Source: an uncultured delta proteobacterium
Lineage (GTDB): Bacteria; Desulfobacterota; Binatia; UBA9968
Length of the DNA: 64,000 bases
Assembly: GCA_963760795.1 (NCBI GenBank)
Contig: CAVXEP010000020.1
Location: forward strand, 128,001 to 192,000
Direction: 5' to 3'
Position numbers and translations under genes: made by a program. This document shows positions 1 through 64,000 of the stretch, one piece after another. How positions within the stretch are numbered: position 1 is the stretch's first letter; every line of letters starts with the position of its first letter. A model generated the notes under the pieces. The model worked only from the letters and a program-made list of their open reading frames with translations, was not told where the DNA came from and ran no database searches.

Positions 1-29
1 AGGAAACATAGATAGCTCCTCCATTATGG

Positions 30-206
30 TTAAGACCGGCTCACTTTATGCCCAAACTTGGCGATCAGCCAGTCCACCGTCGGCATGCCGCTGCTGGAGT
101 AGCTGAGAGTGATCTTCTGTAGCGGCGTTTGCGCCTCGGCAGCGTATCCGGTGAGCGACAAACAAATTAAGGTCGAAACCAGGACCACGATAATTTTAAG
201 CTTCAC
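30..206 (-). pseudogene. Truncated NMT1/SsuA-type substrate-binding protein (58 aa stub)
   Basis: Manual translation VKLKIIVVLVSTLICLSLTGYAAEAQTPLQKITLSYSSSGMPTVDWLIAKFGHKVSRS*: signal peptide plus typical SBP first strand, then an early stop. Confidence 0.55.
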
Positions 207-429
207 TAATTTTCTCCTGGAGGAATATTGCCGGTATATTAACCCTAATCTTAGACAATCGGCCAGCAGCCGAGGAAACGTTACACTGCGGAGTTAACTT
301 TCGTATTGCCAGCGCCCTCTCTTGAGCCCGCGCCGATCTCGTTATATGACTGGCCAGACTGAATTTCACGGCATGCAGAGCCGGGTTAGAAATCAGTTCA
401 ACCAACATACCAACGGAGGAATGACAAGC

Positions 430-922
<493 letters not shown>

Positions 923-936
<14 letters not shown>

Positions 937-1793
937 TTTTGGTTATGTCGCCGCCCGTTCGGTGGAAGACGCTTTGCAGCTGATGGCCAAGCATGGCGAG
1001 GATGGCAAACTCCTGGCCGGCGGTCACAGCTTGATTCCGGCGATGAAGCTGCGGCTGCAATCGCCGCAGACTTTGATCGACTTGGGCACCGTGCCGGGCC
1101 TGCGTGGCGTGAGCGTTGACGGCAGTCATCTGGTCATCGGCGCACTGACAGTGCACGCCGACGTCGCCTCATCCGACCTCGTGCGCAAGCATGTTCCCGC
1201 CCTGGCCGACGCCGCTGCGGTGATTGGCGATGTCCAGGTGCGCAACCGCGGCACCATCGGCGGCAGCGTTGCCCATGCCGACCCCGCGGCAGACTTACCG
1301 GTTGTCCTGACCGCGCTCAACGCCAGTTTCGTCGCCCAGTCGCCAACCGGCAAGCGCACCATTAGCGTCGACGATTTTTTCACCGATTTTTACACCACCG
1401 CGTTAAACGCCAATGAAATTCTTACCGAAATCCGCGTGCCGATTCCGGCCGCTGGAACCGGCACGGCATACGCCAAGTTGCCGCACCCGGCCTCCGGTTA
1501 CGTGGTCGTCAGCGCGGCGGCGTTGATCGTCGCGACAGGCCTCCGGCACCTGCACCGCTTCGCGGATCGCCATCGGCGGCTTGAGCAGCGGTCCGATCCG
1601 GGCCATCGCAACCGAACTGGAACTGCAAGGTAAGCCGTTGACGACACAGATGATCGCCGGCGCCGCAGCCAAAGCCGCCGAAGAGACCGACCCGATGGAA
1701 GATTCTTACGCCAGCGCGGAGTACAAGCGCCATGTCGCGACGGTATACGCGCGCAAGGCGATTGAGGCAGCGGTGGCACGCGCGGCAAAATAG
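923..1793 (+). CDS. FAD-binding medium subunit (CoxM/CutM family); frameshift near 1535
   Basis: [10 protein letters not shown] and [17 protein letters not shown] motifs; C-terminus continues in ORF 1581-1793 (SAEYKRHVA). Confidence 0.88.
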
Positions 1794-1864
1794 CGATTCA
1801 AGATCTTGATACGCCTCTCTGACCCCAAACCCGGGAGAGAAGGTCAAGAGGGAGACAGACCACC

Positions 1865-4182
1865 ATGACCACCGAACATCAAACCAGCGGACTGATCGGC
1901 GCCTCGCCCAAGCGAGTCGAAGATCCGCCGCTGATTACCGGCAAGGGCTGCTACACCGACGATATTCAATTGCCGGGCATGCTCTATCTCGCGTTTCAGC
2001 GCAGCCCTTACCCGCATGCGAAAATTATTTCTATCGACAGCAGCAAAGCCAAATCCATGGCCGGCGTCGAACTGGTCATTACCGGCGACGATCTCAGCGA
2101 CAAGCTCAATCTCGCGCCATCGCAGGTGCTGCCGAACATGATCATTCCCGCGCATCCAGTGCTCGCCCGCGGCGCCGTGCATTGCGTCGGCGTGCCGGTC
2201 GCCGCCGTGGCCGCCAAGACGCGAGCGCAAGCGAAGATGCGGCCCATGCCATCGACGTCGAATATGACGAGCTGCCCGGCGTGTCCAACGCCGAGGACGC
2301 GCTCAAAGCCCGGCGCGCCGCTCGCCCATCAGGAGCTCGACAGCAACGTCTGCTACACGATGACGAAAAACGGCGGCGACGTCGATAAAGCCTTCGCCGC
2401 GGCGGATCATGTCTTCACCATGCATATCGCCAGCCCGCGCCAGGTGGCCTTGGCGATGGAACCGCGCGGCATCGCCGTCAAGCCCGATCCCTTCGGTAAG
2501 AATTTAACTATCTGGCTGTCGACTCAAGGACCCCATCGCGCCCGCGCCGAGATCTCCGGCGTGTTGGGTTTTCCCGAGCATAGAATTCATTTGATCGCCC
2601 CCGATGTCGGCGGCGGCTTCGGCAGCAAAGGGCCGGTCTACCGCGAAGACATCGTCGCCTGCTACGTCGCGCTCAAGCTGCGCAAGCCGGTCAAATGGAT
2701 CGCCACCCGCAGCGAGGATTTTCTGACGACCATCCAAGGGCGCGATCAGGCGATGACCTCCGAGATGGCGCTCAGCAAAGACGGCAAGATCCTCGGCTTG
2801 AAAGTCAAAGTGGTCGCCAACCTGGGCGCGTATCTGCACTCCAGCACCGCCGGACCGCCCCAGCGCATGATGGGCATGGCCTGCGGCAGCTATCAGATCA
2901 AAGACTGCCGCGTCGAGATTGTCAGCGTTTTCACCAACACCTGCCCCACCGGCCCCTATCGCGGCGCCGGCCGGCCCGAGTCGGTGTTGAACATCGAGCG
3001 GCTACTCGACAAAGCCGCCGACGTGCTCGGCATGGATCGCTTGGCAATCCGCCGCAAGAATTTTATTCAACCCGATCAGTTCCCCTACACCACCGGCACC
3101 GGCGTCGAGTACGATTCCGGCGATTACGAAAAGCCGTTGCGCGAAGCGTTGAAGCTGTCTAACTACGACGAGCTGTTGCGCCAGCGCGATGCTCGGCGCA
3201 ACAAACGGCGAACTGGTCGGCGTCGGCTTTTCCACCTTCGTCGAACCGAGCGGCGGCGCGGGTTTCGAGAGCGGCAGCGGTGCGCGTCGAGCGCACCGGC
3301 GAGATTACCGTGCTCACCGGGTCGAGCTCCCACGGCCAAGGCCATGAAACCTCCTGGGCGCAGATCGCCGCGGGCTTAATGCAGACCAGCATGGATCACG
3401 TCACCGTGCTGCACGGCGACACCCATGTGAGCCAGCAAGGCACCGGCACCTTCGGCAGCCGCAGCGCCGTGGTCGGCGGCGGCGCGCTGGCCACCGCAGC
3501 CGAGCGCGTCATCACCAAAGGCAAACGCATCGCCGCGCACTTGGTCGAAGCGTCACCGGAAGACATCGTCCAAGCCGACGGCGGCTTCGCCGTCAAAGGC
3601 GTGCCTGATAAAAAAGTCAGCTGGCGCCAAGTCGCCGCCGCCGCTTACAGCGGCAGAGTGCCGCAGGGTATGGAGATCGGCCTGCAAGAAACCGCTTTCT
3701 TCGATCCCAAGCGCGAAGCCTGGGGCTTCGGCACCCATATCTCGCTGGTTAGCGTTGACCGTGACACCGGCAAGTTTAATTTGGAAAAACTGGTCATGGT
3801 CGACGACTGCGGCGTGGTCATCAACCCGATGATCGTCGAAGGACAGATTCACGGCGGCGTCGCCCAAGGTTTGGGCGAAGCCCTGCGCGAACAGATGCTC
3901 TACAGTGAAGACGGGCAAGCGCAAACCGACACATTGATGAATTATGCCATCATGCGCGCCGGCGACATGCCGCCCATGATTCTCGGCGAAACCATCACGC
4001 CCAACCCGTTCAATCCGCTGGGCGTCAAAGGCGTCGGCGAATGCGGCACCAACGGCGCCCCGCCGTCAGTGGCCAACGCCCTCATGGACGCGCTCAAGCC
4101 GCTCGGCATCGATCATGTGGACATGCCCTACACCGCGCCCAAACTGTGGGAATTGATTCGCAAGGCGGAGGCGAAGAATTAG
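1865..4182 (+). CDS. Molybdopterin large subunit, xanthine dehydrogenase/CoxL form II-like; several frameshifts
   Basis: KRVEDP, VGGGFGSK, PYRGAGRPE, HGQGHET, GTFGSRS, VEGQIHGG and GVKGVGE motifs across ORFs 1865-3379 and 3280-4182. Confidence 0.9.
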
Positions 4183-4279
4183 TCAGAAGGCATTAGACGA
4201 GAGTGGAAGGGGTGACGCTTGGCGCGGCCCTTTTCTTTTTCTGAGTGGTTTTCTATACAGGCGCTGTAAGGAGAAGAAA

Positions 4280-5258
4280 TATGCTTACGCAAATTCTCCG
4301 CTCCCTAGTGGCGCTTACACTCATTCTGCCGTTTTCTAGTACAAGTCACGCCCAGGTCACGCCAGACAAAATTGTCGTCAGCTATCCAAGCAAGTCGATC
4401 ACTAACTTTCCGATCTTAGAAACCGCGCAGCGCCGCGGCTTTTTTCACAAAGAAAATCTCGCCGTCAGCATGGTCTACATGCGCGGCGGCATCGACATCA
4501 AAGCGCTCATCACCGGCGATGCCGACTTCGGCACCGGCAGCACCACCGCGGTCACGGCATTCGTCGCCGGCGCGCCGCTGCGGGTGGTGATGAGCATGAA
4601 CGCTTTCGTCGATCAGGCGCTCTACGCTCAGACGAAATATCGAAACCTGGCACAGCTCAAAGGCCAGTCCATCGGCTCGCTCAACCCTGGCGGTCTAGTC
4701 GACACGCTGCTGCGCAGAATTATCGTCAAGGAAGGCTTCTCGCCGGAGCGTGATTTTATTCTATTAAACATGGGCGGCACGCCCGAACGGTATGCCGCGC
4801 TCAAGTCGGGAACCTTAGCGGCGTCGATGCTGAGCGCGCCGCATAGCCTGCGCGCCGAGAAGGACGGTTTTATCAAGATCGCCGCCACCCGTGACTATGT
4901 CGATGTTCCCGGCACGGCGTTCGTCACCCATGCCGATAAGATCAAGAAGCAACCGAACGTCATCAAGCGCTTCATGCGCGCCGGACTGCGCGCCATGAAT
5001 TATATCCGCGAAAACCGCACCGACACAGTGCAAATGATCATGCGCGAGTTCGGCATGGACCAGGAAATAGCGGGGCTGGCGTACAAAGTGTTGCTCGAAT
5101 TGCTCAGCCCCGATGGCAAGAATCGCATCGAAGGTTATCAACTGCTCGTCGACTTTGCCCGCGCCGGACAAAAGCTCGACCGCCCAATCAGTGCAGCGCA
5201 GTTTATCGACGAAACGATATTGGATGAGATTATCAAGGAAGGTTTGATCACACGATAG
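4280..5258 (+). CDS. ABC substrate-binding protein, NMT1/THI5/SsuA family
   Basis: Signal peptide; RGFFHKENL, LKGQSIG and RYAALKSG motifs. Confidence 0.85.
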
Positions 5259-5287
5259 TAATGTAGTCACCGCCTGGAGTTGGCATT

Positions 5288-5617
5288 ATGGATTTCACCA
5301 AGATCAAGAAACAATACCGGAATCAGTGGGTGCTGATTGAGTTCTCAAAACTCGACAAACATCTAAAGCCGAAAACCGGTCGAGTAATCGCCCACGCTCC
5401 GAACAAAGAGGACATCTACAAAGCGCTTCTACAAACTAAGGGGAAGAACATTTCAGTTGAGTATTGTGGAAAGGTTAACGACGATATAGCGGTGATGTTT
5501 TCAGGAAGGCAGAGAGAGGATATCATTGAGTTCCAAACCTTCCCAAGCCATCGGTGCGGTCTGGGCAACGATTTGAACAAAGCGCTCAGCGGGCAAAAGT
5601 CGACCTTGCCTTCTTAG
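5288..5617 (+). CDS. Small hypothetical protein, DUF5678-like
   Basis: IKKQYRNQWVLIE...GRVIAHAPNKEDIY pattern; AT-richer than neighbours. Confidence 0.55.
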   Translation: MDFTKIKKQYRNQWVLIEFSKLDKHLKPKTGRVIAHAPNKEDIYKALLQTKGKNISVEYCGKVNDDIAVMFSGRQREDIIEFQTFPSHRCGLGNDLNKALSGQKSTLPS

Positions 5618-5667
5618 CAATGAAAGTTGTAAAGATGCGCAGGTCCAAACGGAATTAAGGAGGGGTT

Positions 5668-6102
5668 ATGGGAACATTCAAAATCGAAGGGGTCACCCAC
5701 TGGTCGATACCAGTCAACAATCTTAAAGAATCGGAAGAGTTTTACGGCGGCGTGCTCGGCCTCCAGCTCTTGGGGCGGCTGAGCAACGGCGTGATGACCT
5801 GCTTCAACATCGGCGATCACAACATCCTGTTATGCGAGCGGCAAAAGCCGCAGGACAAGACCATCGTCGAAGAGCGCGTGCATCATTCGTTCAATGTCAG
5901 CCCGGAAGGATTCGTCGCGGCTTGCAAGACGTTTCATGAAAATAAAGTCCCCATCGTTGAGCTCGAATACCGCGCCAAAGGCCATTTTACCGGGCGCGAG
6001 CTTTATATTCACGATCCGAGCGGCAACCGCCTCGAACTTCGCGATTCAACTTGGCAGAAAGGCATGCCGGAGCCGAGTTTCGAAGAAATCGTCCGGTCGT
6101 AG
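5668..6102 (+). CDS. VOC/glyoxalase family protein
   Basis: HWSIPVNNL..SEEFYGGVLG, HHSFNV and DPSGNRLE motifs; strong RBS. Confidence 0.88.
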   Translation: MGTFKIEGVTHWSIPVNNLKESEEFYGGVLGLQLLGRLSNGVMTCFNIGDHNILLCERQKPQDKTIVEERVHHSFNVSPEGFVAACKTFHENKVPIVELEYRAKGHFTGRELYIHDPSGNRLELRDSTWQKGMPEPSFEEIVRS

Positions 6103-6150
6103 CGCCCGGTACTCTCCGGGTCATCGACTCGAGATCGATCACTCTACTCC

Positions 6151-6234
6151 GTCATTCCGGCGCAGGCCGGAATCCAGGTTTTCTTTGGCTTTGTAGCGCG
6201 AGCAAAGATGGATGCCGGCCTATGCCGGCATGAC
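6151..6234. repeat. REP-like inverted-repeat doublet
   Basis: GTCATTCCGGCGCAGGCCGGAATCCA ... TGGATGCCGGCCTATGCCGGCATGAC between convergent genes. Confidence 0.75.
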
Positions 6235-6318
6235 AGATCTTCTCTTCACCTGACCGCGAGGAATTTCAATGATTCCGAAAGGGGCCTGACGAGAAAGTTC
6301 AGAAATGTTAGCGCGGCT

Positions 6319-8033
6319 TTATCTCGCGCCGTAATCCCTTGCGGCCGCATCGGCTGAAACATAGCCGCGCATCACATCGCGCTCGACCGACTCGCGCGGC
6401 CGATCATTCGGCGATCCATACCCGCCGCCACCGCCGGTCTCGACGGTGATCTTGTCGCCGGCTTTGAGCGGATAGGCTTTTTCTTTGTAAATGATTTCCT
6501 TCTCGCCGGATTTCTTTTCGACGACGATGCGCCCCGACCGGCCTTCCTTGCCGCCGTAGACGCCCCAGGGCGGATATTTGACGCGGTCGAACATCGCTTG
6601 CAGATCGGCGTCGCCGAGCAATTGATACTTTTTGCGGAAGCCCAAACCGCCGCGGAATTTGCCCGCGCCGGCGGAATCTTGGCGCAGACCGAACTCGGCG
6701 ACGCGATAGGGATACATGGACTCCTGCAGCTCGACGGGAATGATCCGCGTATCGCCGTGCGCCATCGTGCGAAACGGCCCCGCGCCGTCGTGGGTTGCGC
6801 AGCCGCCCCAGCCGCCATGACCGCTGTCATGGCAATCGAAGAGCGTGCCGTTGTCGCGCCGGCCGCGGAAGCGCACGCCGGAGAAAGTGCCAAAGTGCGC
6901 ACCGGTGACCCGCGCCGGCAGCGCCGGCTCCAGAGCTTTGATAAAAGCGTCGATGACCGTCGGAAACGGCTGGGAGTAGTTGCCCATCGGCGCGGTCGCG
7001 TTGGCGCTCAGCAATTTTCCCTCTGGAAGAATCAACTTCAGCGGCCGGAACGTGCCCTCGTTGGCCGCTTCCTCGTCGGCGATTAAATATTTAAAGGCCA
7101 CCCGCGCGCAGGTGCGCCCGCCGCCGTAGTATCCCGAGTTGATGCAGCCTTTGACCTGGTCGGCAACCTCGCTCAGATCCACCGTCATTTCGTCGCCGGC
7201 GACGATGACTTTGACATATGATCGGCAAGCGGTTCGTCGGACTCGCCGTCGTTGTCGAAAAACGTCCCATGGCTGTACGTGCCGTCCGGCAGAGCGCGAA
7301 TCTTGGCGCGCGCCGCCGCTTCGCTCTGGTCGAGAATCGTTTGCACGGCGTTGAGAAAGGTCTCGACGCCATACTTGTCCGCCAGCGCTTGAACGAGATC
7401 GCGCCCGAGAACGCAGCCGGCGTGTTGCGCGGCGATGTCGCCCATCAGTTCCACCGGAAAGCGCGTGTTGTTCTCGATGATGCGATAAACTTCTTGAATC
7501 GGCTCGCCCTTGGACCAGAGTTTGATCGAGCGCAGCTGCAATCCTTCCATGAAAATGTCAGTCGAGCGCGGCGTGATGCCGCCGATGTCGATCCAGTGCA
7601 TGTTGATGGCGAAAAAGCCGACGAGAGATTGTTTCGCCGTCCCGGCAAAGATCGGCGTGTACATCACCGTATTGTTCAGATGCTGTCCTTGCACGGCGGC
7701 ATGATTGCACAGCACAAAGTCGCCACGGTGCAGACGATCTTTGCCGTACACCGAGAGACCGTCGCGCACCGCCATGCCGACCGAGTCGGCGACAAACACC
7801 GGAATACCGCCGGTGCTTTGCGCGATCAACTCGCCGTCGGGGCCGGCGAGACCCACGGCAAAATCTTTGTACTCGTAAATATACGGGCTAAACGCCGTGC
7901 GTGTGATGTTGGCGTCGATCTGATCGGTGATCGACACCAGACCGTGGCGGATCACTTCGAGGGTGATCGGGTCGACGGCTGGTCGATTTTTGGGTTTTGA
8001 TGATTCGGATTTCATGTTGTTAGCATTTAGCAT
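6319..8033 (-). CDS. Hydantoinase B/5-oxoprolinase family protein; frameshift near 7220
   Basis: DPITLEVIR, RTAFSPYIYE, QHLNN, HWIDIGG and TGGGGGYG motifs. Confidence 0.9.
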
Positions 8034-8044
8034 GGTCGCCTCTC

Positions 8045-8122
8045 ATAGGGGCAGACCGGAGCCTGTCCTGAGTCAATCGAAGGATGTCCGCGCTCTGAAG
8101 GGCAATCACATAGGATTGCCCC
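8045..8122. repeat. GTAG-type REP doublet with a nested ~26-bp element at 8059-8084
   Basis: ATAGGGGCAGACC...TGTCCGC and GGGCAATCACATAGGATTGCCCC arms; insert GAGCCTGTCCTGAGTCAATCGAAGGA. Confidence 0.55.
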
Positions 8123-8129
8123 GCCAATT

Positions 8130-10181
8130 CTAATTTCCGCTGCAATGGATGCGAATCTCTCGCAACTCGCCGATCTCAAACCGATCCCCCGGCCAAATCA
8201 CCGTCGTCGAGCCATACTCTTCGATCACCGCCGGGCCGCTGGCGCTGAAACCCGGCGCCAAGGCGTCGCGATGATAAATCGGCGCGTCGAGCCAGCCGCC
8301 GGCATTGCCGATGTAGATCTTCCGAATCTGTTGGGCCGGCGCTTGCGCCGCGGCGCGCGGCAAGCGCGCGATGTTGGGTTGTTGCAAGCGCGCGAAGGCC
8401 GAGAGATGCAATGCTTGAAACTCCGCCGGCGCCTTGGCGTCGGCGTGGCCGTAGCGCCGTTTGTAGTCCCGTTCAAAGGCGGCGCGGATTGCCTCCACGT
8501 CTTTCAATCCCGACACCGGGACTTTGATGTTATGGCGCTGGCCGCGGTAACGCATCTCTGCGTGGCGCTCGAAAAACACTTCGCTGGTGCCGAACTCGAC
8601 GGCGAGCGCCGCCGCCGCTTCGGTTTCCATCGAAGCGAACAGCTCGGTCATCGACGGCATGGTTTTCTCGCTGAGGATGCCGACAAAGGTTTTCGACGTA
8701 TCGATGCGCGCATCGGCCAACAGCATGCCGATGGCGGAAAAGTTACCCGGCTCGGGTGGAATGACCACAGTGGGAATCGACAACTCGTGGGCGAGGGCGG
8801 AAGAATGCAGCGGCCCGCCGCCGCCGTAGCTGAACAGAATAAAATCGCGCGGATCGAGGCCATGCTCCACCGACACTTTGCGAATCGCGCCGGCCATGAT
8901 CACCGTCGCGATGGAAATTATCCCGTCGGCCATCTGCACCATGCCGCTTTCACCCGCGTAGCCGAGCGGTGTGGCGATGCGCTCGGTTATCGCGCTTTGC
9001 GCCGCGTTCACGTCGAGCGCCATCTCGCCACCGAGGAAGTTCATCGCATTGAGACGGCCGAGCACGAGATTGGCATCGGTGATCGTCGGCTCTAAACCGC
9101 CGCGGCCGTAGCATACCGGTCCCGGTGTCGAGCCGGCGCTATGGGGTCCGACGTGCAAACGCTTTTGCGTATCGAGCCAGGCGATGGAACCGCCGCCCGA
9201 GCCCACTTCGACGATGTCGATGACCGCCGATTTAATTGGAAAGCCTTTGACATAGCCGTTGGCGTAGTAGAGGGAATTCACCGAAAAGCGGCCGTTCTCG
9301 ACCAGCGCGCATTTCGCCGTAGTGCCGCCCATGTCGAAGGCGACGACGTTTTTAAAGCCGAGTTGGTCCGCGTAGGCGCCGGCGCCGATGCAGCCGCCGA
9401 TGGGGCCGGATTCGACTAGGCCGATGGGCTGGCGGCAAGTGCGATCGGTGGAGAGCAAGCCGCCGTTGGAGCCCATCATGAAAAGCGAACCGCCAAAGCC
9501 TTGTTGTTTGAAGTCGTTGTCCAAGCGGCGAATATAGGTGCTCACCTGTGGCCCGATGTAGGCGTTGGCGGCGACCGTCGAACAGCGCTCGTACTCGTAC
9601 CACTCGCGGGTCAGATCGGTGCTGAATGTTATGTAAGTGTCCGGTAGCAGCTCTTTCAATTTTTCAGCCGCCGCTTCCTCGTGGGCCGGGTTGACATACG
9701 AGTTCATGAAAAAAACCGCCACCGACTCGACGCCGAGTTTACGGATCGCGACGGCGAGTTTTTCCAAACCCGCAACATCGAGCGGCGTTACCACTTCGCC
9801 TTTGCTGCCCATTCGTTCGGGTATTTCAAAACGCAGCTCGCGTGGAATCAGCGGCTCATCGCGCTGATAGTGCAGATCGAACGGGTCGGGCCGGTTACCA
9901 CGGGCGATTTCGAGAATATCGCGGAAGCCCTGGGTGGTAACCAATGCGGTCTTCGAACCTTTGCGCTGGATCAAGGAATTGATCACCAGCGTCGTGCCAT
10001 GGTTGACGATTGAAGCTTGCGCCGGTTTGAGTTGCGCTTTGTTAAAACAATCGAGAATCCCCTCGACCAGATTGTCATAGGTCGTCGGACTCTTGGAATA
10101 GATCACCTTCTGGGTTTCGTGATCGAACGCGACCAGATCGGTAAACGTGCCGCCAATATCGACGGCGATGGCGTAACTCAT
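8130..10181 (-). CDS. Hydantoinase A/5-oxoprolinase ATP-binding subunit
   Basis: VDIGGTFTD, HGTT, ESGP, DMGGTT, GSGGGSIA, YGGGGPLH and GPAVIEE motifs; intact 683 aa. Confidence 0.93.
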   Translation of the reverse strand: MSYAIAVDIGGTFTDLVAFDHETQKVIYSKSPTTYDNLVEGILDCFNKAQLKPAQASIVNHGTTLVINSLIQRKGSKTALVTTQGFRDILEIARGNRPDPFDLHYQRDEPLIPRELRFEIPERMGSKGEVVTPLDVAGLEKLAVAIRKLGVESVAVFFMNSYVNPAHEEAAAEKLKELLPDTYITFSTDLTREWYEYERCSTVAANAYIGPQVSTYIRRLDNDFKQQGFGGSLFMMGSNGGLLSTDRTCRQPIGLVESGPIGGCIGAGAYADQLGFKNVVAFDMGGTTAKCALVENGRFSVNSLYYANGYVKGFPIKSAVIDIVEVGSGGGSIAWLDTQKRLHVGPHSAGSTPGPVCYGRGGLEPTITDANLVLGRLNAMNFLGGEMALDVNAAQSAITERIATPLGYAGESGMVQMADGIISIATVIMAGAIRKVSVEHGLDPRDFILFSYGGGGPLHSSALAHELSIPTVVIPPEPGNFSAIGMLLADARIDTSKTFVGILSEKTMPSMTELFASMETEAAAALAVEFGTSEVFFERHAEMRYRGQRHNIKVPVSGLKDVEAIRAAFERDYKRRYGHADAKAPAEFQALHLSAFARLQQPNIARLPRAAAQAPAQQIRKIYIGNAGGWLDAPIYHRDALAPGFSASGPAVIEEYGSTTVIWPGDRFEIGELREIRIHCSGN

Positions 10182-10197
10182 TTCTAAGATAACTCCC

Positions 10198-10316
10198 GTT
10201 CAAAAGTTCAAAGGTTCAAACGTTCAATGGTTCAAGAGTTCGCGCTTCGGATTTTTCCGACGTTGAACCCATTCGGCAGGCTCAGGGCAGGCTTTTGAAC
10301 CCTTGAACCTTGAACG
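10198..10316. repeat. Periodic TTCAA/TTGAAC palindromic repeat with nested element at 10269-10294
   Basis: GTTCAAAAGTTCAAAGGTTCAAACGTTCAATGGTTCAAG ... TTGAACCCTTGAACCTTGAAC. Confidence 0.7.
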
Positions 10317-12060
10317 TCATTCGCGCTTCGCGCTTGCCAGCGCTATCGATAACAACACCGTAATCGTCGCGCGCGCTTTCAATCGAAACAAAGCCGCGAA
10401 TGACATCCTTAGCGACGAGTTCGGTTGGCCGCTTGCGCGGATCGCCGTAACCGCCGCCGCCGCCGGTGGACATGCGCACGCGGTCGCCGGCGGCGACCGG
10501 GCAGTTTTCGGTTTTATAAAGCAGCTCCGGTTCTTGCTGGCCATTTTTTAGCACCAGCACTTGCCCGGTTTTCCCGGCCTTGGCGTTTTGCACGCCCCAG
10601 GGCGGACAGCCGATGCGGTCGAAGTTGGCCCATAGTTCACAGGGCGCGAGCAAAACATATTGCTTGTCGAAGCCCAGACCGCCGCGCCACTGGCCGGCGC
10701 CGCCGGAATCCTGGCGCAGGCGAAATTCTTCGACGCGAAACGGATACATCGACTCTTGCAGCTCGATGGGAATCAGCCGGGTGTCGCCATGGGCCATGGT
10801 GCGAAACGGCCCGGCACCGTCGTGGGTCGCGCAAGCGCCCCAGCCGCCATGGCCGCTGTCGTTGGCTTTGAAATACGCTCCGGTGTCGACCCGCCTGCCG
10901 CCGAAGCTGAGCGAAGAGAAGGTGCCGAAATGCGCGCCGGTAACGCGCTGCGGTAAAGCCGGTTCCAAGGCTTTGATGAAACAATCGATCACCGTGGGGA
11001 ATGGAATGCTGTAGAGTCCCATGGCCGCGGTGGCTTCGGCGCTGATCAGCGTACCTTCGGGGAGGATCATCTTTAACGGCCGAAAGGTGCCTTCGTTGGC
11101 CGGCTCATCGGTGGCGATGAGATACTTGAATCCGACCCGCGCGCAGGTGCGCCCGCCGCCGAAGAATCCCGAGTTGACACAGCCGCGCACCTGCGGCGAC
11201 ATCTCGGAATAATCGATGGTCATCTCGTCGCCGGCGACGATGACTTTGACGCGAATGGGAATTTTCTCGTCGCGCACGCCGTCGTTGTCGAGAAACGCTT
11301 CATGTTGGTAGACGCCGTCGGGAATGGCGCGGATCTTTTCCCGCGTCGCCGCCTCGCATTGATCGAGAATCGCGTCGAGGGTGCCGAGAAAAACCGCCGG
11401 GCTATACTTATTCGCCATCTCCTGGGTCAAATCCCGGCCCAAGAAGCAGCCGCCCAGCTGCGCTTCGATGTCGCCCAAGCAGTTCTAACGGGAAACGGGT
11501 GTTGTTCTCGATGATCCGGTAGACTTCTTCAATCGGCTCGCCCTTGGACCAGAGTTTAATCGAGCGCAGCTGCAACCCTTCCATGAAAATATCGGTGGAC
11601 GAATAGGACACCGAGCCGATGGCCGAGCCGCCGATATCGATCCAATGGCAGTTGACTGCGAAGAATCCGATCAGCTCGTCGCCCTTGCGGGCCGGCCAAG
11701 CACCGGCGTGTACATGACCGTGTTGTTTAAATGCTGCCCCTGGATCGCCGCGTGGTTGCAGACGATGACATCGCCCTTGTGCAAATTCTCCCGGCCGTAG
11801 ACTTCCAGACCGTCTTTCACCGCCGCGCCCACCGAGTCGGCGACAAACACCGGCATGCCGCCGGTGGATTGGGCTAACAACTCGCCGGTGGCGCTGACGA
11901 AGCCGACGGCGTAATCCTTGTACTCGTAGATATACGGGCTAAACGCCGTGCGCGTCATGTTGGCGTCGATCTGATCGCAGATCGAGATGATCCCATGGCG
12001 GATCACTTCCAGAGTAATCGGATCGATTTTAGTTTTGACAGCGGCGTTGGGCATGGACAC
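10282..12060 (-). CDS. Second hydantoinase B/oxoprolinase family protein; frameshifts near 11480-11700
   Basis: Close paralog of 6319-8033 (DPITLEVIRHG, GGGRTCARV, HDGAGPFRTMAHGDTR). Confidence 0.88.
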
Positions 12061-12229
12061 TCGATTTCGTAGCCGGGCAATCCTAAGCCCGGCAATTTTG
12101 CGATCCTTTCAAGTAACCAAAAAGTTGTCAAGCAAGCGATCCGTTCGCCAATGGATTTATCACAGACGGTAAGAAGATCGCATCCTGGTCGCAGGGGTGT
12201 ATTGCATACGCCCTCCCGCTATCTCTTGG

Positions 12230-12259
12230 TTGACAGGTGGCGAGCCTGGCAGGTATAGA
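12230..12259 (+). promoter_or_regulatory. Putative sigma70 promoter
   Basis: TTGACA-18 nt-TATAGA upstream of the SBP operon. Confidence 0.45.
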
Positions 12260-12285
12260 CCACCAAGGATTACTCAGGAGTGAAT

Positions 12286-13363
12286 ATGAAACGATTACTA
12301 ACAGTTCTAACTGGTCTTGCGCTCTACTCTGGTTTGGCCTCAAGCGTCATGGCCGCGCAATGGTCGCCGCCGCTGTCCGCCGTGATCAAAGACGCCAACA
12401 AAGAAGGCAAGCTCAAACTGCTCTGGGGCGAGGGTACTCTTGGCGGCACCAAGGGCGCGGCCAAGTTCGAGCAGATGATGAATAAGATGTTCGGCACCGA
12501 CATCCGCATCAGCTTCACCCCCGGCGCCGCCATGCCCCAGGTGGGCAGCCAGATCGCCGCCGAACATGCCGCCGGCCAATCCTCCGCCTCGGACGTTTAC
12601 ATCGGCGCCGACAGTTATCTAACGCCGCTGGTCAAGCGCAAAATCTTTCACGAAGTCGAGTGGCCCAAATATCTGCCCGGCCGGATCACCAACGAGATGG
12701 TCGAAGGCGACCGCACCAGCCTGCGCGTCTACACCGGTATTCCGGGCATTCCCTACAACACCAAGCGCACGGCCAAAAACGATGTGCCGAAAACCCTCAA
12801 AGATATGCTCAAGCCGCACTGGAAAGGCAAAATCGCTTCGACGCCTTACGTGACCAGCTTGAACATACTCGCGGCGAAAGAGATGTGGGGCAAAGAAGCG
12901 GCGCTCGAATATGTCCGGCAACTGTCGAAACAAGTCACCGGACTGATTCGCTGCAACGAGATCGACCGGGTCGCCTCCGGCGAATTTCTCGCCTTCGTCA
13001 TGGATTGTTCCGGCTCGCAGACCTTTGAAGCGCAAGCCCACGGCGCGCCGGTGGAGCATGTCATCGCGGCCGACGGCGCCATGCTGCGCCATCGCATGCT
13101 GGCGATCCCGAAGAATGCCGAGCATCCCAACGCCGCCAAACTGTTCACGACCTTCATGCTGACCAGGGAAGCGCAGCAATTCCTGTGGGACAGCGATTAC
13201 TGCGGATATGTATCTGTTCCCAGAATCGCGCATCGGCCAACGGGTCCGCCAGGCGCAAAAACAAGGCGTCAAGTTTTTCGTGCCGACGTTGGAATGGGTC
13301 GCCGCCAACCCAGAGATCGATGCGATTTCCGAAGAGATGGTCAAGATCATGACGCAGAAATAA
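12286..13363 (+). CDS. Fe3+/thiamine-type ABC substrate-binding protein; frameshift near 13205
   Basis: Signal peptide; IPYNTK, PKTLKDMLKPHWKGKI and HPNAAKLF motifs. Confidence 0.82.
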
Positions 13364-13372
13364 CAACGCATT

Positions 13373-13400
13373 GTAGGGGCGATTCATGAATCGCCCCTAG
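13373..13400. repeat. GTAG-type REP palindrome
   Basis: GTAGGGGCGATTCATGAATCGCCCCTAG. Confidence 0.75.
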
Positions 13401-13470
13401 GCATGCTGGGCTCGGATAAACTCCGCGAGAGACCTCGTCTTCCGCTCGCGATGACAGTCTAGGAGATATT

Positions 13471-14552
13471 ATGAAAAGTGTACTCCGATCCGTCCTCTTC
13501 GTCCTGTCGGTCCTCGGCGCTGCCTCGAGCTACGCCGCCCAGTCGCAGTGGTCGCCAGCGATGACCACTGTCATCCAGGAAGCCAACAAAGAAGGCAAGC
13601 TCAAACTCAGCTGGGGCGAGGGCACCCTGGGCGGCACCAAGCGCATGGCGCTCTACGAACAGTTGATGAACAAGATGTTCGGCAGCAATCGTCAAAATCG
13701 GCTTCACGCCAGGACCGTCGATGCCGGCCATGGGCAGCCAGATCGCCACGGAATTGGCCGCCGGACAGACCGCCGTGTCCGATGTTTACATCGGCGCGGA
13801 AAGTTATCTCGTGCCGCTGGTCAACCGGAAAATCTTTCAGCCGGTCGAGTGGCAAAAGCTCTTGCCCGGCCGCATCACCAACGCCAATGGTTGAAGGCGA
13901 TGGCCAGAGTTTGCGCGTGTTCTCCGGCTTGCCGGGCACGCCCTATAACAAAACTCGCGTGCCGAAAAATGAAGTGCCGAAAACCCTCAAAGATTTCTTG
14001 AAACCGTTTTGGAAAGGCAAGATCGCCTCGACGCCTTACGTCACCGGCTTGAATCTGCTCGCGGCCAAAGAGCTGTGGGGCCGCGATGCCGCGCTCGATT
14101 ACGTCAAGCAGTTCTCCAAGCAGATCACCGGCTTGATCCGCTGCAACGAAATGGAGCGGGTCGTCACCGGCGAGTTTCTCGCACTGGTGATGGACTGCAA
14201 CGGCGCCCGCACCTTCGAACTCCAAGCCCAAGGCGCGCCGCTGGAACATATGATCCCTAGCGATGGCGCCATGGTGCGCCATTTCTATTTGAGCATTCCC
14301 AAGAACTCCGAGCACCCCAACGCCGCCAAGCTGTTCACCACTTTCATGCTCACCAAGGAAGCGCAGAAACTTTTGTGGGAAAGCGACTTCTCCGATCTCT
14401 ATATGTTCCCCGAGTCACAGTTGGGCCAAAAGGTCAGAGCGCTTGAGAAGCAGGGCGTCAAATTCTTCGTGCCGACCTTGGAATGGGTCGCCAACAACCC
14501 GGAGATCGAAAAAATCTCCGAAGAAATGGTCAAGATCGTCAGCCAGAAATGA
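13471..14552 (+). CDS. Second Fe3+/thiamine-type substrate-binding protein (paralog of 12286); frameshifts
   Basis: EANKEGKLKLSWGEGTLGG, WKGKIASTPYVT and HPNAAKLFTTFML shared with the upstream gene. Confidence 0.82.
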
Positions 14553-14598
14553 CCGCGTGGAGCACGCGGTCATCGTAGGGGCGATTCACGAATCGCCC
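14549..14598. repeat. Hairpin plus GTAG-type REP
   Basis: ATGACCGCGTG-GAG-CACGCGGTCAT followed by GTAGGGGCGATTCACGAATCGCCC. Confidence 0.7.
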
Positions 14599-14625
14599 TC
14601 CCCATCCCAGAAACCAACCCTGTTC

Positions 14626-16368
14626 ATGCGCGCAACACAACATATCTCAAACCCCTCAGGCCAAGCCGACCCCTGGGCCATCCTGATGGTCGCCATCGCG
14701 ACCTTCTTCAGCCTGCTGATCCTCGCGCCATTGGCGGTGGTTTTCTATCTAAGTTTCTTCGAGGGCTCGCTGCTCGATACCGTCAATCGCTTCTCCTTGA
14801 AAAACTACACGACCGTTTTCGGCGAAGCGTTTACTTACAAGGTTCTGTGGAACACCGCCGGCTTTTCGTTCGTCGCCCTGGTGGTTTCTTTTTTTTTCGG
14901 CATACCGACGGCGTGGCTGGTCGAACGCAGCGATTTCCCCGGCAAGACCGTCTTGCTGACCTTCATGACCATCGGCCTGCTCATCCCCGGCTTCGCGGTC
15001 GCCATGGGCTGGCTGTTTCTGCTCCATCCGCGCATCGGCATCGTCAATCAATTGTTACAGGATACTTTCGGTTTAATTGACGCGCCGCTCAGCATCACGA
15101 CCATCACCGGCATGGGTTGGGTGCAGGGATTAAATTTAACGCCGGTGGCGTTCATCATGACCGCCGGCGCGTTTCGCGCCATGGACCCCAAGCTCGAAGA
15201 AGCCGCCGAAGCCAGCGGCGCCAGCACCGCGCGGATGATCCTCACCGTCACCATCCCGCTCATCTGGCCCGGTATCCTGGCGGCGGCGATTTATATTTTT
15301 ACCGTCGGCCTGTCCGCCTTCGACGTGCCGGCGATCATCGGCTGGTCCAACCGGATTTTTACCTTCAGCACTTATATGTATTTGATGGTGAGCCCCCAGG
15401 AAGGGCTGCCGAAATACGGCGCCAGCGCGACGTTTAGCATCATCGGCATCATCCTGGCTGCGTTTTTGGGCTGGTGGTACTCGCGCGTGCAGCGGCAAAG
15501 CCACCAATACGAAGTCATCACCGGCAAAGCCTATCAGCCGAAGATCGTTAAACTCGGCAACCGCGCCGTGCTCGCCTGGTTGTTCATCGGGCTGTATCTG
15601 GTTTTGAGCAAGCTCATCCCGCTGTCGATGCTGCTTTGGGCATCACTGCTGCGATATTTTGAGATGCCGTCGGTGGAAGCCTTCGCCCGCACCTCGCTGC
15701 AAAACTATGTCGGCCTGCCCTGGGAACTCGTCCTGCGCGGCGCCGGCAACACATCTATCTTGATGATCCTGACGCCGACGATCACGGTGATCGTCAGCCT
15801 GATCTTCGCCTGGGTGGTGCTGCGCTCGCAGATCCGCTGCCGTTTTGTCTTCGACTTCTTCGCCTTCCTGCCCCACGCCGTGCCCAATATTATTTTCGCC
15901 ATCGGCGCGGTCCTGCTCGCGCTCTTCGTCCTGCGCGGCTTCATCCCGCTCTACGGCACGATCTGGCTGTTGCTCTTGCTCTACATCATCGTCCGGCTGA
16001 GTTACGGCACGCGCATGATGAACAGCTCGCTGATCCAAATTCATCCCGAGCTCGAAGAAGCCGCCTACGTCGCCGGCGGCAGCACCTGGAACGTCGTGCG
16101 GCGAATTTTGGTTCCGATCCTCACGCCGCCGATCCTTTACGGCTGGCTCTGGATCGCCTTACTGACCTACCGCGAACTGACTCTCGCCGTCCTGCTCTCG
16201 CGCGCCGAAAACATGACGCTGCCGGTGGTCATCTGGAGCATCTGGCTGAGCGGCGGTTTCGGCCAGGCCGCGGCATTGACGACGGTGATGCTGTGCATTC
16301 TCGTGCCGATCATCGCCCTCTACTGGTTTGTCGCCCACCGATCCGGCATCGGCCCGCGCGCCATGTGA
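14626..16368 (+). CDS. FbpB/ThiP-type fused ABC permease
   Basis: About 12 TM segments; two EAA loops (LEEAAEASGAS, LEEAAYVAGGS). Confidence 0.92.
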   Translation: MRATQHISNPSGQADPWAILMVAIATFFSLLILAPLAVVFYLSFFEGSLLDTVNRFSLKNYTTVFGEAFTYKVLWNTAGFSFVALVVSFFFGIPTAWLVERSDFPGKTVLLTFMTIGLLIPGFAVAMGWLFLLHPRIGIVNQLLQDTFGLIDAPLSITTITGMGWVQGLNLTPVAFIMTAGAFRAMDPKLEEAAEASGASTARMILTVTIPLIWPGILAAAIYIFTVGLSAFDVPAIIGWSNRIFTFSTYMYLMVSPQEGLPKYGASATFSIIGIILAAFLGWWYSRVQRQSHQYEVITGKAYQPKIVKLGNRAVLAWLFIGLYLVLSKLIPLSMLLWASLLRYFEMPSVEAFARTSLQNYVGLPWELVLRGAGNTSILMILTPTITVIVSLIFAWVVLRSQIRCRFVFDFFAFLPHAVPNIIFAIGAVLLALFVLRGFIPLYGTIWLLLLLYIIVRLSYGTRMMNSSLIQIHPELEEAAYVAGGSTWNVVRRILVPILTPPILYGWLWIALLTYRELTLAVLLSRAENMTLPVVIWSIWLSGGFGQAAALTTVMLCILVPIIALYWFVAHRSGIGPRAM

Positions 16369-16393
16369 TTTGCTTTTCGCCGCCGCTCGCCGT

Positions 16394-17395
16394 ATGAAAA
16401 CCATCATGCCAATGCCAATACCATTCATGAAGCTAGCCATCATTCTTTGCGTGACATTACTTCTAGCCGATCACGGCGCCAGCCAAGAGCGGCGCAGCAA
16501 ATTGCGCATCACCAACGCCGGCTTCACGATCACGGCGCTGCCGTTGTTGGCGGCCCAAGAGTGGAAAATCTTCAACGCCAACAACTTGGACATGGAAGTC
16601 ATCCTGATGCAGTCGGCGCTGGTGCCGCCGGCGCTCACCCAGGGCGACATCGACTATCAAGCCGGCGTCGGACCCGCCTCGGTCAATGCCACCATGAGCG
16701 GTTTCGCCACCCGCGCCATCTGGTTTTCCTCCGACCGCATCTCCTATTGGCTGATGGCCAAACCGCAGTTCAAAACCATTGAAAGTCTGAAAGGCAAGAA
16801 AGTCGCCGTCACCGGTCTCGGCGGCACCGTGCATGTCGCCTTCAACATGGCAGTGGAAAAAGTCGGCGCCAATCCTAGAGACTTTGTCTTAGTCTCCATC
16901 GGCGGCCAACAGATTCAACAACTGATTTCTCTGGAAGCCGGCTATGTCGATGCCGCGGTGCTGTCGCCGCCGGTAACTTTGGGCGCGCAGAAAAAAGGCT
17001 TCAACAAAGTTTTGGACGTCGGCGCCATGGTCGAGATGCCCGGCGGCGGTCTCACCACCTTGGCCAAGACCATTCAAGACCGGCCGGTGGACACCAAACG
17101 GGTGATTCGCTCGCTGCAAATGGCCAAGGAAGAGATTCGCAAGTCAAAGCCAAAAAGCTTGGACTTGATCGTCAAGCTATTGCGCATGGACCGGGAAGCC
17201 GCCAGCGAAACCTACGATCACTTCCTCACCACGCTCAGTCCGACCGGCGTTCCCACACGCGTCGGCATGGATATCTTGGTCAAGTCGGTACAGTCCCAAG
17301 GCCGCCACGTCGACCGCAAAGTGGCGTTCACCGACATCGCCGACGACCGCCTCGCCACCGAAGTCGCCAAAGAGATGGGCTACAAAATTCCGTGA
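16394..17395 (+). CDS. ABC substrate-binding protein, NMT1/SsuA family
   Basis: Signal peptide; GDIDY, LKGKKVAVTG; C-terminal ADDRLATEVAKEMGYK. Confidence 0.85.
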   Translation: MKTIMPMPIPFMKLAIILCVTLLLADHGASQERRSKLRITNAGFTITALPLLAAQEWKIFNANNLDMEVILMQSALVPPALTQGDIDYQAGVGPASVNATMSGFATRAIWFSSDRISYWLMAKPQFKTIESLKGKKVAVTGLGGTVHVAFNMAVEKVGANPRDFVLVSIGGQQIQQLISLEAGYVDAAVLSPPVTLGAQKKGFNKVLDVGAMVEMPGGGLTTLAKTIQDRPVDTKRVIRSLQMAKEEIRKSKPKSLDLIVKLLRMDREAASETYDHFLTTLSPTGVPTRVGMDILVKSVQSQGRHVDRKVAFTDIADDRLATEVAKEMGYKIP

Positions 17396-17427
17396 GCGGC
17401 CGCCAGCGCACCGATGTGGAATCTTAA

Positions 17428-17460
17428 CCCTCGCCCTCAGGGAGAGGGAGAGGGTGAGGG
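17428..17460. repeat. CCCTC/GAGGG palindromic repeat
   Basis: CCCTCGCCCTCAGGGAGAGGGAGAGGGTGAGGG. Confidence 0.55.
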
Positions 17461-17483
17461 CAAAAGCAATCGAGGCAGACTCC

Positions 17484-18480
17484 GTGCACAAAAAAATCAC
17501 TAGACTAGCTCTATGCGCTCTGCTCTTGGCTCTTCCCTTTCCAGCTCGGGCGCAGCAGCCGAAGAAAGTCCCGCGGATAGGGTATCTATCGCCGAGCGAT
17601 CCAGCTAGTGAGTCCACCCGTTCCGAGGCAATTCGGCTGGCTCTGCGCGAGCGTGGCTACATAGAAGGACAGAACATCGCCATCGAGTACCGATATGCGG
17701 AGGGGAAGCGCGATCGGTTCCCTGAGCTTGCGGCCGAGCTGGTGCGTCTCAAGGTTGATATCATCGTGGTAGCAGGAGGGGTCACGCCGGTCCGGGCGGC
17801 CAAGAATGCGACCAAGACGATTCCCATCGTTATGATGGGCCATGGGGCCGATCCTGTCGAGGCAGGCCTGGTTGAAAGCCTTGCCCGTCCCGGCGGCAAC
17901 GTCACCGGCCTTACAAACCTTTCCAGAGAACTAGGCGGGAAGCGGCTGGAGCTGCTCAAAGAAGCCGTTCCCAAACTTGCCCGTGTCGCGGTTCTCTACG
18001 ATCCGGCCGTTCCGTCCAGTGTACTCGAGGTGAAAGAGGTTCTCCCAGTCGCGGCGCGCGCGCTGCGGTTGACTCTTCAGCCTTGGGAGGTACGAGCATG
18101 CGGACGGTTTCGAGAAGGTATTCGCTGCGCTGAGCAAGCAGCGCCCGGATGGACTCTACGTGCCCGGCGGGCCCGCTAATGCGTGCTAACCAAAAACGGA
18201 TCGCGGGCTTTGCGTTAAAGAGCCGGTTACCGTCGATGTACGAGCAGCAGAGAAGCTGTAGATGCCGGTGGGCTCATGTACTACGGGGCGGACGCAAGCG
18301 GAGAGCTACCGGCGCGTCGCATATTACGTGGACAGAATCCTGAAGGGCGCCAAGCCCGCCGATCTGCCGGTGGAGCAGCCGACGAAGTTCGAGTTTGTGA
18401 TCAATCTCAAGACGGCGAAACAGATCGGCGTGACGATTCCGCCGGAGGTGCTGGCGCGCGCGAACAAGTTGATTCGATAA
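17484..18480 (+). CDS. ABC transporter substrate-binding protein (ABC_sub_bind / tryptophan-tyrosine type); frameshifts at 18095-18295
   Basis: VPRIGYL, GYIEGQNIAIEYR, SLARPGGNVTG, KPADLPVEQPTKFEFVINLKTAKQIG. Confidence 0.88.
18412..18480 (+). repeat. Direct repeat copy 1 (3' end of SBP gene)
   Basis: 18421-18473 is identical to 19312-19364; similarity extends over 69 bp. Confidence 0.9.
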
Positions 18481-18534
18481 CGCGTAAGGGGTGAAGGGTA
18501 AGGCGTCAGGCGTTGGGGGAAATGTAAATTAGAG

Positions 18535-18960
18535 CTATGAGCGCTCTTGATGCAAAACGGTCACGTGTCTTTTGAAACGATACTGGCGGAAGTGGCCGTC
18601 AAAAGCGAAAGCATGATCGAGCCGGTGATGATCGATCGACGCGAAGCTGGTGCAATCGACAAAGCTAAACTCTTTGTCGTCGTAGCGTGTGAAAATCGCT
18701 TTTGCCATGTGCTCGATGGCCTCGGTCACACGGAGGACTTTGATGCCCGTCTGATCGAACCGTTTCATGAATTCGACCGCGGCATTGTGGCCGACTTTGA
18801 AGCGGATCAGCGTATAGGTTTCAGCGAGTACGAAATTCGATGTTAGGAGCTGAGCGTGGGCTCCGAGCAGTTGAGTGTGGACCGATTTGGCGACGGAATG
18901 ATAATCGTCGTCTTCGTCAGCGAGAGCAAGAAACGCTCCGGTATCGAAAAAGACTTTCAA
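18535..18960 (-). CDS. vapC: PIN-domain VapC toxin
   Basis: VFFDTGAF, VLAETYT, SFVDCTSF and AFAFDGHF acidic PIN motifs. Confidence 0.88.
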   Translation of the reverse strand: MKVFFDTGAFLALADEDDDYHSVAKSVHTQLLGAHAQLLTSNFVLAETYTLIRFKVGHNAAVEFMKRFDQTGIKVLRVTEAIEHMAKAIFTRYDDKEFSFVDCTSFASIDHHRLDHAFAFDGHFRQYRFKRHVTVLHQERS

Positions 18961-19232
18961 GGATTAGACTTTTGCCGATAGAGATAGCGGTCATGATTTA
19001 TCGCGAGGTCATGAGTACCGCTTTTAAACAGCCCGACAATGTCGCTGTGCAAGATGCGAGTCGACATCGGTTTGACTAGGGATGCGCCGACGCTTGGGCG
19101 TCGACTTAGCGAACTCGCTTTAACGATGTCTCGATCACGGTCAGCTTAACTCGTTGTTTGTTTTTGAGACGGACTTTTTCGAGCGGCTTGGAAAACTCCG
19201 TTCTCATACATCGCGTTAATGGCTCTTGCCAT
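18957..19232 (-). CDS. Antitoxin, AF2212/DUF104-like; frameshifted
   Basis: MARAINAMYENGVF/KPLEKVRLKNKQRVKLTV N-terminus; IVGLFKSGTHDLAINHDRYLY C-terminus; stop overlaps vapC TTG start. Confidence 0.7.
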
Positions 19233-19302
19233 GAGTGACCTCGTTGGACGCTAGAGAATTGCATGAATCAAAGTCTATAGGCCGTTCCCGGATCTGTCAA
19301 AT

Positions 19303-19371
19303 ACAGCGAAGCAGATCGGCGTGACGATTCCGCCGGAGGTGCTGGCGCGCGCGAACAAGTTGATCAGATAA
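19303..19371 (+). repeat. Direct repeat copy 2 (orphan SBP 3' end, TAKQIGVTIPPEVLARANKLIR*)
   Basis: Duplicate of 18412-18480. Confidence 0.9.
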
Positions 19372-19406
19372 CAGAGATCAGAAGTCAGATCAGATAGAGG
19401 ACCGTC

Positions 19407-20409
19407 ATGAATCGATTATCCACCGCGAAAATTAGTCTGGCAAATTTTCTTCGCACTGTTCCTAATTATTCTCAACGCTCTCCCGGCGGCGAGCCAGGAC
19501 AAGCGCACCAAGGTACGAATCTCCAACGCCGGTCTGACCATCACCGCGCTGCCGCTATTGGCAGCGCGCGATTGGGGCACATTCAACGCCAATGGTCTCG
19601 ATGTTGAAATCATCGTCATGAGCCCACCCATCGGCGCCGCGGCGATGGCTCAGGGTGATATCGATTACGTCGCCGGCGTCGGGCCGGCATCGGTGGCCGC
19701 GACCCTCACCGGTTTGCCGTCGCGAGCGATTTGGTTTTCTTCGGATCGGATCTCCTACTGGATCCAGGCCGCGCCGCAGTACAAGACGCTGCAAGATCTC
19801 AAAGGCAAAAAGATCGCCCTCTCCGGCGGTGTCGGCGGCACCAACCATGTAGCGCTGACGATTGCGATGGAGAGATCCGGCTTCAACCCAAAAGACTATA
19901 CAATGGTCGCCATCCCCGGCCAGCAACTGCAGATTCTCTACTCCCTCGAATCCGGCTTCGTCGACGCCGCGCTGATGTCGCCGCCGCATATTTTCGCCGC
20001 GGCGAAAAAAGGCTTTAACAAGCTCATGGATGTCGGCGCCATGGTCGAGATGCCGGGCGGCGGATTGACGGCGATGGTGAAAACCATACAAGAGCGTCCC
20101 GCCGAAACACGACGCGTCATCCGCGCGCTGCAAGTCGCCAAAGATGAAGTGCGCAAGTCCAAACCCAAGACCGTCGAATTGATCATGCGGCTGTTGAAGA
20201 TGGACAGTCAGGGCGCGGCCGACACCTACGATGCGTTCCAGACGACACTTAACCCGAGCGGTATCCCCAATCGCCCCGGCATCGACAACCTGGTGCGCTC
20301 GCTCCAAGCCCAGGGCCGCTTCACCGACCGCAAAGTAAACTTCGCCGAAGTCGCCGACGACCGCTTGGCGACCGAAGTGGCTAAAGAATTGGGTTACAAA
20401 CTGCCGTAA
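19407..20409 (+). CDS. ABC substrate-binding protein, NMT1/SsuA family; frameshift in the signal region
   Basis: Close paralog of 16394-17395 (RAIWFSSDRISYW, DVGAMVEMPGGGLT). Confidence 0.85.
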
Positions 20410-20446
20410 TGGTGAAATTCTGTTTCTGATATGAAGCAAAGAATCT

Positions 20447-20517
20447 CACCACGAAGTTCACGAAGGACACGAAGGTTCCAGATAGTTTTTTCTCCGAACT
20501 TCGTGCCCTTCGTGGTG
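20447..20517. repeat. CACCACGAAG...CTTCGTGGTG palindromic repeat with 9-nt periodicity
   Basis: CACCACGAAGTTCACGAAGGACACGAAG ... CTTCGTGCCCTTCGTGGTG. Confidence 0.8.
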
Positions 20518-20547
20518 TAAAAAACTGTCTGCAAATAAGAGAGTGCC

Positions 20548-21941
20548 ATGGAAACAATTCAAACTGATATTCTTATCGTCGGCGCCGGCTTGGCAGGCTT
20601 CACCGCCGCGGTGCGCGCAGCGGAGCAAGGCGCCAAGGTTTTGCTCGTCGACAAAAGCCACGGCGAGCTGGGCGACGGCAACGTCTTGATGGCGTCGGGC
20701 AGTCTGCGCGCCGGCGGCAAGAGTCCAAAAACCGGCGCTCAAGAGCTCTACGACTTCGTCATGGCCGAAGGCGTCGGTTATCCCGACCTGGTAAACTCCT
20801 GGTCGCAGACCTGCGGCCGGGCCATCGACTGGTTACAGACCGTCGGTGTCGCCATCGAAGAAACCGCGCCGGGAAGAATCTGGCTCAACCAGAAGAGCGA
20901 AATCTCCTTTGGACCTGTCTACAAAAAAGATGTCGGCCCGCGCGCCATCGCGAGTCTCAAGCAGCGATTTCTCAGTCTCGGCGGCAGTTATCTCAACGGC
21001 ATCGAAGGCGTCAGCCTGATCGTTGAAAATAACCGAGTCGTCGGCCTGATCGGCAAACGCGACGGCGAGTCCGTCGAACTCCGCGCCCGCGCGACAATTC
21101 TTTCCACCGGCGGCTTCGCCGCCAACAAAGAACTCGTCAAGCAATACATCGGCGCCCACGCCGACCGCTGCAAATTGCGCGGCTCCAAGCAGGACACCGG
21201 CGATGGTCTGCGCATGGCGCTGGAAGTCGGCGCCAAGGCGGTCAACCTGAAATATTTCTACGGCCACCTGATCGCGCGCAAAGCGCTCACCGACGACCGC
21301 TTCTGGCCCTATCCGCGTTTGGACTCTTTCGTCGATGAAGGAGTTTTAGTCGATGGCAACGGCAACCGCTTTGTCGACGAAGGCCGCGGCGATGTCGCCG
21401 TCGCCAACGAGCTTTCCCGCACCGACGATCCCACCGGCGCGACTTTGATCTTCGACGGCGAATCATGGGCAGCGTCGAAGAGTTCGCCGTCTTCGACATC
21501 ATTGGCAATCCCCGCGCCCAATCCCTGGATCCTCGACAATGGCGGCGAGTTATTTTGCGACGACACGGTTGCAGGCTTAGCGAAAAAACTCGGCGTCGAT
21601 GCCGCCAACTTGAGTCAAACCATCGAGGCGTACAATCGCGCCGTCAGCGCGACCGACGCTCAAATACATTGCCGGTGGCGCGCACGGGCAAACCGAAAGT
21701 GCTGCGCGCGCCCTTCTACGGCCTGCGGGTGGTCTCCGGCATCACTTTCACCATGGGCGGGATTGCCATCGACGGCAAAGGCCAAGCGCTCAATCAAAGC
21801 GACCAACCGATCGCCGGCCTCTTCGCCGCCGGCGACGCCATCGGCGGACTCATGGGCGGTTACCGCGGCGGCTACACCGGCGGTCTGATGCAAGCGATCG
21901 TGACTGGAATATTGGCCGGCGAAAACGCCGGTAGTCGTTAG
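20548..21941 (+). CDS. FAD-dependent oxidoreductase, FAD_binding_2 (flavocytochrome c/TcuA-like); frameshift near 21660
   Basis: IVGAGLAG, STGGFAAN, DTGDGL, GNRFVDE, ITFTMGG and GLFAAG motifs. Confidence 0.85.
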
Positions 21942-21975
21942 TGAATGTGTCACAATTCGAGGAAACCCCATTGCA

Positions 21976-22058
21976 GTCATGCTGAGCATGAAGCGAAGCA
22001 TCTCGTCTTAATCAGCCACTTACAGTGACGAGATTCCTCGGCTTCACCTCGGAATGAC
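21976..22058. repeat. GTCAT...ATGAC REP-like doublet
   Basis: GTCATGCTGAGCATGAAGCGAAGCATCTC ... GAGATTCCTCGGCTTCACCTCGGAATGAC. Confidence 0.65.
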
Positions 22059-22095
22059 CAATTAAGACGCAGTCTCCTAGGGAAAAAATAGAGAC

Positions 22096-23088
22096 ATGAT
22101 GCTCCAAGCGCTCGGCAGAATCTTCCTTGTGCTGCTTCTTTGCGCCAAGCTCGGATTGGCGTCGAACCGATCCATGCCCAGGATTCCAGAACCAAAATCC
22201 GAATTTCCAACTCGGCATTGAGCGTCACTTCGCTCGCTCTGCTCGCCGCGCGGGATTGGAAACTATTTCAGGAACGCGGCCTCGATGTGGAAATCATTCT
22301 CATGTCGCCGGCGCTGACCGTGCCGGCGATGATCTCCGGCGACATCGATTACTTCGCCGGTGTCGGTCCCGGCGTGGTCAGCGCCAGTCTCGGCGGCTTG
22401 CCGTTTCGCGCCGTCTGGGTCTCCTCCGACCGAGTTTCCTACTCGCTGGTGGCCCATGCGAAATTCAAGACGCTGCAAGAGTTAAGAGGCAAAAAGATCG
22501 GCGTCACCGGCAGCCTCGGCGCGACCAATCACGTCTCGCTGGTTATCGCACTTGGAGAAACTCGGCATCTCACCGAAGGAATTTAACATCTTAGCGCTGC
22601 CGCCGCAGGAGATGCTGCGCTCCCTCGAAAGTGGCTTTCTCGACGCCGCGTCGCTCAATCCGCCGACGTTGTTCATGGCACAGAAGAAAGGCTTTGCAAA
22701 TATTCTCGACATCGGCGCGCTGGTCGAGATGCCCGGCGGAGGACTCACCGTCCTGGCCAAAGACATCAAAGCCAAACCCGATGAAGTAAAGCGGGTGATT
22801 CGCGCCATGCAGGGGGCGAAAGAGATCATGCGCAAGTCGAAAGAGAAAAGCGTCGAGCTAATGACGCGGATTTTAAAAATGGATCAGGAAACCGCGGTGA
22901 GTACCTATGAAGTTTTTTTGAAAACCCTCAGCCCCGACGGCATCCCGTCCCGCGCCGGCATGGAGAATCTCGTCAAGTCGATCCAAGCTCAAGGCCGCTT
23001 CGTCGATAAGAAACCGGCGTTTAGTGATCTAGCCGACGATCGTCTGGCGCGGGAAGTGGCTAAAGAATTAGGTTACAAGGTTCAATAG
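22096..23088 (+). CDS. ABC substrate-binding protein, NMT1/SsuA family; frameshifts
   Basis: Third paralog of 16394 and 19407 (KIRISN, GDIDY, EMPGGGLT, ADDRLAREVAKELGYK). Confidence 0.82.
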
Positions 23089-23136
23089 GCGAGCGACAAA
23101 CGTTTCGTTCCGGGTTCACTGAAAAGGCACAAAAAG

Positions 23137-23169
23137 TTAGGCCGCCGGATTGGAATTCCGGCGGCCTAA
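23137..23169. terminator. Hairpin between convergent genes
   Basis: TTAGGCCGCCGGA-TTGGAAT-TCCGGCGGCCTAA. Confidence 0.7.
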
Positions 23170-23208
23170 TCGTGTTGTTAGTTAGCGGCGATCGTGGTCG
23201 TCATGCTC

Positions 23209-23532
23209 TCAGTCGCGACGATCCCAGCCACGATTGGAATTCCAGGAGTATCGGTTATCACGCTCGATCTCATCCAAAATCGCCTGAATCTCCGCGCGAT
23301 CCTGAGCTATGCGATATCGGCTAGCGTTCTGGCGCAGGTCATAGGCGAGCCTCGCCCTGGCTGCTTCCAATCGGGCGTAGTCGGCGCGCAACTCGCTGCG
23401 GTCCGATCGGCCGAAATAAGGGCGCTCCCGGCCATAACTGTGCCAAGGACTATCAGATACCGCACACCCGGATGAGGCCATCAACGCTCCTGCCATTAGG
23501 CCACCCATTACCAGGGTTTTTATACGGCTCAT
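23209..23532 (-). CDS. Hypothetical Arg/Asp-rich lipoprotein
   Basis: Signal peptide ending ASSG-C; AGGAG RBS; helical charged body. Confidence 0.65.
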   Translation of the reverse strand: MSRIKTLVMGGLMAGALMASSGCAVSDSPWHSYGRERPYFGRSDRSELRADYARLEAARARLAYDLRQNASRYRIAQDRAEIQAILDEIERDNRYSWNSNRGWDRRD

Positions 23533-23684
23533 CGTCAATCTCCTTTTGTTAGTGGTTTCCACCATCCGCCTCCAATCCTCTTACCTACTTAGACGCGTAA
23601 GGTGCAAAAAGTTTACACGCTGGCCATCAATCGGCCCATAAACGGCACTTGCAGCTCCAAGATGGCGATAACATGCCAATAAAA

Positions 23685-23710
23685 AAGGGATGCAGCTTTC
23701 TGCATCCCTT
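23685..23710 (-). terminator. Intrinsic terminator downstream of the cupin gene
   Basis: AAGGGATGCAG-CTTT-CTGCATCCCTT with an adjacent A-run (U-tract on the minus strand). Confidence 0.7.
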
Positions 23711-23809
23711 GGCGTCCGTTTTTGACCGGCGATGAATGCCGGCGGAGTAGCGATAACTTGTGTGTTCAGCCGCGTCCCATGGACCGGCACGATTCACATG
23801 TCGTTGTCA

Positions 23810-24799
23810 TCACTCGCCCTCTTCCCGATACAACGCCAGCGCTTCGGTCGATGGCCGGTCGCTGATCGAAAACAGGATAGCGTCGTCGCTCATGGGATTC
23901 TCGTGGGAGTGCCACATCCACGACGGCACGACGAAGATATCGCCCTGCTTCCAGGAGAATTCATTGGCCGACACTTTGGCCGTCCCTTGGCCGCGGAAGG
24001 CATAGTAAACCGTCGTACTGGTGTGGCGATGCGACTTGGTTTTTTCCTTGGGCCGCAGCAGTTGGATCGAACAGGAGCAGGTCGGCAGAGTGTGCCCGCC
24101 GTCCACCGGATTGGTATATTCCAAGAGAATGCCGTCGTAGGGATCGCCGGCGCTCTCTTTGAGCGCTTGCAAAGCAGCGTTGGTCTCGTCCCAGGGATAC
24201 CGGTAGGGCGGCGCTTGAAATTCATTCTTCACCCAGCTCGGCCGGGTATGGGAAAATACCTTCGACGACAGATTGTCGGGCTTTTCCAGCGGCTGCTGCT
24301 CTTTTTTGAAATTCTCTTGGATCATCGCGCCAAAGTGGGTCACTAGCCGCACATCCAAACCATCGAGCCACATCACCGGCTCGGTGGAATTGTTGAAGTG
24401 ATCATGCCAAGTCCAGTTGGGTGTGGTGATGAAATCGCCTTCGAACATCGGGAAGCGCTCGCCCTCGACGACGGTGTAAGCGTCGGAAGTGCCTTTAACG
24501 ACAAAGCGGATCGCCGCCGCGGTGTGGCGGTGCGCCGCAGCGATCTCGCCGGGCTTCACCAGCTGCACCGAGATATGCACGGTGTTGGTCATGCCGGCGG
24601 ACAGTCCCGGATTGCGCATCTGAACTGTCCGCCGCCCGGCCTCGCCGGTGGTGATCAGCTCGCCGGACCAGTTGAGCGCTTGCATGATCTCTTCGCCGTT
24701 CCACAAACAGGGCTTAACCGTCTGCGACCATTCCGAGTGTTCCCAATGGCCCTTTAAATTCCGCTCTTTCATCCACTGACTGAGTTCTTGCAGATCCAT
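23810..24799 (-). CDS. Gentisate 1,2-dioxygenase-like bicupin
   Basis: AAAHRHTAAAIRF, TPNWTWHDH, WLDGLD, HRHT and VPSWMWHSH motifs. Confidence 0.88.
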   Translation of the reverse strand: MDLQELSQWMKERNLKGHWEHSEWSQTVKPCLWNGEEIMQALNWSGELITTGEAGRRTVQMRNPGLSAGMTNTVHISVQLVKPGEIAAAHRHTAAAIRFVVKGTSDAYTVVEGERFPMFEGDFITTPNWTWHDHFNNSTEPVMWLDGLDVRLVTHFGAMIQENFKKEQQPLEKPDNLSSKVFSHTRPSWVKNEFQAPPYRYPWDETNAALQALKESAGDPYDGILLEYTNPVDGGHTLPTCSCSIQLLRPKEKTKSHRHTSTTVYYAFRGQGTAKVSANEFSWKQGDIFVVPSWMWHSHENPMSDDAILFSISDRPSTEALALYREEGE

Positions 24800-25068
24800 A
24801 GCTTCCTCCCGTGCCGACCAGCGTTACCCTTGAGCTTGTTCAATACAAACGGCGCGCTGCGCTGTCAAGTCAAGCGCATCAGGCAATAGCGCAGTTGAGC
24901 CACAAGAAAGAGCAGGAAGGTTCACCACAAAGTACATGGTTCGACGACGCTCACCACAGACTACGATCATAGAGATCAAGATTGGGATTCGGAATGTTGG
25001 CCGCAAAGAACGCAAATAGGATTCGGATAAGAATATAGATTGACAGGCTAAGACGACTGTGGAAACTG

Positions 25069-26327
25069 ATGCCAGTTATGAAAGGCTATTGGTTCAGGGG
25101 AGGCTTTCTCTGGCTTCGATCAGTCGGCCTACTCGGCCTTTTGATATTTTCCGGTTGCTTGATCGACCGGATCGGCGGTGCGTTCACGCAAAAGCCCGAG
25201 GATCTCGAACAAAAAGCTGCGGACGCAACTAAAAAACTCATCGACCATGCCTTCGATGACATCGACCCGGCCCGGCTCGTCGACTTCCACACCCATGTGA
25301 TCGCCATCGGCACCAGCGTCAAAGACGCGTTTATCAATTCGAAGATGCGCAGCGGAATAAATCTGCAACGGTTCAAGTTTCTCATCTACGCCAGCGCCGC
25401 CGATGTCAAGAACTTCGACAACGCGGATCAAGAATACCTGACTCGCCTGGTCCGCCTCGCGCGCTCGACCAAACGCCAAGGCAAATACCGCATCCTGGCG
25501 TTCGACAAACACTACACGACCCGACGGCACAGTAGATTTGACCAAGACCACCATGTATGTGCCCAACGATTACGTCGTCGAGCTGGCGCGCCAGTACGCC
25601 GATGTGTTTCTACCGGTGATTTCGCTGCACCCGTATCGACCGGACGCGATCGACGAATTGGACAGATGGGGCAAGGCGGGCGTGAAGTACATAAAATGGC
25701 TGCCCAACGCCATGGGCATGGACCCGGCGAATAAAGCCATCGAGCCGTTTTACCGCAAGATGAAAGAACACAACATGATCCTCTTGTCCCACGGCGGCGA
25801 CGAGCAAGCGGTCGAAGCCGAGGAGGATCAAAAACTCGGCAATCCGCTGAGACTGCGCAAACCATTGGACATGGGCATCCGGGTCATCATCGCTCACGCC
25901 GCCAGCCTCGGCAGCTGCGCCGATCTCGACAGCGGCGGAGACAAGAAAGCCAACTGCTTCGATCTATTTCCTGCGTTTGATGGATGAAGCGAAATATCGC
26001 GGCTTGCTCTTCGGCGAGATCTCGGCGATGCTGCAATTCAATCGCATGCCCGGGCCATTCTCGACGCTGCTCAAACGCCAAGACCTGCACCCACGCCTGG
26101 TCAACGGCAGCGATTACCCGTTGCCGGCGATCAATGCGTTGATTCGCACAAGGTCGCTGGCCAGCGACGGATTTATCACCGGCGAAGAGCGCACCGCGCT
26201 CAATGAGATCTATGATTACAACCCGCTGCTGTTCGATTTCGTCTTGAAGCGCACCATGCGCCATCCGGAAACCAAGCAAAAGCTCGCGCCATCGGTGTTC
26301 ATGGAAAATCCCGGGCTGGAGAACTGA
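25069..26327 (+). CDS. Exported amidohydrolase family protein; frameshifts near 25515 and 25965
   Basis: DFHTH, SLHPYR, KWLP, IIAH and NGSDYP motifs; lipobox-like FSGC. Confidence 0.78.
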
Positions 26328-26334
26328 CGAAGCG

Positions 26335-26400
26335 TTGGAGTAATAGAGTACTGGAGTGATGGACTGGTCCGAAAAACCCATTACTCCGACACTCCATTCT
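26335..26400. repeat. GGAGTA/TACTCC 8-mer periodic palindrome
   Basis: TTGGAGTAATAGAGTACTGGAGTGATGG ... CCATTACTCCGACACTCCATT. Confidence 0.65.
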
Positions 26401-26403
26401 TCG

Positions 26404-27633
<1,230 letters not shown>

Positions 27634-27766
27634 GATTCGTTCCCCTGTAATGGCGGTAGCGTATCAGCGCGATGTCATGTCTCGTTACCCGTCATATCAC
27701 CTAGTATCTCAGAAAATTATTTCTCAGCAATCGAGGTTCACCATGGTACAGGCGAAGAAAGCGACT

Positions 27767-27847
27767 GTCCAAACTGGCGAATTCTTTTCGATCTTAAAGC
27801 CGTCAGGGTGCGGCAAGTCACCATTGCTCAGAATCATCAGCGGGCTG
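27767..27847 (+). pseudogene. Degenerate duplicate of the Walker A region of the downstream ABC ATPase
   Basis: VQTGEFFSILKPSGCGKSPLLRIISGL versus VQSGEFFSIIGPSGCGKSTLLRIIGGL (28130-28210), 22 of 27 aa identical. Confidence 0.7.
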
Positions 27848-27939
27848 CGTTTGCGGCTCGGCCCCGCTCGACCAATACCTTGACTTATCCCTGACTAATC
27901 TTTCTCCCGATCCGCCTCTCACACGCCTCTCGTTTCTCC

Positions 27940-27968
27940 TTGACGCCCCCCAACTTTCCGCCTATTTT
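27940..27968 (+). promoter_or_regulatory. Putative sigma70 promoter of the ABC operon
   Basis: TTGACG-17 nt-TATTTT. Confidence 0.5.
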
Positions 27969-28033
27969 AAGCCACCTTATCTCGGAGGCCAGTTTTGCGG
28001 CTACGAAGCAACACACCAATTTAAAACTCATTC

Positions 28034-28828
28034 ATGACGATCTTAACCCTGCGCAACGTCAACAAAGTCTTTGGCGACCCCGACAACGGGGCGGCGTTGG
28101 TGCCGGCGGTGGACAATGTTTCTCTCGACGTCCAGTCCGGAGAGTTTTTTTCGATCATCGGACCTTCGGGTTGCGGCAAGTCGACACTACTCCGAATCAT
28201 CGGCGGCTTGATTCCGGCAACTTCCGGCGAATTGACCGTGGGAACAGAGAGAGTCACCGGCCCGCATCCTTGGCTTGGCATGGTGTTCCAAGAGGAGTCG
28301 ACCTTCCCCTGGCGCACGACGTTAGGCAACGTTGAGTTCGGCTTGGAAATGCGCGGCGTGGCGCCGGATGAGCGGCGGCGCAAGGCCAAGGAAATGATCG
28401 GTCTGGTCGGCTTGTCGGGATTTGACGAGCGTTATCCGTCGGAACTCTCCGGCGGCATGAAGCAGCGGGTCGCCATCGCCCGCGCGCTGGTGCTCGAGCC
28501 CAAGATCCTGCTGATGGACGAACCCTTCGGTGCCCTCGACGAGCAGACGCGCATCATTCTCGGCGAAGAGCTCATGCGCATTCGCGATCAGTTGAAGCAA
28601 ACGATTATTCTGGTAACCCACAATATCAACGAGTCGGTGCAGCTTTCCGACCGGGTCATGATCATGACCGCCCGGCCGGGCCGGGTAAAAGAAATCGTCG
28701 CCATCGACTTGCCGCAGCCGCGCGACTCGTCGATCATCGCTTCGGACCGCTTCGGCAAATTGGTCGCGCAGGTCTGGAACGCGCTCCGAGAAGAATCGAT
28801 CAAGAGTTTCAAACAGCAAAACATTTAA
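28034..28828 (+). CDS. ABC ATP-binding protein, SsuB/TauB/NrtD family
   Basis: GPSGCGKST, LSGGMKQR, LMDEPFGALD and VTH motifs. Confidence 0.95.
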   Translation: MTILTLRNVNKVFGDPDNGAALVPAVDNVSLDVQSGEFFSIIGPSGCGKSTLLRIIGGLIPATSGELTVGTERVTGPHPWLGMVFQEESTFPWRTTLGNVEFGLEMRGVAPDERRRKAKEMIGLVGLSGFDERYPSELSGGMKQRVAIARALVLEPKILLMDEPFGALDEQTRIILGEELMRIRDQLKQTIILVTHNINESVQLSDRVMIMTARPGRVKEIVAIDLPQPRDSSIIASDRFGKLVAQVWNALREESIKSFKQQNI

Positions 28829-28840
28829 GGAGAATCCGCC

Positions 28841-29846
28841 ATGAACAAATATTTATCGCAGTTCGGCAAATGGCTCGTGATCGCGGGCGCGGCCTTCTTC
28901 GCTGTCACCGCCGCGTCCTCCGCCTGGGCGGCCGCCGCGCGCACGAAAATCATCGTCGTCGTGCCCCATCGGATTCTGTTCACCGTCGCCCTGCCGGTCT
29001 ACATCGCCCAGGAAAAAGGCTTTTACCGCGACGCCAATCTCGACGTCGACGCCGTGTTTACCCGCGGTGGCGGCGAGAACGTGCAAGCGGTGGTCTCGGG
29101 CGACGCGCAGATCGGTCTCGGCACCGGCACCTTGGCGGTGATCAGCGCGTTCGTAAAAAAGGCGCCGGTCAAAATCGCCGCCGCTGAGATCACCGGCATG
29201 GACGCCTTCTGGTACGTGCCGGCAAACACTCCGATGCGCAAGCTCGAAGATCTCGCGGGTAAAAAAGTCGCTTACAGCCGTCCCGGCGCTTCGAGCCACA
29301 TGGCGGTCTTGGGAATCGCGGAACAGATCAAGGCAAAGGGATTGAAACCCGCCGAGCCGGTTTCGCTCGGAGGTATCCCAGAAGTCTATACGGCTCTGCG
29401 CACCGGTCAGACCGACGCCGCCTGGTCGGTAGCGCCGTTCCAGTTGGACCGCGTCGAGAAAGGCGAGCTTCGCGTCGTCGTCAAAGGCGATGAGATCGTA
29501 TCGATGCGCGATCAGTCGGCTCGGGTGCATTTTACCAACAACGATTTTGCCGCGAAGAACCCCGACGTCGTGCGCGGTTTTTTCCGCGCCCAGCAGCGCG
29601 CCCTCGACTACATGTTCGCGAATAAAGAGGAAACCGCCAAGATATGGATTCGCCGCGCTGAACTTAAATTTCCCGAATCCGCCGTGCTCGCCACCTGGGA
29701 CTACTACAACCGGGCAGCGATGAATTTGAAACCGATCCGCGGCCTGCAAACGATCATCGACGACGGCATCAGAAACAAATTTCTTAAACGCGCCGCTGAC
29801 GCCGGCGGAGCTCAACGCCCTAGTCGACCTGAGCTTCCTGCCGTAG
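28841..29846 (+). CDS. ABC substrate-binding protein, NMT1 family; frameshift near 29790
   Basis: YIAQEKGFY, GGGENVQA; true C-terminus LVDLSFLP* lies in the shifted frame. Confidence 0.85.
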
Positions 29847-29873
29847 GAACGGGAAGAAGCAGAATCAAGAGGA

Positions 29874-29939
29874 TTGGCCGCAAAAAACGCAAAAGCCGCA
29901 TAGAGATTCCTTTGCGAACTTTGCGTCCTTTGCGGCCGA
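29874..29939. repeat. GGCCGCAAA...TTTGCGGCC palindromic repeat
   Basis: TTGGCCGCAAAAAACGCAAAAG ... CTTTGCGAACTTTGCGTCCTTTGCGGCC. Confidence 0.7.
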
Positions 29940-29952
29940 CACAGTCCGAATC

Positions 29953-30699
29953 ATGTCTGAAAGCACGAGACTCACCGCCTGGCGGCTGGGCATTATCTTC
30001 GGCGCGCTCTTGCTCGTCGAAACCGCGGTGCGCGGCGGCTGGATCAGCACGTTTTTTCTCGCCGCGCCGACGCGCGCGGTCATCGTGCTCTGGCAACAAC
30101 TGTTGCATGGCAATGCGCTCTCGCTAACCGGCATCACGCTTTTCGAGATCGCCGCCTGTCTGGTCATTTCCACCATCTTCGGCGTCCTTGCCGGCTTCAT
30201 TCTCTGGCGCTACAAGCTCATCGGGACCAGTTACGAAATGCCGCTCGCCGCGCTCTTCTCCTCGCCGATCATTCTTGCTTACCCGATCTTTCTCGTTACC
30301 TTCGGCCGCACCAGCGCCGCGGTGATCGCGCTGTCGTCGATCTTCGGCTTGATTCCGATCATCATGAACACCAAAGGGGCTTTTCAGAACGTCAATCCGA
30401 TCTTGCTGCAGGTCGGCGCCAGCATGAATCTGTCGCGCCAGCAGATGTTCCGCCATATCTTGATCCCCGCCGTCGCGCCGACGATCTTCAGCGGCTTTCG
30501 TTTGGCGCTCACCTATATTTTGAAATCGGTTCTCGGCCTGGAATATGTCGCTCAGGTCGGCGGCGTCGGCATGTGGCTGTCCGACGCGTCGTACAAGTTC
30601 GAAATCGAAGAAGTCTACGCCGGCCTGTTCGGCACCATCTCGCTGTCGATTTTGTTTCTGTATTTAATCAACCGTTGCGAACTTTGGTTCAGGAAGTAA
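29953..30699 (+). CDS. ABC permease, SsuC/TauC family
   Basis: About 6 TM segments; EAA-like loop followed by HILIPAVAPTIFSG. Confidence 0.9.
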   Translation: MSESTRLTAWRLGIIFGALLLVETAVRGGWISTFFLAAPTRAVIVLWQQLLHGNALSLTGITLFEIAACLVISTIFGVLAGFILWRYKLIGTSYEMPLAALFSSPIILAYPIFLVTFGRTSAAVIALSSIFGLIPIIMNTKGAFQNVNPILLQVGASMNLSRQQMFRHILIPAVAPTIFSGFRLALTYILKSVLGLEYVAQVGGVGMWLSDASYKFEIEEVYAGLFGTISLSILFLYLINRCELWFRK

Positions 30700-30701
30700 C
30701 C

Positions 30702-31517
30702 ATGGCCCACGCACAACCCAACCCCTCGGCCCTCGCGGCGACAATGCACACGCCATTTGGCGTTCAGGCGCTCACGCTGCTCGGCCTGATCGCCATCTGG
30801 GAGTTCATCGGTCGCAGCGGCTTATTGTTCCCCGAGCTCTTTCCGTCGATCGTGGAAATCCTCCAATCCCTCTGGATCTACGTCACCACGCCGGTCATGC
30901 TGCCGCATCTAAAGGCCAGCCTCTATGAAGTCGGCGGAGCGATCGCCGTCGCCGCCCTCAGCGGCATTCCGCTGGGCATCCTCTGGGGCAGCAAGCGCAG
31001 CTGGTTGGAGATCGTCGAGCCGCTGATTCTCTACGCCGCCGTGGTGCCCAAGATCGTGATCTTCCCGGTGTTCATTTTGTTTCTCGGCATCGACGTTCAA
31101 TCCAAACTCGCGGTCGGCGCCATCGCCGCGTTCTTTCCGATTTCGCTGCTGACCATCGCCGGCATGCGCGAAGTAAAAAAGGTTTACGTCGACGTCGCCC
31201 GCACCATCGGCGCCAGTCCGATGCAGATCGCGAAAAATGTCTATCTCCCGGCCATCGCCGGCCAAGTCTTCACCGGTATTAGAATCGGTCTCGGCGCCGC
31301 CGTCACCGGCGCGCTGCTCGCGGAAACGAAAATCGCCAAAGCCGGCTTGGGCTTCATGATCGTCGAGTACTACGGCCAGTTCCGCATCGCCGATATGTAC
31401 TCGCTGCTCCTGTTCATCTTTATCCTCGCCTCGCTGGCCAACTGGGCGATGAAGTCGCTGTTCGGCGTGCTATCCCCGGTGTCACGCAAGAGCGGCGATG
31501 CCGGGATGTATTTTTAA
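30702..31517 (+). CDS. ABC permease, SsuC/TauC family
   Basis: VARTIGAS...VYLPA and GALLAE motifs. Confidence 0.9.
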   Translation: MAHAQPNPSALAATMHTPFGVQALTLLGLIAIWEFIGRSGLLFPELFPSIVEILQSLWIYVTTPVMLPHLKASLYEVGGAIAVAALSGIPLGILWGSKRSWLEIVEPLILYAAVVPKIVIFPVFILFLGIDVQSKLAVGAIAAFFPISLLTIAGMREVKKVYVDVARTIGASPMQIAKNVYLPAIAGQVFTGIRIGLGAAVTGALLAETKIAKAGLGFMIVEYYGQFRIADMYSLLLFIFILASLANWAMKSLFGVLSPVSRKSGDAGMYF

Positions 31518-31552
31518 CTGCGCGCTTTGAAGTAAATTGGAAAAGAGGTTTT

Positions 31553-31632
31553 CACCACGGAGATCACGAAGGACACGAAGGTTTTGGATGATTCAAATTC
31601 CGAACTTCGTTATCTTCGTGTCCTTCGTGGTG
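31553..31632. repeat. CACCACG..CGTGGTG palindromic repeat
   Basis: CACCACGGAGATCACGAAGGACACGAAG ... CTTCGTTATCTTCGTGTCCTTCGTGGTG. Confidence 0.8.
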
Positions 31633-31648
31633 TAAGGAATTCCCACAT

Positions 31649-32663
31649 TTGAAGAGGTTTACGTTGTCAAAACATGGCCGTGCAATTCTACTGCGTTTGC
31701 TGATATTAATTCTCGGCGCGCCGGCGCTGCTTTGCGCCCAGGAGCGCTACATCGCCAGCTACGCCGGCTTTGCCGGCTTTCAAGCGCCGCTCTGGGCGGC
31801 GCAGGATTTTGGCTTGCTCGCCAAGTACAACATCAACTTGGATCTGGTCATGATCCCCGGCTCGGCGCGCGGCGCTCAGGCGCTGATCGGCGGTAGCACT
31901 CATTTTGGCCAGATCGACGGCACCGCGCTGATCAGCGCCATCAATCAGGGCGCCGATCTGGTCTTCATCGGCGCGTCGTTGAATAAATTTCCATTCAGCT
32001 TGGTTACGCAGAAGAGTATTCGCCGGCCGGCAGATTTGATCGGTAAGAAAGTCGGCATGGTGAGCTTCGGCGGCGCCCATGAAGTGTCGTTGGTGTTAGC
32101 GCTAAGAGAATGGAATATCCCGCGCCAGTCGGTCACGCTGCTGGCCAGCGGCCCAGCGGCTAATCGTTTGATCGCGCTGTCGAGCGGCGCTCTGGACGCG
32201 ACGCTGCTGGCGCCGCCGGAGACCGGTGAAGCGGTACGGCTGGGCCTGCCGACGCTGGCCAACATGACCGATCTTGAAAGGCGCTGCGTTTCCGATGAAC
32301 GTCATCGCCGCGCGCCGTTCCTTCGTCGAGAAAAACCGCGATATGGTCAAGCGCTTCATGCAGGCCTACAGCGAGGCGACCTACCAGTTCATCGCCAACA
32401 AGGAGAAGTCGACAGCGATGTATACAAGTAGGATGAAGCAGAAAAACCCCGCCGTGGTCGACGAGACCTATCAGTATTTCGCCAAGTCCTTCTCATCTCC
32501 GCCCCGCGTCTCCCATGAAGGCATGCGCCTCGCTCTCGACATGCTCGCCCAGCGCAATCCGGAAACCAAACTCGACATGAATATCGCCAAATATGTCGAC
32601 GAGCGCATCTTGGACGAGCTCGAGCGCGATGGTTTTTTTAAACGCATCGCCACCAAGGGCTAA
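31649..32663 (+). CDS. ABC substrate-binding protein, NMT1 family; frameshift near 32275
   Basis: PLWAAQDFGL, LIGKKVG; C-terminal YVDERILDELERDGF. Confidence 0.83.
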
Positions 32664-32695
32664 CCTAGTTTGTAATAACGAGGAATGCAGTTCTT

Positions 32696-32763
32696 ACCAC
32701 GAAGCGCGAACAAAGTTCGGAACATAATTCCCGAACCCTTCGGGTCCTTCGTGCCTTCGTGGT
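32696..32763. repeat. ACCACGAAG...CTTCGTGGT palindromic repeat
   Basis: Same family as 20447 and 31553. Confidence 0.75.
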
Positions 32764-32833
32764 GAACGGGCATTTCGCGGGCATTTGAGCTCGGCCGCAA
32801 AGGCTGCTGCAACCTCATCGCGTTCAGCGTAGA

Positions 32834-33598
32834 ATGCCGAGCATGAGACGAATACTGATCTGGATTCGCCGCACGGTTGGCACGACCAAGATAGCGCGTC
32901 TACTGCACCGCCATTTGCCGTCGAGCAAGCGCTGCAAGGAATGCCTAGTGCCCTTCTTGGGCATCTTCGCCGTGCCTTATCAGCTGCTGCAGATTCGCCC
33001 GTCGCGCAAGAATCCCCATCTCTGTACCCTCTGATACGAGCTTGCTCCTCCGGGCGGGGAGACGAAAAACATCTCGGTCATGTTCGTCGACATCCGTGGC
33101 TACACCTCGCTGGTGGAACAGATGGAGCCCGTAGCAGTGGCGGCGCGGCTCAATCACTTCTACGAAATCGCCACCCAGGCGATCTTTCGCCATGACGGCA
33201 CCCTCGACAAGCTGGTCGGCGACGAAGTCATGGCGTTCTTCGGCGCGCCTCTGAATTGGCGGGATCATCCACAGCGCGCCGTGACCGCCGCATTGGAAAT
33301 CCTGCGCGGCGTTGCCGCATTGCCGGAGAAAGACCGTCTAGAGATCGGCATCGGCATTAGCACCGGCCCGGCCTTTGTCGGCAATGTCGGCGGCAAAGAC
33401 TTCACCGACTATACGGTCCTCGGCGATACCGTCAACGTAGCCGCGCGGCTCCAAGGCGCCGCCGCGCCAAGTGAAATATTGCTCACCCAAGATTCCTTCG
33501 ATCCGGTCGCCCGGCAGTTTCCCAAGGCGACGCGCCGCGAGCTTGAACTCAAAGGCAAGACCGAACCGGTGGTCGCCTGGGAGATCGCCCGCGAGTAG
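32834..33598 (+). CDS. Class III adenylate cyclase with N-terminal CxxC...CxxU ribbon; in-frame TGA at 33032-33034 (putative selenocysteine)
   Basis: ORFs 32834-33034 and 33080-33598 are in the same frame, separated only by TGA: RCKEC...NPHLCTL*YELAPPGGETKNISVMFVDIRG; catalytic DKLVGD and YTVLGDTVNVAARL motifs. Confidence 0.8.
33045..33061 (+). promoter_or_regulatory. Putative bacterial SECIS hairpin
   Basis: CTCC-(T bulge)-CC-GGGC-GG-GGAG; stem follows a 10-nt spacer after the TGA and the loop starts with G. Confidence 0.55.
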
Positions 33599-33605
33599 TC
33601 TATGA

Positions 33606-33635
33606 TTGACAGCTACTCATCCTGTCCATTAGTGT
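33606..33635 (+). promoter_or_regulatory. Putative sigma70 promoter
   Basis: TTGACA-18 nt-TAGTGT. Confidence 0.4.
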
Positions 33636-33665
33636 TAGGCCATTGAGTTCGAGTCGGAGGTAAAC

Positions 33666-34767
33666 ATGGATAGCGCAAGAAAAGAATTTGGTCATCGATG
33701 CCGATGCCCACGTCGTCGAATGCTTACGCACTTGGGATTTCATGGACAAGTCGGAGCAGCAGTATCGCCCGGTGCCGCTGGAGACGCGCGAGGAGGCCGG
33801 TGTGCGCCAGCAGTTCTGGGTCATCGACGGTAAAGTCCGCGGTTTTCGTTTCCCTGCGTTCTCGGACGACGAACTGGACAAACGCCAACAGCAGGTCGGC
33901 CGCAAATTCGCCGATCAACAAGCATCCCGTGAACTCGGCAACGTCGATTTGCGCTTGGAATATATGGACGCCACCGGTGTCGATGTCCAGGTGTTGCACA
34001 ATACCATTTTCATCGAATCCTGCGCCGATCGTCCGGCCGCCGACGTCGCGCTGTGCAAGAGTTGGAACCGCTGGCTCGCCGACATCTGGAAACAAAGCAA
34101 CGGCCGGCTGCGCTGGTCTTGCATGCCGCCGCTCCTCAGCATGCCAGATGCTTTAGATCAAATCCGCTGGGCCAAAGAGAACGGCGCCGTCGCCGTCTGC
34201 TTACGCCCGGTGGAAGGCAATCGCTTGCTCGCCGATCCTTATTTCTACCCGGTCTACGAAGAGGCGCAGAAGCTCGACATGGCGATCGCTATTCACATCG
34301 CCAACGGCAGCCCGTGGCTGAACGACCTGTACAATCATCCGACCCGCATCGCGGCAACGCTGCACCGCTTCCGCGTGCCGACGGTGGCGTCGTTCAACGA
34401 TATCCTGCTGAGCGAGATCCACGAGCAGTTTCCCAAGCTGCGCTTCGGCTTCATCGAAGCCAGCGCCCAGTGGGTGCCCTGGGTGATGCATGAAGCCAAG
34501 AACCGTTTCAAAACCATGGGCCGCAAGTTGCCCGACAACTTGCTCAAAGAGTACGGCATGTTTGTCACCTGCGAAAACTCCGATGACCTTCCCTACATCG
34601 TGCGCGAAGCCGGCGAGGATAATCTGGTCATCGGTACCGACTACGGCCACACCGATATCTCCAGCGATGTCGATGCGATCAGAATCTTTCGCCAGCGCAG
34701 CGACCTGACGCCGGCGGTCAAGGAGAAAATCTTGAGCGACAACTCGCGCGCGCTCTACGCGCTATGA
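33666..34767 (+). CDS. Amidohydrolase_2 family (decarboxylase/hydratase-like); 1-nt indel near the start
   Basis: IDADAHVVE, IAIH, FIEA and GTDYGH motifs; GGAGG RBS before ATG 33666. Confidence 0.88.
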
Positions 34768-34796
34768 GATCGGCATGATTCGCCGGGACAGGAACA

Positions 34797-35768
34797 ATGA
34801 GCGTTGCCGCCGTTCTGTGGATAATTTTCGCGGTCGGCGTCGCTCCGAGCGATCTCGGCGCGCAGAGCACTGCGAAAAAAGTCCGCCTCGGCATCCAGTC
34901 CAACAACATCGGCTTTCTGCCGTTTCATCTCGCCTATCATAAAGGCTACTACCGCGAGCAGGGCATCGACTTGGAGACCATTTTCATGGCGACCCAGGCG
35001 GTCAACGCCGCCTTCGTGCGCGGCGATATCGACTACAGCGCCGCCATCAATGGAATGATTCAGACCATCGTGCGCGGCAACCCGGCCAAGATTCTCGCTT
35101 GTGCCGTCGATCGCCCGTTGATTTCCCTGATCGCACGCAAAGAAATCCGCACGGCACAAGAGTTGAAGGGCAAAAAGATCGGCGGCAGCACCCCGGGCGG
35201 CACCGCGACGTTGATGGCCGACGCCGCGCTCAAGCATTTGGGCTTTCAGGCGGGCCGCGATGTGACCATCGTACCGCTGCGAGAAAACCGCCTGGCAGCG
35301 CTGGAATCTGGCGCCGTCGACGCCGCGCTTCTCGGCGTGCCGGAAAATATTCTCGCAGTCGACCGCGGTTATAATGAACTGCTGTTCGTCGGCGATATCG
35401 TCAATTTTCCCCAGAACGCCATCGGCGCCTCAGTCAAGCGGATTCAAGAAAGCCCTGACGAAGTCTACGGCATGGTGCGGGCGGCGTTGCGCGCATTGAA
35501 TTTCGTTTTAGAGCCGCGCAACCGCGACGAAGTCATCACCATCGTCATGAAACAATGGAAGCTCACCGACCGGCGTATCGCCACGGAGATGCTCCGCCAG
35601 TTTAATCGCGGCATGGCCCGCGACCTGATGGCCAAGCCCGAAGGCATGCAGCTAATGATCGACTTGGTGCGCGAAGACTCGAAAGTCACCCAACCGTTCA
35701 CGATCCCGCAAATCGTTGACTACAGCTTCCTCGAAAAAGCCCGCCGCGATCTCGGTGCGAGCCGTTGA
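34797..35768 (+). CDS. ABC substrate-binding protein, NMT1 family
   Basis: KGYYREQGIDLE, LKGKKIG, RLAALESG and VDYSFL motifs. Confidence 0.87.
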   Translation: MSVAAVLWIIFAVGVAPSDLGAQSTAKKVRLGIQSNNIGFLPFHLAYHKGYYREQGIDLETIFMATQAVNAAFVRGDIDYSAAINGMIQTIVRGNPAKILACAVDRPLISLIARKEIRTAQELKGKKIGGSTPGGTATLMADAALKHLGFQAGRDVTIVPLRENRLAALESGAVDAALLGVPENILAVDRGYNELLFVGDIVNFPQNAIGASVKRIQESPDEVYGMVRAALRALNFVLEPRNRDEVITIVMKQWKLTDRRIATEMLRQFNRGMARDLMAKPEGMQLMIDLVREDSKVTQPFTIPQIVDYSFLEKARRDLGASR

Positions 35769-35794
35769 TCCAGTTTGACTGGAATACCGGATTT

Positions 35795-36042
35795 CACCAC
35801 GAAGGTCACGTAGCGCACGAAGTTCGGAATATTATTCATCCGAAAGCTTCGTGTCGTTGCAAGTTTACCCGGCTTGGGTAAATCACCCGGTACAATCCTC
35901 CACCCTTGCACAACCAAGAGGGCGGGCTTCAAACCCGCCTCTACATTTCGGAATTCCAGCTCTGAATTATTTGCGTTCTTTGCGGCCAATTCTCCGAGTC
36001 CGAATCTTCTACACTATGCTCTATGTGCCCTCTGCGGTGAAA
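35795..36042. repeat. Mosaic of four palindromic repeat families
   Basis: CACCACGAAG unit (35795-35853); GAGGGCGGGCTTCAAACCCGCCTCTAC REP; TTTGCGTTCTTTGCGGCC; CTCTGCGGTGAAA. Confidence 0.7.
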
Positions 36043-36119
36043 TTGCTGCGCCGCTTTGTTTCAGCTTTGCCGCCTCTGGCTGATTGTGTTACAGCGTTAA
36101 CGATTAGCAGGAGAACAAC

Positions 36120-37133
36120 GTGCGCTTTTATATCAACATTCTCACGACCTACTACCCGGACATCGATCCGCCCTACGATGTCTACTACCAGCAAATTTTG
36201 CAGCAGATCGAGCTCGCCGAGGAACTGGGCTGGGAATGTTTCATGTTCAATGAACATCACTTCCTCGGCTACGGCGGACTAGTGGCGAATCCCGCCGTGC
36301 TGTTGGCCACCGCGGCGGCGCGTACCAAGAAAATCCGCCTCGGCCCTTGCATCGCCATCCTGCCGCTGCGCCATCCGCTCCACACCGCCGAAGACTACGC
36401 CATGGTCGACGCCATTTCCGGCGGTCGCTTGGAGTTTGGCATCGGCTCAGGCAACACCGAGATGGATTACCGCGTCTTCGGCGTCACTAGGGAAAACGAT
36501 CGCGAGCGCGCCGCCGAAGCCCTCGAAGTGATTTTGAAAGTTTGGTCCAACGAGCGCGCCAGCCATCAGGGCAAGTTCTGGCAATTCGAAGAATTGACGC
36601 TTTACCCGCGGCCAGTGCAACAGCCCCACCCACCGATCTGGGTCGCCGGCACTTCAGCGCAAGGCTTGGGTTGGGCGGGGCTGCAGGGCTATCACATTAT
36701 GACCGTCGGCCATCCTCATCCGCCGGAACGAGTTGGCCCCGGCGTCGCGGCTTGGAAGCAAGGCTTGATTGAAGCCGGCATCGATCCCAAAGATCGCCAT
36801 TGCCAATTTCACGTCCGCACTCATGTCAACGAGAACGCCGCGCGCGCCAAAGAGATCGGCATGGCAGCGGTGACACGCTACGACGAGATTTCACGCATCG
36901 GCCGCCGTTCGTTAACCGCCGCGCCGGGAGAATACGACTGGGACATGATGTTGGCCACCGGGAGAAATAACTACGGCGATCCCGGACAGGTGATCCGGGG
37001 CATTCACAACGCCGGCAAGAACTATTACTTCGACACGCTCACCACCACATTCAATTACGGCGGTATTCCCCATCAGGAAATCTTGAAATCCATGCGCCTG
37101 TTCGCCAAAGAAGTAATGCCGGCATTCAAATAG
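36120..37133 (+). CDS. LLM-class flavin-dependent oxidoreductase
   Basis: NEHHF, RTKKIRLG, SGGRLEFGIG, PRPVQQPHPPIW and MRLFAKEVMP motifs. Confidence 0.92.
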   Translation: MRFYINILTTYYPDIDPPYDVYYQQILQQIELAEELGWECFMFNEHHFLGYGGLVANPAVLLATAAARTKKIRLGPCIAILPLRHPLHTAEDYAMVDAISGGRLEFGIGSGNTEMDYRVFGVTRENDRERAAEALEVILKVWSNERASHQGKFWQFEELTLYPRPVQQPHPPIWVAGTSAQGLGWAGLQGYHIMTVGHPHPPERVGPGVAAWKQGLIEAGIDPKDRHCQFHVRTHVNENAARAKEIGMAAVTRYDEISRIGRRSLTAAPGEYDWDMMLATGRNNYGDPGQVIRGIHNAGKNYYFDTLTTTFNYGGIPHQEILKSMRLFAKEVMPAFK

Positions 37134-37192
37134 ATCCCATGAGCGAACCGGCGCCGTCCGCTGGCAGAAATTATAGATGGAATAATTGGCGC

Positions 37193-37645
37193 CTACTTGG
37201 TGCCAGCGCCGAGGGGTAGGATCTCTAATATAACTTTGGTCATTCCCTGGTGCATGAAGCCGAGGATCCTGGCAGCACGATGCGTGAGGTCGATCACCCG
37301 ACCAGGCTGCATCGGACCGCGATCGTTGACCCGCACGATTACGCTCTTGTAATTGCGCAAATTGGTCACCCGCACGAGGGTGCCGAAGGGCAGCGTTTTA
37401 TGCGCCGCGGTCAGCCCCTTGTGGTCGAAAGATTCGCCGCTGGCGGTACGGCGCCCCTGAAACGTCGCGTGGTAGAAGGCCGCCAGGCCGGTTTGGTCGG
37501 ATGGCGCCGGCTCGGAAGTTTTTTCAAGCTCTTCCAGCGGCGCTGGAGCGTTGTCGTTTTCTGCTTCTTGGCAGAAGGCAATTTCAATTCTTGCCAGGGC
37601 CAAGCCGAGAACTAGCGCACGAACAAGCCCCAATGAAGCAGTCAT
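37193..37645 (-). CDS. rlpA: RlpA-family lytic transglycosylase (DPBB domain)
   Basis: RTASGE, TAAHKTLPFGT and VRVNDRGP..RVIDL motifs. Confidence 0.88.
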   Translation of the reverse strand: MTASLGLVRALVLGLALARIEIAFCQEAENDNAPAPLEELEKTSEPAPSDQTGLAAFYHATFQGRRTASGESFDHKGLTAAHKTLPFGTLVRVTNLRNYKSVIVRVNDRGPMQPGRVIDLTHRAARILGFMHQGMTKVILEILPLGAGTK

Positions 37646-37650
37646 TGCGG

Positions 37651-38679
37651 CTATTTTAGAATATCTTTCAAGCGCGTGACTAGGGGAGCGTCCAAACGAA
37701 GCAGCTCTGTCACGTTTCGCTCCAATTCTTCTCCTGAACCGGGATTGATTTCCAATCTGGCTTTTTTTGCCTCGGCGAGCAGCTCCGGATCGCGAATCGC
37801 CTCCATAAAACTCTTGCGTAATATCTCCACAATATTTTTCGGCGTCTCGGGCGGCAGCAAGTACGGCCGCACCGCTGCGCCGTGGCTCTGCGCCACGGCA
37901 GCGATCAATTTTTTTGCTTCGTCGTTCTTGGCAAGGCTCATCGCCAGCGGCAACTTGGGCAGATCGGCATGGGCCTTTGTCGTCAATTGCGCGAGCAGAA
38001 CCGCTTCGCCGCTCTCCAACTCTTGGGTCCAGGTCGATTTCAAGGACTGCCACGAGTTGCTCAGACCGGCGACCTCGCCGCTGTTGAAAGCCAAACGAAT
38101 CGGCGCGGTACCTTTATAACCGCTGACGATTTGAATGGGCACGCCGAGTGTCGCTTCGATGACTTTGGGGATATCGTAGGTCCCGTCTCCCGGTGCGATG
38201 GCGCCGAACTTGATCGACGTCTTTGAGCTCATCCACTGCTCCATGCTGTTGACGCCACTCGCCTTGGCCACCGTAAGGACGAAATTATCCTGGGCTGGCA
38301 CACCGATATATTCGAAGCGCCGGGCATCGAACTCGATACCGGGCCGGCCGAGGAGTTGCTGCAAAAACTGCCCGCCGACGAAATGACCGATGGTCAAGCC
38401 GTCGGCTTTAGCGACGCGATACATATAGTTGGCCGACAGCAGACCGCCGGCGCCAGGCATGTTGTCGACGATGACATTCGGTGTCCCCGGGATATGTTTG
38501 CTAAAGTGGCGCGCCAAAAGCCTCGTGTACGTGTCGTAGCCGCCGCCGGGCGCAGTGCCCACGATAATGCGGATGGTCTTGCCCTCGTAGTATGGCGTGG
38601 CGGTGTAAGCTGCCGGCACCGGCAGCAACAATGAAGCGATGGCGATGAAAAGAATCTGGATTCGAACTAGTGAAATCAT
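37651..38679 (-). CDS. Tripartite tricarboxylate transporter substrate-binding protein (TctC/Bug)
   Basis: IVGTAPGGGYD, NMPGAGG, DGLTIG and GYKG motifs. Confidence 0.9.
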   Translation of the reverse strand: MISLVRIQILFIAIASLLLPVPAAYTATPYYEGKTIRIIVGTAPGGGYDTYTRLLARHFSKHIPGTPNVIVDNMPGAGGLLSANYMYRVAKADGLTIGHFVGGQFLQQLLGRPGIEFDARRFEYIGVPAQDNFVLTVAKASGVNSMEQWMSSKTSIKFGAIAPGDGTYDIPKVIEATLGVPIQIVSGYKGTAPIRLAFNSGEVAGLSNSWQSLKSTWTQELESGEAVLLAQLTTKAHADLPKLPLAMSLAKNDEAKKLIAAVAQSHGAAVRPYLLPPETPKNIVEILRKSFMEAIRDPELLAEAKKARLEINPGSGEELERNVTELLRLDAPLVTRLKDILK

Positions 38680-38887
38680 TCAGGACACTCCCGTGAAGCA
38701 AAGATTCGACTCATTCGTCTAATAACAAAAGCTAACCTGGGCAACAAGAGCGATTGGTGCTTGACGCCCTCTAACATCTGCCTATGCTGCGCGGCAATCG
38801 TGAAATACGATTCGATTCAACTCGAAGAAATCAAGCGGCGAAAAAACAATGAATATTCAGCGTGACTGGGCGCGCACTAGAGCGATA

Positions 38888-39916
38888 CTACTTCAATGTC
38901 TCTTTCAACTTCGCGACTAACGCCGGCTCAATTTTGAACAACTCGCGCACCTGTTTTTGAATCTCTTCACCGTCGATAGGGTCGAGATCGAGCTTGGCCT
39001 TTTGCGCGTCGGCAACGAACTCAGGATCTTTCATCGTCTCCATGAAGGCTTTGCGCAACAGCAGGACGCGATCCTTGGCGGTGCCTGGCGGCAGGACGTA
39101 GAAGCGATTGAGCACGCCGTTGACGCGCGCTGTGGTGAGGATCATCTTGCGTGCTTCTTCGCTCTTGGTCAGATCGGCGGCCCAGGGGACGTTGGGAATA
39201 TCCGGGTGGGGCTTCAAATTGGCTTGAACGAGATAAGTCACTTCACCCTTGTCCAACTCGGCGCGCCAGGTCGATCGAAACGATTCCAGAGAATTGCTGA
39301 TGCCATGCACTTCGCCGGCATTGAATGCCAGCCGCACCGGCCCGGTGCCTTTGTAGCCCGACACCATTTGCAGCGGCAATCCCAAGGTCGCCTTCAATAC
39401 TTTTGGAATATCGTCGGTGCCACCGCCGGGCGCCACGCCGCCAATCTTCAGTACCGTGCCCGACGCCTTCCACTGTTCAACGCTCGTAATACCGGTGGAC
39501 TTAGCGATGCCGATAATGAAATTATCCTGCGCCGGCACGCCCAAGTACTCGAACTTGGGGCCATCGAACGCTACGCCCGGCAAGCCTAGAATTTGTTGAA
39601 AGACCAGACCGCCGACGAAATTGCCAATGGTGAGTCCATCCGGCTTGGCGACTTTGTAGACATGATTCGCCGCCAGCAAACTCGCCGCCCCCGGCATATT
39701 GTCGACCACCATCGCCGGCGTTCCAGGAATATGTCTCCCCATATGGCGCGCGATCACTCGCGAGTAGGTATCGAAGCCGCCGCCCGGCGCCAGACCGACG
39801 ATCAGTCGAATGGTTTTGCCTTTGAAGAACCCATCCTGCGCAAAAAGAACCGCTGGCGAATTGATTGCCACCGTGAACACGAGCACCGCCAATACACGGG
39901 CCATGAGCGAAACCAT
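38888..39916 (-). CDS. Second TctC/Bug family protein
   Basis: VGLAPGGGFD, NMPGAA, KPDGLTIG motifs. Confidence 0.9.
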   Translation of the reverse strand: MVSLMARVLAVLVFTVAINSPAVLFAQDGFFKGKTIRLIVGLAPGGGFDTYSRVIARHMGRHIPGTPAMVVDNMPGAASLLAANHVYKVAKPDGLTIGNFVGGLVFQQILGLPGVAFDGPKFEYLGVPAQDNFIIGIAKSTGITSVEQWKASGTVLKIGGVAPGGGTDDIPKVLKATLGLPLQMVSGYKGTGPVRLAFNAGEVHGISNSLESFRSTWRAELDKGEVTYLVQANLKPHPDIPNVPWAADLTKSEEARKMILTTARVNGVLNRFYVLPPGTAKDRVLLLRKAFMETMKDPEFVADAQKAKLDLDPIDGEEIQKQVRELFKIEPALVAKLKETLK

Positions 39917-40033
39917 ATGTTCCTCCCGCGATAACTGACTATCGAGCACAATCGATCTCCCGCCAGACACGATGTGATAGCGCCTAAAGTAACTTTTTAT
40001 GAGCCGGATCATCGGACCATTCACCCTTGACCA

Positions 40034-41044
40034 TCACCGGCCAAGCCCGGCGATAAAACCGCTTTTATCCAGCTCCTGCAGAATGCTGTCGTCGTAGAAC
40101 CGTTTGGGATCTTGACCTTTTGCCTTGGGATTGACCAGAGCCAGTTCATCGATCACCGTGCGAAACGATTCCGCGCTCGGCGTCGGCATGCGCTTCAAAT
40201 ACTTAGTCACGGAAACCTCGTAGGTCTCTTCCATCATCTCGCGGTCCTTGGTGCGGAAATACTTCATCAGCATTTCGATGGTGAACGCTTTGTCCCGCTT
40301 GATTCGGGCGGTCGCCTCAAGAATCGATTTCACATAACTGGTCACAACATCGCGGCGCTGATTCATGAAACTCTTGCGCACGGTGATGCCGGTCGACGCG
40401 TAGGGAACCCCAAGCGAAGCGATGTCGAGCAGCTCGCGAAACCCCTCCCGGCGCGCCTGAATCAAATTGGGATAAGACAAAATCGCCCCTTGAATGCGCC
40501 CGCCGCGCAGCGCCGCGACGCCCGAGGAAACCGCGCCCACTTGCACCAGCATTACGTCCTTCATTGCTTCCAAACCGTAATGATGCAGCGCCATACGCGC
40601 CGCGGTATCGATGGAAGTGCCGAACCGGCTGATGCCCACCGCCTTGCCTTTCAACTCCTCCGCGCGCTGAATGCTCGGAATCGTCATCAGACTCGTCACC
40701 AAACGCTCCGTGGTGATCGCCAGCGATACGACATCCGAGCCGCCGATGGCCGCGCTCGCCGTCGTGCTGCCGGCAATGGCAAGGAACTCGATCTCGCCGG
40801 CGATCATCGCCGCCATTCCCTCCGTGCCGCTGGGAAACGCCACGAGATCGATGTCGAGGCCATATTTCTTGTAGTACCCAGCATCCTTCGCCGCCCAATA
40901 CGGCGCCATGTTCCCGGAGAGCGAAGCATAGCCGGCACGCAACCGGCGGCCATCTTGCGCCGAGCCCGGCGACGAAGAACAGACCACACCAACCGACATT
41001 ACGGTCACGAAAAACAGAACTCGAAAAGACAAATACTTCATCAT
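40034..41044 (-). CDS. ABC substrate-binding protein, NMT1 family
   Basis: AKDAGYYKKYGL, LKGKAVGISRFG and DDSILQELDKSGFI motifs. Confidence 0.88.
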   Translation of the reverse strand: MMKYLSFRVLFFVTVMSVGVVCSSSPGSAQDGRRLRAGYASLSGNMAPYWAAKDAGYYKKYGLDIDLVAFPSGTEGMAAMIAGEIEFLAIAGSTTASAAIGGSDVVSLAITTERLVTSLMTIPSIQRAEELKGKAVGISRFGTSIDTAARMALHHYGLEAMKDVMLVQVGAVSSGVAALRGGRIQGAILSYPNLIQARREGFRELLDIASLGVPYASTGITVRKSFMNQRRDVVTSYVKSILEATARIKRDKAFTIEMLMKYFRTKDREMMEETYEVSVTKYLKRMPTPSAESFRTVIDELALVNPKAKGQDPKRFYDDSILQELDKSGFIAGLGR

Positions 41045-41223
41045 CACTCCTCGACTATTCTTGAAAGCCTTGCACGGGTCACGCCGGAGCGCGAGCTTAA
41101 GTAAATGATACAATTGAAGAAAGATTTCCCGCTACGCTTGAAAATGACACGTTGTGAGTTCGCGGTCATCGCCAACGAAGATAAGCATCTCGACTCGACG
41201 CCGCCTGCAACTCAGGCGTTCGC

Positions 41224-42204
41224 TCATCGACCACTTGCAACACCGAGCTCCTGCTGCGCCCGCCGCAAATAGCTCAAGTCCAGATATTTTTCCGGCGCCG
41301 GATAGGGTTTGCTCTTAAACAGTCTGTCGCCCATCAAGTCGATCAAACGCTGGAACCCTTCGCGATTGACCGATCCGTCTTTGCTGATAATCCCTTGGGT
41401 CAGATATTCGTCGACGGTCACGCGCGTCGACTTGAGCGGAATGCCGGTGCGTTTGGCGACCAATTCGGCGGCTTGCTCGCGGTTGCCGTGGGCCCACTGC
41501 ATGGCCCGCACCATCGATTTCAAATAGCGTACCGTCAGCGGACTATTCGCCTCAGCCCACTTGCTGTCGACGATCAAGCTGTGAAACTGCAAGTTAGGAA
41601 TATAGTCCGACAGTTTTGCGATCTCCCTAAAGCCCAACTCGCGCGAGCGCGGCAGGTCGCCGCCGAGCAACATCGTCGCCGAAGTGCTGCAAGTCTTGAG
41701 ACTGGCGAGCCGCTGGCCGGTGGGACCGTTTTGAATGATCGTGTAGTCGCGGTTGACCTCCAGCCCTTCAGCTTTCAACATCTCACGCAAAAAAATCGTG
41801 CTGCCGGAAACCAAGCTGACCACGCCGATGTTGGTGCCCTTCAGCTCTTTAATGCTTTTGTACTTGGGACAGGTGACGAGAGTGTAAGCGGCCACCGGCA
41901 CCGTACCGCCGATGATCTTCAAAGACGCGCCGCGCTCCACCGCGTTGATCGCCGCCGAGGGATCGACGATGGCGACGTTCACCTGCCCGGCGATGAGCGC
42001 CTGGATCAACGTATCGGTGGAACCGATCAATACGACATCGCCTTGAATGCCTTCCTGGCTAAAAAATCCCCTGTCGGTGGCGGCATAGTTCGGCAATTGC
42101 TCGACCGTGCGCGAGACATTGCCAATGATTACTCGGTCCGCGGCATTGGCCGACATAGTGAAGAAAAACACGATCAACCACGCTGCCACGGCTATGAAGG
42201 TCAT
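41224..42204 (-). CDS. ABC substrate-binding protein, NMT1 family
   Basis: RGFFSQEGI, LKGTNIGV and YLDLSYL motifs. Confidence 0.86.
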   Translation of the reverse strand: MTFIAVAAWLIVFFFTMSANAADRVIIGNVSRTVEQLPNYAATDRGFFSQEGIQGDVVLIGSTDTLIQALIAGQVNVAIVDPSAAINAVERGASLKIIGGTVPVAAYTLVTCPKYKSIKELKGTNIGVVSLVSGSTIFLREMLKAEGLEVNRDYTIIQNGPTGQRLASLKTCSTSATMLLGGDLPRSRELGFREIAKLSDYIPNLQFHSLIVDSKWAEANSPLTVRYLKSMVRAMQWAHGNREQAAELVAKRTGIPLKSTRVTVDEYLTQGIISKDGSVNREGFQRLIDLMGDRLFKSKPYPAPEKYLDLSYLRRAQQELGVASGR

Positions 42205-42217
42205 CGCAGCCTCCGCA

Positions 42218-43087
42218 TCATGGATTCTGGTAGTAGTTCGCATAGTAGTAATCCGCAATCTCCGCTCCGGTCGCTTTCCACACGCCGTCATGGGAACAGA
42301 TGTACTCCAGCGCCTTGTCGAGATATTTGATACGAAATGCCAAGCCGATGACGAACGGATGGAGAGGAATCGTCATCACCCGCGCCTGGCTCGCACCTTC
42401 GAGGTAAAGCGTATCGAACTGATCGCAGACCATTTGTAACCAGTCTTTCGGCGTGTGGCCGCCCTGAAAAATCACCCGGATGTCGTTTAGACCTTGCTGG
42501 TAAGGAATCGCGATCATGCGGCCCGACTGCACCCGCATGGCGCAGGGCTGATCGTCAAAACCCCAATCGCAGACGTAATCGAATCCTTCAGCGGCCAAAT
42601 GATCGAGCGTATGCGGGCTCTCGTCGCCGCCACCGGGACCGAGCCAACCGCGCGGCGCTTTGCCGGTGGCCGACGCAATCGTATCGCGGATCTGGCGGAT
42701 CACGCCGCGCTCTTCGTCGGCGGGATATTGATTCATGCGCGTATTGTTGGTGACTCCGTGACCGAGCCATTCCCAATTTCGTCGATTGCCTTCCTCGATA
42801 ATCGCCGGATGGTGCGCGCAGACATCGGCGTTGAGTAACACGCTGGCGCGCAGCGAATGTTTATCCAACACCTCCATCATGCGAAACACGCCGATGCGCG
42901 AGCCATAGTCGCGCAGCGCATAGCCGGTCACATCTGGCAATGCGGAACTCGTGGCGCCGGGAATCACCTTGTCGATATGGAAGAACTCGATATTAGGCGC
43001 CACCATGAGCGCGATCCGCGCGCCGTTGGGCCATTTGAACGGCTTGCGCCTGACAATCGCCGAGTAATCGTAACGCTCAGTTTGCAT
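42218..43087 (-). CDS. Polysaccharide deacetylase family (PuuE allantoinase-like)
   Basis: WPNGARIAL, DYGSRIGVFR, WEWLGHG, DDQP and LHPFVIG motifs. Confidence 0.87.
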   Translation of the reverse strand: MQTERYDYSAIVRRKPFKWPNGARIALMVAPNIEFFHIDKVIPGATSSALPDVTGYALRDYGSRIGVFRMMEVLDKHSLRASVLLNADVCAHHPAIIEEGNRRNWEWLGHGVTNNTRMNQYPADEERGVIRQIRDTIASATGKAPRGWLGPGGGDESPHTLDHLAAEGFDYVCDWGFDDQPCAMRVQSGRMIAIPYQQGLNDIRVIFQGGHTPKDWLQMVCDQFDTLYLEGASQARVMTIPLHPFVIGLAFRIKYLDKALEYICSHDGVWKATGAEIADYYYANYYQNP

Positions 43088-43117
43088 ACTTTTCTCCCGA
43101 TTTTCGATCCGAACCCT

Positions 43118-44092
43118 TCACTCCTGGCCTTTGCTCTTTACCCAATGCGAATCCGGAATATGCGTCTCGATGCACTGTCATATACCAGCGCGCGATCTCC
43201 GCGCGGCTGGGAAACCAAACCCTGTCACGCGCCTGGGCGTACTCGACGAACTCGCGCAGCGCGCCGATGCGATGGGCATGGCCCATCACATGGGGATGCA
43301 GGCCAACATTCATGATGCGCCCAGTCGCCGCGCCTTCCGAGTAAAGTTGATCGAAGCAAATTTTCAAGGTCTCCAGTCCCGCCGACGCCGACATGCCGCC
43401 GCGGGCGAACAGATTAAAGTCGTTGATGTCGTTGGAATAAGGCACGCAGACGATGGGCCCATTGCTAGTCTGAATCAAATAGGGCTGGTCGTCGTTCAAA
43501 TAGTCGCAATAAGCGAGCAAACCGAACTCTTTCAAAAATGCCGGCGTGTGCAGCGTGCCGCGGATCGCCGACGACAGCCACGCCTGGGCCGGGCGGCCGA
43601 CGACCTTTTCGTAAGTATCGAGCGTGCGCCGAATCACCGCGCGTTCTTCATCCGGGGATTGTCGGCGTAGTAAGTCAGCAAATCGTTCTGCGCCCAGTTG
43701 TGCGGCACCAGTTCCCAACCCCGCTCGTTGCAGGCGTCGACGATGCGACGGCGCTCGGTCATGGTCAGGCCGTTGATCGTGCACGACGGCTTGACTGCCG
43801 TTTTGTCGAACATCTCGATCATGCGCCAGACGCCGATCCGCTGGCCATACTCGCGCCAAGTCCAGTTCGCCGTATCGAGCACATCCCCCGGCAGCGCATG
43901 GGGAATCGTCATCGGCCCGCCGGTAAACAACGGCTCCTTCTGTCCCGGACGCGACGGCTCCCAGTATTCTAAATTAATCGTGATAATCAGCGCCAGCTGC
44001 GCGCCATCGGGAAAGCGTAGCGGCCCGCGGTCGGGAAGCGGCACGAAAGGGTAGTAGGAAGGCGGGGTTGAATTGCTTACGTCGTATGGCAT
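43118..44092 (-). CDS. Second PuuE-like deacetylase family protein; frameshifts near 43655 and 43170
   Basis: FPDGAQLAL, EYGQRIGVWR, NDDQPY, PYSNDIND and LHPHVMG motifs. Confidence 0.83.
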
Positions 44093-44096
44093 GGGC

Positions 44097-45095
44097 TTAT
44101 TTGCGCGCCTTGTCGATGAACCCGCTCTTCTTTAGCTCGTCGAGAATACTCGGTTCCATCACTCTTAAGGATTCCACTGTCTGGCCTTTCGCTTTCGGGT
44201 TGGTTTTTGCCAACTGGGCGATCACCAGCTCGACGCCTTTGCGCTCCGGCATGCTCAAAAGTCCCTCGGCATGGGTCCCTAAAAAATAGTCGTAACCGAT
44301 GCCGTACACTTCGTCGTCGGCGCGAATGTATTTTTTTATCACCTGGATCGTCAGCGCGCGATCGCGCTTGGCGATAAACAGCGCCTCCACCAACGCCTTG
44401 ACGAAGTTGGTCGCCCTTTCCTTGTTGGCTTCGAGATAACTACGTTTGATCATCAAGCAGCTTTGCGGGTAAGCCATGCCTGCTTCGGCCATGTCCAAGA
44501 GCAATGCCATTCGATGTTTCTTGATCGCCATGGTCGCGAACGGCTCGGTGAACAGCGAGGCTTCGGTGGAACCGTTGGTCAGTGCCGTAAGCCGGTTGGA
44601 ACTGCTGCCGAGCTGAATCACAGTCACCTGTTTGGGGTCAACGCCGAACTTTTCCAAACTCGCCTGCACCGCGAAATCGGTGGCCGAACCGAATTGGCTG
44701 ATGGAAACCTTCTTGCCGCGCAAATCTTGCACGCTCTTGATCTCCGGCCGGCCGACTACTTTGAAAGCGAATAGGTTGAATCCGCCGGTGATCATCGCGA
44801 TATCCGCGCCCTGTAAGTTGGCGGTGACCGCCAGCGCGCCGGTGGAAAAGAGAAACTGGCTGTCGTTTGACAGCAGCGTCTGCACACCCAGAGTGCCGCT
44901 ATTCATCACCAGGTATTCGACGTCCATGCCGTACCTTCTGAATAGCCCTTCCTGGTGGGCGACCCAAATGAGCGAATGAAGCGGCGTTATGCCGCCGCCG
45001 CTGACACGGATCTTCTCGGCGCCATGCAAATTGCCGGCGGCTAATAGAATTGCCAACAGGACTATGTGACCTAGACAACCCAGTTGCCTCATCAT
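44097..45095 (-). CDS. ABC substrate-binding protein, NMT1 family
   Basis: EGLFRRYGMDVE, LRGKKVSISQFGS and LDELKKSGFI motifs. Confidence 0.87.
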   Translation of the reverse strand: MMRQLGCLGHIVLLAILLAAGNLHGAEKIRVSGGGITPLHSLIWVAHQEGLFRRYGMDVEYLVMNSGTLGVQTLLSNDSQFLFSTGALAVTANLQGADIAMITGGFNLFAFKVVGRPEIKSVQDLRGKKVSISQFGSATDFAVQASLEKFGVDPKQVTVIQLGSSSNRLTALTNGSTEASLFTEPFATMAIKKHRMALLLDMAEAGMAYPQSCLMIKRSYLEANKERATNFVKALVEALFIAKRDRALTIQVIKKYIRADDEVYGIGYDYFLGTHAEGLLSMPERKGVELVIAQLAKTNPKAKGQTVESLRVMEPSILDELKKSGFIDKARK

Positions 45096-45126
45096 GCCAC
45101 CTTGCCGAGCGAAGCGATGGCTCGTC

Positions 45127-45168
45127 CAGAACGATTTGAACGGCTTGAACGTTTCGAACCGTTTGAGC
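45127..45168. repeat. TTGAAC periodic repeat
   Basis: GAACGATTTGAACGGCTTGAACGTTTCGAACCGTTTGAGC. Confidence 0.6.
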
Positions 45169-45180
45169 GGACGCGCAGCG

Positions 45181-45622
45181 TCACGACGCGACGATCTCCT
45201 CATACGTCGGCGTCGGCATGCCTTGCTTCCAACTGGCGTCGCGCAGTTCAATGCGATTGCCGCTCGGATCGAGAACGAAGAGCTGCCGGCCGGTGAAAAA
45301 ACCACCGGGCCGGTAATCCACCGGCTCGTGAATTTTGATTGCCAGCCGGTGAAAAAGCTTGCAAGCCTTGTCGAACATCTGGGGGCTGACGTCGAAGGCG
45401 TGGTGCAGCCGGCCATCCTGTTCGATCGGTGCGGTTGATCGGATCGTTGCGCTGGCACAGAAGAATGTTGTGATTGCCGAGCTTGAAGCAGGACATCGGC
45501 GTGTTCGCCAGCCGGCCGACATGCTCCAGGCCAAGAATCTCGCCGTAGAACTTCTCCGCCGCCTCCAAGTCGTTCACCGGAATCGACCAGTGTACGACGG
45601 CATCGAGTTTAAGTTTGTCCAT
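45181..45622 (-). CDS. VOC family protein (paralog of 5668); frameshift near 45428
   Basis: HWSIPVNDL, HNILLC, HHAFDV and DPSGNRIELRD motifs. Confidence 0.85.
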
Positions 45623-45665
45623 AGGTCAACTCCTTTCGACTCTCCATTATCCCATCCGGTCCAAC

Positions 45666-45680
45666 CTGTCCACTGGACAG
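45666..45680. promoter_or_regulatory. Palindromic operator-like site in a divergent intergenic region
   Basis: CTGTCCA-C-TGGACAG. Confidence 0.4.
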
Positions 45681-45749
45681 ACAGAGAAACGACGATTGAC
45701 TTCCGCAGATCATTCAACTTACATTTGCGACGCTCGAAGCGGAGGACAT

Positions 45750-46715
45750 ATGGCAAATAGAACCATCACCATCGGTATGCGCGACTACGATCACTGCCGC
45801 GCCCTGGCCAACGGCCGCGTCAAAGTCGAGGGCGCCGATCTCAAGTTCGTCAATATCTCGCCGCCGTCGCAAATTTTCTTACGCATGCTGCACGACGAGG
45901 AGTTCGACGCGTCGGAAATGTCGCTGTCGAATTTCATGATCGCCATGGGCAAGGACGACCGCCGCTTCGTCGCTATTCCAATCTTTCCATCGCGGGTGTT
46001 TCGCCATTCCTATATCTGGATCAATACCAAGGCCGGCATCGCCAAGCCGGCCGATCTCAAAGGCAAAAAGGTTGGAATCGCCGATTACTCGATGACCGCG
46101 CTCTTGTTCGTGCGCGGCCTGTTGCAACATGAATACGGCGTCATGCCCGAAGATATCCACTGGTTTCGCCGCCGTGCCGAGCATGTCGCCGTCGAGATTC
46201 CGGCAGGTATACGCATCGACAACATCGGCAAAGATCAGACCCTCGACGGCCTGCTCGAGGCCGGCGAGCTCGATGCCGTCGCCGTGACCTCGCCGCCGCG
46301 CGCGTTTCTCCAGGGTTCGCCTTTGGTTGCGCGGCTGTTTCCCGACTGCCGCGCCGTCGAAGCGGACTATTACCGGCGGACGAAGATATATCCGATCATG
46401 CACATGACGGTGATGCGCCGGGCGATTTACGAACAAGACCCGACATTGGCAGTCCGCCTGTCGCAAGGCTTTCAAGCCGCCAAGGAGCTCGCCTTCGAGG
46501 ATTATGACGAAGGCCTGGCGTCGCTACCGTGGGTCAATTTGGATATGGAATTCGCCCACCAGGTACTCGGCGCCGATGTCGCCCCCTACGGCGTCAAGCA
46601 CAACGCGGCGACATTAGAAGCGGCGACGCTCTACTCGCACGAACAGGGGCTAACCAAGCGCAAATTCGCCGTCGACGAATTGTTCGCCAAAGAAACTTTG
46701 GATCTGTTTTCCTGA
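45750..46715 (+). CDS. 4,5-dihydroxyphthalate decarboxylase-like protein (SBP fold, no signal peptide)
   Basis: DYDH, FDASEMSLS, PIFPSRVFRHS, YPIMH and PYG..N motifs. Confidence 0.82.
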   Translation: MANRTITIGMRDYDHCRALANGRVKVEGADLKFVNISPPSQIFLRMLHDEEFDASEMSLSNFMIAMGKDDRRFVAIPIFPSRVFRHSYIWINTKAGIAKPADLKGKKVGIADYSMTALLFVRGLLQHEYGVMPEDIHWFRRRAEHVAVEIPAGIRIDNIGKDQTLDGLLEAGELDAVAVTSPPRAFLQGSPLVARLFPDCRAVEADYYRRTKIYPIMHMTVMRRAIYEQDPTLAVRLSQGFQAAKELAFEDYDEGLASLPWVNLDMEFAHQVLGADVAPYGVKHNAATLEAATLYSHEQGLTKRKFAVDELFAKETLDLFS

Positions 46716-46732
46716 GATGAATACCGCGCCGG

Positions 46733-47749
46733 TTATTTGATCTTCTTGCGCAGCTCCGCTAGAAAGCCGCTCGACTCCAGTTGACGAACGAAGCTTGCGT
46801 CGATGACTTGATCGAGATCGACCTGGACAATCTTCGGGTTGATACGCGCAACGATGCGTTGAACAGCTTTGAAGGCCGCGACATTTGGCGCTAGGTCGAG
46901 GGTAGTCATCTTGCGCAACACTTTGTAAGAGCCTTCGATCACCTCGGGGCGACTCAGACGCAGATTTCGCTGCACGACTTTGGAGACGTCCGATTTATTA
47001 TTGTCGTCGAGGATGTAAGCAACGGACTCGGCCAACCCTTTGATGACGCGCGAGTAAAATTCGTTGCGGCTGGCGACGGATTCTTTCAGCCCGCAAATTT
47101 CCGGCCCCTGGTAAGGAGCTGAAATATCGGCGGCGTCGATCAATGATTTGAATCCCTGCGGGTATAATGTCTCGCTCAAACCGTAGGTGATGACGCCGAA
47201 GTCGATGTTATTGGTGATCATCGCCTGGGCCAGAGTCGCTTCGTCGCCGATGACGCGCACTTTGATGCCGTACTTATCCGGATCGACGCCGAGGTGATCC
47301 AAGATAATCATCGTTTGCAGCCACAAACCGCCGCCGATACTTTGCACGCCGACGGTTTTGCCACGCAAGTCTTCCGCGCCCTTTAACTCTTTGCGAACCA
47401 TGAGATTGCGCGGGATCTTATTCACCGGGCCACCGATACAGGTGAGCTTGATGCCACCGGATACGGTGCTCAAAATCGTCGACTGCGCCGGCCAAACTGC
47501 TTCGACTTCTTTCGCGACCAAAGTCGCGATGCTCAGCGCGCCATTACGCACCTGAACCATCTGCGCTTCGATACCATATTTCTTAAACATGCCGCGCTCG
47601 ATGCCAACCCACATCGACGTTGCGGTTTCATTGAATCCGCCGTAGGAAACCCGGAACCGCTCCTGTGCCTCAGCAAATGGGCTTACACCGAGCATGCAGA
47701 CCATCAACGCCAATCGGTAATACCGTCCCAGCTCATTCAGCATTCTCAT
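46733..47749 (-). CDS. ABC substrate-binding protein, NMT1 family
   Basis: GMFKKYGIE, LRGKTVGVQSIGG and DASFVRQLESSGF motifs. Confidence 0.86.
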   Translation of the reverse strand: MRMLNELGRYYRLALMVCMLGVSPFAEAQERFRVSYGGFNETATSMWVGIERGMFKKYGIEAQMVQVRNGALSIATLVAKEVEAVWPAQSTILSTVSGGIKLTCIGGPVNKIPRNLMVRKELKGAEDLRGKTVGVQSIGGGLWLQTMIILDHLGVDPDKYGIKVRVIGDEATLAQAMITNNIDFGVITYGLSETLYPQGFKSLIDAADISAPYQGPEICGLKESVASRNEFYSRVIKGLAESVAYILDDNNKSDVSKVVQRNLRLSRPEVIEGSYKVLRKMTTLDLAPNVAAFKAVQRIVARINPKIVQVDLDQVIDASFVRQLESSGFLAELRKKIK

Positions 47750-47820
47750 TGAGGCTTCCCCCTGGCGAGACTAATACGCTAGTTCTATGCGGCGTCGATT
47801 TGCCTGGCTCAGCCGGTTCG

Positions 47821-48561
47821 CTAATTCGCGCTGCGCAGACTTTCCATCAGGCGTCCAAAACCCGCTCGACAGTCGTTGATCCGCAGCGCCTTGAGCGCAC
47901 CCCAAACCATCGCAGCCGGTGCGGCGACGACGGTCTTACCGGTGTCTGCTTCCAATGCCGCGATAATATCCACCGAAGGCCAGCGCGGACAGGCGATATA
48001 AATCGCGTCAGCTTCGGGATGTTGTTTGGAGAGATCGCGCGCCATCGTAAATGGCGCATCGGGCGACTGACTGGCGAAGTCGATATTTTTCGTCAAACCC
48101 AATCCTCGGGTCGCCGCCACTGTGAAGCCGCTCGCTTCGAGAAAGTTTTTGATCTCCTGATTGCGCGCGTCGATGAACGGACTGACGACAAGCACCGAGC
48201 GAGCGCCCAGCGTACGCAATCCGTCGACCACCGCGCCGTTCGCCGTGACCACCGGCAACTGAGTCTCGCGGCGTAGTAGTTCGGTCAATTCGGCGTCGCC
48301 AGCCACGCCCTTAGACAACGCCACGGGCGCGCCGCCGCAGATAAGCACATCGACTTTTTCCGCGGCCAAGCGCTTGCCGGCATCGACCATGCGTCCGAAC
48401 GCCTCAGCAGCCTGTTCCGCGCCGAGAGTTTGAATCGGCTCGCTGATCGTCAGACCTACATGCAGCACTCCCGCGGGCAACAACTTGCGCATTTCTTCGC
48501 CCGACGTGTCGAGTATCGCCGGGGCAATATGACCGATTCGTGCTCGCCAACCGTAACGCAT
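47821..48561 (-). CDS. Asp/Glu racemase superfamily, arylmalonate decarboxylase/maleate isomerase-like
   Basis: YGWRARIG, VVSPF, ADAIYIAC, LEADTGKTVV and GFGRL motifs. Confidence 0.82.
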   Translation of the reverse strand: MRYGWRARIGHIAPAILDTSGEEMRKLLPAGVLHVGLTISEPIQTLGAEQAAEAFGRMVDAGKRLAAEKVDVLICGGAPVALSKGVAGDAELTELLRRETQLPVVTANGAVVDGLRTLGARSVLVVSPFIDARNQEIKNFLEASGFTVAATRGLGLTKNIDFASQSPDAPFTMARDLSKQHPEADAIYIACPRWPSVDIIAALEADTGKTVVAAPAAMVWGALKALRINDCRAGFGRLMESLRSAN

Positions 48562-48717
48562 GAAATTCACCTTTTTCTGGCTCGGCTGAGTTATCGCTCA
48601 TGCACAAGCAGCGAAGTGCGAACCTAACAAACGCCCGCTTTCTATGTCAATCGATAGCCACGACTATGGTCGGATCCTTTGCGTCAAATCGGTCGCCGAC
48701 TCGTATTACGCCGCAGC

Positions 48718-48757
48718 AAAAAAAAAGGCCCGTGTCATCACGACACGGGCCTTTTTT
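48718..48757. terminator. Bidirectional intrinsic terminator downstream of pal
   Basis: A-run GGCCCGTGTC-ATCAC-GACACGGGCC T-run. Confidence 0.85.
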
Positions 48758-48781
48758 CGAATTGATTATTAGGAACGGATG

Positions 48782-49346
48782 TTACTTGGCCGCACTGCTG
48801 ACAAACCGCGCGCGCCGATTTTGCACCCAGCAGGCTTCAGTCTGTTCTTTGCACATGAGGGATTTCTTCGCCGTAGCTGATCGTCGACATGCGGTTGGCG
48901 GCGACACCCAAAGTGGCTAAGTAATCCATCGATGCTTGGGCGCGCTTTGCGCCAAGCGCCATGTTGTAATCAGCCGCGCCCCGTTCATCGCAATGGCCTT
49001 CGATCTGAATCCGCACCGTAGCATTGGCCTTGAGCCAATCAGCGTTGCTTTTCAACGTCGCCCGGGCAGCATCGGAAAGCGCAGCGCTATCGAAGTTGAA
49101 ACCGACGTCTTTCAACGGTCCACTCGTCGCCGCTTCGCCCTTTTGCAAAGCTTCTAAGCTCGTCTTTTCTTCCGCTTTCGGCGGCACAGGCGGTGGCTTG
49201 GGCGCTGCCGGTTTTGCCGCTATAGCCGGGGGATTTTCCCCCGTCCATTTCGGTGGCGGTGGATTTGCGGGATTACCGCATGAAACCAAAAAAGTAACCG
49301 CCAGTAATTTCAATCCAATGTGCAGAATCCGCTGTTGATCCCCCAT
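48782..49346 (-). CDS. pal: Peptidoglycan-associated lipoprotein (OmpA C-terminal domain); frameshift near 48858
   Basis: Lipobox LVSC; FNFDSA, IEGHCDERG..YNMALG, SYGEE and NRRA motifs. Confidence 0.87.
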
Positions 49347-49513
49347 CAAAACCACCTTTCCAGCCCCGGCCCTTGACTGATTTAATTGACTAATTGTGAT
49401 GTATTGCAGCGAACCTGTCAACCATTTCAATACACAAAACAAAATTATATAAAATACCAAATTTAACCGTAAAGTTACCGAAAGCTCCGATTATTCAGCG
49501 TTTCAGTCGCCTA

Positions 49514-50677
49514 TTAAACAGACGGTATCAATCTTAAACCATAAAGCTTTGGCAGCGACACGATCAATCGGCGCCAATTCTGTCCCGCGTCATTGCTCGC
49601 GTAGACCGAACCATCGGTATAGCCGACGCACAAAGTGTTGGGGTCCTGCGGATGGCTGGCAAAGCCGCAGGTCATGTGTTCCGTGCCAGCGGGCAGGCCA
49701 GTTTTGAGATAGCTCCAGGTGTTGCCCGCGTCATCGCTGCGCAAGATCTGGGTCTTGGCACCGCCGGTCTCGGCGGTCGCGTTGCGGCTAAACTTGACCG
49801 TATTGTACGGGCCGGCGCGTACCGTCCGGTAACCGGCCCAGGTCGCGGGACCGTTTTCCGCCGCGCCAAGAAAAATCCTGTCTGGGACTGCTGGATGGTT
49901 GGTCATGGGAATCGCGTAGGCGCGCCCCAAACCATACTCACACTTGGTCCAGTTTTTCCCGCCATCGTCGGTACGATAAGTGCCGATACCGGTGCTGGCG
50001 AATAACGTCTCCAAGCGCGTCGGATGGCGCGTCACCCAGTGGACATCGCGATAGACACGACCCTCTTCATGTCTGCCCATCTCGTAAGGCACGATGCCTG
50101 CTGCATCGTTGACCTTGGGAAATGCCGTCGGACTCGCCGGTCCGCTGATATCTTCCCAAGTCACGCCGCGGTCGCGGCTGCGTGCCACGCCGCCCTCTTC
50201 GATACCGACAATGATCTCGTCCGGCACTCGCCCATCGAGCGCAATCGAGCGCGCGTGGGCGACATGGGCGCCGGGAGGGAAAGTCCATTTGTTGTAGTCG
50301 GGCAAATTGCGAAACGTCGCCAGTTCGCGAAACGACCGGCCGCCGTTGTCGCTGACATAAACCGCCGCCGGCAGCGTGCCGACGTAGATTTCATTGGGCC
50401 GCGTCGGATGCACGGCCATGGTCCAAATATCCCGGTAGTCGATACCGCCGGAGGGCAGCCACTGCCAGCTCTCACCGTTATTTTCGCTGACATGGATCTC
50501 GGTCAGCGTCGCGGCATAAAGTTTTTTCGGATTAAAGGGATCGCGCGCCACCTCGCGCACGGTCTCGCCGTCCATGGCGCTGTTGAGAATCTCAAGATTT
50601 TCGCTCCGGCCGTCCCACCGGCAACGCAGCAGTCTTTCCGCGCCCAACAAGAACAGTTGCAGGTTCGTTTCTGCCAT
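49514..50677 (-). CDS. BNR/Asp-box beta-propeller protein
   Basis: Repeated SxDxGxTW boxes (SENNGESW, SRDRGVTW, TDDGGKNW, SDDAGNTW, SNDAGQNW). Confidence 0.8.
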   Translation of the reverse strand: MAETNLQLFLLGAERLLRCRWDGRSENLEILNSAMDGETVREVARDPFNPKKLYAATLTEIHVSENNGESWQWLPSGGIDYRDIWTMAVHPTRPNEIYVGTLPAAVYVSDNGGRSFRELATFRNLPDYNKWTFPPGAHVAHARSIALDGRVPDEIIVGIEEGGVARSRDRGVTWEDISGPASPTAFPKVNDAAGIVPYEMGRHEEGRVYRDVHWVTRHPTRLETLFASTGIGTYRTDDGGKNWTKCEYGLGRAYAIPMTNHPAVPDRIFLGAAENGPATWAGYRTVRAGPYNTVKFSRNATAETGGAKTQILRSDDAGNTWSYLKTGLPAGTEHMTCGFASHPQDPNTLCVGYTDGSVYASNDAGQNWRRLIVSLPKLYGLRLIPSV

Positions 50678-50821
50678 AACTTACCTCCGCCGAGTTTATG
50701 ATTGGTGTGTACTGATCAGCAATACGCTAAGCAAAACCTCCCGCGCCGTCAAGCCATAATCCACCAATGGTAGAAATACGCTGGATATTCATCCCGCTTT
50801 TGCATTACATTGGCCGTCATC

Positions 50822-51707
50822 ATGCGACCGGTAAAGCCGCCCAACCCCAATCCCCACGCGCCGCGCTATAAGTTGCCTGCCGGCGCCTGCGACTGCCATC
50901 TGCATGTTTATGGCCCCTTCGAGCGTTACCCGCTGGTCGCCGAGCGCGGCTACGATCCCGATCCACACTCGACTCTGGATGATTATTTGCAAACTCATCA
51001 CGCTCTCGGCTTGGAACGCGCCGTCATCGTCACTGGCAGCGGCAATGGCACCAACAATCGCATCACCCTGGACGCGCTCAAGCGCATGAACGGCGCCTTC
51101 AAAGGTCTCGCGCTACTCGACCCGGCTATTGCCGACGCACAACTACGCGAACTGAAAGATGGCGGATTCAGCGGCTTTCGGATTAAAGCCAACGGCCGCG
51201 GCGGGCTTTCCTTCGACGACACCAAGCGGATGATCGCGCGCACTCAGGGGTTCAACTGGCACGTCGAGTTCATGTCGCAATCCCTGGCGGAGGTGATCGC
51301 CGCCGTGCCGTTTTTAGATTCCCTCAAAGTCCCATACATGTTCGACCATGTCGCCCACGCCGAGCCGCACATGACCGGCGAGAATAGTGAATTCGCCGAA
51401 ATTGCTGCGAATTCTTAAAAACGAAGAGCACGCCTGGATCAATCTCTACAGCTTCTACCAGCTGTCAAAATCCGGCCCAGCCGATTACCAGGACATGGTC
51501 GGTGTCGTGCAAACGATCGTCGCCAACCGGTCCGACAACATCGTGTGGGGCAGCAATTGGCCCCATGGCGGCGTGGCTGTGCCGATGCCCGACGACGGCG
51601 ACCTGCTCGATTTCCTCTTCACTGCCGTGCCCGACGAAAAAATCCGCGATGCCATTCTCGCCGCCAACCCGGCAAAGCTCTACGGTTGGGCCTGCATAGT
51701 CCCATAA
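50822..51707 (+). CDS. Amidohydrolase, 2-pyrone-4,6-dicarboxylate lactonase (LigI)-like; frameshift near 51405
   Basis: PAGACDCHLHVYG, FDH, WGSNWPH and NPAKLYG motifs. Confidence 0.82.
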
Positions 51708-51787
51708 ACGATTGGAACAATTGGAACTGCTGGAACTGAGTATAGCAAATCCGACCGTGAACTTTTGAAACCTTGAACCTTGAACAA
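51708..51787. repeat. TGGAAC/TTGAAC periodic repeats
   Basis: TTGGAACAATTGGAACTGCTGGAACT; TGAACTTTTGAAACCTTGAACCTTGAAC. Confidence 0.6.
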
Positions 51788-51804
51788 CTCCGCAGGAGGT
51801 AAAT

Positions 51805-52530
51805 ATGTACGGCTGGCGCGCTCGCATCGGTCACGTCGCCCCATCGCGCGGCGACACCCTGGTTTACGAATTCTACAAAATGTTTCCCGAAGGCTTCATG
51901 ATGCTCAACACCACCGGCACCGTGCGCCAGTTGGTCGACAGCGACTTCGAGGCGCAACTGAGCCGCATCGAAGAAGCGACCCAGGACTTGGTCGACAACA
52001 ACTGCGATTCGATAATCTTTAGCGGCTCGCCGCTGTTCACCCGCTTGCCTTTTGGTGCCGACCGGGAGCTCGGCAAAAAACTTTCCGACAAATTCGGCGT
52101 TCCCGTGGCCGCCGGTTTGACCGCCGAAGTCGAAGCACTCAAAGCGATGAAATGCGCAAAGCTCGTCGTCGGCACACCCTACGAAGACGAGATCAATCAG
52201 CGGCTCAAGCGCCATCTCGAACAGTGCGGCTTCGAAGTCTTACAGATCGCCGGCTACGGCGTGCGCAAAAACGCCCAGCTCACCGACCTGCCGGTACACG
52301 CCTCGTACAAGATCGCCAAGCGGCTCTATGCCAAAGCGCGCGACGCCGATGGGGTTTTCATCCCCTGCCCGCGCTGGCCGACCATTACCGACGTCCAGCT
52401 CCTCGAAGACGAAATCGGCAAGCCGGTCATCACCAGCAGCTTGGCCTGTAGCTGGTATGCCATGACATTGATCGACATTAGGGAAAAAGTGAAAGGTTTT
52501 GGCAGCTTGATGGAAAGTTTGGCACCTTAG
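51805..52530 (+). CDS. Arylmalonate decarboxylase/maleate isomerase-like protein (paralog of 47821)
   Basis: YGWRARIGH, GTPY, ADGVFIPCPRW and IGKPVITS motifs. Confidence 0.83.
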   Translation: MYGWRARIGHVAPSRGDTLVYEFYKMFPEGFMMLNTTGTVRQLVDSDFEAQLSRIEEATQDLVDNNCDSIIFSGSPLFTRLPFGADRELGKKLSDKFGVPVAAGLTAEVEALKAMKCAKLVVGTPYEDEINQRLKRHLEQCGFEVLQIAGYGVRKNAQLTDLPVHASYKIAKRLYAKARDADGVFIPCPRWPTITDVQLLEDEIGKPVITSSLACSWYAMTLIDIREKVKGFGSLMESLAP

Positions 52531-52616
52531 TGGTCGAGCTCAATTTTTCATCGGCTGTAGCCATTTTTCGTTTCTTACGTCTAACTGACAGACAAAACCT
52601 TGAAGGAGAAAAGCAT

Positions 52617-53093
52617 ATGTCGTGGATCAAAGCAGCATTTCTAACCGGTTTGCTTAGCAGCCTACTGATAAACGCTACGCCGCAAGCCATGGCGGCCGAT
52701 GGGGACCACCGGGGTGGCCGCGGTTGCCAGCGCGGCGATCGCATAAATATTCAGGATCTCGATATGTCGCCGGACCCGATTGTCGAAGGCCAGCGGGTTC
52801 GCGCCTGGAAGGTACGCATCAATTTCGAGCGCGGGCGCGAATGCGAAACCGATGTTGTGGTCCGCGAGGGTAACAACGTCGTCGGTCAATTCCGGAATTT
52901 CAAAATGCGCCCTGGCGTGAATGAGCTCGAGATTCCCGCCGTTGAGGGCTTCCGCCATACCGGCCGCGAACACTGTTTCAATGTTCAGGTAGACCTCGAC
53001 GGGTCGCGCCAGCAGGTCGACGCCGCGCGCCGTTTCTGCGCCCGCCAGCGTCCCATGTGGAGCATGCGCGAAGCCGGCGATCGTGGCCGCTAA
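52617..53093 (+). CDS. Secreted hypothetical beta-rich protein with 4 Cys
   Basis: AGGAG RBS; signal peptide ending AMA; alternating beta-strand pattern. Confidence 0.7.
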   Translation: MSWIKAAFLTGLLSSLLINATPQAMAADGDHRGGRGCQRGDRINIQDLDMSPDPIVEGQRVRAWKVRINFERGRECETDVVVREGNNVVGQFRNFKMRPGVNELEIPAVEGFRHTGREHCFNVQVDLDGSRQQVDAARRFCARQRPMWSMREAGDRGR

Positions 53094-53120
53094 CCCATCG
53101 ATAATGCATGCCAGGAAATA

Positions 53121-53170
53121 AAAGACTTGCGACAGAGAACCGCGCGAGCGGTTCTCTGTCGCGGTCTTTT
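53121..53170. terminator. Bidirectional terminator
   Basis: GCGACAGAGAACCGC-GCGA-GCGGTTCTCTGTCGC followed by GTCTTTT. Confidence 0.8.
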
Positions 53171-54031
53171 CATCGTTTGCGCATTACCACCAGCGCTGTA
53201 CCGGCGAGAATCAATCCACACCCCACAATCATCAAGGTTGTGACCATTTCGCCGAGAAATAGCCCCGCCCAGATCATCGTGAAGGCCGGCATCAAAAATG
53301 TGACAGTCAGAGATCTGGTCGGACCGATATCGGCGATCAAGCGGAAATACAACAAAAACGCCACGCCGCTACTCAATAATGCAAACAAGATCATATTCAC
53401 TGCGATAAAGACCGTCACTGGCCCCGGTAGCGGCGCCAACGGCGTCAATGGCAGCAACAATAGACTCGCCATCAATTGACTGCCGCAGGCGATTGCGCGT
53501 GGATTCGCCGCGGCGGCGAACTTCTTGGTATAAACGCTGACGAATCCGTAACTCATGCGCCGCTAACAGACAAGCGACCATCGCCCAAGTCGTTGAACCG
53601 CCTGCCGCGGCGGGCGCGACACCGGTGACGAGAGCGACACCGGCGATGCCGAAAACAAAGCCGACACACTTCGGCAGCGTGATCTTCTCGCCGAGCCATA
53701 GCCCTGCGAACAGCGCGCCAAAGAATGGCGAGGTCGCGTTAAGAATCGCCGAGTAGGAGGCCGGAATATGCAGCGCGGCAAAGGCGAAGAGGGCAAACGG
53801 CAGCGCGGCATTGAACGCGCCAATGACTAGATACTGCTTCCAGAACCGTCGCCAGCCGACATCGAGACCGACGGTACGGCAATAAATCGCCAGCGCGCCC
53901 CAAGCGATCAGCACGCGCAGATCGGCAGTGACGATCGGTCCGAATACCGGCGCCACCACCCGGAGAAAGACAAACGATCCACCCCAGATCGCCGCGAGCA
54001 GCACCAGCCGAAAGATATCGCTCGCGCGCAT
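53170..54031 (-). CDS. DMT/EamA family transporter; frameshift near 53557
   Basis: AAIWGGSF, AILNATSPFF, LYFRLIADIGPT and FLGE motifs. Confidence 0.87.
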
Positions 54032-54132
54032 GAGGTTGCGAAAAAATTAGCAAGAGCGAATCGAACTGTTCAAGCCAGCGAAAACGATGCTAGCGTCTTA
54101 ACCGACGGGAATTTCGCCTTGAACGAACTTTT

Positions 54133-55263
54133 TTAACCCCAAACTCGTCGCGCCGTTTCGAGCATGACATCGAGCTTACGAAACTGCTCGTCCTCGCTCA
54201 GCAGGTTGCCGCGAATGCTCGAGGCAAAACCGCACTGCGGGCTCAGCGCCAGCTGGTCCAACGGCAGAAAGCGCGCCGCGTCATCGATCCGATGACACAA
54301 TTCGTCCACCGTCTCGACCCGGCCAAGTTTGGTCGTAATCAAACCCAGCACCGCGATTTTTCCCTTGGGAACAAACCGCAGCGGCTCGAAGCCGCCGGCG
54401 CGCGCCGTGTCGTATTCCAACAGCAAACGTTGATGATTGAGACCGTTGAATAGTTTCTCGGCGATGGCGTCGTACTTTCCTTCGCGATGCCACATGCTTT
54501 GCCGGTTGCCTCGGCAAATATGGATGCCAAAAGTCACTCCAGGAAAATTCGCAATCACTTCATTGTCGGCGCCAATGGAGCGCTCCATAATCGCCATCGG
54601 CTCCTCGCCTCGGGCGCGCATCGCGGCAATGGAATCTGCGTCGACATAGGCGGTGTAGCCGGGGCCGTCTATCCCGACGTAACGGCAGCCGGCTTGGGTT
54701 AACTCACCAAGCATCTCGCGCTCCACCGAAACCACATCGCGCAAAAATTCATCGGTCGATGGATACACCGCTTTCGACGCCTCGCTATCGTAGCACTGCT
54801 GAATTCGATCCGGGCCGATCAACGTCACTTTCACCGGCCGGTCGGTTAATTTCTGGGCAAAGCGAAAATCGTCGGCCAAGGTATTGCGAATCAACTTTAA
54901 CGGCGCGGTGACCCGCTTGCGATTGAGCAGGATCGGATCTTGGCCTTTATGCGTGCCTTCCTTGCCTTCATCTTTGCGCGCCAAGATGTCGTGATAGGTG
55001 CGCGCTCCCGCTTGCCATTCCTCGACACCGGCGACCACGGCAAATGACTCCATGAAGCTGGTGCGGCGAAACTCGCCGTCGACGACGATCGGTAGATCAT
55101 GCGCCGCTTGTTTGGCGACGACATCTTCAATCGCCGCGTCCTGTGCGCTGGCTAAATCAGCCTCGCTCGCTTTACCCTGGCCGTAGTCCGAAAAGGCCTG
55201 TTTAAGTTTTTCCGGTCGCAGTAAGCTGCCGACCAAGTCTACTCGCAGTGAATTCAGATCCAC
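54133..55263 (-). CDS. Cobalamin-independent methionine synthase II family protein
   Basis: VGSLLRP, DGEFRR, HICRGN, LEYD and SPQCGF (Zn ligands). Confidence 0.9.
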   Translation of the reverse strand: MDLNSLRVDLVGSLLRPEKLKQAFSDYGQGKASEADLASAQDAAIEDVVAKQAAHDLPIVVDGEFRRTSFMESFAVVAGVEEWQAGARTYHDILARKDEGKEGTHKGQDPILLNRKRVTAPLKLIRNTLADDFRFAQKLTDRPVKVTLIGPDRIQQCYDSEASKAVYPSTDEFLRDVVSVEREMLGELTQAGCRYVGIDGPGYTAYVDADSIAAMRARGEEPMAIMERSIGADNEVIANFPGVTFGIHICRGNRQSMWHREGKYDAIAEKLFNGLNHQRLLLEYDTARAGGFEPLRFVPKGKIAVLGLITTKLGRVETVDELCHRIDDAARFLPLDQLALSPQCGFASSIRGNLLSEDEQFRKLDVMLETARRVWG

Positions 55264-55289
55264 TCGTTTCCCTTTCTGCGTATATCGTT

Positions 55290-55370
55290 AACCAAGAGGG
55301 CGGGTTTAAAACCCGTCCCAATATCCCGACCTCTTGGAATTTATCTTGCGCCCTTTGCGCCTTTGCGGTT
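55290..55370. repeat. REP-like palindrome plus TTTGCG periodic repeat
   Basis: AACCAAGAGGGCGGGTTTAAAACCCGTCC (cf. 35912-35945); CTTGCGCCCTTTGCGCCTTTGCGG. Confidence 0.6.
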
Positions 55371-55396
55371 GATACTTTGAATCTGCAAACCGTCGA

Positions 55397-56380
55397 TCAC
55401 CCCAATTCCTTGATCGCCTGCTGCAAATAACTCTGGTCGATATATTTGAACGGTTGCGGCGCCGCGTCTTTGGTCTGTTCGGCATAAATCTGCATGGTGA
55501 TTTTCAAGCCTTCGAGGTCAATCTCCGCGTTGGGATGCCAGATGCGATTGGCGATGTAATATTCCCATCCGCGGCGCGCCAGGTCAGGCTTGAGCGGCAT
55601 CTCCTTGGCAAGAAAATCGATGGCCGCCTCTTTGTTGGCGTAGAGCCAGCGATGCGTGCGCACCGTCGCTTTCAGATAACGCACCAAGAGCCCACGGTTT
55701 TTCTCCGCCCAGATTCGTTTTCCGGCGATCACGGAAAGTTGATAGTTAGGAAAGTAATCCTTGAAATAGCCGAGGATATTAAAGCCTTGCTGCTCCGCAG
55801 TGTAATCGAGCGGCACGACCAGATAGGTTGCGCCGATCTGCCCTGAAGTCAGCGCTGCCAGATTAAAGCTGCCGCCGCCCACCGAAAGCAACTTGTAATC
55901 CGCCGGATACTCCAAGCCATGCTGCTTGAGTATGCGCTTTAAAACATTGGTCGCCCCCGACGTCAGTACTTGCACGCCGATGGTCGCGCCGCGCAGCTCT
56001 TTGAGCGATTTGTATTGTTTCGACGCGACAATCGCTTGAGTCAGGCCGTTGACCACGCCGCTCACTGCGACCAAATCGGCGCTGCCGGCGGCTGTGCCGA
56101 TGGTGAAATCGGTCGAACCCAACGCCAGATACAACGACTCACTGGCCAACGCTTGTATGGTAATCGTCGTACCGCGCAACAAGACCGGCTGGACATCCAA
56201 GCCGACCTCATCGAAGAAACCTTTCTTCACTCCGAGCCAAAACATGTTGGTGCCCACCGTCTTGGTGCCGACACCGACGGGGAACTTAATCTTCTCCTGG
56301 CCGATCGCCACCGACGCGCCAATGATGAAAACCACCAACGCGATCGATACGCATAGGACGCGCCAATTCATTCGGGCCAT
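55397..56380 (-). CDS. ABC substrate-binding protein, NMT1 family
   Basis: KFPVGVGTKT, KKGFFDEVGLDV and IDQSYLQQA motifs. Confidence 0.86.
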   Translation of the reverse strand: MARMNWRVLCVSIALVVFIIGASVAIGQEKIKFPVGVGTKTVGTNMFWLGVKKGFFDEVGLDVQPVLLRGTTITIQALASESLYLALGSTDFTIGTAAGSADLVAVSGVVNGLTQAIVASKQYKSLKELRGATIGVQVLTSGATNVLKRILKQHGLEYPADYKLLSVGGGSFNLAALTSGQIGATYLVVPLDYTAEQQGFNILGYFKDYFPNYQLSVIAGKRIWAEKNRGLLVRYLKATVRTHRWLYANKEAAIDFLAKEMPLKPDLARRGWEYYIANRIWHPNAEIDLEGLKITMQIYAEQTKDAAPQPFKYIDQSYLQQAIKELG

Positions 56381-56565
56381 CGAAGTTACCTCTCCATACA
56401 GCCGATTCATTCGCACCATCTATTCGAAAAGCACACCATAAGTTAGAAACGAGAGACGGGTCAAGGCGAAATTCGACGCAATGCTCGAGTTTAACGGGCA
56501 AACTTGACAGCGAGGTCACGATCATGATTTATCGAAAACAGGTCGTAGGGTGGTAAGGAACAGCG

Positions 56566-57549
56566 ATGAAAACCGGCGCAAAATCACCATTATTCATTGC
56601 GGTTTTGTTCTGCGCGTTGGCTATAACGTCCCGTGCCAACGCCCAGACTGCCAAACTGCGCGTCGCCTACACCGCTTTCGCTGGAACATTTACGGTATTG
56701 TGGGTTGGCAAGGACGCCGGCTTGTATCATAAATATGGCGCCGATATGGAACTGCTCTACATCGGCTCGAGCACCAAGTCGGTGCAGGCGCTGCTCGGCG
56801 GCGATATCGATATTATGTACTCAGCCGCCGGCGCGGTGGTCGACGCCAATCTTGCCGGCGCCGATCTCGTCATGGTCGGCTGCCAGTACGACAAAGGCCA
56901 AACATCTTTCTTCACCACCGCTCCGCTCGCCAGCATCGGCGATCTGAAAGGCAAGGCCGTCGGCGTCACGCGTTTCGGCGCCTTCTCCGACTTCGTCGCT
57001 CGCCAGGTACTCAAGAAATATCGCTTGCAGCCGATCAAGGATGTCGCCCTGCTGCAACTCGGCGGCACCCAGGAAATTATCGCCGGCATGCAGAACAACT
57101 TAGTCCAGGGCGGCTCGATCTCGCTGCCGCTGACGTTGAATGCGCGCAAGCTGGGATTTCGTGAACTGCTCACCACCGAAACGATCGGCCTGCCCTTCGA
57201 CTACGGCTGCTTCATCGTCAAGAACTCGCAGCTCAAAACCAAGCGGGAAGAGTTGAAGAAAGTTCTGCGCGCCACCATCGCCGCCTACGATCTGGCCATC
57301 GCCGATCCGGCGTTTGCCAAGCGCACCATCGGCAAGTACACGCGCACCACCGATGGCGCGACCTTGGACGAGACCTACAAAGAGAACGTCAAGGACTACG
57401 CGCTGAGAATTCCCTACGTTTCGCTTGCCGGTCTCACTTCGATCTTGGACTTTCGCGCCGAAAGCGCCGCCGAAGTGAAAAAACTCGCCCTGGAAAAAAT
57501 GTACGACAACTCACTGCTGCAAGAAATTCAAAAAGAAACGACCAAATAA
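56566..57549 (+). CDS. ABC substrate-binding protein, NMT1 family
   Basis: KDAGLYHKYG, LKGKAVGVTRFG and YDNSLLQEI motifs. Confidence 0.87.
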   Translation: MKTGAKSPLFIAVLFCALAITSRANAQTAKLRVAYTAFAGTFTVLWVGKDAGLYHKYGADMELLYIGSSTKSVQALLGGDIDIMYSAAGAVVDANLAGADLVMVGCQYDKGQTSFFTTAPLASIGDLKGKAVGVTRFGAFSDFVARQVLKKYRLQPIKDVALLQLGGTQEIIAGMQNNLVQGGSISLPLTLNARKLGFRELLTTETIGLPFDYGCFIVKNSQLKTKREELKKVLRATIAAYDLAIADPAFAKRTIGKYTRTTDGATLDETYKENVKDYALRIPYVSLAGLTSILDFRAESAAEVKKLALEKMYDNSLLQEIQKETTK

Positions 57550-57559
57550 GGATGACACC

Positions 57560-58651
57560 ATGAAACTCGGACTCTTCGACCACATGCAGAAACATGACCA
57601 CCCGGCGCGCACCTACGTCGACCTGTATCGCAACCATCTCGACGTTTTAGAATTCGCCGACCAGGCCGGCATGGATTTTTACTTTGTCGCCGAGCACCAC
57701 TTCGACATGGGTTTTTCCGAATGCCCAAGTCCCGGCAGTTTCCTCGGCGCGGCGTCGCAACGGACCAAGAATATTCGCATGGGCCCGCTCGTCTACGTCC
57801 TGCCCTTGTGGCATCCGGTGCGGGTCGCCGAAGAGGCCGCGCTGCTCGACAATCTCATGAACGGCCGCTTGGAGTGCGGCATCGGCGCCGGCATCGGCCC
57901 GTTTTCCTTCGAAGCTTACAACGTGGACTGGGATTCGAAACGCGAGATGACGCTGGAAGCCTTGCAAATCATCAAAGGCATCTGGACCCACGAGACCTTC
58001 AGCTTCGAAGGCAAATATTTCAAATGCAAAGATGTCGACTCCAGCATCCCGCTAGTGCAGAAACCCCATCCGCCGCTGTGGATGCCGACGCGTAGCAAAG
58101 AGTCCATCGAAGAAGCCGCATCCACCGGCGTGAGCACCGTGCAGTGGGTGCCCTCCGGCATGAAAGCGACGCGCACGGCCTTCGACGCATACCGCGAAGT
58201 CTATCAGCGCGCCAAGCCGTCAGGACGCAAGCCGCATATGGGGCTGATGCGCGAGATCTATGTCGCCGAGAGCGACAAACAAGCGCGCGCCGACGGCGAG
58301 TATCATTGGAAAAACTTCTGGGAGCGGCGCGGCGGCGCGCGCACCTACGGCGCCCACGGCACCACCGGGTTGACGACGATCCTCGACGGCAGCCGGCGCC
58401 AGCAGTTGATGGACATGGATCACTCCATCGCCGAAGGCTCGTTTATCTGCGGCTCGCCGGACACCGTGGTGCAGCAAATCAAGTCGATTGCCAACCAAGC
58501 CGGCGGCGACACCTTTCTCGGTGAATTTACTTTCGGGGAGCTAACTCAGAAGCAAGCGCTCAATTCGCTCCGGCTATTTACCGAGCAGGTTATGCCGGAG
58601 TTGAGAAAGTTTGAAGTCGATGCGCTGAATTTTCCAAGAGCGGACGCGTAG
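57560..58651 (+). CDS. LLM-class flavin-dependent oxidoreductase
   Basis: AEHHF, RTKNIRMGP, HPVRVAEE, QKPHPPLW and LRLFTEQVMP motifs. Confidence 0.92.
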   Translation: MKLGLFDHMQKHDHPARTYVDLYRNHLDVLEFADQAGMDFYFVAEHHFDMGFSECPSPGSFLGAASQRTKNIRMGPLVYVLPLWHPVRVAEEAALLDNLMNGRLECGIGAGIGPFSFEAYNVDWDSKREMTLEALQIIKGIWTHETFSFEGKYFKCKDVDSSIPLVQKPHPPLWMPTRSKESIEEAASTGVSTVQWVPSGMKATRTAFDAYREVYQRAKPSGRKPHMGLMREIYVAESDKQARADGEYHWKNFWERRGGARTYGAHGTTGLTTILDGSRRQQLMDMDHSIAEGSFICGSPDTVVQQIKSIANQAGGDTFLGEFTFGELTQKQALNSLRLFTEQVMPELRKFEVDALNFPRADA

Positions 58652-58717
58652 GGGCGACCGACAGATCGCCCGCCCTTCGCCTCCTCCCTTGGCGTCCTTT
58701 GCGCGCTTTGCGCGAGA
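58648..58717. repeat. GTAG REP plus TTTGCG periodic repeat
   Basis: GTAGGGGCGACCGACAGATCGCCC; CTTGGCGTCCTTTGCGCGCTTTGCGCGAGA. Confidence 0.6.
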
Positions 58718-58730
58718 AATTTCGATTCCG

Positions 58731-60894
58731 TCACTCGCCAAACAACTCTTTAACCAGAAACGCATAGGTCAGCGCCGACATGTAAGCGAGCTGGCGGTTG
58801 TCCGCCGCGCCGCCGTGACCGCCTTCGATGTTTTCATAGTACAGCACGTCATGGCCCTGCGCCTTCATCTTGGCGAACATTTTACGCGCGTGTCCCGGAT
58901 GGACCCGGTCATCGCGCGTCGACGTGGTGAACAGCACCCGCGGATATTTCTTCTCGACAACGACATTATGATAGGGCGAATATTTTGCGATATACGCCCA
59001 GTCTTCTACTTTGTCCGGATCGCCATACTCATCGACCCAACTGGCGCCGGCCAATAATTTGCTATAGCGGCGCATGTCGAGCAGCGGCACCTGGCAAACA
59101 ACCGCTTTGAATAAATCCGGCCGCTGCGTCAGCGCCACACCCACCAGCAAACCGCCATTGGAACCGCCCTGGATGCCGAGATGCTGCGGCGAGGTCACTT
59201 TGCGCGCGATCAAGTCCTCGGCCACGGCGATGAAGTCATCGTAGGCGCGCTGGCGGTTTTCCTTGCGCGCCGCGTAGTGCCAGTTGGGGCCGAACTCGCC
59301 GCCGCCGCGAATGTTCGCCAGCACGTAGACGCCGCCGCGCTCCAGCCAGGCCGCGCCGAGAGTGCCGCTATAAAACGGCAACTGCGACACGTTGAAGCCG
59401 CCATAGCCGTAGAGCAGCGCCGGAGCTTCTGCCGTTCGTCTCCAGCTCCTTTACGGCTCACCTGAAAGTAGGGAATCTTAGTGCCATCTTTCGATACCGC
59501 CTCATGCTGGCTGATCGCCAAGCCATCGGCGCTGAAAAATGCCGGCAAGCTTTTTAGCTTTTCCTCGGTCGGCGCGCCGACTCTGCCGAGAACCAGACTC
59601 GACGGCGTCAAGAAGTCGGTTAGGCTCATGAAGTAATCGTCCGAGGCATCATCATCGGAATGGGCATCGACGCCGCGCACGCGCACCGAACCGAAAGCTG
59701 GAGTCGCCAATTGCTGGCGCTGCCATTGCCCGTCAGCGCGCTTGAGGGCGTAAACTTTGCTGCGCACATTGTCCAGCTCGTTGAGAATCAAGAAATTCTT
59801 CGTCTGACTCGTGCTCGCCAACGCTTTGCGCTCGCTCGGTTCAAAAAGGACCGCGAACTCGCGCTCGCCGCGCAGATAGGCTGCAAAATCGCCGGCAAGC
59901 AGTGCTCCGGCTGGATAAGATTTTCCCGCCAACGCTCCAGTCCGAGCGCAGCCGCAAAAGTATCTGATCGGTGAAGGTCTCGACCCGTGCGTCGGCCGGT
60001 TTGTCGATTCGAACCCACTCGTCGCCGCGGCGAATCCATAACTCATTGGTGAAAAATGTCATGCCGCGCGAAATAAGTTCATATATCCGGCCGTGGTCAT
60101 GCACCACCGATGCCGCCACGCTGACGTCTTCAACTTGGCCCTCGAAAACTGTCTTGGCCGCACCCAGCGCCGTGCCACGCTGCCATTCTTTAACGATGCG
60201 CGGATAACCGGAACTGGTCAGAGAGCCGGAACCGAAGTCGGTGCCGACGTAAAGCGCATCACGATTGCGCCAAGCCACCCGGCTCTTCGCCTCCGGCAGT
60301 GTAAATCCGTCAACGACGAAATCTTTCTTGACCAGATCGAACTCGCGCATGACCGCGGCATCGGCGCCGCCGCGCGAAAGAAATAGCAGCGCGCGATCAT
60401 GGCTTGGCTGCAAGATATCGGCGCCCTTCCAGACCCAGTTCTCTTTCTCTGACGCCGCGAGCCGATCGAGATCGAGGACGATCTCCCAGGCGGGTTCGGC
60501 CTTGCGATACTCCGCCAAGCGTGGTCCGCCGCCAAACCCCGCGCACCTGCCGCTCATCGCGCCAAAAGTTGTAAAAATACGCGCCATGCTTGGTGACGTT
60601 GGCAATGCGCTCGTTGGATTCGTAGATCGCCAATAAACGCCTGCGCAGGCCGTCGAAATCCGCGGCGCCTTCCAGTTCGCCCGTGCTCGCCGCGTTGTGC
60701 GCGCGCACCCAGGTTAAGGCGCGTTCGCCGCCGACATCTTCGAGCCACAGATAAGGATCTTCGTCCGCTTGGCCAGCGGTTGGCAAGATAACTTGGGATG
60801 AACTCATGGTTGTTTTCGCGAAGGCATAGAGAATCGCGACGCTAACGAGTAAAACTCCGACATAACGCACCACGCTCCGCATAATTGATAACAA
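58731..60894 (-). CDS. Prolyl oligopeptidase (S9A); several frameshifts
   Basis: DPYLWLED, SKDGTKIPYF, NIRGGGEFG, GGSNGG (Ser), DDRVHP (Asp) and GGH (His). Confidence 0.9.
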
Positions 60895-61006
60895 TACCCA
60901 GTCAATAGGCAGGCAAGCTGTAACCTACGCTAGCGCCGGAAAGCGTCTCCCGCGTAAATCGCACGCGGTCGTTGCTATCTCATCGATCAACACCACGGCG
61001 CGTCGA

Positions 61007-61378
61007 TCAGCCGTCGGACAGTTTCTTCGGCCGAATCACCGCGCGCCGGTGCTTGCCCGCGCCGATTTTTACGCCGGCATCGTTGATCGCGGACACAGCA
61101 TAGCGAATCTTGTTGCCGTCGATCTCCAAGATTTCCGCCGTGACGGTTACGCTTTGGCCGATCTTGGTCGGCGCCAGGTGGTGCACGTCGACATGCATGC
61201 CGACGCTGTTTTCGCCTTCGTCCAAATAGGGCGCGGTCAGCCGCACGCAAGTTCCTTCCATCAGGCCGATCATCGCCGGCGTCGAGAAAACATCGGCGGT
61301 CAATTGCGTAGCGCGCATGCGCTCGGTGGTTTCGTAGGTTTGTGTATGTGTCAGTCCGGGTTTGAGACCATCTTTCAT
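61007..61378 (-). CDS. Thioesterase, fluoroacetyl-CoA (FlK) hot-dog family
   Basis: VFSTPAMIGLME, SVG..VHHLAPT and GKHRRAVI motifs. Confidence 0.88.
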   Translation of the reverse strand: MKDGLKPGLTHTQTYETTERMRATQLTADVFSTPAMIGLMEGTCVRLTAPYLDEGENSVGMHVDVHHLAPTKIGQSVTVTAEILEIDGNKIRYAVSAINDAGVKIGAGKHRRAVIRPKKLSDG

Positions 61379-61385
61379 AACCGTC

Positions 61386-62378
61386 TCACAAGTCCTTCAG
61401 TGCCTGCTGTAAATAGCGACCATCGATAAACTTCACGGCGTCCTGTGGTACTTGTTTAGTCTCTTCGGCAAGGATTTCCAATGCCAGCTTCATGCCGTCG
61501 AGGTTGAGCTCGAGATTCGGATGCCAAATCCGGTTCGCCGTATAATATTCCCAACCCTTGCGCGCCAGCTCCGGTGACATTTGTATTTCCTTGGCGAAGA
61601 AATCGCTCGCCGCCTCTTTGTTGGCATAGAGCCAACGGTTGGCGCGCAAGGCAGCGCGCAGGAAGCGCACCAGCAGCGCGCGGTTTTTCTCCGCCCAGCC
61701 GCGCTTCACCGCCATCACCGTCAACTGATAGTTGGGATAGTAGTCTTTATAGTAGCCGAGCACGTTCATGCCCTGCTCTTCGGCGGTGAAAACCAATGGC
61801 ACGACGAGAAATGCCGCCGCGACCTGACCGGAACTGAGCGCCGCGAGATTGAAGTTGCCACCGCCCACCGCCAAGAGTTTGTAATCGGCGGGATAATCCA
61901 GGCCGTGCTTCTTGAAGATGCGCTTGAGCACCGTGGTCGCGCCCGAGGCCAGCGACTGCACGCCAATGGTCGTGCCGCGCAGTTCTTTGAAGCTTTTATA
62001 TTTCTTGCCGGCGACAATGGCTTGGGTCAAACCGTTGATGACACCGGCGACGCTCACGAGATCGGCACCGCCCACTGCCGCGCTGACCATTGCGTCGGCG
62101 GAACCCAGGGTCATGAAAAGCGACTCGCCGACCAGCGCCTGCACCGCCACCGGCGTACCGCGCAACAGCACCGGCTGAACATCGAGGCCGGCTTCTTCAA
62201 AAAAGCCTTTCTTAGTGGCGAGCCAGATCAGACCGGTGCCGAGGGTTTTGGTGCCGACGCCGACGGGGAACTTGATCCGCTCCTGAGCGCTGACAAATCC
62301 CGCCGTGAGCAATATTAAAATCGCACTGCCGATCAGGGCGAGAGACCAACAGACCCGCGTTACGTGCTTCGGCTTCAC
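61386..62378 (-). CDS. ABC substrate-binding protein, NMT1 family (paralog of 55397)
   Basis: KFPVGVGTKT, VQPVLLRGT and ANRIWHPN shared with 55397. Confidence 0.86.
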   Translation of the reverse strand: MKPKHVTRVCWSLALIGSAILILLTAGFVSAQERIKFPVGVGTKTLGTGLIWLATKKGFFEEAGLDVQPVLLRGTPVAVQALVGESLFMTLGSADAMVSAAVGGADLVSVAGVINGLTQAIVAGKKYKSFKELRGTTIGVQSLASGATTVLKRIFKKHGLDYPADYKLLAVGGGNFNLAALSSGQVAAAFLVVPLVFTAEEQGMNVLGYYKDYYPNYQLTVMAVKRGWAEKNRALLVRFLRAALRANRWLYANKEAASDFFAKEIQMSPELARKGWEYYTANRIWHPNLELNLDGMKLALEILAEETKQVPQDAVKFIDGRYLQQALKDL

Positions 62379-62404
62379 CCTTGGGCCACCCGCTTAGCCA
62401 TGAG

Positions 62405-63178
62405 CTAGTCTCTTTTTGGAGTTAACACGATTACTTGCTTGTCGTGGTCCACCGACATTTGAAAGCGGCCGAGAAAATCGAAGCCCAAGAGACCTTCGAT
62501 CCGGGGATCGGGCGAAAAGTCATGAATGCTTATCGGCAGATTTTTCAGTTCAGCGGCGCCGACCTTCACCGATTCGACGACACCGATGTCGACCTTCACC
62601 GCACCGCCGATACCTAAACGCGATTGAGTATCGATCGCCATCAAGCCGAGAGCGCGGGCGGCTCGCTTCGATAGCACCGTCTGGCCGGCGCCGGTATCGA
62701 CGATTAGATTAGCCGTCGTCGAGTTACTGCCGTTGGTGAAACTGACCGGCACCAGCATGGCATTACCGTGGAGCTTGATTGGTATCGTCACGGCGCCGCC
62801 CTCGGTGGTTTTCGCCGTGGCTGCCGGCTCACCGGAGCTCGTGGCAATCGCCGGTCCGACTGCGAAGGTTGGTTTCGGCAGAGCGCGGAAATGATCGTCG
62901 ATCCTTTTCGCCGCGGCGTTATCGCTCGCCTTGATCCAACCGACATTGCCCGCCCGGCTCTTGACCATGAACCACTTCTCGCCGCCCGCGCCGGTCATCT
63001 CGGCGATGGGCGCCAGCGTCCCGCCATCTCGAATCGACTCGACGACTTCGGAGCGATCATCAGCCGTGGTAAACAGGCGCGCTTCGCTGGTTGCTCCCGC
63101 CGCGCGCCCGTCGCGTGGTTCAACGATCGTGCTGAAGCATGACGAGAGCCAATAATAGAATTCGCATATGGCCTGCAT
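62405..63178 (-). CDS. Retropepsin-like aspartic protease with N-terminal SH3-like region
   Basis: IVDTGA and GLLGFDFL motifs; WFMVK..GNVGWI; start codon uncertain. Confidence 0.78.
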   Translation of the reverse strand: MQAICEFYYWLSSCFSTIVEPRDGRAAGATSEARLFTTADDRSEVVESIRDGGTLAPIAEMTGAGGEKWFMVKSRAGNVGWIKASDNAAAKRIDDHFRALPKPTFAVGPAIATSSGEPAATAKTTEGGAVTIPIKLHGNAMLVPVSFTNGSNSTTANLIVDTGAGQTVLSKRAARALGLMAIDTQSRLGIGGAVKVDIGVVESVKVGAAELKNLPISIHDFSPDPRIEGLLGFDFLGRFQMSVDHDKQVIVLTPKRD

Positions 63179-63311
63179 GGTGCGGCCTTAAGAATGATGG
63201 GCATTTTCGTGAAACTCCGTTTCATGGGCGTAGGATTCCAACTCTCTGCCAAAGCGATCGACTGAAGCGATTATACACCGCTTGGGAGAAAGTTGGGCGA
63301 TCCATCTCTGC

Positions 63312-64000
63312 TTACGCCCCGGCCAGCTCCGGCGCCCCAGGCAATTCGGGCCGCGCCACGCCGCGCCGGTCGACAGTCAACGCCAAACAGGCGGCCACCA
63401 GCCCCAAGCAACCACCGACCAAAAAGGCGATTTGATAATCGCCAAAATGCACACGCACCCAGCCGCCGCCGATAGCCGCAGCCGCGCCGCCCAATTGGTG
63501 AAAGACGAAGACCGTGCCGAAGATTTGCCCGACCCGTTCGGAACCGAATTTGCGCGCAATGATCGTCGTGGTCGCCGGACCGGAGGCGTACCAGTCGAGC
63601 CCGTACAATATGGCGAACATGAACAGCCCGATGGCGTTGGATACGAACGGCAACATCAACAGCGCCGTGCCGCGCAGGCAGTAGACCACCGACAGCACTT
63701 TGCGCGGATCGATGCGGTCGACCAGATAGCCGGAAAACGTCGTGCCGATAAAACTCGCGCCGCCCATGATGCCCACCGCCGTCGCCGCGGTCATCTGCGG
63801 GATGCCGCGCTCTATGGCGTGGGGGATCAAGTGGGTGCCGATCAGACCGTTGGCGGTGACGCCACAGATAAAAAAGCAGCCGGCGAGAATCCAAAAAGTC
63901 GATGTCTGCATCACCTCGGAGATCGCCGCAAACGACATCGGGCGGATTTCGCCGCGTGCGAAACTCTTGCCGGACTTGGCATTAGCGCCCGGGCCGGAAC
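63312..64000 (-). CDS. MFS transporter, C-terminal part (start outside the window)
   Basis: FWILAGCFFICG, GYLVDRIDPR and HQLGGA motifs. Confidence 0.88.
   Translation of the reverse strand, partial: SGPGANAKSGKSFARGEIRPMSFAAISEVMQTSTFWILAGCFFICGVTANGLIGTHLIPHAIERGIPQMTAATAVGIMGGASFIGTTFSGYLVDRIDPRKVLSVVYCLRGTALLMLPFVSNAIGLFMFAILYGLDWYASGPATTTIIARKFGSERVGQIFGTVFVFHQLGGAAAAIGGGWVRVHFGDYQIAFLVGGCLGLVAACLALTVDRRGVARPELPGAPELAGA

Follow-up and report, generated by a model that had tools for sequence, protein, structure and literature searches.

A TGA codon at 33032..33034 on the forward strand of the window, the 64,000-nucleotide stretch of DNA analyzed here, is very probably a genuine selenocysteine (Sec) codon. 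The gene that it interrupts would then encode a selenoprotein, a "knuckle-cyclase" in which a CxxC...CxxU module precedes a class III adenylate cyclase domain. The codon is conserved in relatives, is replaced by Cys (TGY) in homologs, and shows no alternative base in contigs. None of the computational checks set out in the earlier note counted against this reading. Taken as a whole, the best explanation is Sec decoding via a hairpin to give a single ~251-aa polypeptide in which the knuckle would act as a sensor, a reading that we hold with good, if slightly lower, confidence.

The gene spans 32843..33598 (forward strand), running through the UGA to a TAG stop at 33596-33598; this assignment is based on its single frame, the starts of its orthologs, and tblastn. 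As the earlier note had described, a 66-aa ORF (32834..33034) and a 172-aa cyclase ORF (33080..33598) share one frame, and the TGA is the sole interruption. Reading through from 32834 gives the 254-aa product proposed there, ...RCKEC-x26-CTL[U]YELAPPGGETKNISVMFVDIRG... (residues are numbered from 32834). The ATG at 32843 is a likelier start than the in-frame ATG at 32834, because orthologs start at a Met aligned with Met4 and this residue is invariant (21/21 sequences). With this start the product would be 251 aa long and Sec would be residue 64. In the orthologs, single tblastn segments crossed the TGA with the frame unchanged. The 33080 ORF had been described as truncated when taken alone, and it is, because Met83 (33080) lies within the first strand of the AlphaFold model (residues 76-87).

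We observed the identical TGA codon in 27 clade-1 and 11 clade-2 genes from 33 genomes, and the Cys variant in neither clade (27 + 11 genes). The 33 TGA-bearing genomes are relatives, and hence not independent samples; the two clades are ~40% identical to each other. Metagenomes carried TGA at 32/80 loci, representing 27 distinct sequences among the matches listed, and a third TGA clade comprises at least 17 metagenome loci. The metagenome split of 32:48 (TGA:TGY) is not a fair frequency, because one search pattern ended in a Cys codon. With TGA at the same codon in 33 genomes and at 32 of the 80 metagenome loci, its recurrence is, by these sequence counts, far beyond chance. Conserved residues upstream of the TGA use 2-5 synonymous codons each, which indicates coding sequence. 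Synonymous variation was present on both sides of the TGA, and the residues from the TGA to Met83 are conserved at the protein level. At 33032-33034, where the earlier note had asked whether the base was real, we saw no other base in the contigs (contigs, not raw reads) of three DNA studies and one RNA library. The RNA support comes down to a single contig, from a 95%-like relative, in one RNA library that may hold DNA, and the RNA runs cover just small shares of the 64-kb stretch; the contigs bear on sequence and not on expression level.

The Cys-form homologs mentioned in the earlier note were found. The TGA column is Cys in 13/13 clade-3 genes (CTRC), in 12/12 nearest full-length public proteins among the matches listed, which read CTLCYEYAPPGGE, and in 48/80 metagenome loci, also among the matches listed. 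The flanks of the two forms are near-identical (CTLU YELAPPGG with Sec vs CTLC YEYAPPGG with Cys). One sub-clade contains both forms of one peptide, with TGA in L209 and L220 and TGT in L210 and L213, and the tree requires at least five Sec/Cys switches. The window genome also carries two Cys-form paralogs (L049 and L050). Six genomes of one genus have a Sec form and a Cys form on a single contig, separated by 4-8 kb. Earlier work describes Cys-to-Sec conversions mostly at redox motifs, e.g., CxxU (PMC1794560), and recurrent Sec/Cys interconversion is common to the window family and the known CxxU selenoproteins.

A candidate bSECIS-type stem-loop lies at 33042..33065 (forward strand), with conserved pairing and frozen synonymous sites, and was assessed by the criteria of PMC13188914. 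Its upper stem pairs 33045-33050 with 33056-33061 (CUCCUC/GGGGAG) around an apical loop at 33051-33055 (CGGGC). The published constraints are a loop of 3-9 nt, an upper stem of 4-16 bp, a G in the first two loop nucleotides, a spacing of 16-37 nt, and an MFE ≤ −7.5 kcal/mol (PMC13188914). The window hairpin falls within all of them (5-nt loop, 6-bp stem, apex from 16 nt past the UGA, −8.6 kcal/mol), and its stem extends across a one-base bulge. A G+C-rich hairpin with its apex 16-18 nt past the UGA and a G in the first two loop positions was present in 13/13 TGA genes vs 0/13 Cys genes. In a control, we found such a hairpin at 27/400 ordinary TGA stops. Among the metagenome matches listed, it was present in 26/27 distinct TGA genes vs 11/42 distinct Cys genes; its presence in the latter is explained by the P-x-G-G peptide, whose codons (CCN..GGN) are self-complementary.

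Pairing was retained in 27/27 clade-1 TGA genes. At stem pair 18:26, 14 genes have U-G and 13 have C-G; at stem pair 19:27, 8 genes have A-U, 2 have G-C, and 1 has G-U. The stems differ between clades (CUCCYC/GGGGAG, GGGAGRCG/CGYCUCUC, and CCCACC/GGUG-GG), with the loop GG constant at nt 22-23. Among Cys genes with the same encoded A-P-P-G-G-E peptide, the nearest two, L210 and L213, have GGC/GGT and CCC/CCT, which break pair 17:27 and lose the loop G. Codons were fixed at 4/6 positions in the stem-loop vs 0/54 conserved columns elsewhere (P = 3e-5, Fisher; 23 published intact orthologs). Among the fixed codons are GCT and GGG, which each account for just 11% of their codon family genome-wide. 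On this codon evidence, the stem is under RNA-level selection. At the Sec site of fdhA in the same genome, a 6-bp stem closes a GGUCU loop at an equal distance.

The hairpin is nevertheless modest. The 60 nt after the UGA fold at an uninformative z-score of 0.38, and 3/13 hairpins in relatives and 12/26 metagenome hairpins (among the matches listed) are below the −7.5 kcal/mol strength. With a strict contiguous-stem scorer at −7.5 kcal/mol, 0/9 clade-1 genes passed and four Cys genes passed at spacings of 30-35. An MFE-based scan was unstable and did not discriminate, with Cys genes passing at a spacing of 29-30. Loose bSECIS criteria alone do not discriminate in this G+C-rich DNA. Alignment of 51-nt post-UGA pieces with MAFFT slid the clades by 14 nt, and the codon register was used instead. 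Rfam gave no match at E ≤ 1 in 32500-33300.

The genome encodes the Sec machinery that the selenoprotein reading presupposes. We detected tRNA-Sec (76.7 bits; called SeC with anticodon tca by ARAGORN), selA (612 bits), selB (410 bits), and selD (379 bits). selD itself contains a TGA and is a selenoprotein here, and fdhA, the formate dehydrogenase gene, carries an in-frame TGA. TGA otherwise serves as a normal stop codon in these genomes, and many of the cyclase genes themselves end in it. selA is present in 77/90 genomes of the family and in 32/33 genomes with the TGA form.

The earlier note had described the N-terminal module as a two-CxxC ribbon, and we retain this description as putative, with one reservation. 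The first knuckle is C34-K-E-C37 (32933..32944, forward strand), with C34 invariant (21/21 sequences). In the second, C64-T-L-U67 (33023..33034, forward strand), C64 never varies and position 67 is always U or C. The reservation concerns the second ligand position, which is occupied by Cys in clade 1, clade 3, and the actinobacterial-type group but by Asp in clade 2. The module matched no described zinc-ribbon family: beyond the cyclase domain, Pfam gave no match of any kind at E ≤ 0.1. NCBIfam holds no model for the knuckle module and returned only weak partial cyclase matches, and a protein Atlas search with a natural Cys homolog assigned the module to no named family. In the AlphaFold model, residues 1-75 form short helices and isolated bridges. 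We also considered a thioredoxin-fold CxxU protein and rejected it, as the model has no thioredoxin-like sheet and Pfam gave no such match; the knuckle may still act like a CxxU redox pair.

The product is a predicted class III adenylate cyclase with a full catalytic set. Its nucleotidyl cyclase catalytic domain lies at 33062..33565 (forward strand), as identified by Pfam PF00211, Foldseek, and phmmer. PF00211 matched residues 77-244 (E = 1.6e-24; 86.9 bits vs a cut-off of 21.9), and the AlphaFold model has a mean pLDDT of 83.9. The catalytic residues, which had been reported as intact, align with the columns of Cya2 (2w01): D86 (33089-33091) and D130 (33221-33223), the metal Asp residues, together with K126 (33209-33211), T194 (33413-33415), N201 (33434-33436), and R205 (33446-33448), all on the forward strand. 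We take these columns to be the two metal-binding Asp, the substrate-defining Lys and Thr/Asp, and the transition-state Asn and Arg. Clade 2 has R, Q, or H in place of the substrate Lys. In phmmer against the PDB, 2w01 matched at 2.5e-26, and the best Foldseek match was CyaC (1wc1; E = 2.9e-18, TM = 0.84 by target).

The catalytic fold is common to the window protein and CyaC of Spirulina platensis (1wc1), Cya2 of Synechocystis (2w01), and CyaB of Pseudomonas aeruginosa (3r5g), with Foldseek E values of 2.9e-18 to 2e-16, TM by target of 0.79-0.85, and 30-34% identity. Both metal Asp residues and the Asn/Arg pair are as in solved class III cyclases. Cya2 has Glu and Gly where the window protein has K126 and T194, presumably the adenylate-type Lys/Thr pair of CyaC's sub-class. 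CyaC, Cya2, and CyaB have neither the N-terminal CxxC...CxxU knuckle nor Sec, and they carry different types of regulatory domain. The architecture of the window protein is shared by the Cys-form knuckle-cyclases, which read ...RCK.C..PF.G...RPSRKNP.LC..C...PPGG... and then enter the cyclase directly. Among the matches listed, these have 41-59% identity to the window protein, carry Cys (TGY) at the Sec position, and come from Mycobacterium/Mycolicibacterium, other Actinomycetota, Sneathiella, Binataceae, and a Chloroflexota MAG. They are uncharacterized and annotated merely as "adenylate/guanylate cyclase domain-containing protein".

To our knowledge, the bacterial selenoproteins known so far are, with few exceptions, oxidoreductases or metabolic enzymes. 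Bacterial CxxU/UxxC selenoproteins (thioredoxin-like and AhpD-like, among others; PMC13188914) have the Sec/Cys pair in CxxU, as does the window protein. The cyclase-family hairpin likewise resembles the bSECIS consensus in being a stem-loop within the coding sequence after the UGA, here with a loop of 3-5 nt, a spacing of 16-18 nt, and a stem of 6-8 bp. Unlike the known CxxU selenoproteins, the host protein is a signaling enzyme rather than an oxidoreductase and lacks a thioredoxin fold, and its CxxU is half of a predicted two-knuckle, four-ligand motif. We found no selenoprotein cyclase in the searchable literature; supplementary tables of surveys may name further families. The word "cyclase" is absent from the main prokaryotic selenoproteome papers, and synonyms are also absent from the main texts of PMC13188914 and PMC12013277. 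Literature searches combining bSECIS with cyclase, and class III adenylyl cyclase with zinc ribbon, found nothing. A search for Binatia and selenocysteine gave no title on selenoprotein cyclases among the matches listed. For selenoprotein, adenylate cyclase, and SECIS combined, no match appeared bacterial from its title and the start of its abstract.

We weighed these data against other explanations of the TGA. As a true stop, it would leave a separate ~63-66-aa knuckle peptide and a cyclase with its own start, or else a pseudogene. Gene callers annotate it in this way (108/120 homologs among the matches listed are called at 152-197 aa, covering 58-73% of the read-through protein), and UGA termination always competes with Sec insertion. 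Several observations make a true stop highly improbable nonetheless. There is no conserved restart codon, as many orthologs have L, V, or I in the Met83 column; a start at Met83 would remove half of strand 1; and protein-level conservation extends across the segment between the TGA and Met83. The Cys homologs are all single polypeptides. A nonsense mutation would not be expected to last in three clades at the same codon while purifying selection acts on the sequence to either side, and the decayed copies that we did find (G027 and G029) look different, with frameshifts and extra stops. A sequencing or assembly error in place of TGC or TGT is less probable still, to the point of being negligible. 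The assembly does contain probable errors elsewhere, in selD near an A-run and in a split upstream transporter gene, but these are indels rather than substitutions. Moreover, 33 genomes assembled independently share the TGA, as do metagenome contigs, and the contigs of the three DNA studies agree on the base.

It may also be that Sec is real but that its main role is translational. A full-length cyclase would then be made only in the presence of selenium and Sec-tRNA, and cAMP output would report selenium supply, with the Cys paralogs made regardless. This would fit the position of the UGA upstream of the entire cyclase domain, the two Cys-form paralogs in the window genome, the close spacing of Sec and Cys forms in the six genomes of one genus, and a selD that is itself a selenoprotein. 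We consider it improbable as the main role, because the placement of Sec at an invariant putative ligand position within a conserved motif suggests a chemical function, and because the repeated Cys/Sec switching at this position is as described for redox-active Cys in PMC1794560.

The reading that we prefer is that Sec is inserted into a single polypeptide and serves in its sensor. The UGA at 33032-33034 would be decoded as Sec by the organism's SelB/tRNA-Sec system, directed by the stem-loop 10 nt downstream within the coding sequence. The resulting ~251-aa polypeptide would consist of a basic N-terminal helix and a four-ligand knuckle (C34xxC37 ... C64xxU67), with strand 1 of the class III adenylate cyclase domain starting 9 residues past the knuckle. 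The knuckle would be the sensor, and Sec, paired with C64 in CxxU, its reactive center. In the reduced state, the four ligands may coordinate a metal, either Zn or Fe, or else maintain a defined fold. Selenenylsulfide oxidation or metal loss could then move the adjoining strand, which carries the metal-binding Asp86. Class III cyclases dimerize, and such a movement might change dimer-dependent cAMP synthesis. We propose this redox and/or metal switch on cAMP synthesis tentatively, as somewhat short of an even chance. Sec ligates the metal in formate dehydrogenase (Mo/W) and [NiFeSe] hydrogenase. If the window knuckle binds metal, Sec would be a direct ligand as in those enzymes, in which the metal is catalytic, whereas the putative knuckle metal would be regulatory or structural.

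We regard as doubtful, taken jointly, the wider proposal that a Sec-ligated knuckle gates cAMP, that synthesis is selenium-dependent, and that a P-x-G-G proto-SECIS explains the five or more switches. If true, the cyclase family would be a redox sensor and a selenium-status sensor together, with selenium chemistry wired straight into second-messenger signaling. Sec in the sensor module of a cAMP-making enzyme would in itself tie selenium/redox chemistry to signal transduction. The natural Sec and Cys versions, with their near-identical flanks, would offer a compact ~250-aa system for what Sec does beyond Cys, and the P-P-G-G-codon hairpin would be a clear case for the origin of a SECIS inside coding sequence.

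In a phylum-wide sample, the knuckle-cyclase was present in 3/401 genomes (G000 included) and is thus concentrated in the window's family. Soil bacteria labelled Candidatus Binatia commonly carry it. Current gene annotation splits this predicted selenoprotein family in two, and the truncated public calls lose the sensor.

We observed that the 66-aa ORF (32834..33034, + strand) and the 172-aa cyclase ORF (33080..33598, + strand) share one frame and are broken solely by TGA at 33032-33034. Translation across this codon confirmed the 254-aa protein proposed in the earlier note, with one non-standard step only (U67, residues being numbered from 32834). A class III cyclase domain was assigned to residues 77-244 (Pfam, E 1.6e-24), and the AlphaFold model of the read-through protein (mean pLDDT 83.9, pTM 0.77) has strand 1 at residues 76-87. 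The 33080 ORF begins at Met83, inside this strand, and a start there therefore cuts strand 1, in agreement with the truncation noted previously. Because ortholog N-termini start at a Met aligned with Met4 of the read-through protein, ATG 32843 is the likelier start codon.

Using the read-through protein as query, we obtained matches in 39 of 61 related genomes, the nearest with exactly one TGA apiece. A profile restricted to the knuckle region (C34xxC37 ... C64xxU67, ahead of the cyclase domain) detected the architecture in 52 of 90 family genomes and in only 3 of 401 genomes of a phylum-wide sample, the source genome (G000) among them. Fetching and translating the loci showed that the identical TGA codon is shared by two clades with ~40% identity to each other: clade 1 (27 genomes; ...RCKEC...RPSRKNPxLCTLU YELAPPGGE...) and clade 2 (11 genomes; ...RCLAD...NPNLCNRU ExHWExGRLSE...). 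The comparison of TGA with TGC/TGT called for earlier gave TGA at the same codon in 33 distinct genomes, a count that takes in two unpublished ones, G004 and G479; minus these, clade 1 has 25 genomes and the total is 31. No clade-1 or clade-2 member has Cys at the site. The clade-1 copies in G019 and G029 have frame breaks farther downstream, and that in G027 is clearly decayed. Among the matches that the knuckle profile returned with one TGA, 38/41 were verified at the site; the G020 match is a Cys form whose TGA sits elsewhere, close to the contig end, and the remainder are the decayed G027 copy and a second G004 copy that is not placeable.

Clade 3 comes from the same genomes and carries Cys at this position (...CTRC STHVEEGR...; 13/13 genes first examined). 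Its proteins are 370-430 aa long with a hydrophobic C-terminal extension, and the window's own genome encodes two. In six genomes of one genus, the clade-1 Sec form and a membrane-anchored clade-3 Cys paralog are separated by 4-8 kb on a single contig (G492:C45, G494:C342, G487:C36, G489:C148, G491:C213, G497:C100).

Public annotation misses the read-through, since 108 of the best 120 protein database matches are truncated gene calls (152-197 aa; query coverage 58-73%, identity 61-98%). Where named, they are an 'adenylate/guanylate cyclase domain-containing protein [Candidatus Binatia bacterium]', and some start with MAPPGGE, immediately 3' of the TGA. The other 12 are long (52-59% identity) and all 12 have Cys at the site, as in a Chloroflexota MAG (...KNPHMCTLC YEYAPPGGE...); together with clade 3, they bear out the Cys-form homologs that the earlier note had mentioned. 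Among the species-genome matches listed, Cys-form knuckle-cyclases occur in Mycobacterium/Mycolicibacterium, other Actinomycetota, Sneathiella and Binataceae, with the motif ...RCKLCNNPFGG...RPSRKNPNLCSRC CDxLPPGG....

The 80 metagenome loci among the matches listed comprise 32 TGA, 24 TGC and 24 TGT, from a scan biased to Cys forms by one of its two patterns, which ended in a Cys codon. At least 15 of the listed TGA loci are clade-1-like, and at least 17 belong to a third Sec clade (...SRKNPxMCNxU DDxLPTGGAEV...) nested within actinobacterial-type Cys forms. One sub-clade mixes TGA (L209, L220) and TGT (L210, L213) for the ...CTM[U/C]YEFAPPGGE... peptide. The third Sec clade is represented here by metagenome contigs only (L238-L240, L242, L245-L248, L254, L256-L260, L263, L264, L281); the first knuckle is out of frame or missing in 3/17 of these listed loci, and L256 has an extra in-frame TGA beside it.

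We inferred a maximum-likelihood tree for 59 Sec and 87 Cys sequences (146 in all, each distinct), masking the Sec/Cys column and omitting same-place duplicates, genes of both unpublished genomes, copies that were decayed or truncated and anything shorter than 180 aa. It required at least 5 Sec/Cys state changes, 4 of them forced by well-supported branches; the tree is unrooted, so their direction is not readable. The comparison shows that selection maintains the UGA at 33032 as the sense equivalent of a Cys codon.

The read check at 33032-33034 rests on assembled contigs of sequencing runs. Three DNA studies (soil, soil, bog) have contigs across the site, and the differences listed for these contigs include no alternative base there. 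In a rhizosphere RNA library, one contig spans 32950-33189 and crosses the TGA, with 12 differences among those listed. RNA libraries can contain DNA, and the contig is consistent with transcription, not proof of it.

The source genome (6.58 Mb, 35 contigs, 88.9% complete; the window lies on its contig C20) was searched for selA, selB, selD and tRNA-Sec, as had been proposed, and all four were found. The tRNA-Sec scored 76.7 bits with Rfam and was called SeC, anticodon tca, by ARAGORN; contig C11 holds a cluster of selB (410 bits), selA (612 bits) and selD (379 bits). The selD gene carries its own in-frame TGA, and the formate dehydrogenase alpha gene has TGA at the classical ...ARIUHSS... site. 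Across the taxonomic family, selA was detected in 77 of 90 genomes. Ordinary stops in these genomes include TGA, with which many cyclase genes end. Decayed clade-1 copies with frameshifts and extra stops are present at G027:C54:54027-54779 and G029:C15:898143-898885. Since the search for selA gave no match in G027 (92% complete) but G029 has the gene, gene decay is not consistently tied to loss of the Sec machinery.

For the bacterial SECIS, the Sec-insertion hairpin, section 5 of PMC13188914 gives a loop of 3-9 nt, an upper stem of 4-16 bp, G in the first two loop positions, a UGA-to-loop distance of 16-37 nt and an energy of at most -7.5 kcal/mol. The window hairpin (33045-33061, across a bulge to 33042-33065, + strand; CUCCUC / CGGGC / GGGGAG) has a 16-nt UGA spacing and an energy of -8.6 kcal/mol. 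The 60-nt fold after the UGA gave z = 0.38, clade 1 failed a contiguous-stem scorer, and Cys genes also passed an MFE scan, at other spacings; generic SECIS scoring by itself was not convincing. A position-specific scan requiring the apex 16-19 nt past the codon was discriminating between TGA and Cys genes, both in genomes (13/13 TGA genes, 0/13 Cys genes, 27/400 ordinary TGA stops) and in distinct sequences among the metagenome matches listed (26/27 TGA, 11/42 Cys). The Cys genes with a hairpin owe it to the codons of the conserved P-x-G-G peptide, CCN..GGN, which are self-complementary.

Evolution gave the strongest support for the SECIS hairpin. Stem sequences are unrelated among the three Sec clades (the third with its own CCCACC/GGY/GGUG(C)GG), and the loop GG is constant at nt 22-23, where the fdhA hairpin of the same genome (GUCCCC/GGUCU/GGGGAC) likewise has it. 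Stem pairing is intact in 27/27 clade-1 and 11/11 clade-2 genes; pair 18:26 is U-G in 14 genes and C-G in 13, pair 19:27 is A-U in 8, G-U in 1 and G-C in 2, and third positions in the loop and flanks vary freely. Across 23 published intact clade-1 genes, 4/6 stem-loop codons were fixed to a single codon (GCT, CCG, GGG, GAG) compared to 0/54 equally conserved columns elsewhere (Fisher p = 3e-5). Genome-wide, GCT and GGG each make up only 11% of their codon family. An earlier 8-gene test that included the unpublished G004 gave 6/9 vs 9/68 (p = 0.0013). In the nearest same-peptide Cys genes (n=2), GGC/GGT and CCC/CCT break a stem pair and lose the loop G. A selected stem-loop thus lies 3' of the UGA, in a genome that has the machinery to decode this codon as Sec.

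The catalytic domain is a class III cyclase. Its best structural matches were CyaC (1wc1, E 2.9e-18), Cya2 (2w01) and CyaB (3r5g), with 2w01 the best sequence match among structures (2.5e-26). Every catalytic residue listed in the earlier note was recovered on alignment to Cya2: D86, D130, N201 and R205 are the same in both, whereas K126 and T194 stand against Glu and Gly. Lys and Thr mark ATP-specific cyclases of the CyaC type. The N-terminal 75 residues comprise a basic helix and two knuckles and matched no Pfam or NCBIfam model; the Atlas has no named family for the corresponding region in a Cys homolog. No selenoprotein cyclase was found in the literature searched, whose supplementary tables could still list one, and 'cyclase' occurs 0 times in the text of a 2026 review, including its prokaryotic selenoprotein family table. 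We file the protein as a new selenoprotein family, one that joins two kinds already known, class III cyclases and genes that decode Sec.

SelB and Sec-tRNA would bind the hairpin and insert Sec, giving a single polypeptide. In the two-CxxC ribbon proposed earlier, C34, C64 and the U/C67 column are invariant in a 21-sequence alignment (A2), and C37 is Asp in clade 2. The aligned residues C34, C/D37, C64 and U/C67 suggest a putative four-ligand site, whose end precedes strand 1 by 9 residues and the metal-binding Asp86 by 19. It is possible that the knuckle is a purely structural zinc site, and possible too that the UGA acts as a selenium-dependent gate on enzyme synthesis. We favour a redox-reactive C64xxU67 pair, possibly inside a redox-labile metal site, that would control the catalytic dimer, because Cys-to-Sec conversions are, according to PMC1794560, mostly at redox motifs such as CxxU and because this site switched at least 5 times.

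Clade-2 loci with a C-L-A-D first knuckle (Asp for the second Cys) are L030, L034, L060, L061, L197, L198, L200, L201 and L203-L205. Because R/Q/H stands where the substrate-defining Lys is expected in L030, L034, L060 and L061, the clade-2 genes in A2, the substrate or activity of this clade may differ. Clade 2 may have another metal, another substrate or a regulatory-subunit role.

The window's neighbouring genes encode ABC-transporter parts (BPD_transp_1, NMT1-like binding proteins) and an Amidohydro_2 enzyme, and gave no clear functional clue. Directly upstream of the cyclase, an NMT1-like binding-protein gene (31649-32663) is in two frames (31649-32431 and 32274-32663). In selD (G000:C11:1948-2960) the N-terminus is likewise split: RLTQSVK and AAGUAAKLGPGDL are read in different frames, apparently through a 1-nt indel within an A-run. 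The two split genes suggest homopolymer indel errors of assembly, not true gene decay.

A 36-nt element of three CCTTCGTG-like units lies at 32731-32766, ~77 nt before the likely start codon. It has no Rfam match and is a widespread, dispersed intergenic repeat. The genome contains 40 copies on both strands (<=5 substitutions) and 64 copies of its 22-nt core, and its summed contig depth in three soil/bog DNA runs was 1200-2400, compared to ~7-30 in the flanks.

Follow-up and report, generated by a model that had tools for sequence, protein, structure and literature searches.

A probable selenocysteine codon in a gene for a Cys-rich module fused to a predicted class III adenylate cyclase of an uncultured Binatia bacterium

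The window, a stretch of 64,000 nucleotides from an uncultured delta proteobacterium of the Binatia (contig CAVXEP010000020.1), contains on its + strand an open reading frame of 66 aa (32834..33034) and a second one of 172 aa (33080..33598), which share a common frame and are separated by no interruption other than a TGA at 33032-33034. When this codon is read through, a protein of 254 aa results, in which the pattern C34-x2-C37-x26-C64-x2-U67 is followed by YELAPPGGETKNISVMFVDIRG, exactly as an earlier note on this DNA had described it. In the alignment, the N-termini of the relatives (MKKLL..) match the second ATG at 32843, and the true start may therefore lie there, giving a protein of 251 aa. 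The coordinates of all features are compiled in the table. No signalling partner is conserved in the gene neighbourhood across 29 loci, and a functional inference is therefore not drawn from the surroundings; a phosphonate-type substrate-binding protein is encoded upstream in 8/29 cases and an amidohydrolase downstream in 5/29. Elsewhere in the assembly, apparent frameshifts are found in selD and in a substrate-binding-protein gene (31649-32663), and it is this one split gene that is covered by a spot-check of the earlier statement that the other gene breaks in the window are almost all frameshifts.

Features of the proposed selenocysteine-containing cyclase gene (positions within the window)
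Feature	Position	Strand	Details
Recoded CDS (proposed)	32834..33598	+	254 codons + TAG stop; TGA = codon 67, read as Sec
First knuckle C34-K-E-C37	32933..32944	+	TGC..TGC
Second knuckle C64-T-L-U67	33023..33034	+	TGT ACC CTC TGA; Sec codon 33032-33034
SECIS-like hairpin	33045..33061	+	stem CUCCUC 33045-33050, loop CGGGC 33051-33055, stem GGGGAG 33056-33061
Class III nucleotidyl cyclase catalytic domain (predicted)	33050..33595	+	residues 73-254
Cyclase key codons		+	D86 33089-91, K126 33209-11, D130 33221-23
Cyclase key codons		+	T194 33413-15, N201 33434-36, R205 33446-48
Met83	33080..33082	+	gene callers' start for the truncated 172-aa product; not conserved as start

The cyclase domain is matched by PF00211 (residues 77-244, E 1.6e-24, 86.9 bits with the curated cut-off at 21.9), which is the only Pfam family found in the whole protein at E <= 0.1, with no zinc-ribbon model among the matches. 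Its key residues, whose roles we take from their position in the CyaC numbering, are the two metal-binding Asp, the substrate Lys, the Thr and the NxxxR motif with the transition-state Asn and Arg, and their intactness, already remarked upon from the single sequence, extends to the family: D86, D130, N201 and R205 are present in 64/64 aligned relatives, K126 and T194 in 63/64. A Thr that replaces the substrate Asp is the hallmark of class IIIb cyclases, which are often bicarbonate-responsive, and this Thr is found seven residues ahead of the Asn in 63/64 rows. The domain is thus predicted to be a class III adenylate cyclase of the Thr type, class IIIb-like, and it is assumed to dimerize as is usual for the family. 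Strand beta1 comprises residues 73-88 in the AlphaFold model, and structural alignments to solved cyclases begin at residue 73, so that an ORF starting with Met83 is, as had been suspected, truncated by the first half of this strand.

Upstream of the cyclase lies a module with two C-x2-C knuckles, as in Cys4 zinc ribbons, the four ligand positions of which (C34, C37, C64 and U/C67) are invariant in 55/55 N-terminal modules; in the full-length rows, C34 and C37 are present in 63/64. The AlphaFold model of the full-length protein has a pLDDT of 91.5, with 85-92 for residues 21-72, and the module folded alone reaches 75.9. The two-CxxC metal ribbon proposed in the earlier note stands as far as the four positions are concerned; its fold does not bear out the name "ribbon", as comparison of the isolated module with solved structures gave a best Z of 2.4 with VIA-align and a best E above 7 with Foldseek. 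A relation to the FmdB-family zinc-ribbon selenoproteins (TIGR02605) was considered and rejected, the 77-aa module matching 0 NCBIfam families at E <= 0.1. The same genome encodes two Cys-form paralogs with an additional hydrophobic C-terminal tail, one of which has a weak DZR match (E 0.16). The module profile has 935 hits. Among 57 long matches to it, many of which are fragments or divergent, PF00211 is detected at E <= 0.001 in 33 and no family in 24, and in 2/57 a MerC mercury-transporter-like domain is fused to module and cyclase, which hints at a possible role in metal handling; MerC is not found in the paralogs of the same genome (the second paralog being judged by ORF inspection only).

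If Sec is inserted at codon 67, the CxxU motif, with or without the CxxC, might also act as a metal-free redox centre that couples the cellular redox state to the cyclase by a selenenylsulfide/selenol-thiol couple, as in thioredoxin-fold selenoproteins. In favour of such a function, no motifs are more frequent than CxxU and UxxC among the prokaryotic selenoproteins in Table 1 of the 2026 review PMC13188914, and the module yielded no match to a zinc-ribbon family or fold. A thioredoxin fold is likewise absent, however, and invariance extends beyond the CxxU pair to all four positions, which, with C-x2-C, some 26 residues and C-x2-C, are arranged in the usual pattern of a Cys4 metal site. Together with the MerC fusions in two database proteins, this makes a metal-free centre rather unlikely, and a regulatory metal or redox site composed of three Cys and one Sec is somewhat favoured.

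The identity of codon 67 is best judged by its relatives. Among 80 related loci in named genomes, the aligned codon is TGA in 28 and TGC/TGT in 51, with one locus (L061) unalignable, and among 80 metagenome loci it is TGA in 34 and TGC/TGT in 46. The TGA thus recurs in 62/160 loci, every other alignable locus has a Cys codon, and TAA or TAG occurs at this position in none of them. At the protein level, the column of residue 67 is Cys or Sec in 64/64 full-length rows, and the full-length database homologs that cover the site have Cys in 12/12, so that the homologs with a Cys at the fourth position, which the earlier note had mentioned, are confirmed. TGA forms, with 46-89% identity, are hosted by Binatia, by MAGs labelled "delta proteobacterium" and Syntrophobacteraceae, and by Dehalococcoidia, Chloroflexota and SAR202, Cys forms by Mycobacterium/Mycolicibacterium, Solirubrobacterales, Acidimicrobiales, Mesorhizobium, Sneathiella and other Alphaproteobacteria. 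These relatives were drawn from collections larger than a set of 401 genomes of the same phylum, including the source, in which everything found besides the source's own copy and its paralogs was a match to the cyclase domain alone, at about 40% identity. Within the family, the Sec state is found in two or more groups that are placed apart from each other, which would imply a repeated selection for Sec at one ligand position, and the family would be a widespread selenoprotein family that is absent from the catalogues searched.

The genome can be expected to decode such a codon, as it possesses selA (531 bits), selB, selD (379 bits) and a tRNA-SeC(tca), i.e. the complete set of genes for which a search had been proposed, and its selD has an in-frame Sec-TGA of its own. 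SelA was detected in 23/25 genomes with a TGA form, as compared to 8/22 genomes with a Cys form, and the two TGA-form genomes in which it was not found are both MAGs, of 3.8 and 1.6 Mb.

The bacterial SECIS element is a stem-loop that closely follows the UGA and has a G in its apical loop, and such a stem-loop is present here. It begins 10 nt past the UGA, RNAfold extends its stem to 33042-33065 with a bulged A, and a CGGGN loop on a stem of 6 bp is shared by 29/29 aligned sequences; part of this conservation is due to the protein, since the peptide encoded by the stem is itself conserved. The apical loop is located at nt 20-24 in the first group of sequences and at nt 22-24 in the second, and selD of the same genome has a GGUC/GACC stem with an identical CGGGC loop at nt 20-24, although that stem has 4 bp instead of 6 and the two proteins are unrelated. 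Pair 15-29 is U-A in 25 sequences and G-U in 4, with both sides altered, while at pair 18-26 there are 21 sequences with C-G and 8 with U-G. The covariation score of the hairpin is 0.136 versus 0.079 in shuffled alignments and was attained by 0/500 of these, but the number of pairs in which both partners are altered did not exceed that of shuffles (388/500), and the covariation support is limited to one pair in four related sequences. A conserved hairpin past the codon was not found in Cys forms, and the two that share the APPGGE peptide and hence can serve as controls (L119 and L123) have CCC/CCT and GGC/GGT in place of the CCG and GGG of the Sec forms, with fold energies of -4.0 and -4.6 kcal/mol versus -7.8 to -11.6 for the 15 Sec forms compared; L117, another close Cys form, in which the peptide is APEGGV, reaches -9.1 kcal/mol with a different, shifted hairpin. 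As a single sequence, the 69 nt past the UGA do not fold better than shuffles (z +1.63; 188/200 fold equally well), and no SECIS family was matched in Rfam, the sole match being an irrelevant lncRNA model (E 0.41).

The locus is usually annotated as if the TGA were a genuine stop, which would mean that the gene is split into a Cys-rich peptide of 66 aa and a separately initiated, shortened cyclase, two products that might associate. Dozens of records look like this, with gene calls of about 172 aa that span 67-68% of the query in most close relatives, there is an ATG at 33080, and the database contains 12 short proteins that correspond to the upstream half. These short proteins, which are matched by the module profile, end one residue before the Sec column in 12/12 cases. 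Against a split gene, the stop is TGA in 62/62 interrupted loci. Met83 is Met in just 9/26 Sec forms and L, V or I in the rest, the stretch of 15 codons from the TGA to Met83 shows conservation at the protein level and encodes the first half of beta1, and the + strand between the two ORFs contains no promoter-like site. As the TGA form is also almost confined to SelA genomes and the hairpin corresponds to the one of selD, a split gene is very improbable.

Low-level read-through of UGA occurs in bacteria, and the long product might in principle arise without Sec, either because TGA is reassigned or because a near-cognate tRNA for Trp, Cys or Arg reads it. Nothing specific speaks for this; TGA is the commonest ordinary stop of the genome, closing 614/1,563 long frames, and is therefore not reassigned, the homologs carry Cys at the site and not Trp or Gly, and with a complete Sec machinery and a SECIS-like hairpin at hand such a decoding is extremely improbable.

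Sequence support and selection have been assessed on both sides of the codon. Independent short-read assemblies retain the TGA, the codon being bridged, with no difference listed at 33032-33034, by X1 record 2 and by records of the RNA-library runs X15 and X16, of which the two RNA-library contigs may derive from DNA and, as contigs, cannot prove transcription. Over the 40 codons that precede the TGA, dN/dS is 0.02-0.16 (15 unsaturated of 19 comparisons), downstream it is 0.06-0.32, and synonymous divergence in the 15 codons past the TGA is below that of the upstream part in 19/19 comparisons and below that of the downstream part in 18/19. Some TGA-form loci have further defects (L052 TAG, L063 a second TGA, L069 frameshifts, L159 TAA, L171 TAG), which may reflect decay or assembly error. 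That the TGA of the window itself is due to a decaying pseudogene or to a sequencing or assembly error, for which these stops and the frameshifts in selD and in the gene at 31649-32663 could be quoted, is a reading that can practically be dismissed, as purifying selection, catalytic residues retained in 63-64/64 rows, contigs that keep the TGA and its recurrence at the same codon in 25 distinct genomes and 34 metagenome loci effectively refute it.

The four outcomes that had been named beforehand as speaking against Sec, namely TGC/TGT in the reads (judged here by contigs from independent runs), a genome lacking selA/selB/selC/selD, a TGA in no other genome, and homologs lacking Cys at this position, were all examined and none of them occurred; the Sec interpretation is supported. 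On the basis of these sequence comparisons, it is highly likely that the TGA at 33032-33034 is a Sec codon that is decoded by SelB, and it is very probable that the locus as a whole comprises a Sec codon, a single module-cyclase fusion and a putative four-ligand switch site. SelB and Sec-tRNA(Sec) would decode the UGA guided by the hairpin, and the product would be one protein of 251-254 aa, in which a module of about 70 residues (C-x2-C-x26-C-x2-U) is joined within five residues to the cyclase. The three Cys and the Sec may form one four-ligand site, most likely for Zn or another thiophilic metal, which could be either metal-bound or oxidised or emptied, for example with a C64-U67 selenenylsulfide. 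This state might be passed directly to beta1, which carries the catalytic Asp86, and thereby switch cAMP synthesis, and Sec in place of the fourth Cys could render the site more reactive or more metal-avid. As translation past codon 67 needs Sec-tRNA, the cAMP output would also respond to the selenium supply. It is possible, though a tentative suggestion, that this is the first selenoprotein of second-messenger signalling, in which selenium belongs to a Cys3Sec site that is regulatory and not catalytic and forms the hinge to the cyclase, so that the cAMP output of these soil and marine bacteria would respond to oxidants or thiophilic metals by way of a selenolate ligand, and to selenium.

Known prokaryotic selenoproteins are mostly redox enzymes and in some cases transporters, and a confirmed Sec cyclase would add a signalling enzyme to the selenoproteome, in which Sec would occupy a metal or redox site of probably regulatory function. 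In agreement with the earlier view that a characterized selenoprotein cyclase is not known, none is contained in the catalogues of selenoproteins that were searched (up to 2026): nucleotide cyclases are absent from the entries of Table 1 of PMC13188914 and the selenoprotein list of a 2022 review, and from the text and one supplement of BSepDB 2026, the deep-Sep 2025 supplements and the GOS 2008 supplements. Two of the TGA-form loci (L056 and L057) lie in Dehalococcoidia UBA1141 and isolate 10f4566d, which rank among the most selenoprotein-rich genomes (BSepDB Table 2), and as pipelines annotate the gene in two pieces, a very small Cys-rich ORF and a cyclase that is truncated, the selenoproteome counts of these two are underestimates. 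Predicted selenoproteins with Sec in a knuckle or metal site are listed in Table 1 of PMC13188914, namely FmdB-family putative regulatory (UxxU), dual-CXXC-motif small, metal-binding and mercuric-transport proteins. These proteins likewise have Sec in place of a CxxC-type Cys, as a proposed metal ligand and not as a catalytic redox residue, but they are small stand-alone proteins or transporters that are not fused to a signalling enzyme.

With regard to the cyclase, the fold is shared with CyaC of Spirulina platensis (1wc1; 1wc1_A; Z 26.7, rmsd 1.6, 181 residues aligned) and with CyaB of P. aeruginosa (3r5g) and Cya2 (2w01), with Z of 26.0 and 25.2. All three align over 181-182 residues with an rmsd of 1.6-1.9 A and 31-35% identity, and their two metal Asp and their Lys, Thr, Asn and Arg are spaced as they are here, but they have no Cys3Sec/Cys4 module at the N-terminus and are not selenoproteins; over residues 1-56, no solved chains were matched. 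Hsp33 and the anti-sigma factor RsrA are zinc-thiolate redox switches, and the logic proposed here would be the same, in that oxidation or metal loss at a Cys4-type site alters the attached domain, although there is no kinship in sequence or fold and the output here is a cyclase. Literature characterising the Cys-form relatives was not found. Together with the paralogs, these relatives are among the closest systems, having the same architecture of module plus cyclase, 36-48% identity and all four ligand positions, and they differ in the TGC/TGT at the fourth position, which is usually followed by another Cys (C-x2-C-C in 25/38). If the Sec form is confirmed, the two would constitute a natural Sec/Cys pair for probing what selenium contributes to such a switch.

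The two frames, of 66 and 172 aa, lie in register with a TGA as their sole break, just as the earlier note had described them, and when this TGA is read as selenocysteine (Sec), a protein of 254 aa results, in which C34-K-E-C37 is followed by 26 residues, by C64-T-L-U67 and then by YELAPPGGETKNISVMFVDIRG. PF00211 (adenylate/guanylate cyclase) is its single Pfam domain (residues 77-244, E 1.6e-24), and an AlphaFold model made with a 64-sequence alignment has a mean pLDDT of 91.5 and a pTM of 0.88. Since strand beta1 spans residues 73-88 in this model, a product initiated at Met83, the start chosen by the gene caller, would lack half of that strand, in line with the earlier view that the shorter frame alone is truncated; this residue is Met in just 9 of 26 Sec forms. 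The catalytic residues are intact, as had also been claimed: the metal-binding D86 and D130 as well as N201 and R205 occur in 64 of 64 alignment rows, and K126 and T194 in 63. The cyclase part is a canonical class III domain, with CyaC of S. platensis as the best structural match (Z 26.7, rmsd 1.6 Å, 181 aligned residues, 35% identity), besides CyaB of P. aeruginosa (Z 26.0) and Cya2 (Z 25.2). A Thr at the substrate-specifying position characterises cyclases of class IIIb, a class with several bicarbonate-responsive members.

Coordinates of the recoded gene, its surroundings and related genes of the same genome
Feature	Sequence	Position	Strand
Read-through cyclase gene	window	32834..33598	+
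Upstream frame	window	32834..33034	+
In-frame TGA (codon 67)	window	33032-33034	+
Downstream frame (from Met83)	window	33080..33598	+
NMT1-type substrate-binding-protein gene	window	31649-32663	
Its two overlapping frames	window	31649..32431; 32274..32663	
Intergenic repeat element (36 nt)	window	32730-32765	
selD (L004)	contig C11	~1948-2900	-
Cys-form paralog (L197)	contig C34	73735-74847	-
Cys-form paralog (L198)	contig C32	430658 onward	+

A protein search gave 3,710 relatives, the closest of which (65-98% identity) are nearly all annotated at about 172-195 aa with a start just past the TGA position, and full-length relatives form a smaller set of 52-59% identity. The Cys-form homologs named in the earlier note do exist: in all 12 full-length proteins that cover the site, it is occupied by Cys within a CT[LMS]C-YE motif. 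When the codon aligned to U67 was read from DNA, the 80 loci of named genomes had TGA in 28 and TGC or TGT in 51, besides one unalignable frameshifted copy (L061); with two loci from unpublished genomes (L039, L043) left out, TGA stands in 26 of 78. TGA loci come from metagenome-assembled genomes (MAGs) labelled Candidatus Binatia, 'delta proteobacterium', Syntrophobacteraceae, Dehalococcoidia, Chloroflexota and SAR202, and Cys loci from Mycobacterium/Mycolicibacterium, Solirubrobacterales, Acidimicrobiales, Mesorhizobium, Sneathiella, other Alphaproteobacteria and one Sericytochromatia MAG. A further 80 metagenome loci had TGA in 34 (15 in the 'U-YE' group of the window and 19 in a 'U-D' group that is more divergent and has the motif C[GS]MC...SRKNPxMCN[LIY]-U-DD[IV]LPTGGAE) and TGC or TGT in 46, and neither TAA nor TAG was found at this codon in either set. 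Some TGA loci have extra defects, namely a further TAG (L052, L171), a TAA (L159), a frameshift (L069) or, at codon 189 of the match, another in-frame TGA (L063). These may reflect decay or assembly errors, and the additional TGA of L063 may alternatively be a second Sec codon.

In a quick maximum-likelihood tree that left out the Sec/Cys column, the Binatia-type Sec forms make up a single clade (9 rows, SH-aLRT 99). It is nested in a larger group (29 rows, support 100) where Sec forms of Chloroflexota are interleaved with Cys forms, and the U-D Sec group (7 rows) stands amid Cys forms in the other half. On this tree, which is midpoint-rooted and so gives the changes no direction, parsimony requires 5 switches between Sec and Cys, or 2 if just the well-supported branches are counted. 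One Dehalococcoidia genome has three TGA-form paralogs (L050, L063, L074) and another has two (L055, L059); the window's own genome has two Cys-form paralogs, both of which begin directly with the N-terminal Cys/Sec module and end in a hydrophobic tail that probably spans the membrane. With a profile built from just the module, 935 cluster representatives were matched in a set of 1.84 billion proteins (282 at E <= 1e-10). All 12 short matches examined end in ..RKNPxxCxx, one residue short of the Sec column; they are the first halves of other TGA-form genes, cut off from the cyclase part.

The genome of the window (6.58 Mb, 35 contigs, 88.9% complete) has all four components of Sec synthesis and insertion that were searched for: selA (531 bits), selB (whose frame of 647 aa includes the SelB wing domain), selD (379 bits) and a tRNA-Sec of 95 nt with anticodon tca. 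The selD gene is itself interrupted by an in-frame TGA, within the classic ..AAG-U-AAKLGPGDL sequence, and shortly before this codon it has an apparent 1-nt frameshift at a four-A run, which is probably an assembly error in a homopolymer and fits frameshifts elsewhere in the assembly. In an independent check on the genomes of the relatives, SelA was found in 23 of 25 distinct TGA-form genomes (21 of 23 without two unpublished ones), the two without a match being MAGs of 3.8 and 1.6 Mb, and in 8 of 22 Cys-form genomes. A reassignment of TGA is ruled out, as TGA is the ordinary stop of 614 of the 1,563 stop-to-stop frames of at least 400 codons in this genome.

Counted from the U of the UGA, a 6-bp stem (nt 14-19 / 25-30) around a CGGGN loop (nt 20-24) recurs in every one of the 29 aligned TGA sequences, from the window and 28 loci. 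Pair 15-29 is U-A in 25 and G-U in 4, with both sides altered (Ala GCU to GCG and Glu GAG to Val GUG), and pair 18-26 is C-G in 21 and U-G in 8; third-codon positions in the stem are fixed, and in the loop that of the first Gly codon is free among C, T and A. On this structure 88.8% of cells are paired, versus 52-71% with the 3' side slid, and the covariation score of 0.136 (0.079 in shuffles) was attained by 0 of 500 shuffles, a supportive but thin result, because pairs with double changes are no more numerous than in shuffles (388/500) and the four covarying sequences are related. A single-sequence fold after the UGA is no better than shuffles, and the region matched no Rfam family. More weight as support for an RNA element is carried by two other observations. 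The selD of the same genome, an established selenoprotein gene, has a GGUC / GACC hairpin with an identical CGGGC loop at identical nt 20-24, and two close Cys forms with the same APPGGE peptide (L119, L123) have CCC/CCT and GGC/GGT where Sec forms have CCG and GGG, with folding energies of -4.0 and -4.6 kcal/mol versus -7.8 to -11.6 in 15 metagenomic Sec forms. A third close Cys form with another peptide, APEGGV (L117), has a different, shifted hairpin (-9.1 kcal/mol), and the U-D group has its own, UUCC-CACC / GGY / GGUG-C-GGAA, with the loop at nt 22-24.

In Nei-Gojobori comparisons of the window with 19 relatives, which are not independent because the window is the partner in all, dN/dS is 0.02-0.16 for the 40 codons upstream of the TGA (15 non-saturated comparisons, pS 0.45-0.98) and 0.06-0.32 for the cyclase domain. 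Synonymous divergence drops in the first 15 codons past the TGA: all 19 comparisons give a lower value there than upstream, and 18 of 19 a lower one than downstream, as would be expected of coding sequence that also has to form an RNA structure. The TGA itself also stands at the level of contigs from public sequencing runs: one DNA contig (X1 record 2) and two RNA-library contigs (X15 record 10, X16 record 15), the latter being no proof of transcription, bridge the codon with at least 31 nt on each side, and among the differences listed (40 of 50) none falls on it, the nearest being 33031 C>T and 33043 T>C, both synonymous. Nearby, an NMT1-type gene is split by a frameshift, and an intergenic element ending in CCTTCGTGCCTTCGTGGTGA looks like a REP- or MITE-like repeat family; its 20-mer has 85 copies genome-wide (<=3 substitutions), often in inverted pairs 45-70 nt apart, and its word depth in soil runs is ~2,364 versus ~7 for the flanks.

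The recurrent TGA, the Cys homologs, the Sec machinery, the hairpin and the purifying selection all bear out the Sec interpretation of the earlier note, and on this comparative evidence the UGA is very probably decoded as Sec; the recoded cyclase is a real feature. In 55 N-terminal modules C34, C37, C64, the U/C column, G43, K59-N60-P61 and G74-G75 are invariant, so far as sequences tell placing the four Cys/Sec positions under absolute constraint. The module is predicted to fold, with a pLDDT of 85-92 within the full-length model and 80-85 when modelled alone, and neither a likeness to solved structures nor a match to curated families was found for it. The four residues may together bind Zn or another thiophilic metal at a single site, with Sec as the last ligand tuning reactivity or metal affinity, and as no more than five residues separate this site from beta1, which bears Asp86, the state of the site could gate catalysis. 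Such a role as a metal or redox switch has slightly better than even chances. The main functional rival is a CxxU redox couple free of metal, against which fusions to a MerC mercury-transporter-like domain give a weak hint towards metal handling: among 57 long module matches, 33 have PF00211 at E <= 0.001 and 24 no family, two have the MerC-like domain ahead of module and cyclase, and one has cNMP-binding and Crp HTH domains behind the cyclase (these three are the database proteins P0234, P0260 and P0218). The last arrangement would be a self-contained regulator that both produces and senses cAMP.

No selenoprotein cyclase was found in the literature searched, though subscription-only papers and other supplements might still hold one. 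The word 'cyclase' is absent from the main texts of GOS 2008 and deep-Sep 2025, each with four supplements that also lack 'adenylate' and 'guanylate', and from the searched parts of the Sargasso Sea 2005 selenoprotein paper, Olavius 2007 and a 2022 review (main texts), of a 2026 review (PMC13188914) with its Table 1 inventory, and of BSepDB 2026 (111 families), one supplement of which lacks all three words. In Table 2 of BSepDB 2026, which ranks bacteria by selenoprotein richness, Dehalococcoidia UBA1141 and isolate 10f4566d are in the top ten, and two of the loci studied here (L056, L057) come from records of these names. The nearest precedents, in PMC13188914, are a predicted FmdB-family regulatory protein, a dual-CXXC small protein and mercuric-transport proteins, which have Sec in Cys knuckles or metal sites and whose models are not matched by the module. 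By mechanism this is thus an ordinary Sec/Cys family of the SelB/SECIS type, though one that places Sec in a signalling enzyme, at a probable regulatory site.
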